Shown here in pieces: positions 1 to 64,000 of a DNA stretch of 64,000 nt. Each line of letters starts with the position of its first letter. The stretch's first letter is position 1. Both the position numbers and the translations under genes were made by a program. The notes beneath the pieces are model-generated. The model did not search any database. It saw nothing but the letters and a program-made list of their open reading frames with translations, and was not told the origin of the DNA. The stretch comes from Eledone cirrhosa (taxonomy: Eukaryota): assembly GCA_964016885.1 (NCBI GenBank), contig OZ024741.1:366668001-366732000 (forward strand). The letters run 5' to 3'.

Positions 1-661
1 CCAAATACAGACTTACATATATTTAGGAATTAATCAACTAAATAGAATAGAACACACACAAACGAAAGAAAATGTTACGAAAAATGCTATAGGTGCATTA
101 TGCAAAACTAAATGCCAAAAGTAACTTCATGAGTATCCAGACTGTAGCTGTTATCGACATAGTAATACTATTTTTAGCTGGAAGCTAAATAAATTAGTAA
201 GTCTAGACATAAAAATAAGAAAAATTATAACTGCGTTTAGAATACACAACCCAAAAATCTGACTCAAAAAGACTATATTTACTATGTATACAATAAGTAG
301 AAGTTTTCTGTAACTAGAAAATTATGATAATATATCTGCTGTAGGACATCAAGTATACTTAGTACAGAATAAAAAGAAACCAATGGAAATAGCTACAAAA
401 CATGAAGAAAAATAAAACAATTGTTATTTTGTCTTTAAGGAAGCCAACAAAGCAGAGATAGATTTAAGAGACGGTTCTGGGAAAATAATAATAATGATTT
501 CTTTATTAACCACAAGGGATTGCATATAAAATAGAGTAAAACATGATAAACATAAGGATTACAATACATGTGGAGTTGTAGAGAAAGGTTATATAAAAAC
601 AGACGGTAGGGGTAAAGTTGTTACACAATAGAGAGATTATACAATAGAGAAATAAACCAGT

Positions 662-846
662 GTGGATGAATTGGCTGTATCGGTAGAGGGTCGGACATCA
701 TGCTTTCCAGCATAGTTACGTCTCTTTAAGGTCTGAGTTCAAATCCTGTCGAGGTTAACTTTCATCCTCGCGGGGTTGATAAAATAAAGTACCAGTAATG
801 CACTGGAGTAATTGCTGGCCTTGTGCCAAAAGTAGAAACAATTATT
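662..846 (+). mobile_element. tRNA-derived SINE (family 1)
   Basis: A-box-like tggcagtatcgg and B-box gagttcaaatcc, core ttcatcc..ggggtcgataaaataaagtaccag, tail gccttgtgccaaaagtagaaac. More than 20 copies in the window. Confidence 0.85.
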
Positions 847-933
847 ATATAACACACAATAATTAACACAAATATAATATAGAAACATAAAATAAACATT
901 TATATTTACCCACACACACAGGTGGGAACTTAC

Positions 934-1142
934 TACAGGGTCGAAACGTTCATAGGCTGAAATGTTCATAGGCTGAGCCAGATACTCTCATGCAATGACC
1001 AAATGAGGTTTATTTTTCAACATAGTCCCTGGAAAGAAACAATGCAGTTATTAATAAGATTTGAAATAAATACGTGCAAGATTTTACAGCACTAGCATAA
1101 TTCCTTCATAGTCAGCTATGGACGTTTCGGCCTACCCTCGTA
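934..1142. mobile_element. Mariner-type MITE
   Basis: Degenerate terminal inverted repeats (TIRs) gaaacgttcataggctga ... tcagctatggacgtttcggcctaccctcgTA, with TA ends. Confidence 0.62.
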
Positions 1143-1642
1143 GTTAAGTCGAGTCAGAACACTCCACATTTCTGCTGACCCTCCATACATTATATAGTTC
1201 CCAGTGATCACCGAAATCTCCCGCAAGCATTTCTTCAGTGGCTTCATCAACAAAACCATCTGGCAGAAGTATTTTATCTTTTTCTAGGCTTCTTTTGTTA
1301 AAAGAAAATATTTAAAGAAAAAAAAGACTAAAATTTTAACTGAATACGGAAATACAAAATGTCGTGTTAAGATATTAGCAAGTAAAATTTCCACTGAAAA
1401 AAAATAAACAAAGTGGGTGTTGGTGAAGAAAGCAATGACTCAGCACTAGCTGATATACACAGGACTCAAGGCCGAGAACGATGGGTATTTTTAGACGCAG
1501 CTGAAGCCCGAGGCCTATCCACTAGAAACTACCAGAAATATTTAGTGGAATACGAAAAGTAACTCCAAACTATGTTGAGGTTGGGAAGAAGCAATTAATC
1601 TCATTGTATTCGACTACCAAATTCTAGCAAGAACATATGAAA

Positions 1643-1717
<75 letters not shown>

Positions 1718-1840
1718 AACGAATGTTTTTTATCCCACCTGGATAACCGGTTTCACAATTTCATGATTTTCAAAAGTTATAGTTATGTGAAATGGCAGAA
1801 GGTGGAGCTGGCAGTTTCAAACAAAATTTCAGCTTCTTTT

Positions 1841-1919
<79 letters not shown>

Positions 1920-2141
1920 CTACTAGGAGATACGTTGAATTTTAGATGTTTTCATGTTTTATACTCAATGTGTGTATTTATCTACACACCTGTGATTAAT
2001 CATGCACGGTATTTGTACAGTAATTTATACATCATATATTTCGGTTGCCTAATACACAATTGGGTGTAAACAAAATATAGGTTTTCAACTCTCCTGGTTT
2101 TGACAGATAAAAGTATGTAACATTATAATTGTCAGATCAGA

Positions 2142-2459
2142 GGGCGGTGGATTGGCAGTATCGGTAGAGAGTCGGGCGCCATGCTTTGCCGTGTAGAGTT
2201 ACGGCCCTTGCCATTCTGAGTTCAAATCCCGTTGAGGTTAACTTTGCCTTTCATACTTACGGGGTCGATAAAATAAAGTACCAGTAATGCACTGGGTAAT
2301 TGCTGGCCTTGTGCCTAAAGTAGAAACAATTATAATTGTCAGATCGGATCAAGTAAACTATGTTTCTATTGGTCTTTTTATTGCTGATACTATCTGTCAA
2401 TCTCAATTACTCATAGAACGGGGATGGATTTGAACTCAGAACGGAAATAAGAGAGAGTG

Positions 2460-2492
<33 letters not shown>

Positions 2493-3098
2493 AATCGACC
2501 CCAGTAATTGACTGATATGTTGTTTTTTTATTGATCTCGAAAGAATGAAAGGAAAAATCGATTTCGGCGGGATTTGAACTCAGAACTTAAAGAGCTGCAA
2601 AGCATGTTGTCCAAGGCTCTAGCGGTACTACCAATCCACTGATTTAATTGAAATAATGGTTTCTGATTTAGGCATCATGCCAACAATTTTGGAGGAGGGA
2701 AAAGTCGATTAAATCGACCCCAGTAAGTTACTTGCACTTTATTTTATCGACCCGGTAACGATGAAAGGCAAAACTAACCTCGGCGGGATTTGAACTCGGA
2801 CCGTAAAGGGCCGTAACTCTATGCTGTAAAGCATGGTATCCGACGCTCTACCGATACCGCCAATCCTCCGTCCTTAAATAATGGTTTCTTATATAGGCAC
2901 AAGCCCAGCAATTTTGGGGGAGAGGAAAGTCGATTAAATTGACCCCAGTGCGTGACTGGTACTTTATTTTATCGACCCCGTAAGGATGAAAGGCAAAGTT
3001 AAACTCGATAGGGTTTGAACTCAGATCCTGAAGGGCCGTAACTCTATGCTGCAAGCATGGCGTCCGACCCTCTACCGATACTGCCAATTCACTGCCTT
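2142..3098. mobile_element. SINE family 1 cluster (2142-2336 +; ~2494-2645, 2655-2873 and 2876-3098 -)
   Basis: Repeated matches to the same consensus; head-to-tail copies on the minus strand. Confidence 0.85.
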
Positions 3099-4394
3099 AA
3101 TTGAAATAATAAAAACAGTAAAAATCACAAGCAAATAGTAGGACTCAAAACATTACACACAATCCGAAGTATAGCACTTCAAACATAAAACATTGCTAAA
3201 ACCTTTTCCTTATCTAAAGGTATTGATTTCTCAGATCGATACAGGAGCAAAGATTTATAAGACAGAAAGGAAATGAGTTTTTTCGACCTTGGTGCTTTCA
3301 TTATTATAGCAGGTATTTTTCAACGCCCACTTCTCAATCAAGATGGCGATTTTGTTTATTTCTATCTTTTCAAGCAGAGCTATATTTCAATGGAACCCTT
3401 TTCCATCGTATATTTTTTCTACTACTAGTAATATGAATATTTTTTTCTTCTTTAGATATAATATGAATGTTTCAATGCATTTCCGCACTCGGCCATTTTT
3501 CTTGTAAACCAGGTCTTTCTCATGTTTATAAGACGTCGTTGGTCGATAACATTCATTGTCTCTGTTTGTGGTTCCCAAAACAGGAACATATTTACTCAAT
3601 CAATAAATTAGAAGGTTTCTAATGTTAGTTACTTTTTACTGATATCAGTCATTAAACTGAAGTTATGCCGCAGCACCACCTGGAAGGGATTTAGTCGATC
3701 TCAGTAAACTAAGGCGAAGACAATAGGATTGACAAGAGGAGGAGAGACAAGATGACTGAATGGTCAAAATCTCGGGTTTGATCTTACTCCGTGGAATCTT
3801 AGTTGTCATCTATCATAGCACCGATTTGACCCACGTTTTGAGAGTGAAATTGTGTAGACTGAAACTGTTTGGAAGCCTATCAAATGGACTGTAACTATAA
3901 TTCAAAGGGCCAGCTACGGCACATACTGTATTATGCTGAATCACTTTGAAAATTAATTTAAAGGTACATATATCTGTAGAATGTTCAACCGCTTACATAT
4001 TAATTTCGCAAACAGGATGTTTCTTTGAGCGAACAGCGGAAACACTCGTCGTCGAAACCGACGGAAGTCTATTCCAGATAGTTTAACACTACTAATATAC
4101 TATTGTAAATACAATAATCTAAAGTAGGCAAGGACAACCTTTGTTTAACAGTAGGCCACAGGAGATATAGTTCATCATAAGCCAGGCCACATTATTAAAA
4201 ATATCCAAGGTAACTGTTTAATCTCCATTCCTTTCAGAAAGCCAAACGAGCCGTAGTTTGCCCATGACTAGTCAAAATCTCTCTCTAAAGGCAGTCGTTT
4301 CTCTGATATAATAAGTCGATATTTATGTCCCATCTTGACAACGTTTCAATCACAAATTCAAGGATGGGAATCCGTTTTGAATATTGACACTGAT

Positions 4395-4559
4395 GAGTCG
4401 GACGCCATGCTTTGACGTGTAGAGTTACGGCCCTTGCCATTCTGAGTTCAAATCCCGCCGAGGTTAACTTTGCCTTTCATCCTTACGGGGTCGATAAAAT
4501 AAAGTACCAGTAATGTACTGGGTAATTGCTGACCTTGTGCCTAAAGTAGAAACAATTAT
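4395..4559 (+). mobile_element. SINE family 1, 5'-truncated
   Basis: Near-identical to 2168-2333 and 6168-6327. Confidence 0.85.
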
Positions 4560-6167
4560 CTATTCAAAGTAATCCAACTTATTTTACTAACAGGATGGAA
4601 AAAATATATTCAGGACACAGTCCCGCACTCCTCCCTTTATTATACTATGATTCTAAAGCCGAATTAGCATGATACAACATGGAACAAGACTAGACCTTTA
4701 AATTATAGGTCAGTTCATCCGATGGGGCTCCCATACTGTTACCGTGGCTATGGCAAAGATACTTGCCCAAAATGCCACTGCATGGCAATTTGGGCAAAAG
4801 AACGTCTTCACCATTCAGTCATGCTTGCCTCCGGGTATGCATTATGCCAGTAATATACTATTTCTCCGTGTGAGGATGCATGGGTTATTGGTTAGGATGT
4901 GCGGCTCGTGATCGTATGGTCATGAGTTCGATTCCAGTAGTGCATTGTGAAATTTATTTCTCGTTACTATAATCCATACAGCCGGGACAGTCTCGTCGCA
5001 CGCTATGACAGGTTAAATCTCCTCGAGAACTTCATTCAAGATACACATGTTTTTACAATGTTCAGTCACTTGCACATTAATATCGTTAGCAGGCTGTTCC
5101 GTTGTTCGAGAGCAACTGCAACATTCATCGTCGTAACCGACTAATGTCGACCACTGTTTCTACATAAAAACAATTGTTCTTCTGACGTAAAAAGACGTCA
5201 ACACCTATTTCCATTTTGACAAAGTGTTAGTCACAAATTGAAAGACAGAACCGTTGGGAGTATTAGAAACCAATTAACTGTTGAAATTCTACGAAGTTGG
5301 TTTTTTAATCAAATTTTAATGTCTCCGAACTAAGAGATCAGAAGTGAGTGTGGTAAAATACCAGGTGGACCATAACGCACCAGAGTACTCGATACTTGGG
5401 ATAGTAGAGTGGGTCCTGAATCATTTCATATATATATATATATATTTTTTATGAACGATCGACTTTCGTCAAATCGGACCGAGGAAACAACGTTTCCAAT
5501 GGTCTTTCCAATTGCTAATACTATCTATTGGTCGCAACTCCAGGTAGAAGGAGTAACGTGAAATAAAGTGTCTTGCTCAAGGACATAACGTATCGCCCGG
5601 TCCGGGAATCGAACTGACAACCTCACGATTGCGAATCCAATTCTCTAACTACTCAGCCACACGACTTCACTTCATATATATATATATCATGTTAATTTCA
5701 TGGGTAGGCTGTTTGTTGACTGAACCACGGAACTCTAATCGTCGAAACCGACAGAGGTCCCTTCCACAACTTCAAAACGATGCAAGAGAAAATGTTTTGC
5801 CCTCATTCCAGAATATATACTGAGAAAATGGTGCAGCCTTCCATTTTTTTGAAACCGAGGTGTGAGTGCTTCTTTTCTTAGCCCCTTCCCATAGCCGATT
5901 TTGGGAGAGTGAAAAAGAGACACAGATGGGGTAGAAATCGATCCTGGTACTTCCTTTGTTGACTTCAAAATACTGAAAGGTTAAATTTGCCACGCACGTA
6001 ATTTAAACCCAGAGTCGAGGGAGCAGCAGTGAATACTGGAAAGCATTTCATGCGACACTCCTAACGATTCTGCCAATTTCTCTGCCTAACGGCTATAACG
6101 AAATTTAATGAAGGTACAATTAATGAAATCTTTTAATGGAAACAAATATTTTCTTGAACTTCTGAAT

Positions 6168-6327
6168 AACGCCATGCTTTGATGTATAGAGTTACGGCCC
6201 TTGCCATTCTGAGTTCAAATCCCGCCGAGGTTAACTTTGCCTTTCATCCTTACGGGGTCGATAAAATAAAGTACCAGTAAGGCACTGGGTAATTGCTGAC
6301 CTTGTGCCAAAAGTAGAAACAATTATC
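6168..6327 (+). mobile_element. SINE family 1, 5'-truncated
   Basis: Consensus match. Confidence 0.85.
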
Positions 6328-6524
6328 TTCATAAAGGCTGGTTTTGTTTGGTTTTGTTTTGTTTAATGAGATGTAAGGTTCATATTTCTGCTTCTGGTAA
6401 TGAGCTTTTCTTGCCAAGGAAATTCATCAATTTACTAAATAATGGGATTTAGAGTTTAATATTTATAAAGAATTTTGTTTTAAGAAATAAGTTATAAAAG
6501 GTATTTAAAATATTGAAAATTATA

Positions 6525-6758
6525 TTAACACTTTAGATGCCAACCCGCCCGAAACCGTCGCTGGTTTTTCTATGATGCAAAACTGTTTAAATTAATATGT
6601 TTATATTTATCTAAAAACCTTCCAATATAATTTTATATCAGAAACACCATTTTAATAATGAGAAAGTTATGTTATTAAATCCCTCATTATTCTTCATTAT
6701 TTTCAAAATTATTCATCGGCAGTATTTTTCATTAAAAATATGGCAACGAAATGGTTAA
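6525..6758. mobile_element. piggyBac-type MITE
   Basis: TTAA-cacttt ... aaatgg-TTAA ends. An inverted homolog is at 14109-14291 (TTAAccctttc...aaatgagTTAA). Confidence 0.55.
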
Positions 6759-7107
6759 AATAACTTATAAATCATACTATTTAGATAATAGACAACATTC
6801 TATTATTAAACAGCCAATGGAAACTCATTGTCATCGCAAAAACTGATCCTACAGTCAATTACTCCTGAAGATAATTATTATTTATATATTATAAATTACG
6901 TATTATGATTTAATGTATATAAATATGTGTGTGTGTTAATGTATGTGTATGTGTGTATGTGTGTATGTATGCGTGTGTGTGTGTGCCTATATGACTCTAT
7001 ATATTGTATACATGTTACAGAATGTGCGTGTGTATGTATATGCATTCAACTATATTTATTTCAAGAATGCTTTTTCCCATGCATATATACATGCTTATCT
7101 GTATATA

Positions 7108-7192
<85 letters not shown>

Positions 7193-7919
7193 TTCTCTCT
7201 CTCCTTCACTCTCTCTCACTCACTCTCTCTCTCTCCTCTCTCTCTTTCTCTCTCTCCCTCCCCTCTCTCTCCCCTCTCTCTCGCCTCTCTCTCCACCTCT
7301 CTCTCTCCCGCTCTCTCTCTCTCCCCTATTTCTCTCCTTCTCTCTCCTTCTCTCTCTATCACTGTGCGTATATGTGTCTATATACATTATGGAAATATGG
7401 AAATGTGTATGAGTGTACATATATCTCTCTCTGCAGATAAATACATTCAGGTATACTGTTTTAACAATGCTTTTGTTTCCTGTGAATTTATACATATGTA
7501 TCCATATATTCATACATGTATCTCTATCTCACTATATATATGTGGTGTGTGTGTGCCTTTGTTGTATGTGTGTAGGTGTGCTTGTGTGCGTGTGCGTGTG
7601 TTTGTGTGCGTGTAGGGAGCGTGCTGTGTGCGTGTGCATGCTGTGTGTGTACGCGCATGTGTGTATATGCGTATGTTTGTGTGTATGTGTGCGTGAATAC
7701 TTTTCTACCTCTCAACAGTCGGCAGCCATATGCGAACCATTAACATTCTCTGTTTTTTTTTTTTCTCTCTTTCTTTCTATTGCTTGCAGCAGCATGTACA
7801 CTCGAGGAACGATGATATATTTCTATTGATGGAAACTACAGATGATGAGATGTAGTAAGACTGTTGACCAAAACGTCTGTTCTGTTGCTATCACTTTCTT
7901 CACCACAATCATCATCAAA

Positions 7920-8385
7920 AAAACCACCAACCAAAACTAGCAAGCAATGAGCTCACTTGGTTATTCTTTTCTTCTCAAAGTTATCTCCCCGTTCTTCAAT
8001 GCAAGCCAGAGAGTAAAACAAAAAATGAAATAAAATATACATAAACATGAACTTCAACATAAAGTCAAACACTCGACCAACCACCAACCAACAATAGCAA
8101 GCAACGAGCTCACTTGGTTATTCTTTTCTTATCACACTTATCGCCCCTTTCTTCAATGCAAGCCAAAAAGTTAAAAAATAAATATACATAAACATAAACT
8201 TCAACATAAAGTCAAACACAACCAACCACCAATCAAACACAAGCAAGCAACGAGCTCAATTGACTATTCCTTTCTTATCACAGTTATCTTCCCCTTGTTC
8301 AATGCAAACCAGAAAGAAAAATATACGAACCAAAATAAATATAAACTCAAACAGTTGACCAACAACCAACCAACCAACCAGAGCC
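7920..8385 (+). repeat. Tandem repeat, ~145-157-bp unit x ~3
   Basis: accaccaacca..agcaagcaacgagctcacttggttattc recurs at ~7923, 8080 and 8225, partially at 8365. Confidence 0.85.
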
Positions 8386-8659
8386 AACCAACTCTAAATC
8401 ATAATATGAGAGACTACACTGATGGAAAAGGATATTGTCTTTTGTTATGTTCAGTTTTTTATAAATATATTTTCCATCTTTCTGTTCATCTGGTGCTGAT
8501 GCTGGTAAGACATCAGATGATAATATTTCTACGGGACATTTGATAATCTTTCTACGGGACAATTGAACAAAAAGTAAAGTATTAGAAATACAAAAAGAAA
8601 ATCACAATATACACACGTTAAGTAAAAAGAAATTAAGGTCTCTTTTTAAAAGAAGCATA

Positions 8660-8695
<36 letters not shown>

Positions 8696-8758
8696 TATAT
8701 ATATATACATACTAATGAGGTAAAGATTCGACCGCAAGCTCAAGCGGTTTCAGCTTGT

Positions 8759-8791
<33 letters not shown>

Positions 8792-8941
8792 GGTTTATTT
8801 ATTTATATATAATCTACTTTATAGATAGCAATCCCAATATGTAAACGAAAAATACGGTGATGTGTTATCATGTTATAATATGGCATTACTTTACATTAAA
8901 TATACACGTATATATATATATATATATATTATGTATGTATG

Positions 8942-9042
<101 letters not shown>

Positions 9043-9699
9043 ATATATATGTATGTATGTAGATTATACATACATACATACATATATACTTACGTGCATA
9101 CATACATACAGAATAACCTCATATGATTAGTTATTCAATATAACTTATGTTGCTGTCGCTAAAGCAATGTTTTTTCTATGGGAGCTTAGTAATTATACAA
9201 AATATTGTGAATACATGAATATATTTATAAACCTCAGTTGTATATGAACAACTTTAAATTGTTCGTTTAGCATATACAGACACATATATACACGTACATT
9301 CTACCATACATATGTCTAGGTGCGTGTTCGTGTATGTAGGTAGGTATGTACATATGTATAATGTAAATGAGAATGTTTGTGTTTGTGTGTGTGTGTGTAT
9401 CTGTCTGATTCCATTTGAGTTTAAAAACAAGTGTTAAAACTAAACAATTCAAACGTTATATGGTATATTTTCACCCAACTTGTAGAAATCTTATAATGAA
9501 ACGAGTCGTCTGGGAAATGATATATTTGATATATCTCATATGAAATAATACAGCCAATTATCCACACAATATAGTTAGCACCCCAAACGTTTAATTGGGA
9601 ATATACTCAGGTATTTCCTAATGTTTATTGAGTGAGTTGGCCGGAGTATCGGTATTAGCTTTCTCCGATTATGTATTTGCATATATATATATATATTAC

Positions 9700-9756
<57 letters not shown>

Positions 9757-9760
<4 letters not shown>

Positions 9761-9973
9761 AAAATGTTTGACCCCGACGGCAGAGCTCAAGCCGTTTCGA
9801 CGGCTATTTCTGGACTAAATTAGAAAAATTCTAATTTAGTACGGAAATAGCCGTCGAACGGCTTGAGCTCTGCCGTCGGGGTCAAACATTTTCCTATTAC
9901 CCACTCTACTACCCTAAGTATTGAGTACTCTGGTGCGTTATGGTCCATCTGGTCCCTTACCACACTTCCTTCG

Positions 9974-9975
<2 letters not shown>
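9757..9975 (+). mobile_element. Family A fold-back element (70-bp arms 9757-9896 + 79-bp tail)
   Basis: Palindrome inside (TA)n. It carries an HHR 3' half: GAA(A)CGGC ttgagctct GCCGTC ggggtc. Confidence 0.88.
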
Positions 9976-10014
<39 letters not shown>

Positions 10015-10112
10015 AGCTGATATTACCCGCTAGTAGAAATCAGATTTTCTTTCATAGTAAAAGATACATAGTGTATTCTCAGCACTACTAGATAGCTAGG
10101 TAACTAGCTAGC

Positions 10113-10187
<75 letters not shown>

Positions 10188-10189
<2 letters not shown>

Positions 10190-10575
10190 TTCTTTATTAG
10201 CCACAGGGGCACAAAAGAAGGGGACAAATACAAAGGGGGAAGTTTACATACAATAAAAACGTGTAAAATGTTATCACAAATGGAATTTAAAAAAGTTAGT
10301 CGATTTTCCCCAATAGAGGGAGACAGTTTATATGGGTAACACACCCCCGAAAAAAAATGTGCAACCCTCATCTCCAGGAGTACGAAGAGTTTGTACTCCT
10401 TTCCTCTCCTCCTACTTTTCCTCAACCTACAGGCTGATATAGAGAGAAGGCCCATTCACTCGGGCCATTCTCGCCACTTTCACCCACCTTTCATAAAACT
10501 TGCTGGGGTACAGCACCTCTCTCTCCATCCTGATTCTTCTTCCAAAGTGGTATTTGAAAAAAAGAATCAGTTGTT

Positions 10576-10577
<2 letters not shown>
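10188..10577 (-). mobile_element. Tx1/L1-like LINE 3' end inserted in (GATA)n
   Basis: Peptide FFKYHFGRRIRMEREVL...FYERWVKVARM, then a 3' UTR ending gtggctaataaagaaa and (TCTA)n. Confidence 0.6.
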
Positions 10578-10624
<47 letters not shown>

Positions 10625-10860
10625 CTTTCTTTTTATTTGCCACCAGGGCATCAAAAAATGGGACAAGTACAATGGGGGGAGTTTACATGAAAAGGCGTCC
10701 TCAATAAGGAGGAGGCAATAACAAAATATAAAAATAAAATAAAATATAACAAAATAAATTTTATAACAAAATCCTCAATAGGGAGGAGGCGCCTTTGGGG
10801 GTCGCACACACCCCGAAAAAAAGTGTGCAACCCTTCTCCTCAGGAGCACAGAGAGGAGGT
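10625..10860 (-). mobile_element. Shorter related LINE 3' UTR copy in (GATA)n
   Basis: Shares the terminus and acaccccgaaaaaa..tgtgcaaccct with 10188-10390. Confidence 0.6.
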
Positions 10861-10929
<69 letters not shown>

Positions 10930-10976
10930 CATACGCACACACACACACACCAAATATAACAATATATATATATATA

Positions 10977-11133
10977 GTGGATTGGTCAATTGGTAGAGGG
11001 TCGGACATGCTTTCCAGCATAGTTACGTCCCGCCGAGGTTCACTTTGCCTTTCATCCTTACGAGGTCGATAAAATAAAGTACCAGTAATGTACTGAGTAA
11101 TTGCTGGCCTTGTGCCAAAAGTAGAAGCAATTA
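10977..11133 (+). mobile_element. SINE family 1 with internal deletion
   Basis: Consensus head and core, with the B-box segment missing. Confidence 0.8.
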
Positions 11134-11223
11134 TATTATATTATATTATTTATTTATTTATGTTCATTCACGGAACAAAATTGCTACTTAAGGTTTCAAG
11201 ACCCAATATTGACCATATCTCCT

Positions 11224-11277
<54 letters not shown>

Positions 11278-11345
11278 ATAATAATACATTTGAAGACTAA
11301 AATCCAAAGAGGTTGTGCTTAAACTTTAATCTGTTATTTGAATAA

Positions 11346-11408
<63 letters not shown>

Positions 11409-11415
<7 letters not shown>

Positions 11416-11697
11416 AAATAACAGGAGGCTGGACTTGTGTAAATCTTTGAAAGGTTTATTATACTATGGTCATAGTATAATAAATATGAAATGATCATAG
11501 TATAATAAACCTTTCAAGGATTTACACCAGTCCAGCATCCTGTTATTTTATTATAATATTTAACTCCGTACTAGCACCACCAACTACACAAACGAAGACG
11601 GTTGAGCTGCTTTACGTTGAGTACCCTCTATATTATTACATCAAGATTGACCATACGGAATGACCAGCTCTATCCAGTGGTGAACCTTCAAACTTAA

Positions 11698-11703
<6 letters not shown>
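11409..11703 (+). mobile_element. Family B fold-back element (arms 11409-11555 + ~150-bp tail)
   Basis: Inverted repeat aataaaataacagga...tcctgttattttatt between (TA)n tracts. No HHR core seen. Confidence 0.7.
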
Positions 11704-11740
<37 letters not shown>

Positions 11741-11747
<7 letters not shown>

Positions 11748-12105
11748 AAAAAGGGATGAAATCGAAAATGCAACTGAAGTCTTATTTTTTTTTTAAATAT
11801 ATATATTTATTTGGTTCCTTTACCGGTTTCGCAGTTCTTCTGCTTTTCAAAAGGTGAGTTGAGATGGAGGGTCTGTGGTTTTTCTCACATCCGATGTGAG
11901 AAAAACCACAGACCCTCCATCTCAACTCACCTTTTGAAAAGCAGAAGAACTGCGAAACCGGTAAAGGAACCAAATAAATATATATATTTTTAAAAAAAAT
12001 AAGACTTCAGTTGCATTTTCGATTTCATCCCTTTTTCTTTATACTTCCACTCGTGTAGGACACCTCGGTTATTTTTCATTTTGTAAAAAAAACCTCACTT
12101 TCTAA
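11741..12105 (+). mobile_element. Family C fold-back element (~150-bp arms 11741-12043 + tail)
   Basis: Palindrome centred at ~11892, which is why the same peptide appears as an ORF on both strands. (TA)n on both sides. A partial copy is at 49470-49560 and a degenerate one at ~23450-23525. Confidence 0.88.
11930..11967 (+). ncRNA. Minimal type I hammerhead ribozyme, U3-A8 core variant
   Basis: cctt-TTGAAAA-gcag aagaa ctgc-GAAA-c cg GTA-aagg: stems I and II pair, and stem III is the palindrome ACCGGT. Confidence 0.8.
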
Positions 12106-12120
12106 TATATATATATATAT

Positions 12121-12327
12121 ATTGTTATACTTTGGGAGGGTCATGTTGCCAATAAGAAACACACGCACCAGTGGCTTTCACTTCAATTTATTATAATAAA
12201 TTTATAAATTTATAAATTTCTGGTTGGTTGGTTGGTTCCACAACCAGATAGTTGTTTATATATAGTCATAGTTCTTTCGTCACACACGGTTTCAGATAAA
12301 GAATCTTGCTAAACAAATTCAGAAACG

Positions 12328-12330
<3 letters not shown>
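12121..12330. mobile_element. Family D truncated arm joined to an oppositely oriented tail
   Basis: 12121-12287 matches 51139-51314. 12283-12330 is the reverse complement of 51081-51128. Confidence 0.82.
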
Positions 12331-12359
<29 letters not shown>

Positions 12360-12361
<2 letters not shown>

Positions 12362-12550
12362 CGAAGGAGTTGTAGTAAGGAACCAGATGGACCATAACGC
12401 ACCAGAGTACTCAATACTTAGAGTAGTAGAGTGGGTAATAGGAAAAAGTATGACCTCGACGGCAGAGCTCAAGCCGTTTCGACGGCTATTTCAGTCCAGA
12501 AATAGCCGTCGAAACGGCTTGAGCTCTGCCGTCGGGGTCATACTTTTTCC

Positions 12551-12552
<2 letters not shown>
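12360..12552 (-). mobile_element. Family A fold-back element
   Basis: Tail 12360-12438 is the reverse complement of 9897-9975. Palindrome 12439-12552 has a 6-nt spacer. Confidence 0.88.
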
Positions 12553-12584
<32 letters not shown>

Positions 12585-12590
12585 CAGAGA

Positions 12591-12656
<66 letters not shown>

Positions 12657-13056
12657 CATATGTGTGAATGCATGTGTGTGTGTGTGTGTGTGTGGATTAT
12701 AGGCATAAATACTTTTGTAAATATAGATAGTGAGAAATATAAATATAACTAAATATCTCTTAGTGTAAGACTTTACGAGAGTGCTGTATGGAGATGATTA
12801 CATTAAGGTTATGGCCGATAATGTAATAATGCATATAAGGCTGGCCTAAGCAATAACACGAGGTGTGTACGTGTATGTGAATATGTGTGAATGTGAGCAT
12901 AATTGGTGGTATGTACCTGTATATATATATATGTGTGTGTGTATGTGTGTGTATGCGTATGTGTGTTGTCTTATGTGTGTGTATGAATGAACATATGAAC
13001 TTGTCTACTGGTAGGTGTATGTGTGCATGTGTGCCTGTATACGTTATATAATATGC

Positions 13057-13090
<34 letters not shown>

Positions 13091-13589
13091 ATATATATCA
13101 CAATATGTATTGATATATATATATATATAAATATATACATATTGTGATATATATCTATATGAATATATATATATATATATATGCATATTATATAACGTGT
13201 ACAGGCATATTATATAACGTATACAGGCACATATATATATATTCATATAAATATAAATATAAATATATATCACAATATGTATTCATATATATATATATAT
13301 ATGTATATATATTACAATATAGCTATAGCTATATTGTAATGGTTGAAAACTCCCAGCAAGCAATATTAGATTATATGGTGAATGTTCTGTTCTAAAAGGT
13401 TTTTATTCTCTCTTCTCCCAATCATAATTGAAATGATCTCAAATTTTTCTACAAAACCGTTGCCATTATCGATCTTTGTGGGTTTGTATTTATTTCTTTA
13501 ACTCTGCATTAAGTTCACTTTTAGTATTTTTGGTTGTTATTGTTGTTGTTGTTTCCGTCTCGTTAATTTTATTTCGTAAATGTCTTTGG

Positions 13590-13683
<94 letters not shown>

Positions 13684-13904
13684 CATATGTATGTATATAT
13701 ATATATATGGGTGTGTGTATGTGTGTGTGTGTGTATGTGTGTTACTTTTTTTCTCTCTTTATTCTAAGTATTATTTTCTTCTATCTGATGTCTTCTACTA
13801 TATTTCCAAAAAGAAAATTGTGTTTCATTATATTTCATTTCATTTTCTATTTGTTTCAAGGTTGTCATTCGTGTTATTAGTATATCACCAGCAGGGGAGT
13901 GACG

Positions 13905-14108
13905 TTGGATTGGCAGAATCGCTAGAATGCCGGAGAAAATATCTTGCGATATTTATTCCAGCTCTTTACGTTCTGAGTTCAAATCCCGCCGAGATCAACT
14001 TTGCCTTTCATCCTTTTTGGATCAATAAAATAAAGTCCTATGGTTGATTTAATCAACTAACATTTCCCTCAAAAAATGCTGCCCTTGTGCATAAATTAGA
14101 ACCTATTA
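13905..14108 (+). mobile_element. SINE family 1, older subfamily
   Basis: ttggcagaatcg...ctgagttcaaatcccgccgag..aactttgcctttcatcc. Similar decayed copies at ~20805-20945, 24600-24870 and 29748-29955. Confidence 0.78.
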
Positions 14109-14721
14109 TTAACCCTTTCATTACCATATTTCTAATGAAACACAATTTTGAAAATAATCAAGAATGTAGAGGGATTCAGTAAAATAACAATTTGTCTCGT
14201 TATTAAGTTAGCTTAACAAAGGTTATGGGAAAAGATATTTCTATAAATATAAGTGCTTTACAACAGCTTTTGGTGATACCAAATGAGTTAATATCACCAG
14301 CGGTGGGTTGGCACAGTCGTTAGAGCGCCCGTCGCAGAAAAAGCTTTCTCATGTTTTAGCTACAGCTCTAGCTTAAGGTTCTCCATTCAAATCCCGTTTA
14401 TAAAATCAACTTTTCTTTCCCCGTCTCTCAAGCCCAATAATATAATTACATACCAGCAATGTACTAAAACAATTCACTACTGTCCACTATTTTATATTGC
14501 ATTTTGTGAACAATAGCGTCGTTGGTTGGTTGAAAGGTTTCTAACTGCCTGAATCACTGGCTTATATCATTTCTAACGTCGAGAGTGACATGTTATTATC
14601 TGTGAAATTCAGTCGGAACAAAGACCACGCAGAGTCTTTTATTTCGGAAGCACCGTGTACTAGATTTGGGGATTTTGTCGCAGTTCATTACATCTTTCTC
14701 TTATATACATCGGCGTATGAT

Positions 14722-14768
<47 letters not shown>

Positions 14769-14769
<1 letters not shown>

Positions 14770-14958
14770 GTAGGTCCCGGGTTGAGTCGGGGATAACCAC
14801 AGTAAGTAAGGTACTCAATACATGGCAGAGTAAAATTTTTTTTATTTTATAGAAGGAGCTTCTACAGGACTAGTACTGTTTCATTCAGATGAAATCTTCC
14901 TGAAGATTTCATATGAATGAAACAGTACTAGTCCTGTAGAAGCTCTTTCTATAAAATA

Positions 14959-14968
<10 letters not shown>
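14769..14968. mobile_element. Family E fold-back element with HHR
   Basis: Tail 14769-14834 and palindrome 14835-14968 centred at 14900. HHR on + at 14896-14942: cttc-CTGAAGA-tttcatatgaat-GAAA-cag tactagtc ctGTA-gaag. Confidence 0.85.
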
Positions 14969-15044
<76 letters not shown>

Positions 15045-15049
15045 ATATA

Positions 15050-15141
<92 letters not shown>

Positions 15142-15147
15142 TATACA

Positions 15148-15239
<92 letters not shown>

Positions 15240-15405
15240 AGTGGATCACTATCATAAGTGATAGTTGAGAATGCCGTATAAAGTACAATTAGTGGTGCTT
15301 TTGCCTGATTTTCTCAACTATTTCTTATAGTTATCGACTATTATCATGGTCAGCTACGTTGAGACACACACATTTCAAATATATAAATGCGGTACTACAT
15401 ATTCG

Positions 15406-15507
<102 letters not shown>

Positions 15508-16832
15508 TGTATATATATATACATAACGAATTGACAGTCCCACATTGATGTGGTTGCAATTACGTGTAGAAGAACTTAATAAAATCATGTAGAATGGAGT
15601 AATATTTATCCAAATGGGAGTCGTTGATAGATGCTGCTTCTCTATTGGCTGAGAATCGGAAACGTGAAACTCCGAGTAGTGCACACAAACTCCGCTTTGT
15701 ATAAATAGTTTCAGTCAAGTAGATGTCCTTCCACGGGACACTATTATATATGCAAACCTATAGAGGAAGATACTTAGCCAAAATGCCGCGCACTCAGAAG
15801 TCTCATACCCAGGATCGTGTCGTTACGAAGCGAACTTCACCATATAACTACGGCTGCATCTGTTTAATACAATATAAATTATCAACTGTACCAACTGCAA
15901 CAGCAACAACAAGTGTATTCGGCCATTTTTCTGCTTAAGCAGGGGTTAGCCGTCAGGGCCTTTTGACAGGCTTCATAAACACCATATGGTACTTTTTTGA
16001 GGTAATGTTTTCCGACCAGATGCCCTTCCTGGTGCCAACCCTTTTAGTCGCCTCTTACGCCACGCTGATATAAAATGTGCCTATTCTAAACCAACTGCAC
16101 ATATCATTTGTTATATACTATTATATATCCTTTAAATGTTATGTACTTGTACTGTCGTATATCATTATATAATGCTGTATATCCTTATATATATCGTTAT
16201 ATATTGTTTATACCGTTATAAAGTGCTATATAATGGCATATAGTGTTATATAATTTCATCGTTATATAATTGTATATAATATATAGTTATAGAGACTTTT
16301 TTAGGCAATATATTGCGGCCGGATATCTTCTTAGCGCCAATCCTTTAACTCGCATCTTACGACATGCATGCCAGGAGAGGTTTCTTTTCGCATGGAGACC
16401 CCTGGGTAAAAAGATTCATTGAAGCCCTTGCGTACTATTTATGGTATCTGAAAACATCTAATTTCATGCCATTTAAATATTGTATGGCCTCTAGCAATAA
16501 CCAACTACTCAGCCCACACACTTAATCCGCCACTGGCGCGGTGATACTGTGTACCTATTCTAAATCAGATAAACACTGTACACTATAAGCTATAAGATAA
16601 AAGAAATAATTGGCGATGTGTGTTTTGAAGTAAATATCACTTTATAGAGTCAGTGGTTCATAAGGTTACATAATAGTCAATAAAGTAACGGAAACAGTTT
16701 TTTTTATACCTCAGTGTTTTGTGGACATTCAGCGAGCTGTTTGGCTGTTTCTAGTCAATAAACATTGATTTTATTGATCCATAAAACTGCCGACAGTGTT
16801 TTACTTAATATATATATACATATGTATGTATG

Positions 16833-16888
<56 letters not shown>

Positions 16889-16907
16889 TACATATATATG
16901 TATATAT

Positions 16908-16952
<45 letters not shown>

Positions 16953-16958
16953 CATACA

Positions 16959-16995
<37 letters not shown>

Positions 16996-17073
16996 GTGTG
17001 TATGTGTGTGTATATATATATATATATATCAAGTAGTTTGATTTCGCTATTATATATAGATACACACACACGC

Positions 17074-17133
<60 letters not shown>

Positions 17134-18043
17134 ACGTACATACATACGTACATGCATACATAAATACATACAAACAAACTATTGATACAAATGTGTATAT
17201 GTGTTGGAACTCCGTCGACTTCGACAACCTGAGTTCCAGCTGTTTAATGGAACAGCCGACTCAGGAAATTAATGTACAAATAGCTGAGTAGTATTCCACA
17301 GGCACGTGTCTCTTTAACGTTGTTTTCAGCCAGATTCAGCGTGATACAGTGCTTGACATGGTTGACCTTTTTGTATTACAAGTAAAACTGTTTTTCCAGC
17401 TTTGGTGACTGAAATAATGTGACTTGTTCAAGGACAGAACGCGCCGTCGAGAAACGAACTCACGACCGCAAGCTTGTTAGTCGAACACCTTAACTGCTAA
17501 GCATATTACGCGTCGGCCACTCTGATACAAATATAAATGTTACTTTAAATATATGTCCCAACAATAACTGGACTGAAGAGGATTATGGAGTTGAAACGCG
17601 TATGTTGATTTATTAACATAGTTCTTTAAATAAATATAGCAGAGGTTAGTCTCGACGTTCTTTGGTTATCAACTTATATAAGAAAGTAATTGATAAAAAT
17701 TACAATAGGTTTTATAGATTCCTTTTTCCCCTTTTTCAACAAGTGAATGAATCCGGATTTATCTTATTGACAGTGTAGGGATTTCAAATGGCATTTGTGG
17801 GTGCATCCAAGCATCCACGTGGCTGGAAAGAACTAGTGTCGCTATAGGGCAGACTCCACCATGTGATCTAAACCAACCAATGGAATGGAGGCTATTTTTA
17901 TAACATGCCACTTTAAGACTATTTCAATCACCCTACTATTTTAACGTCTGTGAAACCGCCGGTAATGCATAATTAAGTCAACCTGTTAATATAGATGTAT
18001 ATACATACATGTGTGTGTGTGTTTGTGTGTTTGTGTGTGTGTT

Positions 18044-18166
<123 letters not shown>

Positions 18167-19196
18167 GTGTGTGCGCACGTTTTTGAATAATTTAAAGTTA
18201 GTGACCGAAATTTTTTTTTATAAAGTTACAAAATTATTTCGAGAAATTCGGAGATTTTAGAAAATAAAATTAATTTTTCAGTCGTCTGAGATAGATGATG
18301 AACATCTTCCAATCTTCGTCTACAAAACATGGATAAATCCTTAGATTAATTATGAATCACTATATAAAAGAAAACGTCTGCAAAATGTAATTTTAGATAT
18401 ATTATCATTTTTTTCTTTTTTGACTTAAAGCAACATTTTTTTTAATGTTATATTAATAAATAAATAAAAATTAATAAATCTAATCTTTTCTGTTTCAGAT
18501 AATGTAGATGCTAATTCTTTTGGCTGTATTTCTATATTTTCTATTTTATTGGTACATTAAATCATTCACATTTGTATGTAGGCTGTGGGTGCCTGGGAGA
18601 GAGAGGGGGGGATAAAGAGGGGGGAGAGGGGGATAGAGGGTGAGAGAGAAAGAGGGAGAGAGAGGGAGAGAAAGAGAGAGAGCGTGTGAGTGTGTGTGCG
18701 TGCGCGCGATTCCAATAAAAAGTTCCTTTAAGTGGCATGTGTGTGTGTGTGTGCATGTTTGTAAATACATGGCCGTACACATATATACATGCATACATAT
18801 ATACATACATACATACATACATATATACATACATACATACATACATACACACATTCAAACATAGATACATACATACACACATACATACATGCGTACAAAC
18901 ATACATATGTAAGTGTGTGGTGCGTGTGTGTGTGTGTGCGTGTGTGTGTCCGTGTGCAAGTGTATGTGTGTGTGTAGGCCTACGCATTTACAAACGAATA
19001 TATACATGCTGTGCGTGGACATTTGAAAGATTATGCACACATAGACAGCGAGCGAATTTGCATTGTAATTTGATCACAGATCCTCCTAACCTTAATGCAT
19101 CTAGTCTACTTGACTACAATCTGCCACTTGAGCCCTGTCACGACACAATCACCCTAGAAGTGTACAATATTGATTTTTGTCTTTTATATCCTATAA

Positions 19197-19385
19197 GGAC
19201 GCGTGTGGCCTAGTGGTAAATGTGTTGGACTTAAGATCATAATGTCGTGAGTTCGATTCCTGGGCTTGGGTTGCGTGTTGTGTTCACGAGCAAAACACTT
19301 CATTTTACGTTGCTTCAGTATACTCAGCTGAAAATGAATACCAGCAATAACTGGGGGTTTAACCCTGCGATGGACTGGCGTCCAT
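19197..19385 (+). mobile_element. tRNA-derived SINE family 2
   Basis: tggcctagtgg A-box, gagttcgattcc B-box, core gtgttcttgagcaaaacactt. Other copies at ~29992-30140 (+), 40110-40225 (+), 5535-5670 (-) and 50820-50948 (-). Confidence 0.78.
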
Positions 19386-20344
19386 TTAGATATCTTACAA
19401 GGAGCAAGCACATATTTATTTATAAGATAGAATAAATATAGACTATTGATAATTAAAAATATCTATAATAAATACATACAGGATTAGATTAGATGAGATT
19501 AAATTAGATAGATAGACAAATAGATAGATATCTTTATTTATTTGCCACAAGGGCGTACAAAAATGGGATATTACAAGACGTGGCGGCGGGGGTACATAAA
19601 AATCATATAACATTAATGAATAACAAGATAGATAGATAGATAGATATATCGATACATTTTTTATAATTCCCTACTTGTACTTATATTTGTGGTTGTGTTG
19701 GTGTTTACCCAGAGTGAGTTAAACTAGCACCAACTAGTACATCAACAGAAACCACAGAAACCACACACCACACGCATGGTAATCACAAACACCCAACGCA
19801 AATATTGCCAGCCAATCACAAATCCAACGTTTGGACACTATATATGCGAGCATTGGATATTAGTTCAAGAGATGACTTGATCGTGCCGATTCACGTTTTC
19901 AACTATTCGCCTGCCTTTAGTTTTCATATAATTTAATGCAGGAAGTAGAAGTAAAACGCTAATAGAAATTAACGTGCAGTAATGAAAAAGTAATACAATC
20001 TTTAACAAACAGTATTTTTTTAATTATTTCAGCAAGGGATACGATTCTAGACATGTATAATGACATAAACTATGAGGTAGGGACTTCACAACATTCACCA
20101 TAGTAGTTATAAGTGAATCTACAAGACTGTACACTGGTTTGCATAGATGAAAGAAAATCATTATCATCATCATCATCATCCTCATCATGGTCCCTTAACC
20201 CTTTTCAGGCTCGTTGGGACACTGCAGTGTTGAATGCTGCATCAACTGCCTCCATCCCTGGATAACCCAAAGACACCATCCACATAAAAACAATAGTTAA
20301 GAAGGTGTTGACACATTTTTAATGCAAAACACATTGAAAATTAT

Positions 20345-20560
20345 TCTTTGGCAGTGGAGACTTCTGGTGTCCTCGGCCCTAGGGCTACCTCCTTACTCAC
20401 CACCATAGGCGCTGAACTGGCCAGCCGCAGGTGTGAGCCCCGCGAGTTGGAGTGACTCCTCCAGCGCGTCTCACTCGCCGTCCTCCGGGGAAACGCCTTC
20501 TCCATTCTGTCCGCCGGGGCTGTGGGTGGGCCCCATCGCGTATCGTTGTAGTTGTTGTAG
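20345..20560 (+). mobile_element. CRE-like (restriction-like endonuclease) non-LTR retrotransposon 3' fragment
   Basis: GC-rich island translating LAVETSGVLGPRATSLLTTIGAELASRRCEPRELE*LLQRVSLAVLRGNAFSILSA, typical of the CRE C-terminus; one stop codon. Confidence 0.75.
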
Positions 20561-21025
20561 AAGAAACAGGAAAACAACAACTGGAATGTCTGATTTTCTA
20601 GAACGTGATGTTTGCTTAGTATTTCGATATTAAGTAGAGTGTTTAAAGTGTCAATGATATATGCTTTTGTGTCTAGTGTGAGAAATTGGCTTCTTTACTA
20701 GCTTGTTCTAAGAGATATCCGTTAAATATAATTTTCCTTTTCTGATTATTTTAGTGAAATAGATGGAGGTAAGGGGCTAATGTTGCCAGATAGTGATGAA
20801 GACAGCGAATTCACGGAATCGTTAGAAGGTCGGTTAGAATGCTTCGCGGTATTTGTTTTGGATCTCTGCGCTCTGATTTCAAGGTCAACTTGGCCTTTCA
20901 CCCAATCGGGGTCGATAAATGAAGTATCAGTCCAGTACTGAGGTAACTCCTGCCCCCGCCCCTCTCTCTCTCCCTATATATATGTGTGTTTATGTATATA
21001 TATATATATATGTATATATATATAC

Positions 21026-21106
<81 letters not shown>

Positions 21107-21206
21107 AGGGCGGTGCCCCAGCATGGCCTCAGCCGGATGGCTGGAACAGGTAAAAGAGTAAAAGAGATATACACATATATATATTTATTTATTTATATAT
21201 ATATTT

Positions 21207-21264
<58 letters not shown>

Positions 21265-21268
<4 letters not shown>

Positions 21269-22090
21269 TACTTGGGGAGGGTCATATTTGCGTAATATTG
21301 CCAGAATTAATAACAGAACACACTCACTGTTTGGTTGGTTTTCGCTTCTCGCTGTCTTTTATATCTGCGATCTAACTTACTCGGTCCTCAATGTTGCCAT
21401 TGACTGACCGGCGGTCAAAAATAATACAGATACAATATAGACACAAACACATATATATATATATATAATTTACAAAAATCTTTCGTTGCACATCTGCAAC
21501 ATCGTCAGTGGTGTTATATTCATTGTTCCTCCTGTTGTGTTGTATGTCTACGCCATTTTTTATTCAGTCTGTCTATATATTTATTTTTTTATTTGCTTGT
21601 TTGTTTATCTTATTTTATTTTGTCTTCTTTGCGCATGCGTTTGCGTGTGTGTATAGTGTTATGTGTGATGTGTGACTAGTGTGTATAGTGTTGTGTGTGC
21701 TGGGTGACTAGTGTGTGTTTATGTGCTTGTTGTTATTGTGCTTGTGTATGTATTTATTTATCTTATTTTATTTAATTTTATTTACTTATTTATACTTCTC
21801 TTAGGTCAGTGTTGTTTGTTTGGGTGTTGTTGTTGTTCCACTCATTCTTTCTGTTTAGCTTTGGTCTTCTAATTTCTATTTCACTGGCCTCTCTGATTTG
21901 CCTATCTGCTGGGTCATTCCTATGTTTAGATATTATTCTAATTTCTATGTTGTCTATGTTACCGCCATGTTGTTGTCTAGCATGTTCGTATAGTACTGAC
22001 CCGTTTTGTCGTCCTTTTAGTTCCCCCCAGTGTTGGTCTATCCTTTCACCTATGCTACGAGCTGTCTCACCTATGTATGTTGTTGTCATA
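21265..22090 (-). mobile_element. 5'-truncated Penelope-like element: GIY-YIG C-terminal fragment + 3' UTR with HHR core
   Basis: ORF 21790-22089 reads YIGETARSIGERIDQH...RQIREASEI...PKLN. Minus-strand CTGACGA-t gttgca gatg tgcaac-GAAA at ~21481-21508. The terminus gttatacttggggagggtcat is shared with family D. Confidence 0.85.
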
Positions 22091-23263
22091 GAGAGAGAGA
22101 GAGAGAGAGATAGATAGAGAGAGAGAGAGAGAGAGAAATATATATATATTTCCCCTCTTTCCCTGAAGCAATCGGCTGTGTTCAGACCTGGAGAAGGATG
22201 GGCTCTACTGGATTATAAATGCCTAAGACCGTGTATCCTGGGGGCGCCCCTACGTCTACATCAAGAGATAAGGGTCCAAAGATACCAGATAATGGGAGAC
22301 ACTATTGGTTTGCAGCAAAAATTATGGTTCTTATTAAAGATTATTAGTTCCTTTATATGCCTCGTCTTGGACAATATAATCTATGACCAAAACCAATCAG
22401 ATTAACTATAATAACCATATACTTGCTATCCATTGAGAATCAAAGCATTATCGATTCGTGATCAAGACCTTTGTACATTAAAGCAAATACATTTCGATAA
22501 TTATCTATAATTGCTGAAATTACTCTGAAGTTAGAATATCTTCGATGTATATATTTGTGTGTATGTATGTACGTGTGCGTATGCATGTATGTATATGTGT
22601 AAGTGCATGTATTTCTGTTTGTATATGTGTATATGAGTGAATGTATGTCTGTATGTATGTTCGTATGTATGAATGAATGTATGTATGTATGTATGTATGT
22701 ATGTATGTATGTATGTATGTATGTATGTATGTATGTATGTATGTATATGTGTGTATCTATGCCTGCTTGTATGTATGTATGTATGTATGTATGTATGTAC
22801 GTATGTATGTACGTATGTATGTGTGTATGTATGTATGTATGTATGTATGTATGTATGTATGTATGTATGTATGGATGGATGCATGGATGCTTTTATGTAT
22901 GTATGTATGTATGTATGCATGTGTGTACGTATGTATGGATGATTGTATGTATGTATGTATGTTTGTATTATGAATGTATGTGTGTGTGTGTGCGTGCGAC
23001 CGAGCACGGTGGCATTTAATATCTGGTGAGATATAAAATCTACAGTTTATATCTGGTCAGTGTACATACGCTTGTCTGGTATCCGGAAAGATAATTACAA
23101 ACATATATATATGTGTGTGTGTGGTGTTGTGTGTGTGTGTGTGTGTAGTGAGAAAGAGAGAAAGAGAGACTCATTCATATATAGGTAAATACACACACAT
23201 ATATGTATAATGTAAATACAGATACATATATATATGTGTGTGTGTGTATATATATAAACACAG

Positions 23264-23314
<51 letters not shown>

Positions 23315-23653
23315 AAAGAATAGAGGTGTAACACACAAGTTATTATATATTGGTAAACGGAATAGAAAATGTTGACAAATTGTTCACAGTGAAAAATAGT
23401 TTAATTAGGAATAAATGATAATTAGTAATTGTATTGGTTAGTAATCAGTTTTGGTTTTAAGTTTTACCGGTTGCGCATTTCTAAATGCTTTTCAAAAATA
23501 ATTTTGAGATAGAGCGTCCGTGATGTTTGCTCTAATCGTGATGTTTGCTCTAATCAACACCCCACTCTCCAGAGCGTGAAATTAATAAACATTCGTTGTA
23601 CTGCCTCTCTGTTTTGTCCCTGTTCAAATTTTTCCATTATATATATATATATA

Positions 23654-23711
<58 letters not shown>

Positions 23712-23752
23712 TATATATGTATATAAATATATATATGTATATACATATATAT

Positions 23753-23801
<49 letters not shown>

Positions 23802-24384
23802 TACATACGTACATATATAGTTAAGCACTTAATGGTATTACTGCATTACTTAAAGTTTCATATACACATAAATTACGTCTTTGATCTTTTAGATGTAACT
23901 CATTAAAGGTGCTACTTCGGATTGCTGCTAAAGCTCCACCTTATTAATTATTATTAAAGTCTGGTAGATCACGTGCTCGAAAAGTCTGCTGGCTCTAATT
24001 TGTTACCACTAAAGTGTAATGCCTAATTTAACAAAGATTCTTATATAAAATGATTGTTTTTGTTTGGTTTGGTTTGGTTTAGTAGTTGCTTATGATTTCT
24101 GGTGATGGTAACAGTTATACATAATAAAGGTGTTGGGAGTGAGGAAGCCGGATGTGATGGTCAGATTTGTTCCCTAAAAGCAAAGTTAATGCGTGTTACG
24201 GGACTATACCATACCACATACACGAGACAGGTATCGATTGGTTACAGAAGCCAAACAATGAAAAGACGAGGAAAATAATGCCATTTTTACCTCCTTTTTT
24301 ACCTCCAGAAGAGTCGAATTCCCACTGTCATCGTTCCATCTCTCTCACCCTCCTCATCTCTCTGTATTATGAGTAAATGGGGTG

Positions 24385-24460
24385 GCACTTGCTGACCGCT
24401 CCGACGGCTGCGGCGGACAGAATGGAGAAGGCGTTTCCTCGGAGGATGGTAAGGGAGATT
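24385..24460 (-). mobile_element. Second CRE-like 3' fragment
   Basis: Minus strand reads SLTILRGNAFSILSA and shares ggaaacgccttctccattctgtccgccg with 20489-20516. Confidence 0.7.
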
Positions 24461-25378
24461 AGCATATTTCAAGATAAATATAAACCAACAGTTTTTAAAC
24501 AGAACCGTGGTCGGTTTATGTAGTTCGGTATCAAAAGGGTTAAACCATACCATAAATATATGGTGGCTTTATGACCCAATGGCCTACGGCAGCCACCATT
24601 ACCAGCTTTATATTTAAGTTGTGGTTCTTTATGAGTTCAGATGTCACCGAGGTCTACTTTGCCTTTCATCCTTCCGGGGTCGATAAAATAAAATACTAGT
24701 CAAGTACTGGGGTAGACTTTTCTCCCTTCCCAAAATTTACTGACCTTATGTCCAAATTAGCCTAACGGGATCGATGAAGTAAAGCACCGGTAATGAACCG
24801 GGGTCGATTTAAATTACTTTCCCCTCCCCTAAAATTGTTGGCCTTTTGCCTAAATCAGAAACTATTATAGAACCAGGAGCGTGTTCAGGTGAATTAGTAT
24901 CAAGAGCGTTAATCTGATGTTTGAAACATAACTTGATAAAGATTCCTATATAAAATTATGATGGAAGATATTTATTTAAATATACACATTTGTATATATA
25001 AACAGCATCGAAATATAGAAACAAGAGCAGTTTTTAGAGGTTTAGTATTAAAAGGAACAAGGCAGAAATAGGAACTTTCAGTAAGTGTTCAACTCAATCC
25101 ACGAGAAATGGTTGGTATTGACAACACTACAAGGAAGAGAGATCACGGAATGTTAACCCCAGAAATAGTTCTATTAGAGAAAAACTACACTATTTATAGC
25201 CGTTGCCATCGTAGTAAAAACAGCATAAAATATCCACTTCGATAATAATTTCACCCGATCGGCACTGTGGCATCGATAGCGTCACATCACCTCCACATGA
25301 TAAGAAACAATTATTGATAGAATTGAGAAGTAGTTGTTATGTTAATTGGTAAACTTCGCCACCATTTTCGCCGTCAAA

Positions 25379-25428
<50 letters not shown>

Positions 25429-25544
25429 TTCTCCCTCTCCCTCTCTTTCTTTCTTTCTCTCTCTCTTCCATTTCACACGCATGCACACACATACACAAAC
25501 ATGTATATATATATATGTGTGTGTGTGTGTATTTATATAAGTAT

Positions 25545-25613
<69 letters not shown>

Positions 25614-26285
25614 TATACATATATGCATGTACATACGTATAAATGTACATGTGTGTGAGTGTGTGTGCGCGCACGTGTGTGTGTGTAACATACATACATA
25701 CATACATACATACATACATACATACATACATACATACATACATACATACATACATACATACATACATACATACATACATACGTGTGTGTATGTAATGTAG
25801 GCGTGTACAGGTACAGATACGTGAAGCTGCAGCAACAGAAGCAGCAGCAGCAGCAGTGACGTCTACGAACAAGTTTTCTCATTATTCTAGTTACATTTCT
25901 TCTTGCATTATTTATAGATTCATAATATCTCCTGCTGGTCTTCATTTAGCCAAACCATTGTGTTCTGTGATTTGAACACCAAGCAATTCATTCGTATAGT
26001 TCCGATTCGTAAAAGAGAGTTAGTTACTCTTCTTAAAAGAAAATTAGAATGTTCCCAGCAGACTAAATAACGTATGGATATTAATATCGCTTTAGCTAGC
26101 TTTCTTTTCTATGCTATTCTGTTCTTGCCCGACTTGTTGAGACAGAACAACCAACTTAGACAAAGTAGCCAAATAAAAGTATAACAATTACTAGAGTTGT
26201 GTGTAGATAGGTATATTTGTACGTATATAAGTATATATACATACTTATATACATAAGTATGTATATAAGTATATATATATATATG

Positions 26286-26386
<101 letters not shown>

Positions 26387-26690
26387 TGCTATGGTTATAT
26401 AGCTTCTAATTGTATGGAAGGAAGCATGGATGGCGCGTTGGTGCAATGTTAACACATTGGCCCGGGTGACCAACGATGTGGTTACTTGTCCCAAGTACGT
26501 CAATACTCATCTTTTTTTTTTCAATTCAGAGGGTTTTTAAATCCCAACTAACAGACTAATTCTATTTATTCAAATACGGCGTAAGCACACGTTACTACCT
26601 AATTTTCAAATTCGCTAGCCGTTTGTAAAGAAAGCCTGCTTTGCGTCTCTCTGTTTATATACATATATATGTATGCATGTACAGTATATA

Positions 26691-26903
26691 TATTCATTTA
26701 TTAAGGCCAAATAGTGAGACTTATTACTTTGGAGTTTCGTCTGCTTCTCACAACATTACAGATCTTGTCTGGAGCCCCTGTGAGAAACAGGCGAAACTCC
26801 AGAGTAACAAAACTCACTATTTAGCCTTCATATGAAATGAATATTTAAACTCTACTTCGGTATTGAGTACTCTTTTCTCTCAGCTGTGAACTACATACGG
26901 ATA
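26691..26903 (+). mobile_element. Family F fold-back element (degenerate)
   Basis: Homologous to 34911-35131; retains the stem III GAAACTC ca GAGTA. Confidence 0.8.
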
Positions 26904-27092
26904 TAGTTTGAACGTATACGCGAGCTAAATATTCTCAGAGTGCTAACAAAATGTATATTTGTAATGGAGCGGTTGCACGTGGTACTTACCGGACCCATGG
27001 GTTTCTGCAAGTGGAGACAGATGCCACTTACCATTTGCCAGTTACAATAATTGCATAAGTGCATCTATGCATTCCAAAATTCTGCAATGCTT

Positions 27093-27224
<132 letters not shown>

Positions 27225-27297
27225 TCATATACATACATATATATATGTATGTATATATATATATATACATAATGTTTAAAATTTGGCTTCGTTTATT

Positions 27298-27352
27298 ACT
27301 GCTATATATATTTCGGTGACAGCTATCTTTGGCTGTAACCTCTTCAGGTAGT
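27298..27352 (-). ncRNA. Type I hammerhead ribozyme motif of a further PLE 3' end
   Basis: actac-CTGAAGA-ggttacagc caaagata gctgtcacc-GAAA-tatatATA-gcagt; one mismatch each in stems I and II; AATAAA follows. Confidence 0.68.
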
Positions 27353-27599
27353 CCGAATTAGTGTGGTAGAGACGAGTACACATGTTGTTGAGGTGTATAA
27401 CTTTGTCAATACTCTGATATGCCCAGTTCCTGGTTGGGTTGTTGTTTCATTGAGGAACTGGAATCATATGATTATTTATTTTATTTTATTTTACATTACT
27501 CCGGAGTAACCAAACCAAACTGCGCACTACGTCGAGTGCTCCAATCTGCATACTGAAGTGTAGGTACACAACCAACATATACTCAAAATATATATATAC

Positions 27600-27669
<70 letters not shown>

Positions 27670-27711
27670 GTATAAATATATAAATATATATAGATGTGTG
27701 TGTGTGTGTGA

Positions 27712-27766
<55 letters not shown>

Positions 27767-28048
27767 AATCATGAAGTCTATCCCACTGCGTAGCATCTAA
27801 GACAAATGCCTTTACTATAACCTCAGATCAACTCAAACCATGAGAGTGAAATTGGATAGACGGACGCTGTTTGGACGCCAGTCGGATTGACTGTACTTGT
27901 ACTTTAAAGGTGCAGGTTTGTGAAATATTGTGTCACGCTGATCCTGGTTGATCGAACGACAATGTTCGGCTTCAAAACCTACGAAGGATCCATCACAATA
28001 ACATATATCTTATTTCACATTAAAATATGTAGAATCCATACGTCAATT

Positions 28049-28476
28049 ACTTCAATTTATTATATATTTATAAATTTATAAATTTATAAATTTCTGGTTG
28101 GTTGGTTGGTTCCACAACCAGATAGTTGTTTATATATAGTCATAGTTCTTTCGTCACACACTCTGTGACCTCTTCAGTGACTGGGGATTCCTTTCTTTGT
28201 TTCTGTGCCTCTCCTTTGTTCTGTCCTACGCCATTTTGTTTCACACACAGAAACAAAATGGCGTAGGACAGAACAAAGGAGAGGCACAGAAACAAAGAAA
28301 GGAATCCCCAGTCACTGAAGAGGTCACAGAGTGTGTGACGAAAGAACTATGACTATATATAAACAACTATCTGGTTGTGGAACCAACCAACCAGAAATTT
28401 ATAAATATATAATAAATTGAAGTGAAAGCAACTGGTGCGTGTGTTTCTTATTGGCAACATGACCCTCCCAAAGTAT

Positions 28477-28482
<6 letters not shown>
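28049..28482 (+). mobile_element. Family D fold-back element with HHR
   Basis: Palindrome 28049-28423 centred at ~28245, continuing to gtataacaa then (TA)n. Confidence 0.88.
28310..28354 (+). ncRNA. Minimal type I hammerhead ribozyme (family D)
   Basis: agtca-CTGAAGA-g gtcaca gagtg tgtgac-GAAA-g aa CTA-tgact; 5-bp stem I and 6-bp stem II. Confidence 0.78.
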
Positions 28483-28535
<53 letters not shown>

Positions 28536-28638
28536 AAAGTTCTATTTAAATTGTTGGGATGCAACAAGCAAATATTTTTATAACTGATATAAAGCACTCG
28601 ACATAGTTTTATAAATATAGTTTCCATTTGTTAATATC

Positions 28639-28707
<69 letters not shown>

Positions 28708-28711
<4 letters not shown>

Positions 28712-28918
28712 AAAAAAGAGTCAGGACCCCGACGGCTGAGCTCCGGGCGTTTCGACAGCTAGCTGGCGTCCAAACAGCGTCCGGATATAGCTGTCGAAAC
28801 GGCCGGAGGTCAGCTGTCGGGGTCCTGACTATTTTCCTATTACCCACTCTACTACCCTAAGTATCGAGTACTCTGGCGCGTTATGATCCACCTGGTTTCT
28901 TACCACATTTTCTTTGTT
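28708..28918 (+). mobile_element. Family A fold-back element (diverged)
   Basis: Imperfect palindrome 28708-28839 plus the same tail; (TA)n flanks. A tail-only fragment is at 5341-5414 (-). Confidence 0.85.
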
Positions 28919-30819
28919 ATATATATATGAATATATATGTATGTGTGTCTGTGTGTTTGTGTGCGTGTGTGTGTGTGTGTTTGAGAGTATACATATATAT
29001 ATGCAGACGAGTTCGTGACTGTTTGAGCGTCTGTGTGTAGGTGTGTATGTGTGGCTTTACGTGTTATTGTATGAGTTCATGTCTCTACGCAAGTAGTAAA
29101 GAAGCCGTCTGGATGAGATAAAGCCGTCGTACATTCAGAATGGTTCAAGGTCGTGAGTTCGTATTCGAAGCAGGTGGCTACTTGTTATCGATGTATTGAA
29201 CACTACCTAACTTAGATAAATGCTCTTGTGTTTTTTTTGTTTTTGTTTTTGTTTTGTTTTTTTATCTTTTTTTTTTTTTGCTTTTTAATGAATCATCAAC
29301 AATATAACATTAGATACACAGGAGAAATAAATCGATTGAATATTTGCGTCTGGAATGCTTTGATCATAACTCTGGCTCAGATAAGCTGATGGCTGATGGA
29401 ATAGCTACGACTGGAACGGCTTTGCCTCAGAAAATCTGAGCTAAACAACAAAAGAAAGATCAGCTACAGCAACATTATGTCGTCGTTTATTTTGTCACAT
29501 AGAATAGGTACAAGTTGTTGTGTGAAAATGAATGTGTACTTAATAAAAATTAAATATACATAACATATTGTATATGGGGTCTATATACGCTTTTATCTTG
29601 AATTAGATGTTACTCTGTTGTAAGAGGCCAGGTCTCCTCTCAAGTTGTGGAGGCGCTTAAAAGAATCATGGTCACTGCCCTTCCCGTCCTGACTAAACAG
29701 TAGAATAAAAACTTGATGAATATGGCTAATATATATCACTAATAGAGCAGTGGGTGAGCAGAATCGATAGATTGTTGAGGAAAAAATTACATGAATTATT
29801 TGTTCTGGTGTTGTACATTCTGAGTTCGAATCTCGCCGAGGTCAGATTTGCATTTTATCATTCTAGCGTCGATAAAATAAAGTACCAGTTAAGCTCTGGG
29901 GCCGATAAAATCGACTTCGAAATTTTCTGGTCTTGTGTCTAAATTAGAAAATAATATGTATCGCTAACTCCTGAACAACTATAGCGGTTGAAAGCACGTG
30001 ACCTAATGGTTAGGGTTTTGATCTTACGATCGTAATGTCGTTAGTTCGATTCTTGGACCGAGTAGCGCGTTGTGTTCTTGAGCAAAACATTTCATTTCAC
30101 GTTTCTCCAGTTCACTCAGCCGAAAATGAGAATCAGCAGTAGCTAATAGTTAATCCAAAGATAATCCTATACTCTCAGTCACTTAAAGAAATGAAACTGG
30201 CTTGGGATAGACTTTAACTATAACTTTAACAATCATAGCGACAGAAACATATGGCATCTTTGGTGTTCAAACCATTTACCTATTTAGTACAATCGGGATG
30301 GAGCCCTGCAAGTTGGACTGTCTCTTTCACTGCACCTCCTTCGCTATTCTCCGAACCAACGCGTTCGCCATTTTGTTCGCCGAGAACATGAAGCAACAAT
30401 TATCTGATATTTTTTACAAAAGAGATAAGATGCAACCATCCATGAGACTGTATAGAGATTAGAGTGATCTCTTTTTATACTCGTTAACACAGAAATCAAT
30501 ATACCCTTCTTGAAATATTGACATAAAACCGACCAAGAATTGAGTGATGAAAAAGATGAGAGAAAGTGTAAGAAAGAGTAAAAGAAAAATCTAGTCACCC
30601 ACTATTGAGTTCATATGACTCGACGACATACACAAACAAATTCCATATATAATTAATTTTTATTAACATTTCTTAATTATCAGCCTTTCCTATTTGACAA
30701 GATTTAGTCATTTAGATAATGAACGTTCTCATCACCAATGATGTACTTTTTATAGCATAAAAAATGTCTTGGCTTACTATAGCAAGTATGCTGGCAGCAA
30801 CATATATATATATATATAT

Positions 30820-31324
30820 GTAGATAAATCTACCAAAATATACGGTAATGTCCAATCCGTATGAAGAACTCAATGTAATCCAAATATCATGAAAAGAGAA
30901 GATGTACTCAAAAAAATTTTTGATGAAAATCACAGGAAAACAGAGTCAAGATAACTTAATATAAACAATGAATAAAACCAAATAAACAGTTCCTTATATT
31001 AAAAAATTCATCATTTTACGATCGTTTCTAGGATATATATGTGTGTTGGTATGTATATCATATAGATCTATGTAAAAGTTTTACAAACTATCAGAGGGAA
31101 TATACATACCTAGACATATATATGCTGTCTTCAGAAATAATTATTTCTGAAGACAGCATATATATGTCTAGGTATGTATATTCCCTCTGATAGTTTGTAA
31201 AACTTTTACATAGATCTATATGATATACATACCAACACACATATATATCCTAGAAACGATCGTAAAATGATGAATTTTTTAATATAAGGAACTGTTTCTT
31301 TGTTTTTATTCATTGTTTTTATTA

Positions 31325-31325
<1 letters not shown>
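30820..31325. mobile_element. Family G short fold-back element: ~185-bp arms, zero spacer at 31140/31141, tail 30820-30955
   Basis: Near-perfect palindrome centred on gaaataa|ttatttc. HHR on + at 31141-31270 (CTGAAGA 31147, GAAACGATCGTA 31253-31264). Both ends lie in (TA)n. Confidence 0.85.
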
Positions 31326-31393
<68 letters not shown>

Positions 31394-31591
31394 TATATGT
31401 GTGTGTGTGTGTGTGCGCGCGTATGTGTGTGTATGTACGTGTATATATATATATATATATATTTATTTATATATATATATGTATATATATATATACACAC
31501 ACACACATATGATAAAGAATCGAAATGGTTGAAGTTTAATAGAATGGCTTACACATCTTTAAATCATATATACATATATACATACATAAAT

Positions 31592-31644
<53 letters not shown>

Positions 31645-32015
31645 AAAGAATATGAAGGTTAAAATAAAATAGATAAATAACAATAATAATCATAACAACA
31701 ACAATATGTTTTCATTTTAACAACCTGCTTTCTATTAGGACAATGAGCAGAAAAAGTAATGATAAAAACTTTAACACTTTACAAACGAAGAAGCAAATAT
31801 AAAACCAATGAAAGGCAAACGGGCTATTCCAATGTATAAAAAATAATAAGGATTTCATTAAGATATGTTTTGTATTTTTCCTCATATGTAGATACTTTGG
31901 GGTGGCCTTAGTCGTGATGGCTAAAATAAAATAAAAGGACATTTTAATACACGGACAATACAGATAGCAAAGACAAATATCTGTGGATGATCATAAATGT
32001 ATTTGTGAGTGTACG

Positions 32016-32084
<69 letters not shown>

Positions 32085-32369
32085 GTGTGTGTGTGTGTGC
32101 TTGTGAGTGGGTGGGTGTACCGTATATTACAAAAAGGATTTAAGACAACCGGTCCAATGTTGTCAAACGAAAACCATTCGTTTTACAAACTCTTTCCATC
32201 GAAACATTCGGTCTAATGTCTCAAATCATTTGATTAAATCCCGAGTTCTAATCCCGACAAATGACTTTACTTTTCAACAGTATGGGGTCTATAAAATCAA
32301 TTATATTCATGTGCTCCAAATCCCGGAATTACATTACTTGTTCCTATGTTGATAATCAATATAACACGG

Positions 32370-33512
32370 AGGTGGTGGGGCTGTGGATTGAAGACAGAAA
32401 TGCTAGAGAGACATATGGCTCTTTAAATCCTATGTTCAAATCCCGTAAAGGTTGACTTTGTTTTTCATCCTTTCGTGGTGTCGTTAAAACAAAATAAAAT
32501 TAAATTAAATTAAATTCAAGTAAAGTTCTGAAGAAAATTTAAACAACTGATTTCTCCCATATGAATCTAAATCGTTGCGTCAATGTTTAAGTATTATTGT
32601 TATTATAGAACGATTAATTGAGAGGATTAATAGGGCAGCTAACGAAATGCCCGGAAAGTGTTGTTTAGTTATCTCCCTTTAAATTTCTCACTTCAAATTC
32701 CAGCAACTTTGACTTTGCCTGCCTTTAATCCTTTCGGGGGTTTATAAAATAGGAACAAGTTATGTACACGTTGGTCGATATAATCGACTTGTGCCTAACT
32801 TAGAAAATATTACTATCATTGTTTTACTTTGCCTTTCATCCTTCCGGAGTCGTTAGTACCAGTAAAGTATTGAGGCCAATATAATTGACTTCCCCCTCTC
32901 CCCAAATTGCTGGCTTTTGGGCCTAAATTAGAAACCATTACTATTGTTACTTCTGGGTCGACAAAACCAAGCACCAGTTAAGTACTCGTGTCGGTATGAT
33001 CGACTTACCCCTCCCGCCCTTAAATATTATGGCGTTGAGCCTAAATCTTTATTATAATTTTTATTATTATTATTATTAATATTATTATTAAGAGCGATGG
33101 ATTGGCAGTATCGGTAGAGGGTGGGACGCCATGCTTTTCAGTATTGAGTTACGCCCCTTTACGGCCTGAGTTCAAATCCCGTCGAGGTTAACTTTGCCTT
33201 TCATCCTTACGAGGTCGATAAAATAAAGTACCAGTAACGTAGTGGGTCGATTTAATCGATTTTCCCCTCCCCCAAAATTGCTGGCTTTGTGCCTATATAA
33301 GAAACCATTATTATTAAGGGCGGTGGATTGGCAGTATCAGTAGAGGGTCGAACACCATGCTTTGCAGCATGGAGTTACGGCCCTTTCTGGTCTGAGTTCA
33401 AATCCCGCCGGGGTTAACTTTGCCTTTCATCCTTACGAGGTCGATAAAATAAAATACCAGTAATACACTGGGATAATTGCTGGCCTTGTGCCAAAAGTAG
33501 AAACAATTATTA
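32370..33512 (+). mobile_element. Co-oriented stack of SINE family 1 copies (best preserved 33092-33312 and 33317-33512)
   Basis: At least five successive core motifs. Confidence 0.82.
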
Positions 33513-33707
33513 TCATTATTATTACTGGTTCTAGTGAACCAGCCAAATAATATGCACTGATAATTATTCTGGTGATGATTTGTTTGTCCGTTCGTTTATT
33601 ATATTCTGTCATTCCATGTTGGATTTGTTTACTCGTAAAAAAAAATCAAGACTTTATGTCTGCCTCCATGAACGCAATAAAGAAGAAAAGACAAATATAT
33701 ATAGATA

Positions 33708-33776
<69 letters not shown>

Positions 33777-34863
33777 ATATGTAACAAACAACAAAAAAAC
33801 ATTATATTAGACTCTTTTATCACACGACTGACGTCAAACGCGTTGTCTTCTCTAAATATTGGAATTCTTTTCGATTTGGAATTGGTTTCTTATTTCTTCA
33901 TCTTCACACTAACGTTGTTTTTCCTCTTTTTCCTCTTTTTCATCTTCTTGCTCTTCTTCATCTTCTTCTTCATGTCCATTCTATCTCTATATACGTATGT
34001 CTAAGAATCTATTTATCTAAAAAAATCTCTCTAAAATTCTAGCTGTCTCTCTATCTATCCGTCTTTCTAGCTATCTGTCTGTATGTGTATTGAGTAATCT
34101 ATCAATTTATCTAGCTGTCTGTCTATGTATTGAATAATCTAGTTGTCTATATATCTACTTATCTATCTATTTATCTAGCTGTCTATCTTTCCATCTATCT
34201 ACATATCTATCCATCTATCCATTTGTCTATTTAACAATCCATCTACGTAACGTCTACCTATATATAATTGTCCATCTATCTATCTATCAATATATCTATC
34301 TATCTATCAATATATCTATCTATCTATCTATCTGTCTGTCTATTTATCAATCCATCCGTCTATCAATCCATCTAAATCTATCTCAGTGTGTCTATATATC
34401 TATCGATTTGTATGTCCCCCTATTCGTCTCTCTATCAATCTACGTCTCTCAATCTCTCTATATCTCAGTGCATCTATTTGTCTGTTTGTCTACCTATCGA
34501 TCTATCTATCTATTTATCTATCTATCTATCAAACTGTCTATCTATCAAATCAATCTATATATCTATCGATCTATCTGTCCATCTTCCATCTATCCTTCTA
34601 GCTTGATGGACCAATATTTTCCAATTTCAACCTCAATCAATACAATTCTCTTGTTTGTATATCACTAATTAACTTTTTTTACAGTACAATATTTGTGCAA
34701 TGTGATTAAATATTGGAATTATATTAATATATACATTATCACACACACACTCACACACACAAACACATTTATATATATGTGTGTGTGGGTGTGTACGTAT
34801 ATATATATATATATAAATATAAATATGTGTATATATATTTATAGATATGTATATGTGTGTATG

Positions 34864-34910
<47 letters not shown>

Positions 34911-34912
<2 letters not shown>

Positions 34913-35131
34913 TTTATTAAGGCTAAATAGTGAGTCTTGTTACTGCGGAGTTTCGCCTGTTAATCACAGGGTCATTAGACAAGAACTCTTGGCTGATGAC
35001 GCTATGATAAATACGCGAAACTGTAGCGTAACCAGACTCACTATTTAGCCTTAATAAAAATTTTATTGAATATTAAAACTCTACTTCGGTATTGAGTAGT
35101 CTTTTCTCTCAGCCGTCAACCACATACGGAT
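34911..35131 (+). mobile_element. Family F fold-back element with HHR motif
   Basis: Inverted arms 34911-~34978 / ~34993-35060. CTGATGA at 34993 ... GAAAC at 35017 ... GTA at 35028. The tail ends cacatacgga then (TA)n. Confidence 0.82.
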
Positions 35132-35531
35132 ATATATATATATATATATACAAATTCATACATATATATATATATATACGCACGTACATACATACATTTA
35201 TAAATATGCATATATATTTATATATATATATTATTTGTTTATACAACTGAGATTTGGTTGTAGACACAAAGAGAAACACTTTCTCTACTTCGTTATTAAA
35301 GAAAATCCCAACATTAAAATACTTTCTTTGTAAACTAATCACAAGTTTGGATTATTATTATTGATATCTGATTTTTTTTTTATTTGTTTTTGTTCGTTTT
35401 TTTTGTTTTTTGTTCAAATTTTTACTGTTAAATTAAAATTATTAAAATAAAATTTAAAAATAAAAATAAAAAAGATCAGAAAAAAATCATAATACATTTA
35501 TCACCTCTTGTTTTGGATGTTGATGTTTTCC

Positions 35532-35535
35532 CTAC

Positions 35536-35578
<43 letters not shown>

Positions 35579-35935
35579 GCTACTAATACTGCTACTAATA
35601 CTAATACTACTGCTACCACCACCACCACCACCACCACTACTACTACTACTAACACCACCACCACAACCACCACTACTACTACCACCACCATCACTATTGC
35701 TACTACCACCACCACCACGACTACCACAACTACTACTACTACCACCATCACCCCCACCACCACCACCACTACTACTACTACCATCACCCCCACCACCACC
35801 ACCACTACTACTACTACCATCACCCCCACCACCACCACCACTACTACTACTACCATCACCCCCACCACCACCACCACTACTACTACTACCATCACCCCCA
35901 CCACCACCACCACCACTACTACTACTACTACACCT
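35532..35935. repeat. (ACT/ACC)n tract with a 36-bp higher-order unit x ~5
   Basis: Unit accatcacccccaccaccaccaccactactactact repeated at ~35744-35930. Confidence 0.9.
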
Positions 35936-36794
35936 ACTGTTGTCGTTGTTCATGATATTGTCGTTGTTTGATGTTCTTGTCATTTAGCCACCCCACGCTC
36001 CGTTCGGTCAGGCCTGACCGTTTTTCCCTTCTGACAAAAACTGCCTATCTAATGCTACATTACCCAATGTCCCTCTCCTTTTAGTGAGGGTGATAGTGGT
36101 GTAATTTGTGATTTTAGGAAGATCTGGTTATTATTTCCAGAAAATCGATCGACCACGTACAAACACTCGTGTTGGTTAAGTGTTGAAGTTAATGTTGCTG
36201 ATGTTGTTATTGGCGTTTGTCTAAAACAAACCACCTAGCAGCAGTCTGGTATTTACTCAAAACTAGCTATTAGATTTTACCATGTCTAACTTCAATTATA
36301 ACTTTAAGAAGTTATGGTAATATTTTGTTAATTTATAAAGAAATCCTGGTGATGGATCGACAGATTCGTTAAAGTATCGGACGAAACGTCTACGTCATTT
36401 AGTTACGACCCTAGGCGCTCTGAATTCAAACCTGGGCCGAAGTCAACTTTGTATTTCAAGTAGTTTATAATACAGTATATTAGTATAGCCAAGGTCATCT
36501 TTGCTGTTCAAATAGCATCAATATACTATAATTATATAATGTTAGCATGCAAAATTCTTGAATGTTGGAGATAGATTAGTAAAATTCAATAAGTGAGCGG
36601 CTTGAAAAAATCTGAAAAATTAATAAGCTGCAGGGTGGGGTACGATAATTCAAGACCCGAGAGTACTGAGTCGATATAAACTACTGTTTACTTCTTTCCC
36701 AAATTTCTGAACTTGTGCCAATTTTAGAAACTGTATTTAGTTCCGATGTTTTACATTCTGAGTTCGTATCCAGGACATATTAATTTTACCATTA

Positions 36795-36990
36795 TTGGGC
36801 ACTTCGCTGGTTCCGGTGATGTGCGTTCCAATTGTTTGATCAATGGAGCAGCCTGCTTGTGAAATTAACGTATAACTAGCTGAGTATTCCGCAGATACGT
36901 ATACCTCTGACGTAGTTCTTAAGGAGATTCGGTGTAACACAGTGTGTGACAAGGTTGGCTTTTTAAATTGCAGGTACAACTCATTTTGGC
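36795..36990 (-). repeat. Dispersed repeat family 3 (probable SINE/LINE 3' portion)
   Basis: Motif ctgtggaatactcagc..cacgttaatttcac.agcaggctgttcc recurs at ~3860-4070, 4975-5150, 17205-17400 and 39290-39590. Confidence 0.65.
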
Positions 36991-37014
36991 CTTCTAAAAC
37001 GTTATTATATACAA

Positions 37015-39000
37015 GGTGGGCTGGCAGTATCGGTAGAGCGTCAGACACCATGCTTTGCAGCATAGAGTTATGGCCCTTTACGTTCTGAGTTCAAAATCCT
37101 GCCGAGGTTAGCTTTACCTTTCATCTCATCCCTACGGGTCGATAAAATAAAGAACCAGTAATGCACTGGGGTCAATTTAATCTACTTTCCCCTCTCCTCC
37201 CCCTTCAAATTGTTGGCCTTGTGCCTAAAGTAGAAACAATTATATCAATTAAAGTAATCATGACGATGGATTGAGAGGATCGTTAAAAGGTCGTAGAAAA
37301 TAACGGCGATGTTTAGTTATGAGCCTTTACATTCCGAGTTTATATCCTGGCCAGATCAACTTTGCCATTATACAAACTTAACTACATTACTTTAATATTA
37401 TGTTATGATGTGGAAATTAAAGCAACGAATTGACTGAGTCGTTGAAATGACTGGAGAGAATGATATGTGATATTCCGTCTCTATCTTCTGAGTTCAAATA
37501 CCACCGAGCTCAACTTTGCCTTTCATCCTTTCAAGGTTGATAAAAAAACAAAGTACCAATCCAGTACTGGAGATTATTTCTCTTTCTCTAAGGGCGGTGG
37601 ATTGGCAGTATCGGTAGAGAGTCGGACACCATGCTTTGCAGCATAGAGTTACGGTCCTTTACAGTCTGAGTTCAAATCCCGCCGAGGTTAACTTTTCCTT
37701 TCATCCTTACGGGGGTTGATAAAATAAAGTACCAGTAATGCATTGGGGTCGATTTAATCGACTTTCTCCTTCCCCCAAATTACTGGCCTTGTTCCTATAC
37801 TAAAAATCATTATTTCTCTTTCTCACATCCTCTCTTGATCTCTTTTACTCTTTCTTGGGACAAAAAGGACTGTTGTGTTCAGACATGGAGAGAGATGAAC
37901 TCCACTAGATATAAATGCAAAAGGCATATCTTATATCAGAGTTAAGGGCCCACGTATGTATGTTATTGGGTTGTCGAGTATGAAATTTGTAGAAATTTGT
38001 TTTTTTTCTACAAATTTCTACAAATTTCATACTTGACGACCCAATAAAATCATGGTAGTGCATTGACCGGATCATAGAGCAACGAATAAAATGTATGTGA
38101 TATTTAGTTACGTCTTTGTCCGTCCTTCTGCGTTCTAAACTTAAATCCTGCTTAGATCAATTTTGCCATTTACCCTTCCGGATTCGATAAAATAAACCAC
38201 CTACCAAAAACTGGGATTGTTCATCATCGAATATACTCTCCCCTAAAAATGTCGAGGCTTTCCATTGCACATACATTAAAGTTCTTTATTTAAAACATTC
38301 TTATTTACCTTGTTGTTTACCTAATGACTAATAAGGACTCCATGGAGAATTATATTGCATTTCATCCTACCAAATTGATAAAATAAAATATCAATTATGT
38401 TCTAAGATGTCATTTAATCGATTCTAATCCTTAACCAAAGAGTAGGGGGGGGGGCAATGTTAGGAGCTTTTATTTCTGAGTTCAAATGCTGCCGAGACTA
38501 GCTTCGCCCTTCATCCTTGTGAGGTATCTATAAAGTAAAGTAGCAATCAAGTACTGGGATCGATATAATCGACTGTCCCTCCCCTTTAACTTGCTGGCAT
38601 TTTTTCTAAATAAGAAACCATTATTACTGTCAAATATGAATTGGCAGTATCGGTAGAGTCGGACGCCATGCTTTGCAGCATAGAGTTATGGTCCTTTGCG
38701 TTCTTAGTTCAAAATCCCGCCAAGGTTAACTTTGCCTTTCATCCTTACGGGGTCGATAAAATAAAGCACCAGTAATGTACTGGGGTCGATTTAATCGACT
38801 CTCCCCTCCCACCAATATTACTGGCCTTGTGTCTATACTAGAAATCATTATTACTGTCAAATATTGTGGAAGTCGGTTTTTCCTTTCATTCATCCAACGT
38901 ATCGATAAAATAGACTATCAGTCAATTATTAGGTTGATTTAATTGATTATCCCCCTTCTCCTAAATGTGTAGCTGTGTGCCTATATTACAAACGATTGCT
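37015..39000 (+). mobile_element. Co-oriented stack of SINE family 1 copies (e.g. 37015-37243, 37590-37813, 38635-38855)
   Basis: Repeated head/core/tail motifs of varying decay. Confidence 0.82.
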
Positions 39001-40459
39001 GTTATCTTTATTATGAAGGGAAAGGTAGAGAGGAAGTGCTTCCCTCCAGTAAATTTCCTGTAATATGGGAGGAAGGGACGAAATCAGTGTGGGTAAATGC
39101 TCTGAATACCCAGCTGTAGGATAATGATAAGGATAGACGCCGGCATAGTTATGTGGTTAACAGGTCCGCTTCACAAGTATGGAGTCCAGGGTTCGATCTT
39201 ACTGTGTGGCAACTTGAGTAAATGTATTTACTATAAACCTAGGTTGACTCGAGCCTTGTGAGTGAAATTGGGTAGACTGAAACTGTGTAGAAGCCCGTCA
39301 GATGGGTAGATTTTACCTGTAATTCAAATATAACATAAGGGACATAGGTCACATATTGTCACACTGACTTGGCTTCAGGAATTTCGTTAAGGTGTTTGTG
39401 AAATGTTCAGCCACAAATTCATTAACCATGACCTGGACATTCAGTTGATTGAACAAATGAATGCACATCATCGAATTAAGGGTACATGTGTCTGTGGAAT
39501 ACTCAGCCACTTACAATCTAATTCATGAGATGGGCGTTAGGTTGAGCGAACGGCCGAATGTTCATCATGGAAAACGATGGAGAATCTTCCATGATCAGTG
39601 GCAAAAACTGGAAGAAATAATTAACATTGGTATTTCAAAGTAACAGGGAGTTTTTGTATGTAAAGTGTCATGATAACGGTTCACTTTATGTGGTTGACCT
39701 CCATTTTGAGGGATACTTTTTATTGTTATATTGTTGATTTACTATTTTTTTTTAACATTCACAATTGAGTATTACTTGGTAATATATACCTGGTAGTATA
39801 TACATGCCTTCGCAAAGGCTCTTAGGCGCCTATGTAGGTGCGAGAAGACACAGACACCCTCTCCCTTTTGATCCAGGATGTTACAACTGGAAGGAGAGAG
39901 GTCTGTGCCGATACTGAGCTGGTACTTTCTTTGTCAGCTACGAAAGGATGTAAGTCAAAATAGACCTTGACGGTATTTGAACCCATAGATCCGGAACAAA
40001 TATCAAACGCTCTACTGACTGCCTATATTATTATTTGTTTATTAAATGTTTCTTTGTCATTATTTTTGGTTTTCCTCTTTTACTCCATGTCAATCTTCCC
40101 GACTTTTTGAAGGCACGTAACTTAGTTGTTAGGGTGTTGGACTCATAACCATAGTGTCGTGAGTTCGATCCCCAGACTGAATAGTGCGTTGAGTTCTTGA
40201 ACCAGGCGCTTAATTTTACGTTGAGTATTCATGAGAAGACTAGGGGTCCTATCATTAAAACACCCAATAAACCTTGAAGGACATCAGCTAAACTTACATA
40301 AAATTAGGCGTGAGCAATAAATTTCAACTTCTTTCCATTTCACTCCCCAGCTGGCTTTGTTTTTGTTAATGTTTGCTATTTCGTCTTTGTATTGTTTCTA
40401 ATGTTGGGGTCTTCTTGTGGTCAATAAAGAAACTCATTAATTGCTACTATTATCAGAAA

Positions 40460-41188
40460 AGTGGATTGGCAGTATCGGTAGAGCGTCGGACAACATGTTT
40501 TGCGGCATATAGTTATGGCCCTTTATGTTCTGAGTTCAAATCCCTCCGAGATTAGCTTTGCCTTTCATCCTTATGGGGTTGATGAAATAAAGTACCAGTA
40601 ATTCACTGGAGTCGATTTAAACGACTTTCCCTTTCCCTTGAAATTGCTGGCCTTGTGCTAAAAGTAAAAATAATTATTAATGTTATTATCACATAGACTA
40701 AAAGGGCGGTGGATTGGCAGTATCAGAAGAGAGTCGGAGATAATGCTTTGCAGCATAGAGTTACCACCCTTTATGATCTGAGTTCAAATCCCGCCGAGGC
40801 TAACTTTGCCTTTCATCCTTACGTGGTCGATAAAATAAAGTAGCAGTCACGCACTAGGGTCGATTTAATCGACTTCCCCTTCCCCAAAATGTGCTGGCCT
40901 TGTGCCTATATACGAAACGATTATCACATAAGGTAAAGGTGGTGGAAGTGGTGGTGATGGTGGTTTGGTAGAATCGTCAAGACAGGGAATAAAACGCTTT
41001 GCGATATTTAGTTACATATGATTACCCACCAAGGTCAGTTTTGCTTTTCATAATCAATGGTGGAGGATTAGCAGAATCGTTAGAGCGCCGGACAAAATGC
41101 TTAGGGGTATTTAGTTACGGCCCTTCACTTTCAGAGTGCAAATCCTGCCGAGATAAACTTAGCTTTACATGCTTCTGGAATCGATAAA

Positions 41189-41190
<2 letters not shown>
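40460..41190 (+). mobile_element. SINE family 1 copies (40460-40680, 40703-40925, 41058-41190)
   Basis: Consensus match. Confidence 0.82.
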
Positions 41191-41247
<57 letters not shown>

Positions 41248-41249
<2 letters not shown>

Positions 41250-41432
41250 TTATTCCGAGTTGAATCGGAGGTAACCACAGTAAGTAAGGTACTCAATACA
41301 TAGCAGAGTATAAAAGTTTTAGTATAGAAGTGTTTCATTCGTGAGAAATCATCAGGAAGCTCTTCCAGATGATTTCTCACGAATGAAACAGTTCTAGTCC
41401 TGTAGAAGCTCTTCTATACTAAAACTCTTATA
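41248..41432. mobile_element. Family E fold-back element
   Basis: Same tail (gtaaccacagtaagtaaggtactcaatac) and arms. CTGATGA core on the minus arm; mutated cAgatga on the plus arm. Confidence 0.83.
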
Positions 41433-42025
41433 AATATATATATATATATATGTATATATATTTATATATATATATATACATATCACTCTACTCTCCCTCC
41501 CAAATTGCTGGCCTTGTGCCTAAATTAGAAACCAAAGTAGTATTGTTATAATTACTGCCATTGTCAGTACAGTGGCCTTAAGCCATTTCAAGAAACCATC
41601 AACATCATTATCATGACCATCAGCATCAACGTCATCATCACCAACGTCACCTTCATTCCCATCATCAGCATCATATTCGTCATCATCATTATTGTCATTG
41701 TCATCGTCATCCCCGCCATCGTCCTCGTCAACATTATGATTGTTATTATAGTTAGTGTTATTGTTATTAATATTATTATTAACACATTGACAATAGAGAT
41801 AAATTAGAGCTTACATTTACACATTACCATCAAGCAAATATATATATATATAATTAAATATATATATATATATAAATAAATATATATATATATATATAAA
41901 TAAATAAATATATATATATATAAATAAATATATATATATATAAATAAATAAATATATATATATAAATAAATAAATATATATATATATATAAATAAATAAA
42001 TATATATATATATATATATATATAC

Positions 42026-42162
<137 letters not shown>

Positions 42163-42220
42163 TATATATATCAATGATATTAATAAATGGAGACTATATT
42201 TATAAAACCATATTTATTAC

Positions 42221-42277
<57 letters not shown>

Positions 42278-42483
42278 CAAAGATACCAAAACTTTGGTTC
42301 GCTCTCATCAGATAAAATACAAAATTTGTTTTATAAATAGTGTCATACCCTGGAATCGGACCTAAACGGTTCAAGTTCCGTTTATTAATATCATTGACAT
42401 TACACTCCAGAAAAATCTGTCGAGTGCTTCGAATCTGTTATAAATATATTTGTTGAATTACCAACAAATTAAATATCCCTTTG

Positions 42484-42578
<95 letters not shown>

Positions 42579-42584
42579 ATATAC

Positions 42585-42631
<47 letters not shown>

Positions 42632-42794
42632 TACACAGAGAAAGAGAGATGTGCATGTAGACATAGTACAACAGAAATAATTGATAATGTCATAGACAAT
42701 AGGTCATGTGTTTCTATATATATATATATATATATATATAGACATATTTGTGGGTACATTTCTATACATCATACATGCATATACATAACTATAC

Positions 42795-42886
<92 letters not shown>

Positions 42887-43000
42887 TTATATGAATGTAT
42901 GTATATTATGCATATATGTTTTAAGAAGCAGCATAGTCTATGATAGATATATTCAGGTTTTTACACTTGGATACTTATTCATGCTTTGTGCGTGTGCGTA

Positions 43001-43042
<42 letters not shown>

Positions 43043-43409
43043 CATATATATAAGCATATATATGTATACGTATATATACATATATACATACATGTGCGAT
43101 TACAATTTCATATGTACTATATCATTTATATACAATACATTGTACATAGATACTCATATGTATATATTTAAACTCATGTTAGTTGAATTATATCATACAT
43201 ATAAAAATGGCGTTCAAACAAGTGGTGATACTATACTGTAACACAATAATATCTCATGGTATCCTCGAGCGATATCGATTATTAGCTTGTTAATATACAA
43301 ATATATATATATATATGTGTATTTATATAAACTTTACAATTGCCCTCATAAGCTCTTCTTATCGGAGCGGCTGGCAATGGTAGACTTAACACAGAACCGT
43401 ATATGTATT

Positions 43410-44170
43410 TAAATATATATATATGTACACATACATACATACTCACATATATACATACATAGATAAATGCATGCATGCATGCATACATGCATATCTACAT
43501 ACATACAAACATGCATACACACATATATACATACATACAAACATGCATGCATACATACATACATACATACATACATACATACATACATACATACATACAT
43601 ACATACATACATACATACATACATACATACGAGCATACATGCATGCATAAATGCGTGCGTGCATGCATACATACATACATGCGTGCATACATACATATGC
43701 ATGCATATATACATACATATATACATACATACGAGTATACACGCAAATATACAAACTTACATACATACATACGTACATACATACATACATACATACATAC
43801 ATACATACATACATACATACATACATACATACATACATACATACATACATACATACATACATACGTGCATACATACATGAATACATGCATGAATGCATAC
43901 ATACATACATACGTGCATACCTGCTTACATACACACACATATACATTCATACATACATATGTGCATAGATACGTACATTCATACATACATATGTGCATAG
44001 ATACATACAACGGTGCATACATAAATGCATGCATACATACATACATACACACACACATACGTACATAATATATACATACATACATACATACATACATACA
44101 TACATACATACATACATACATACATACATACATACATACATACATACATACATACATACATACATACATA
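43410..44170. repeat. Compound (CATA)n microsatellite
   Basis: Direct reading; representative of dozens of TA, CA, GA, GATA and CATA tracts in the window. Confidence 0.95.
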
Positions 44171-44186
44171 CGGAACAGTAAAAATA

Positions 44187-44468
44187 TGTAAAACATTCCA
44201 AAAATTCTACATCTAATAACTCTATATACACATGTACAGATACTAAGCATATACACATGCACATAGATAACTCAAAACATACACATCCACACATAAAATA
44301 ACATCCATACCTGCACACACATGCATGCATGCAGACATACATACATATTTACCTAGTTGATGTTGTGTAAATTCCAATGAGAGTCTTGTATCTATGTTAG
44401 AAACCGACTCTCTCTCTATTGGGAAAAAATTGGGAAATTATAAAACCAGAAGAACATACATACATACA

Positions 44469-44502
<34 letters not shown>

Positions 44503-45492
44503 CATACATACATACTTACATACATACATACATACATACATGCATACATGCATACATACGTACATACATACATACATACATACATACATACATACATACA
44601 TACATACATACATACACACAAATGTACATATATACATACATACGTATATACATACGTACATACATACAAACATACATACATACACACAGGCAAACATACA
44701 TGCATACATACAAGCATGCATACATACACATACATACATATATATATATAAAAGGAGGAGGTTATAGTTCATTTGAAGCATTGTGTAATGAGGTATAAAC
44801 GTTTGTATATGTATAATAAAGCCAAAACAATGCAGGTATGGACATAGAATAAAGAATGCAAATGCAAAAGATATTGTTGACACTGGTTTAACCGCTTTAC
44901 TTCCCTCCGAAGAAGAGATATTATCTCGAAAATTAAGGACATTTAAATAAATCTAAGGTAAAAGACTAATTGTCAATAATATCTTTTGCATTTGCATTCT
45001 TTATTCTATGTCCATACCTGCATTGTTTTGGCTTTATTATACATATACAAACGTTTATATATATATATATATATATACACATACATACATACACACATGC
45101 ATACATACTAACATATATATATATACATACATACACACACACACATACATACATACACACACATACATACATACATACATACATACATACATACATACAT
45201 ACATACATACATACATACATACATGTATGTAAAACCTTCCAAAAATGTTGCATCTAATAACTGCATATACACATGTACAGATACAAAGCATATACACATG
45301 CACACATACAACTCAAAACATACACATCCACACATACAATAACATCCATATCTACACATGCATGCATGCAGACATACATACATATCTACCCAGTTGATGT
45401 TGTGTAAATTCCAATGAGAGTCTTGTGTCTATGTTAGAAACCGACTCTCTCTCTATTGGGAAAAAATTTATGAAATTATAAAACCAGAAGAA
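44187..45492 (+). repeat. ~270-bp direct repeat pair (44187-44454, 45227-45492) embedded in (CATA)n
   Basis: Both read atgtaaaac.ttccaaaaa...gttgatgttgtgtaaattccaatgagagtcttg...aaaccagaagaa. Confidence 0.85.
44750..45059. mobile_element. Family H inverted-repeat element (89-bp arms 44794-44882 / 44971-45059)
   Basis: Near-perfect arms. The spacer holds a degenerate HHR-like cct-CcGAAGA-agagatattatctc-GAAA-atta-agg. Confidence 0.72.
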
Positions 45493-45883
45493 TATACATA
45501 CACACATACATACATACATACATACATACATACATACATACATACATACATACATACATACATACATACATACATACATACATACATACATACATACATA
45601 CATACATACATACATACATACGTTATCACTGAATCATTCTTCAAATTTATTAATAATTTTTTTTTTAATTTTAATTTTCAGATTGTGTTTGTTCTAGTTT
45701 TGAACTTGTTAATTTTCAATAAAAAGCAATATTCAAAAATTCTGTTTCTGTTTTTCTGTTTTTTCTTTTGTTCTTCATTGCTAAAACTGACTGCCTCCTT
45801 CTATAAAGAATCTATTGCGAACATACTTGTATGGTAGACATTTTTCAAACAACACAGAACTGTACACATCGCTAACACATTCG

Positions 45884-45920
<37 letters not shown>

Positions 45921-46319
45921 ACTTTCGGGATTATTTTTTTTTTCCATTCCTCTGAATTTTTTTCTTCTACTTCCTCCTCACCTTTTTATACGTTGTTTGA
46001 AATCTTCAATAATAAATATAAATAAAATACATTCGTTGGTTTCACGCCAATGAAATAAATGTTGTGTTGTCTTGTTTCATTTTAATTTGTATTCGTTGCC
46101 GTGTAAAAGATATATTATAGTTCCGGTCGCCATCGAAACATTCAATGTTCTCGAGACTGCCATCGTTTTCCTCCGCCATGAAGAAGGAGCCGTATAGTTA
46201 GGTAGAATGGCTGATAGCGCGAGTATCACTGGCTGTTCTCTTTTTTCATCTTGAACGCGGGGCAAAGCAGTCAAGAATGTAGAGGTTTATCTCTCGCCAC
46301 CTCCAATTTTTAAATATTA

Positions 46320-46675
46320 TTTCATTTCTTCTTCTTTTTTTTTCTTTTTCTTCTTTTTCTCCTTTTTCTTCTTCTTCTTCTTCTTCTTCTTCTTCTTCTT
46401 CTTCTTCTCCTTCTTCCTTCTTCTTCTTATTATTATTATTATTCGTCTTCTTCTTCCACTTAATCCTGGGAGTGTTGTGGGGGCAAAGTCCTCAGACACT
46501 CCTTCCAACAGGTCCTGTCCGAATCAACTGTCTCCAACTGATCCGGCTGGATTCCCAAGCAAGACCAGCCAAGCTCATGGATGTTATCCAACCATCTTGC
46601 TCGAGTTCTACCCCTGGGTCTCCTACCGGTTGGTTTTTGCCAGTAAAATCTGTCCAGCGATTCTTTCCTAAGATA
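46320..46675 (-). mobile_element. RTE-clade LINE 3' fragment with (GAA)n/(TAA)n tail
   Basis: Peptide KPTGRRPRGRTRARWLDNI...DRTCWK, stop codon, then a simple-repeat tail. Confidence 0.82.
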
Positions 46676-47342
46676 TTCTAACCACAAGCCCATAGTATCG
46701 AAGCTATCAATTTTGAAAATGTTATCCTTAAGAGATTGATTAAGAAAAACATTGTGAGAGGCACAAATCAAACGGTTTGTATATAAATGTTGGTGTGTTT
46801 GATGGAGTTGTCGTTCCTGATGAATGAACATATTTTAACTTTTGCAGGAATTATTCTACACCATGTGGTATCTCATAGACCTGTAACCCCTGATGGAATC
46901 GTAGGAGCCCTGCACCATTGTGACATTTTAAACCTGGTGGAGCTAATTCCTCTCCTGACCTCATCATGACCAATTTCTTCTGCAGAATGAGAGAGTTGAA
47001 GAAAAGAAATAAGGAAGAGAGATAGAGGAAGAATCGACCCAGTACTGGACTAGTACATTACTTACCGACTACGAAATGATGAAAGACAAAATTGACCATG
47101 GCGGATTTGCAGAAACCTCGAACAATTGTTGTAAAACAGTCTATCCAACGTTCTAACGACTCTGTTATTTTGCCTTCATTCTACACACACACACTTCGAC
47201 CTGCTAAAAGTAAGACCGTAGATTTTCTCTGACAACATCCTATAAAAGGACACTTATGTAGGCTACACTGTATTTGTACACAAAATTGAAAATATCTCGA
47301 GAATATATCACTGCAATATCTCGAGAATCTCGTACCTCAATA

Positions 47343-47438
<96 letters not shown>

Positions 47439-47554
47439 TATATAGTGAAAAATGGAACGGGAACAAAACAGAGAGGCAATACAAACAAAGGTTTATTAGT
47501 TTCACGCTCTTGGGAGTGGGGGTGGGGATATATATACGTATATATATATATTAG

Positions 47555-47641
<87 letters not shown>

Positions 47642-47829
47642 TAGTGTTGGTGCTCTGAAATAGCGATGTATACATGAATGTATGTATAGTATATTTGGCA
47701 ACATACTGTATGTTTAAATAAAAACATTTTGAAGACCATACGCTATGAGTAAAGTAGTGACTATGTCATTCTCGGCAAAGAATAGCACCAATTCTAATAC
47801 CTAATTTTTGCTGGACCACCAACCGGTGA

Positions 47830-48143
47830 CTGCGAAACGAGGAAATCCTGTGGAGAGCCGAGTTGTATACGCTGCGGAGGATGGTCACAGGGCGCCGAAG
47901 CCGCCTGGCTGGCCATATTTTGCGCCTGCCCAACGAACGACACTCGAAAACAGCGATAAACTGGACTCCACCTCGCGGAAAACGGAAGCGGGGTTGTCCT
48001 ATGATGACCTGGCGACGAACATTCCAAAGAGACCAGATGGCAGCCAACATCACTTGGCACGGACGCGAAATAGCCGTCGTTGATCGTTGGCGACTACTTA
48101 CTGCTCGATGCGCCGAACGGCACGCAATAACCTAAGACTAAGA
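47830..48143 (+). mobile_element. RTE-clade LINE 3' fragment
   Basis: RRSRLAGHILRLPNERHSKTAINWTPPRGKRKRGCPMMTWRRTF...DRWR, ending in ctaagactaaga. Confidence 0.85.
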
Positions 48144-48878
48144 GGAGAGGGAAGGAGAGAAAAGTATGTGTATGCATATATGTGTATAAATATGTAAGTA
48201 TGTATGTATACGTACATACATATATGTATACAGACGTACGAAAACATTTATCGTTTTCGGTGTGCCCGGCCGACTAACTCACTCGATATGCAAATTAGGC
48301 TGCTCAGCCGTTAATATGCATAAGGAAAGTATATACTTTCAGACGTTCAATCATCTGGCAGGAAGGTATACGATGCTGACGATAGCTAATAAGCTTGAAA
48401 CTAGTACATCGTTCCTGTGTCAGTGTTGAACAAAAAGATGACGATGCTTGCCCGAACACTGTACGGCGTAATTCAGTATGTTTGTTTACAAACAAACTGA
48501 ACATTATAATAAATGTTCGGTAAACCCATACGTACATATATATATATGTGTGCATGTATGTATATATATACATACTACTGTACGTCTGTATACATATATG
48601 AATCTACGTATACATACGTACTTACATTTAAATATCAGCCGTACTAAGAGTGAGAAATTAAATTTCGTTTCATTCTTTTCCACGTATAAATATGTATTAA
48701 CTTGTATGTTATATATATCTGTATATATACTGTAAAAAGGTAATGAACACTATGTAAATGTGTATATAAATTACGTATATGTTTACAAAACGAGGGCTCA
48801 TTCTTCCACAATACGAAATCACACCCAAGTATGATACATATATATATATATATTAATATATATCGTATAAGCAGTTAA

Positions 48879-49088
48879 AACATTGGCATTGCGCAGATAC
48901 TTAAGTTTTGTTGGATTTAACAACTCATTCTGTTTGACATATTGTGATGGCGTTAACTAAATCAGTTAACATTTTAACATCAACGAAACTTAAATATCTG
49001 CGCAATGCCAATGTTGATTATACATAACTCGTCCCATGGTCTGAGTGCTCTAAACCCTTGGATATTTATACCAAGTTTGTACTACAGT
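48879..49088 (+). mobile_element. Family I fold-back element (35-bp arms + tail)
   Basis: aacattggcattgcgcagata...tatctgcgcaatgccaatgtt, followed by a tail with actc...gagt, between (TA)n tracts. Confidence 0.62.
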
Positions 49089-49089
49089 G

Positions 49090-49189
<100 letters not shown>

Positions 49190-49250
49190 AAGAAAGAGAG
49201 AAAGAGAGAGAGAGACAGACATACAGACAGAGAGAGAGAAAGAGAGAGAC

Positions 49251-49405
49251 ATGGCTTCTACAGGACGAGAACAGCTTTCCAGGTGATTTCCTCCCGAATG
49301 AAACAGTTCAAGTCCTGTAAAAGCCATTCTATATTAAAAATGTATACTCTGCTATGTATTGAGTACGTTACTTACTGTGGTTACCTCCGAATGAACCCAA
49401 GATAC
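49251..49405 (+). mobile_element. Family E element (degenerate, short inverted arm)
   Basis: gaatgaaacagttcaagtcctgta plus a tail homologous to the reverse complement of 14769-14834. Confidence 0.78.
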
Positions 49406-49694
49406 CCCCTCCCCCACCGCCTCCTCACACACACACACAAACACACACATGTATATATATATATATATATTATTTGGTTCCTTTACCGGTTTCGCAGTTC
49501 TTCTGCTTTTCAAAAGTAGAGTTGAGATGGAGGGTCTGTGGTTTTTCTCACATCTGTGAGATATATATATATTTTCATTTCTCACTCTTAGTACGGCTGA
49601 TACCTAAATATAAGTATGTATACGTACATACATATATGTGTACAGACGCACAGTAGTATGTATATATATACATATATGTATGTACGTATACATA

Positions 49695-49760
<66 letters not shown>

Positions 49761-49763
<3 letters not shown>

Positions 49764-49894
49764 TGATGACCATGTGATAAACAGGCGAAACTCCAGATTA
49801 ACATGACTCACAGTTTAGCCTTAATAAAATGAATATTAAAACTCTACTTCGGTATTGAGTAGTCTTTACTCTCAGTCGTCAACCACATACGGTT
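49761..49894 (+). mobile_element. Family F single-arm copy starting at the HHR core
   Basis: (TA)n-ttCTGATGAccatgtgataaacaggcGAAACtccagatta... followed by the same tail. Confidence 0.8.
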
Positions 49895-50206
49895 ATATAT
49901 ACATATATATATATATATATTCTGATGAAAGACTAGCTTCCGAAACATTAAGATCCTCTTCCTGCTATTTTAAGCGTTAAACTAATATATTCCTTCCGTA
50001 TACTGTACCTATTGTGTTGTTATTTCTGTTTACTTTTTACATATATACATATATATATATATATATGTAAATATGTTTTGAAACAGTGAGCAGGTTTGAA
50101 ATTAGAAAATAGAATAGCTTTCACCGTATTTTTTTTACTAAAGAAATTTTAGTCTGATAATGGGGTTTAGAACCCTCAGATAAATGGAAAAAGATGAGTA
50201 TTGACG

Positions 50207-50249
<43 letters not shown>

Positions 50250-50954
50250 TATGTCTTTATTTCATAGGCCTACTGTTTCTGTGGATGTTATTTAAAACAA
50301 CAACCACAAAATAATAATAATGAAGACGGCAAGAAAATTAGTTCTTCTTGAAACAATTTCTAGAAAGAACAAATTAATTAAATTTATTTGCCGCGTTAGA
50401 TTTCTGTCAGTCGAAGACAAAAGAAATAGATATTTATTGGTGATGTGCCAGAAACGTAAGCCTGGACTATATTTCCTTATTACACCAGCTCCCGGCTTTG
50501 TGCCAAAATAAAATCAGTTATTACACCTATGTTCCTTCAATTCACTTTTCTATTATAGTGTGAAAGCGCCTTGCCTAATGAGTAAAGTGTTCGACTCGGT
50601 ATTATATGGTCGTGGGTTCGATTCCCGACCGGGTGAAGCGCAGTGTTTTTAAACATGACGTTTCATAGTACTTCTTATGAACACACACTTAGCGAAGGTA
50701 CCCTACATTCCACCAAATCATACACGATTGAGAGTGACGGTAGTTGTACGATTTAGAGATTTCCCATTCGGATTTTCTGGAAGCTTTACACGCCTACATA
50801 TTAGATAAGTGTGATGTTGCAACTCATTTTTACAGCTGAGTAAACTGGAGCAGCGTGTAAAATAAAGGGTCTTGCTCAAGGACACAACGCATCATCCAGT
50901 CAGAGAATCGAACTCACAACCTGCTCTAACCAGTAAGCCATGCGCCTTCACACA

Positions 50955-51071
<117 letters not shown>

Positions 51072-51080
51072 ATATATATA

Positions 51081-51546
51081 TTTCGTTTCTGAATTTGTTT
51101 AGCAAGATTCTTTATCTGAAAACGTGTGTTGAAACCGATATTGTTATACTTTGGGAGGGTCATGTTGCCAATAAGAAACACACGCACCAGTTGCTTTCAC
51201 TTCAATTTATTATAAATTAAATTTATAAATTTAGGAATTTATAAATTTCCGGTTGGTTGGTTGGTTCCACAACTAGACGATTCTTCATATATTGTCAAAG
51301 TTCTTTCGTCACACATTCTGTGACCTCTTCAGTGACTGTGGATTCTTTTCTTTGTTTTTGTGAAGAGGTCACAGAATGTGTGACGAAAGAACTTTGACAA
51401 TATATGAAGAATCGTCTGGTTGTGGAACCAACCAACCAACCGGAAATTTATAAATTCCTAAATTTATAAATTTAATTTATAATAAATTGAAGTGAAAGCA
51501 ACTGGTGCGTGTGTTTCTTATTGGCAACATGACCCTCCCAAAGTAT

Positions 51547-51554
<8 letters not shown>
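51081..51554. mobile_element. Family D fold-back element (194-bp arms 51138-51331 / 51361-51554, tail 51081-51137)
   Basis: Near-perfect inverted repeat homologous to 28049-28482, between (TA)n tracts. Confidence 0.88.
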
Positions 51555-51633
<79 letters not shown>

Positions 51634-51680
51634 TATATATATATATATATATAAAAATATATATATATATATATATAGTA

Positions 51681-52434
51681 TGTAGATAAATCTACCAAGA
51701 GTTTACGGTAGTGTCCAGTCCGTATGAAGAACTCAATGTATTCCGGATATCATGGAAAGAAGAGATGTAATGAAAAACCACTTTCGGTGAAAGATAAACG
51801 GTATACAGAGTCAAGATAAAATATTAAACAAATAATGAATAAACAATTCCTTATATTAAACAAAAAAAGTTCATTATTTAACGATCGTTTCTAGGATATA
51901 TATGTGTGATAGAATTGGTATGCATATTCAACAGATCTATGTACAAAATTATACAAAATTATACAAATTATCAAGATTAAATATACATACCAAACACATA
52001 TATACGCCGTCTTCAGAAATAATGAAGTATATTTATTGTGTATATATGAGTGTGTGTATGTATGTATATGTGTATATATATGCATGTATATATGTATGTG
52101 TATGCGAATGTGTGTACGTATATGTGTATGTATGTGTATATATGTGTATATATGTATGTATATGTGTATATATAGGAATATATATATGTATATATATATG
52201 TATATATATATATATATATGCGTGTGTATGTATGTGTGTGTATGTGTGTTGTGTATATATATGTATGTCTCTCTATTTATATGTCTATCTCTGTATCTAT
52301 GTGATATATGTGTGTGTATGTGCATGTATGCACATATATGTGTTTATGTGTATATATGTGTATGTATGTATATATGCGTGTGTGTATGCACACATATTTA
52401 TATGTGAGTGTGTATATGTGTCTGTGTATATGTA

Positions 52435-52486
<52 letters not shown>

Positions 52487-52586
52487 GGTGTCTATGTGTG
52501 AATATATGTCTATATTCATATGTGTGTATATGTGTATGTATATGTTTGTATGTATATATATATATATGTATATATATATATGTATG

Positions 52587-52621
<35 letters not shown>

Positions 52622-52768
52622 ATATATATATATATATGTATATTATTTTTTATTATTATAATATAACTTATGTGTATGTGTGTATAAGTGAAGTTGTGTA
52701 TATGTATATAATATATGTATATATAAATGTAAAAAAATATATATATATATGTGCATGTCTGTTTTTTA

Positions 52769-52809
<41 letters not shown>

Positions 52810-52917
52810 GTGTGTATATATATGTATATGTGGGTGTTTGTATGTGTATTTATGGTGGTATGAGTGTGTGATATCTATGTATATATATATATATATATAT
52901 GTATGAGTGTATGGTTG

Positions 52918-52959
<42 letters not shown>

Positions 52960-53394
52960 TATATGTATATGTGTATGTGTGTATATATATATCTCTATTA
53001 ATGCGTGTATATATATATGTGTATGTGTGTATATATATATCTCTATTAATGCGTGTGTGTATGTATATACATATGCCTTTTTATTATTATTTTTATTTGT
53101 ATGTCTGAGTTAGGTGTGGTTGTAGTGATTTTTTTTATGTATATACGCATATATGGATGCGTATGTATTTGTATATATGAGTATAAGTAAGTGCATATGT
53201 ATGTATGATTAAATTTCTAATTCTATGTATGAATATACATGTATATATATGTGTGTATGTAAGTTGTGTGTGTATGTATGTATATGTCTATGTGTGTATG
53301 CATATATATATATGTATATCGATGTACGTATATGTATGTACATGTATGTCTATGTATGTGTGTATGTATGTGTATGTATATTTAGGTGTATGTG

Positions 53395-53447
<53 letters not shown>

Positions 53448-53689
53448 ATATATATATGTATATATCTTTATTATTTATTTTTTTTATATATATGTGTATG
53501 TGTGTATGTGTTGCGTGTGTGTGTGTGTGTGTGTATATATATCTTTATATATGTGTATGTGTATGTTCGTGTAGATGTATGTGTGTGTATGACTTTATAT
53601 GTATGTGTGTATGTATGTATGCGTAAATATTTCTATATGTGTGTACATGTATGTATGTGTATATATCTGTATGTGTATGTATGTGTATT

Positions 53690-53728
<39 letters not shown>

Positions 53729-53770
53729 GTATGTTATATATATATATATATGTATATGTATATGTGTGTG

Positions 53771-53803
<33 letters not shown>

Positions 53804-54367
53804 ATATATGTTTTTCTATTTGTATATGTATGTGTGTATAGGTATATACCTTTCTCTTTGTATTTCTATGTTGTGTGATAGTGTAGTGGTGTTTGTATGT
53901 ATATACCGATATATAGATGCGTAAGTATTTGTCTGTATGTATATATGTAAGTCTGTATATATTTATGTGTATATATAGCTATGTATGTGTATATCTGTAT
54001 GTATATTAGTATGTAAGTGTTGTATATGTGCATGTATGTGTGTAGTTATATATATCTGTGTCTGTATAGTATGTGTGATTATATGTATATGTGTGTGTAT
54101 ATGTACGTGTATATGCATATATATGTATATATATGTGTATATATATATATATATATGGTTGTATATATATGTGTATGTGTATTTGTATGTATATGTGTAT
54201 ATGTATGTATGTGTGTATATGTATAGGTTTGTATATGTGTGTGTATGTATGTTCTTAGTGTGGATGTGTGTATATGTATGTATGTGTTTATATATGTGTG
54301 TATATTTATGTATGGATGTGTGAGTGTCTATGTGTATATATATGTATGTTTTTTATATATATATGTA

Positions 54368-54412
<45 letters not shown>

Positions 54413-55307
54413 ATATATGTGTATGTGTGTATATTTATTTTCTTGATATATTTCTTTTTTTCTTTTTTCTTTTTTCTTTTTTCTGTTTTTCTTTCTATTC
54501 TTTCCTCCTTAATGTTTTATTTATTATATTTTATTTTTTTATTTGTTTTATTTTTCTTAGTTTATAGATACATTTATATTAAGCAGTCTGCTCAGACCGT
54601 TAAAAACTGACCCCTCCCCCCCATCCCACCTAATTTCTGTATCTTGATCTGAAAATGTGTGTGCCAGTGTTTTATGTGAGTGAATTAATATCCATGTGCT
54701 TATGATTTTATATCCACATATATAAATGTGAGTGGGGGTGTGTGTGTGTTTGTATGTTCGTGGTTATGTGTATATTTATGCATATACGCGCGTGTATGTG
54801 TGATTGTACGGATGTGAGTGAGTATGAAAAAATATATTTATATGCTTAATTTCATAAGTGTCAATACGCATCTTATTTGTACATTATAAACTCACAGAGA
54901 CATTAACCTTGAAATTTTGTATTTGCATCCATCCTTTTAGTATGCGTATACAAATTATACATACATTTTTGTTAAAATATGTGTAAGGGTTTTACATGTA
55001 TATACACACACCGAACTGCATTTAACCCTTTGTGTTTTCATTGGTCAATTTTTGTTCCCAAACGGACCTGAAATTTTGAATTGTTGTTATTATCAATAAA
55101 TATACTTCATTATTTCTGAAGACGGCGTATATATGTGTTTGGTATGTATATTTAATCTTGATAATTTGTATAATTTTGTATAATTTTGTACATAGATCTG
55201 TTGAATATGCATACCAATTCTATCACACATATATATCCTAGAAACGATCGTTAAATAATGAACTTTTTTTGTTTAATATAAGGAATTGTTTATTCATTAT
55301 TTGTTTA

Positions 55308-55316
<9 letters not shown>
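51681..55316 (+). mobile_element. Family G: 5'-truncated PLE 3'-UTR copy with an inverted terminus plus tail
   Basis: 223-bp inverted arms at 51816-52038 and 55094-55316. Tail 51681-51815 matches 30820-30955. The body is homologous to 56064-58425. Flanked by (TA)n. Confidence 0.85.
55106..55262 (+). ncRNA. Type I hammerhead ribozyme with very long stem II (family G)
   Basis: Stem I ttcattattt/aaataatgaa; CTGAAGA at 55116; ~118-nt self-complementary insert; GAAA at 55241; palindromic stem III ACGATCGT; GUU cleavage triplet. Confidence 0.75.
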
Positions 55317-55406
<90 letters not shown>

Positions 55407-55413
55407 CTATATT

Positions 55414-55527
55414 TACAGGGTGTCCCCAAAAAATATATATATACTTCAACGCATTCTGATATCTAATAAATATTGCCTGTTCAGTTAATCAAAGTGTGTA
55501 TACCTTTGTGGGGGTTCGCCCTGTGTA
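55414..55527. mobile_element. Tc1/mariner-type MITE
   Basis: TAcagggtgtccccaaaaaatatata ... tgtatacctttgtgggggttcgccctgt TIRs. Confidence 0.55.
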
Positions 55528-55814
55528 TATATCGTATATATGTCTCACTTCAGCCTATTCTTCCATTGCCAAAATAAAATATGCTCACGCATGCATGTCT
55601 GTGTTCACAGGTGTGTTTGACACATTCATATCATATTTTGTTCTTGCTTAGAGCAGAATGGAATCTTGTGTGTTTTGTTTAGATATTTAGTTATTTAACA
55701 ATGCAATCATATCTCTTTATGTATACTTGTGTGTGTGGAAAATGGGAACATAGATACATACACATATATGTGTGTGTGTGTGAGTGGGGGGGGGCGTGTA
55801 TGTTTGTGTGTGTG

Positions 55815-55846
<32 letters not shown>

Positions 55847-55889
55847 CGTTTTCAGATAATAAATCTTGCAAAACAAATTAAAAAATGAA

Positions 55890-56041
<152 letters not shown>

Positions 56042-57086
56042 GCATGTATATATATATATTTATATAAAATATTAAATAAATAATGAATAAACAATTCCTT
56101 ATATTAAACAAAAAAAGTTCATTATTTAACGATCGTTTCTAGGGTATATATGTGTTATAATTGGTATGCATATTCAACAGATCTATGTACAAAATTATAC
56201 AAAATTATACAAATTATCAAGATTAAATATACATACCTAACACATATATACGCCGTCTTCAGAAATAATGAAGTATATTTATTGATAATAACAACAATTC
56301 AAAATATCAGTTCAAAATTGACCAATGAAAACACAAAGGGTTAAAAGCAGTTCGGTGTGTGTATATACATGTAAAATCCTTACACATATTTTACAAAAAT
56401 GTATGTATAACTTGTATACGCATACTAAAAAGATGGATGCAAACACAAAATTTCAAGGTTAATATCTCTGTAAGCTTAAAATGCGCTGATAAGATGCGCA
56501 TTGATACTTATGGAGTCAAGCATATAAATATATTTTTTTTCATACTCACACATATCAGTATAATCACACATACATGCGCGTATATGCATAAATATACACA
56601 TAACCACGAACATACAAACACACACACACCCCCACTCGCATTTATATATGTGGATATAAAATCATAAACACATGGATATTAAATCACTCACATAAAACAC
56701 TGGCACACACATTTCAAGATCAAGATACAGAAATTAGGTGGGAGGGGGGGGAGGGGTCAGTATTCAATTGTCTGAGCAGACTGCCTAATATAAATGTATC
56801 TATAAATTAAGAAAAATAAAAAAATAAAACAATAAAATATAATAAATATAATATAATATACATACACATACAGATATATATACATACATACATGTACGCG
56901 CACATAGAAATATTTACGCATACACACATACACACATACATATACAGTCATACACACACATACACTTACACGAACATACACATACACATATATAAAGATA
57001 TATATATACACACACACACGCAACACATACACACATACACATATATATAAAAAATAAATAATAAAGATATATATCCATATACATAT

Positions 57087-57131
<45 letters not shown>

Positions 57132-57220
57132 TATACATATACATACACATACATCTAAATGTACATACACATACATACACACATACATGTACATACATGT
57201 ACATACATATACGCACATCG

Positions 57221-57271
<51 letters not shown>

Positions 57272-57586
57272 TAGACATATAGATACATACACACACAGCT
57301 TACATACACACATATATATATATAGATGTACATTCATACATAGAATTAGATATATAATCATACATACATATGCACCTACTTATACTCATATATATAAATA
57401 CATACGCTTCCATATATGTGTATATACATAAAAAACACTACAACCTCACCTAACTCAGACATACAAATAAAAATAATAATAAAAAAAATAATAAAAAGGC
57501 ATATGTATATACATACACACACGCATTAACAGAGATATATATATATACACACATATATACACATATATATATATACACATATATAT

Positions 57587-57631
<45 letters not shown>

Positions 57632-57718
57632 TACACTCATACATATATATATATATATATATATAAACATATATATCCACACACTCATACCACCATAAAT
57701 ACACATACAAACACCCAC

Positions 57719-57791
<73 letters not shown>

Positions 57792-57943
57792 TAAAAAACA
57801 GACATGCACATATATATATATATATATATTTTTTTACACTTATATATACACATATTATATACACATACACAAACTCAACTTATACACATATACACATAAG
57901 TTATATTATAATAATAAAGAATAATATACATATATATATATAC

Positions 57944-57975
<32 letters not shown>

Positions 57976-58086
57976 ATACATACATACACATACATACATA
58001 CACATAAACATATACATACATAAATACACACATACGAATAAAGACATATATTCACACATAGACACCTATATATATATATATATATC

Positions 58087-58151
<65 letters not shown>

Positions 58152-58425
58152 ATATACACACTCACATATATATATGCGTATGTGTGTGTGCGCACATACA
58201 CATATATACACACACACATACAAACACACACAAACACATACATATGCATACGTGCACACACACACACATATATCACATAGATACGAAGATAAACATATAA
58301 ATAGAGAGACATACATATATATACAACACACATACACATACATACATACATACGCATATACATATACATACATATATATACATATATATATTCCTATATA
58401 TACAAGCATACACATACATACACAT

Positions 58426-58837
58426 ATGGTGGCTGCCAACTCGTTTTCGAGTACGGCCACTACTTTATATCCATGTAGGAGAACCCCTACCGATGCGCTG
58501 AACGAATGTGACTTTAGTCCAGCCAGCGACTTGAAAACTCTGGTACAAAGACTACACTTGTGACCATTATTGACACATAGTGCAGGGCCCATGGTACCAT
58601 GTGATGACAAGTGCAGAGAGATCTCCAGATATAAAGCAATGCCTGTGCTGTGAAGCTTTTATAGTGAGCAAAGGCACTGCACTAAGCCAGTCCCACTCTC
58701 TTAACCAAGATGATATTTACCAAAAAGAAGAACAGGTCAACATCATTGGATACCATCAGGGTTGCAGGTGTTATATCAGAGTTTTCCTTCTCCTAGAATT
58801 CTGCCTTGACAAAGGCTAAGGGGTCATCTCTCCCGGT
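58426..58837 (-). mobile_element. Second, 5'-truncated copy of the same RTE-derived element
   Basis: Direct repeat of 59708-60121 with few differences. Encodes HKCSLCTRVFKSLAGLKSH. Confidence 0.75.
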
Positions 58838-58976
58838 ATATACATGTATACATACATACATGCACATATACACACATATATACATACATGCACACATATA
58901 TACATACATACATACATACACATATACATACATACATACACATATACGTACATACATACACATATACATACATATA

Positions 58977-59008
<32 letters not shown>

Positions 59009-59707
59009 CATACATATATACATATACATACATATACACACATACATATATACATACATACATATACACATACATACATACACATATACATACATATATA
59101 TATACATACATATACACATACATACATATACATATACATACATATACACATACATACATACATATACATACATATATATACATACATACATACATACACA
59201 CACATACATACATATACATATACATATATACATACATATACATACACATATACACATACATACATACACATACATACATATACATACATACATACATATA
59301 CATACATATACATATACATACATACATATATATATACATACATATATACACATATACATACATATACATACATACATATATATACATACACACACATACA
59401 TACATATACATACACACATACATACATACATATACATACATATACATACATATATACACATATACATACATATATATACATACATACATATATATACACA
59501 TACATACATACATACATATATATACACATACATACATACATATATATACACATACATACATACATACACACATATACATATACATACATACATATACACA
59601 TATACATACATATATACACATACATACATACATACATATACATACATACATACACACAGATACATACATATATATATACATACATACATACATATACATA
59701 CATACAT
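58838..59707. repeat. ~870-bp compound CATA/CA/TA microsatellite
   Basis: Almost G-free on the + strand; lies at the 3' side of the RTE-derived element. Confidence 0.95.
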
Positions 59708-60317
59708 ATGGTGGCTGCCAACTCGTTTTCGAGTACGGCCACTACTTTATATCCATGTAGGAGAACCCCTACCGATGCGCTGAACGAGTGTGACTTTTTA
59801 GTCCAGCCAGCGACTTGAAAACTCTGGTACAAACACTACACTTGTGACAATTACTGACACATAGTGCTGGGCCCATGGTACCAGGTGACGACAAGTGCAG
59901 AGAGATCTCCAGATATAAAGCAATGCCTGTGCCGTGAAGCTTTTATAGTGAGCAAAGGCACTGCACGAAGCCAGTCCCACTCTCTTAACCAAGATGATAT
60001 TTACCAAAAAGAAGAACAAGTCAACATCATTGGATACCATCAGGGTTGCAGGTGTTATATCAGAGTTTTCCTTCTCCTAGAATTCTGCCTTGACAAAGGC
60101 TAAGGGGTCATCTCTCCCGGTGATTTTGGATGGCCATTGACTCTTAAGAGCTCCTTTGCCCTTTGACAGGTTTTGTTTTTAGTCCTGCAGGATGTCCAAA
60201 GTCACCCTCCTCACCAAGAAACCTTGGTGGGGTTGCCAGTTTAGTCGCCAACGACCCGACCATGGGACAGGTTGTACTGGGATACATGTTACCAGTAGCA
60301 CCAACTGGTGACCAACC
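59708..60317 (-). mobile_element. Short internally deleted RTE-type retroelement (5' UTR-like part fused to C2H2-encoding 3' end)
   Basis: Minus strand has the RTE 5'-UTR-like motif ctaggagaaggaaaactctga. The 3' part is homologous to the HKCSLCTRVFKSLAGLKSH coding segment of the adjacent copy. A long TATG/TG tail follows. Confidence 0.7.
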
Positions 60318-61393
60318 ATATATATATATACATATATATATATATACATACACATATATATACATATATATATATATACATATATATATACATATATATA
60401 TATATACATATATATATACATATATATATATATATACATATATATACATACATATATATATACATACATATATATATACATACATATATATATACATATA
60501 TATACATATATATATGTATATATATGTATATACATACACATATATACACATACATACACATATACATACAACACATTCACATACACATACATATATAATG
60601 CATATATATACATACATATACATACATATGTACACTCATATATACACACGCAATCTTACATTCATATTTGCATGCGCATATATGTATTTTTATATTTAGA
60701 TATAAATACCCAAACCTATATAGACACCTACCTACATATATATTCATACATAGACGCTTACAAATACAGATGATAATAGTATGGGGGAAAGGGGGGGTTT
60801 GGAGAAGGGGATCAAAGTAAATATATGTTTCAAGAAACATATAATATTTTCCGTATCTTTATTCAATGTATGTTCTTACATATTTTCAGTGCTAGGAAAT
60901 ACGACAAACAAGAACTAAGGCAAAATCTATGCATCTCAAAATAAATAAGTATACCATTAATCATATGTTAACTAAACCAAAGATAGTCAACATATTGATT
61001 TCTAATGTGTAAATTAGTTAGGTTTATAATATTTGAAGCAGAATTTTGAAGTCAAACAGTAGTAGATTATTAATTACAGTATAACTAAATTAAAGTTAAT
61101 AACGTTATGGTATCAATATTAGGAAATGAATTTAGTAATAGGGAAAAGAAACCCAAATAAAAATAAAATAAAGTATTACATCGGTAGTAGCATATAAATT
61201 ATATGTTAACTAAATTAAAAATTATATATTTATTTCAATAGTATATGTTAATTAGTATATGTTAATTAGGTATACAATACATAAAGCAGATATTTTATTT
61301 CATCAATAGCATAATATAATTATATGCAAATAGAAATCAAAATTAATACGCATACATATACATATACATACACATACACATATACATACATAT

Positions 61394-61430
<37 letters not shown>

Positions 61431-61963
61431 TACACATATATACATACATACAGATACACATACACACACACACATACACATACACATATACATATACATA
61501 TCTTTTTCAAAAAATTGCACAGAATATATTAACTAGGTATATATCCAAAACACATCACATTCTATGATTACATGACATTCTGCAATTCGTCTGTATAAGG
61601 ATACTAATTTTAAGCAAATTAAAAATACAATTTTTAGGTTGATTAAAACTAAAACCAAATAATAAATATATTTCCAAAATGTATATTAATTAGGTCTATA
61701 ATACTAAAAATTATTTCTCTGTCATTGGATACACGATATTATTTTGTTATATTTTATCTGTAAAAGAGTTATAATAAAAGGTTTAAATAAATTAAAATTA
61801 ATCTATAAATTAAATTACTAAGTATATATTAGTAATATTTAAAGGTTTTTCACAATTTATGATTACATAATATTTTATATTCTCATCTGTAATAAAATAT
61901 TAATTAAATTAAATTTATAGGTTAACTAACATTTAAATTAAATTAATTTCTAGAATAATGTTA

Positions 61964-63571
61964 TTAATTAGGTTTATAATATTTAAATGTTTTTTTTAGT
62001 TTATGATTACACGATATAATTAATTCCTGTCGTTTATTTAATAAGATATCCTTAGACTTCATTATTTCAAATAGTTCTTGGGAACATAATCTACATTCCT
62101 TTCTATTATTTTGATAAGGGGTGGCTCTTTTGAGCACACTCCAGGTCAAATCATATTTTATATTCTTATTTTTATAACTATTGATTTTTTCTGCTAGAGA
62201 TGTTGTATTAGCCAGTGCGGCATTTTTAAAACTATGCTTGTGGGTATTAAACCTTGTCTTAAAATTGTTAGAGGTAGCTCCTATATATGAGCAAATAGAA
62301 TCTTTAGTTATAACATTACATTTATAGACTATGTTGTTAACAAGACAATTCCCTTTTAATGGGCAGTTTGCTTTGTTTCTACAGTTACATCCTTTCGTTA
62401 ATTCTGTATTTGAGGAGATATTATGGTTAATTTGATGTACTGGTGGTATACTTATGGTTTTTTTACATTTATATGCATTATATGCACTTATATTTTGTTT
62501 TATGTTATTTGTTGTAGAGTATGAGAATTTAACTGTAGACCTATTTAAGATTTGATGGTATTTGTGGTTTGGCGGGAAGTTTTTCTCAAGGATATAAAAA
62601 AATTTTTTAGCAATATTATCCTTAACTTGTAAATTAAAAGGAGCATTATACCAAGTAACTCGTCTATTACGGTTTCTATGTTGTTTATTATTTTTATTAT
62701 TTTTATAGGTTGTATCGTGATTTTTACTAGGAGGATTAATGTTAATGATCTCACCACAACTATTTTTAGTTATATTTGTAGATTTAGGTGTTTTATCTTT
62801 TTTATTAGGAGTTTTATTATTAATATTTATTATAGTTGTATGATGAGTAGTTTTTTGAGGGTTACTATACTTTATATTAGAAGATTTAGTATTTTGGGGT
62901 ATATTGTGGGTGGCATTTAGGTGTGTACTTTTCATTTGGTGTTTGTTGGTAATATTATGCTGTATGCTTTCAGTATTTTTAGTAGAAGGTATATACTCTA
63001 ATCTATTTTTGTGGCCACTTCTATCTAGAGCTTCATTATAAAAGGTCGCATTTTTATCAAATACATCTTGGTTAGAAGAAAGGTTAGAAATTCTAAGTGA
63101 TATATTATATGCAAGGTTTTTAAGGATAGATTTAGGGTGATTAGATTGTGAGTGTATGTAATGTAAGTTTTGGTTAGGTTTATGGTAAGGTTGGTAGATA
63201 CCCGTAGCTAAATCTAAAGTTATATCTAGGAAATTTACTACTTTACTTGTTTTTTCAAAAGTAATATTAAGATTATAATAGTCTTTAAGGAAAGTTCTAA
63301 TATGTTTTTTGTTTTTTTCGATTTCTGAAAGGCTAAGGTTGTTAGAAAGAAGAAGACAGTCATCACGATATAAACCACCTTTGAGGTGGGGAAAAGAGGC
63401 ATTTATGTTGAAAAGGAGAAAGAGGCCCACAAGATCAGTAATTTGGGCGGAATCGCTTGAACCCATAGTAATATCAAAAAGATTACTGTATGTGTTTCTG
63501 GTCCAGTATTCATTCTGAAATTCAATAAGTGTTAGTCTAGCATGTGTAATAATGTTAATGTCATCCGAAGT
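61964..63571 (-). CDS. 5'-truncated Penelope-like (Naiad-like) reverse transcriptase + GIY-YIG endonuclease ORF
   Basis: Uninterrupted ~535 aa. It has the RT motifs FDITMGSSDSAQITDLVG and YRDD, then FLDITLDL/YHKP, an Asn/Lys/Thr-rich insert and RRVTWYNAPF. A Cys linker CNCRNKANCPLKGNCL precedes the GIY-YIG motif IVY...YIGATSNNFKTR and a C-terminal CRLC. The first ~17 aa of the called ORF (63572-63622) come from the inverted arm. Confidence 0.93.
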   Translation of the reverse strand, partial: TSDDINIITHARLTLIEFQNEYWTRNTYSNLFDITMGSSDSAQITDLVGLFLLFNINASFPHLKGGLYRDDCLLLSNNLSLSEIEKNKKHIRTFLKDYYNLNITFEKTSKVVNFLDITLDLATGIYQPYHKPNQNLHYIHSQSNHPKSILKNLAYNISLRISNLSSNQDVFDKNATFYNEALDRSGHKNRLEYIPSTKNTESIQHNITNKHQMKSTHLNATHNIPQNTKSSNIKYSNPQKTTHHTTIININNKTPNKKDKTPKSTNITKNSCGEIININPPSKNHDTTYKNNKNNKQHRNRNRRVTWYNAPFNLQVKDNIAKKFFYILEKNFPPNHKYHQILNRSTVKFSYSTTNNIKQNISAYNAYKCKKTISIPPVHQINHNISSNTELTKGCNCRNKANCPLKGNCLVNNIVYKCNVITKDSICSYIGATSNNFKTRFNTHKHSFKNAALANTTSLAEKINSYKNKNIKYDLTWSVLKRATPYQNNRKECRLCSQELFEIMKSKDILLNKRQELIISCNHKLKKTFKYYKPN

Positions 63572-64000
63572 TTTTAAAAATGCCGCACTGGCTAATACAA
63601 CATCTCTAGCAGAAAAAATCAATAGTTATAAAAATAAGAATATAAAATATGATTTGACCTGGAGTGTGCTCAAAAGAGCCACCCCTTATCAAAATAATAG
63701 AAAGGAATGTAGATTATGTTCCCAAGAACTATTTGAAATAATGAAGTCTAAGGATATCTTATTAAATAAACGACAGGAATTAATTATATCGTGTAATCAT
63801 AAACTAAAAAAAACATTTAAATATTATAAACCTAATTAATAACATTATTCTAGAAATTAATTTAATTTAAATGTTAGTTAACCTATAAATTTAATTTAAT
63901 TAATATTTTATTACAGATGAGAATATAAAATATTATGTAATCATAAATTGTGAAAAACCTTTAAATATTACTAATATATACTTAGTAATTTAATTTATAG
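63572..64000 (+). mobile_element. Inverted copy of the PLE 3' region (end of endonuclease + 3' UTR), running off the window
   Basis: Reverse complement of 61803-62231 with no differences noticed by eye. ORF 63552..63839 repeats the C-terminal peptide FKNAALANTT...KYYKPN. Confidence 0.93.

Follow-up and report, generated by a model that had tools for sequence, protein, structure and literature searches.

The window (the whole stretch of 64,000 nucleotides analysed here) carries a Hydra-clade Penelope-like element (PLE) in the form of a young insertion that is truncated at the 5' side and arranged back-to-back; the tail of the element, 3.8 kb long, is shared, in the same order, by copies throughout the genome, and the repeats within this tail likely arose and lengthened in the source lineage of the element. 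We place the probability of this reading at about 80%. The element itself is of a known kind, a Hydra-type Penelope; its long, repeat-filled tail sets it apart from published Hydra elements.

Encoded protein, 3' terminus and anatomy of the insertion

Strand and end point of the ORF agree with the original prediction (Table 1), while the label "Naiad-like" given there had to be replaced, as domain order and motifs are those of Hydra. In the full-length family protein P0001 (813 aa), which served as the reference for motif positions, a single ORF codes for a reverse transcriptase (RT) of the telomerase-like kind, followed by a low-confidence insert of about 100 residues (477–572 in the structure model), a CxCx5C linker and a GIY-YIG endonuclease in C-terminal position, with CxxC and CxH close to the C-terminus and without a CCHH motif. 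The characteristic motifs comprise RWR (position 37), which is of the RWK type, DKT (115) in place of DKG, YRDD (346), CxCx5C (673) and YIG (707), and D115 and K116 are invariant across 77 aligned proteins. Neither a GxKF/Y motif nor a Cx2-5CxxC linker was found in P0001, CxCx5C standing in place of the latter. The structure model (pLDDT 85) has its best fold matches in TERT, and a retron RT matched the family protein with an E value of 0.0014; no match was obtained for P0001 in Pfam, where two of four homologs gave weak GIY-YIG matches, nor for the family protein in a PDB sequence search. The printed protein of Hydra-1_Obim can be clearly aligned to the family protein by eye. Judged from domain order, motifs and this comparison, the element is a member of the Hydra clade. 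An assignment to Naiad was rejected on account of the C-terminal endonuclease, the cysteine linker after the RT, the missing DKA and the presence of a hammerhead-like motif. Pairwise ORF differences over 15 copies amount to 1,760 synonymous vs. 884 non-synonymous ones; a search of the tail for a hidden ORF yielded exclusively repeat-derived frames of at least 120 aa.

Table 1. Features of the focal insertion and of the neighbouring sibling copy.
Feature	Position	Strand	Remarks
5'-truncated ORF assigned to the Hydra clade	61964..63571	minus	stop codon 61964-61966; RT from about residue 280
Start of inverted second arm (ORF end, stop, first tail bases)	63572..64000	plus	same insertion
Decayed tandem array of ORF end	60900..62015	minus	lower boundary approximate
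First compound TA/TG microsatellite, within array unit 4	61330..61495	minus	not in older lineages
Poly-C landmark and 5' part of inherited repeat core	60530..60810	minus	
Secondary insertion between 14-bp direct repeats	58428..60529	minus	
Main part of inherited degenerate TA/TG core	56860..58427	minus	in collinear order in sibling and 38 genomic copies
Conserved 3' region; its TG repeats are older and decayed	56290..56859	minus	
Predicted type I hammerhead	56118..56272	minus	
Fixed 3' end 1, running into (AT)n	56064..56117	minus	64 nt beyond predicted cut
Sibling copy, long-tail subfamily	52039..55316	plus	cut off at core start; ends at end 1
Inverted arm of sibling: hammerhead and 138-nt leader	51680..52038	minus	finishes at fixed end 2

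The second arm of the focal insertion is identical to 61803-62231 at all 429 positions of 63572-64000 and runs about 3.7 kb past the window, to window-equivalent positions ~67,620 (end 1) and ~67,760 (end 2), as mapped from L031 (identity in 1434/1434 and 2329/2330 aligned bases). Without its secondary insert the focal tail measures about 3,784 nt; a full unit comprises 6,673 bp in L057, and the spacing of same-strand tandem units is 6.4-7.2 kb in most pairs. The sibling carries a block of about 700 bp (53758-54500) that is missing from the focal subfamily, and its inverted arm is identical to 55094-55316 (223/223).

An interruption of the tail had been proposed at 58426-60317 and attributed to RTE-derived inserts. 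The interruption exists, albeit with the bounds 58428-60529 between direct repeats at 60530-60543 and 58414-58427. From its 5' side it consists of 212 nt of new TA/TATG repeat, a full 0.6-kb SINE-like element (59710-60317), 873 nt of TATG-type repeat and a 5'-truncated second SINE-like copy (58428-58836). A derivation from RTE is at most putative: a search for an autonomous partner of the SINE-like element, which is young and multi-copy (98-100% identity in 40 of 40 scored matches), gave no hit in a frame of more than 71 aa among 150 scored protein matches. The element carries a CxxC...HxxxxH-stop remnant, which we take to resemble RTE ends. None of 40 fetched copies contains the insert, and the empty site noted originally in the sibling is seen more exactly in L031, L062, L064, L065 and L069. 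Secondary inserts are also present in L036, L146 and L180.

For the 3' terminus, motif and fold point to a hammerhead-like, putatively self-cleaving motif, as had been proposed, even though Rfam gave no hammerhead at E ≤ 10 for 56040-56330 and none among the best 150 of 403 matches for the whole window. CUGANGA, GAAA and NUH elements and stems I–III occur in the circular order of type I: a 10-bp stem I, CUGAAGA at 56262, a 116-nt stem II hairpin, GAAA at 56139 and a palindromic 2-bp stem III, with the predicted cut after 56128 (fold z −7.2). Among 16 variants the core is invariant, the triplet is GUU or GUA, 99% of 616 cells are paired, one pair is changed on both sides, and stem I shows a UA>CG change in two rows; the G10.1-C11.1 pair is replaced by a C.A mismatch followed by G-U or A-U. 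A 26-mer reaching from the core into stem I has 6,745 exact genomic matches, and a 22-mer from the conserved 3' region has 1,924. Past the hammerhead, two fixed 3' ends lie on (AT)n, 138 nt apart; out of 99 hammerhead ends, 55 were classed as reaching (AT)n at either end 1 or end 2, 26 run into an ORF and 18 are of other kinds. Insertion into (TA)n is again a trait of Hydra.

Inheritance and probable growth of the repeat-filled tail

The central proposal, a family whose 3' region of about 4 kb, microsatellite included, is duplicated as a unit ending in a hammerhead-like motif, is supported. Forty copies, drawn from the closest 150 matches and including five tandem pairs as well as the focal copy's own second arm, were fetched. 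Instead of ending soon after the stop codon, 39 of them run for 2.6-4.5 kb to the same predicted hammerhead end (2,573-4,514 nt in 38 copies measured), the fortieth entering a run of N; an anchor in the conserved 3' region is present in 38 of the 40, and homologous core tracts differ by a few repeat units. The landmarks within the apparent microsatellite are collinear between copies, as had been claimed: the sibling core (52140-53757) and the reverse complement of 56860-58425 share 375 unique 16-mers, 339 of which form one collinear chain, compared with chains of 0-11 for nine other TA/TG-rich tracts of the window, at most 77 in order-8 Markov simulations of the sibling and at most 132 after 40-nt block shuffling. 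Core distance tracks ORF distance (Mantel r 0.94, p 0.001, 15 copies). The repeat core is inherited with the element.

Related lineages form a graded ladder of tail lengths, in which they stand as sister lineages, not as proven ancestors. From stop codon to hammerhead, lineage A measures 494-719 nt without repeat (10 arms; one more of 1,030 nt with an insert) and lineage B, where the ORF end is reached in 16 of 30 loci, 1,081-1,991 nt with a repeat of 192-353 bp, the site of which is repeat-free in lineage A with homologous flanks on both sides. The corresponding lengths are 2,407-2,477 nt in L106/L201, 3,188-3,683 nt in L198/L196/L103 and 3,460-4,306 nt in young copies, with one of 2,365 nt; a second Hydra family of the genome has about 1.0 kb after the stop. 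In lineage B, in L106 and L201 and in the young copies, the core likewise begins with the poly-C landmark. The length of the tail is correlated with ORF-tail identity to the focal copy (Spearman 0.93, 46 non-independent rows). FastTree with distant outgroups places the root of A, B and C on the C side (support for A+B 0.905) and site counts give 7 for C, 5 for A and 1 for B, so that lineage A may have lost its core. Intermediate steps are represented by one to three copies each and the pure-TA state by L201 alone, the tract of which could be a later local expansion. Growth has not been monotonic, since the youngest subfamily has lost about 700 bp and does not reach the length of its parent.

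Over its first 1.1 kb, the tail consists of decayed tandem repeats of the ORF end, at least six units of ~110-157 nt, each made up of the last ~17 codons and ~95 nt past the stop. The last 52 nt of the ORF score 46 against the focal tail (maximum of 500 shuffles, 36) and 79 against the tail of the older copy L106 (maximum 37). The first tract forms a length series of 13, 65, 76, 90, 96, 128, 138 and 168 nt, from a 13-nt seed in L106 through 65 nt of pure TA in L201 to 76-168 nt with 6-34 TG in younger copies. Judged from such sequence series, the TA/TG repeats likely arose and lengthened inside the source lineage. Tandem units would be transcribed, and RT would start at either of the two fixed sites past the hammerhead and copy the whole tail, by analogy with Poseidon (Frangieh et al., 2024; PMC11167929). 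Source copies residing in a slippage-prone genome may gain duplications and repeat expansions, and new source copies would pass these gains on because tail length is weakly constrained. Contigs of four sequencing runs, compared over the stretch from hammerhead through leader and ORF to the tail start only, showed no informative joints; they cover 30 of 30 bins for two runs of unknown kind and 3 and 1 bins for two runs guessed to be RNA.

Among the alternatives, A-to-I editing of element dsRNA, written back by reverse transcription, might have driven a one-way TA-to-TG change and so shaped the compound repeats, which we consider possible at best. The back-to-back arms would yield long dsRNA, and the first tract gains 0, 6, 12, 13, 24, 26 and 34 TG with zero CA inside the repeat, but slippage can amplify one early TG, so that these counts are not independent. 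On the branch from L106/L201 to L198/L196/L103, 16 of 36 pre-core changes are A>G vs. 4 T>C (p 0.006, post hoc); all 16 have A or U on the 5' side (p 0.14), 14 fall within the 204 nt adjoining the new tract, none occurs in 234 ORF sites, and several of the sites are A in the ORF-end paralogue. Such asymmetry does not persist, however, on the following branch (9 vs. 8), in the post-core region (10 vs. 11) or among the changes private to young copies (3 A>G vs. 7 T>C in the unique tail, 6 vs. 12 in the ORF). In the core, private A>G changes (25/520) occur at the same per-base rate as G>A (18/348), which is what slippage would produce; private interior interruptions number 3 TG vs. 1 CA, and random genomic DNA shows local polarity as well (90 vs. 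47). Editing at every jump was rejected, not being seen in the private changes of young copies. Still somewhat more doubtful is the wider picture of a source lineage that would constitute a dated record of microsatellite life cycles, with pure (TA)n born in the tail and editing, fixed by the element's own RT, producing one-way TG/TATG compound repeats that are spread genome-wide.

Contribution to the microsatellite load and other origins of the tail

That the tail is a self-seeding device, by which the element spreads its own (TA)n targets and to which the genome owes much of its microsatellite load, appears unlikely. Tails do contain about 15 (TA)≥6 tracts each, some twice the genomic density, their tandem-repeat cover is 0.23-0.33 vs. 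0.106, and secondary inserts occur in the focal copy and the three further ones named above. Nevertheless, 1,300-1,900 core-bearing arms account for 0.45-0.66% of the bases in simple repeats (1.0% if there were 3,000 arms), short ends predominate (6,745 matches to the hammerhead vs. 1,304 at the core start), and lineage A spread with a repeat-free tail. The family share of genomic (TA)≥6 tracts is roughly estimated at 0.3-0.7%. The suggestion that the family helps build the microsatellite load is therefore weak, and the family is, on a rough estimate, a minor source of about 1% or less. As to new (TA)n targets for itself, one full-length copy does lie in an older one, inside its first TA tract (L050/L110); with 56 free ends, a single such case can be due to chance and amounts to no enrichment, and a junction DNA search for a second self-insertion found only the query in 40 scored of 967 candidates. 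The tail repeats are best read as cargo, making up ~0.5-1% of the genome's simple-repeat DNA, and as occasional landing sites for this Hydra family and other elements.

3' transduction, in which read-through as far as a hammerhead end located downstream would have captured host flanking DNA, is improbable, and for the core flanks largely refuted. It would be feasible in a genome with about 10% simple repeat, where short hammerhead-only ends are very common, but the beginning of the tail derives from the ORF end, both core flanks have their homologues in lineage A's short tail, and the sequence before the hammerhead aligns in all lineages. Chance TA/TG resemblance, local inverted duplication or segmental duplication can be dismissed: unmasked low-complexity alignments come easily and the focal and sibling copies, oppositely oriented, are separated by 750 nt, yet copies with exact common ends and unrelated flanks are dispersed on many contigs, core distance follows ORF distance, and the sibling has a closer match in L041 (chain 735) than in the focal copy, which disposes of a local inverted duplication.

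With the tail read as inherited cargo, the family shows that Hydra elements, described as compact, are able to transport and duplicate about 4 kb of RNA, most of it of low complexity. Repeat masking would break such an element into an ORF, a "simple repeat" and an orphan end. Along the graded lineages, which constitute a replicated series, microsatellites can be traced at fixed sites from birth through growth to interruption and a role of RNA editing can be tested, and a ceiling is set on the contribution of this family to the genome's microsatellites.

Comparison with known systems

Among the papers listed in our literature search, there was no account of a repeat-filled PLE tail and none that joined any three of the subjects Penelope-like elements, long 3' UTR, microsatellite seeding and retrotransposon; Repbase/Dfam and the Zenodo library of Bonar (2026) could hold such a family. 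For octopus, Hydra clade and Penelope-like elements, Craig et al. (2021; PMC8557442) was the only paper found, and the portion of Bonar (2026; PMC13282606) available to us does not name Hydra.

With the Hydra clade, e.g., Hydra-1_Obim, the present family shares the order RT then GIY-YIG, RWK-like and DKT motifs, CxCx5C, CxxC plus CxH, a sense 3' hammerhead, (TA)n insertion and an inverted 5' arm (PMC8557442). It differs in the low-confidence insert of ~100 residues, in a unit of 6.4-7.2 kb vs. generally <3 kb (27 listed families have 1,080-3,045 bp in all), a descriptive, not a diagnostic trait, in a tail of 3.5-4.5 kb with inherited compound repeats, in a hammerhead stem II of 116 nt, listed Hydra motifs having 80-100 nt with flanks, and in a gap of 138 nt between the two ends vs. 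the usual 30-40 bp (PMC8557442). Naiads share the (TA)n preference and tandem and inverted structures; their diagnostic traits, i.e., an N-terminal endonuclease (EN), a CxC domain between EN and RT, DKA and no canonical hammerhead, do not apply here (PMC8557442). As in PLE hammerheads of type I (Cervera and de la Peña, 2014; PMC4209133), the core is conserved, an unpaired base precedes stem II and the short palindromic stem III is suited to a dimer; in contrast, stem II has ~27 pairs plus a large apical part vs. 4-8 bp, and the G10.1-C11.1 pair is missing. Anolis Poseidon likewise has AT-rich targets and two fixed reverse-transcription starts past the hammerhead that set an optional tail, established in vitro for this element of another clade and deduced here from genomic ends; in the present family they would lie within the leader, not the ORF (PMC11167929). 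CR1-L3 and Rex LINEs seed microsatellites in snakes (Pasquesi et al., 2018; PMC6050309) and L1/Alu contain proto-microsatellites (Grandi and An, 2013; PMC3812793), so that the distribution of microsatellites or their seeds by a retrotransposon is a common feature. While a terminal repeat or short seed is concerned in these cases, kilobases of mature internal compound repeat are copied here, which age within the source lineage and make up a small genome-wide share (PMC6050309; PMC3812793).

Structure of the focal insertion

With regard to overall architecture, the open frame, long repeat-bearing tail and predicted hammerhead end described in the original prediction are borne out, and other genomic copies likewise extend from stop codon to hammerhead. 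Among 40 copies drawn from the closest 150 in the 3.0-Gb assembly holding the window, a set that counts the partner arm of the focal copy and five pairs in tandem, 38 carry the exact hammerhead core 2,573-4,514 nt past the stop (median 3,761). Of the other two, one terminates likewise but with a single-base change in its hammerhead core, and the second runs into an N stretch. The inverted arm of the focal copy ends ~3.7 kb past the window and matches the forward arm at 1434/1434 and 2329/2330 positions. The interruption proposed for the focal tail is present, but its bounds (see table) are not 58426-60317; it lies between 14-bp direct repeats and is missing in 40/40 fetched copies. Based on the identity of the arms, the locus is a single young back-to-back insertion, one arm of which was later hit by the insert.

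Features of the window discussed in the text (positions in the window)
Feature	Position	Strand	Remark
Stop of reading frame	61964	minus	
Predicted hammerhead	CUGAAGA 56262; GAAA 56139; predicted cut after 56128	minus	motif + fold
Start of inverted arm	63572-64000		
Secondary SINE-like insert	58428-60529		
Protein insert, P0001 residues 477-572	~62680-62980		N/K/T/H-rich, low confidence, between RT and linker; frame maintained
Miniature back-to-back insertion	30821-31330		older lineage of same Hydra family
Different inverted-repeat family	51138-51560; 12105-12286; 28049-28533		in TA repeats
Short frames	21790-22212; 46460-46834	minus	resemble remains of a GIY-YIG endonuclease from another PLE and a LINE ORF end

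Inheritance and probable growth of the tail

The degenerate TA/TG core of the tail shares 375 unique 16-mers between the focal copy and the second copy in the window, of which 339 are collinear, as against maxima of 11 in nine unrelated TA/TG tracts, 77 in Markov simulations and 132 in block shuffles; the proposed collinearity thus exceeds that of shuffled repeat. In the 15 of 24 intact copies whose core could be delimited, distances between cores track those between ORFs (Mantel r 0.94, p 0.001), and homologous tracts of young copies vary by a few units. The first 1.1 kb of the tail is a decayed array with a unit of the last 17 codons plus ~95 nt of tail, and long-type tails contain a decayed internal duplication of 640-770 nt, partially lost in the youngest subfamily. 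In the tail of one copy (L069), the motif TGTANATA, which we take to resemble a Pumilio element, occurs 34 times in sense and 4 times in antisense orientation, probably as a by-product of the repeat.

Three related lineages differ in the distance from stop to hammerhead. In lineage A (ORF tail 83-86% identical; 20 loci) it is 494-719 nt without repeat in 10 arms, and 1,030 nt in one further arm that carries an insert. In lineage B (89-94% identical; ORF end reached in 16/30 loci) the distance is 1,081-1,991 nt and usually 1.2-1.4 kb; a repeat of 192-353 bp follows a poly-C landmark, and the sequence on either side of this repeat can be aligned to the repeat-free site of lineage A. Within lineage C, the distance is 2,477 nt in L106 and 2,407 nt in L201, 3,188-3,683 nt in L198, L103 and L196, and 3,460-4,306 nt in young copies, plus one at 2,365 nt; one set of 20 loci added to this series reached an ORF end in 4/20. 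The lineages nest in order of tail length in an ORF-tail tree drawn from the midpoint, but outgroup rooting leaned, equivocally, to C versus A+B. Because the outgroup elements are short, as is the branch of B, we favour growth of the tail along C.

The first tract comprises 13 nt in L106 and 65 nt of pure TA in L201; in later copies it spans 76, 90, 96, 128, 138 and 168 nt and includes between 6 and 34 TG. Of the 36 pre-core changes on one branch, 16 are A>G and 4 are T>C (p 0.006, for one contrast among four, noticed post hoc in the alignment), and 14 of the 16 are packed into 204 nt adjoining the new tract. Since no A>G excess occurs on the next branch, in the post-core region or among private changes, we do not read this as steady editing; a single editing event, fixed in a source copy, is possible.

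Contribution to genomic simple repeat

Exact anchors along the tail occur 796, 1,304, 821 (a subfamily-limited count) and 1,924 times, then 6,745 times at the hammerhead; reversed controls gave 0. Twenty arbitrary 10-kb stretches contain 10.6% simple repeat (bootstrap 6.9-14.7%) and, per stretch, 22 (TA)n tracts of at least six units. We estimate that 1,300-3,000 core-bearing arms supply 0.45-1.0% of repeat bases, leaving out older lineages, whose cores are small. The element makes some contribution to the microsatellite load, but its proposed role as a builder of that load was overstated. Self-insertion into a tail tract was seen at 1 among 56 free ends: a full-length copy (L050:7076 / L110:7951-8275) is seated in the tail of an older copy, within the first of that tail's TA tracts.

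The 0.6-kb SINE-like insert of the focal tail brings 1,085 nt of flanking TA/TATG repeat, absent from the empty site, and its family lies within such repeats at 8/8 loci viewed. This family, which is young, abundant and often tandem, may give rise to more new microsatellite than the Hydra tail does.

Predicted hammerhead, 3' ends and clade assignment

The hammerhead of the focal copy is a prediction with a stem II of 116 nt and no Rfam match. The region folds with z -7.2, and enforcing the catalytic core costs 1.2 kcal/mol. Across 16 chosen variants, pairing holds in 99% of 616 cells versus 24-59% in slid controls, with both partners changed in one pair and a single partner in nine; as the 16 rows are related, this is modest evidence. 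The miniature insertion in the window has a GUA-triplet hammerhead motif and both ends in TA, and 8/8 fetched close inverted pairs (L091-L098) are built alike, with a fold-back near stem I. The different inverted-repeat family shows a hammerhead-like CTGAAGA...GAAA with short stem II, and a lineage B tail (L183) holds a decayed duplicate of pre-hammerhead sequence with stem I and a CTGAGG remnant.

With the C-terminal 161 aa as query, the best 150 scored matches are 98-100% identical. An intact copy encodes 813 aa (P0001) with RWR 37, DKT 115, YRDD 346, CxCx5C 673, YIG 707, CxxC 771 and CxH 799; its predicted structure (pLDDT 85) best matches TERT. Craig et al. (2021; PMC8557442) assign RWR/DKT/CxCx5C/YIG/CxxC/CxH to Hydra and describe Naiad as carrying DKA and its endonuclease at the N-terminus while lacking a canonical hammerhead, so that the label 'Naiad-like' was wrong. 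A second Hydra family in this genome extends ~1.0 kb beyond the stop (12 copies, L111-L122). Its open frame has 713 residues with ~44% identity to P0001. The family is TG-biased (83 TG versus 36 CA), and CAGAAGA forms the core of its hammerhead-like end.

Judged by its motifs and by an alignment made by eye with the printed Hydra-1_Obim protein, the element is placed as a long-tailed variant within the known Hydra clade, published families of which span 1,080-3,045 bp. It has two fixed 3' ends, 138 nt apart and each on (AT)n, with a small TTTC-AC[C/G]-GAAA hairpin 16-24 nt past each; the first hairpin keeps its stem in lineages A and B with a changed loop. In this the genomic ends resemble the pair of start sites that PMC11167929 demonstrates for Poseidon.
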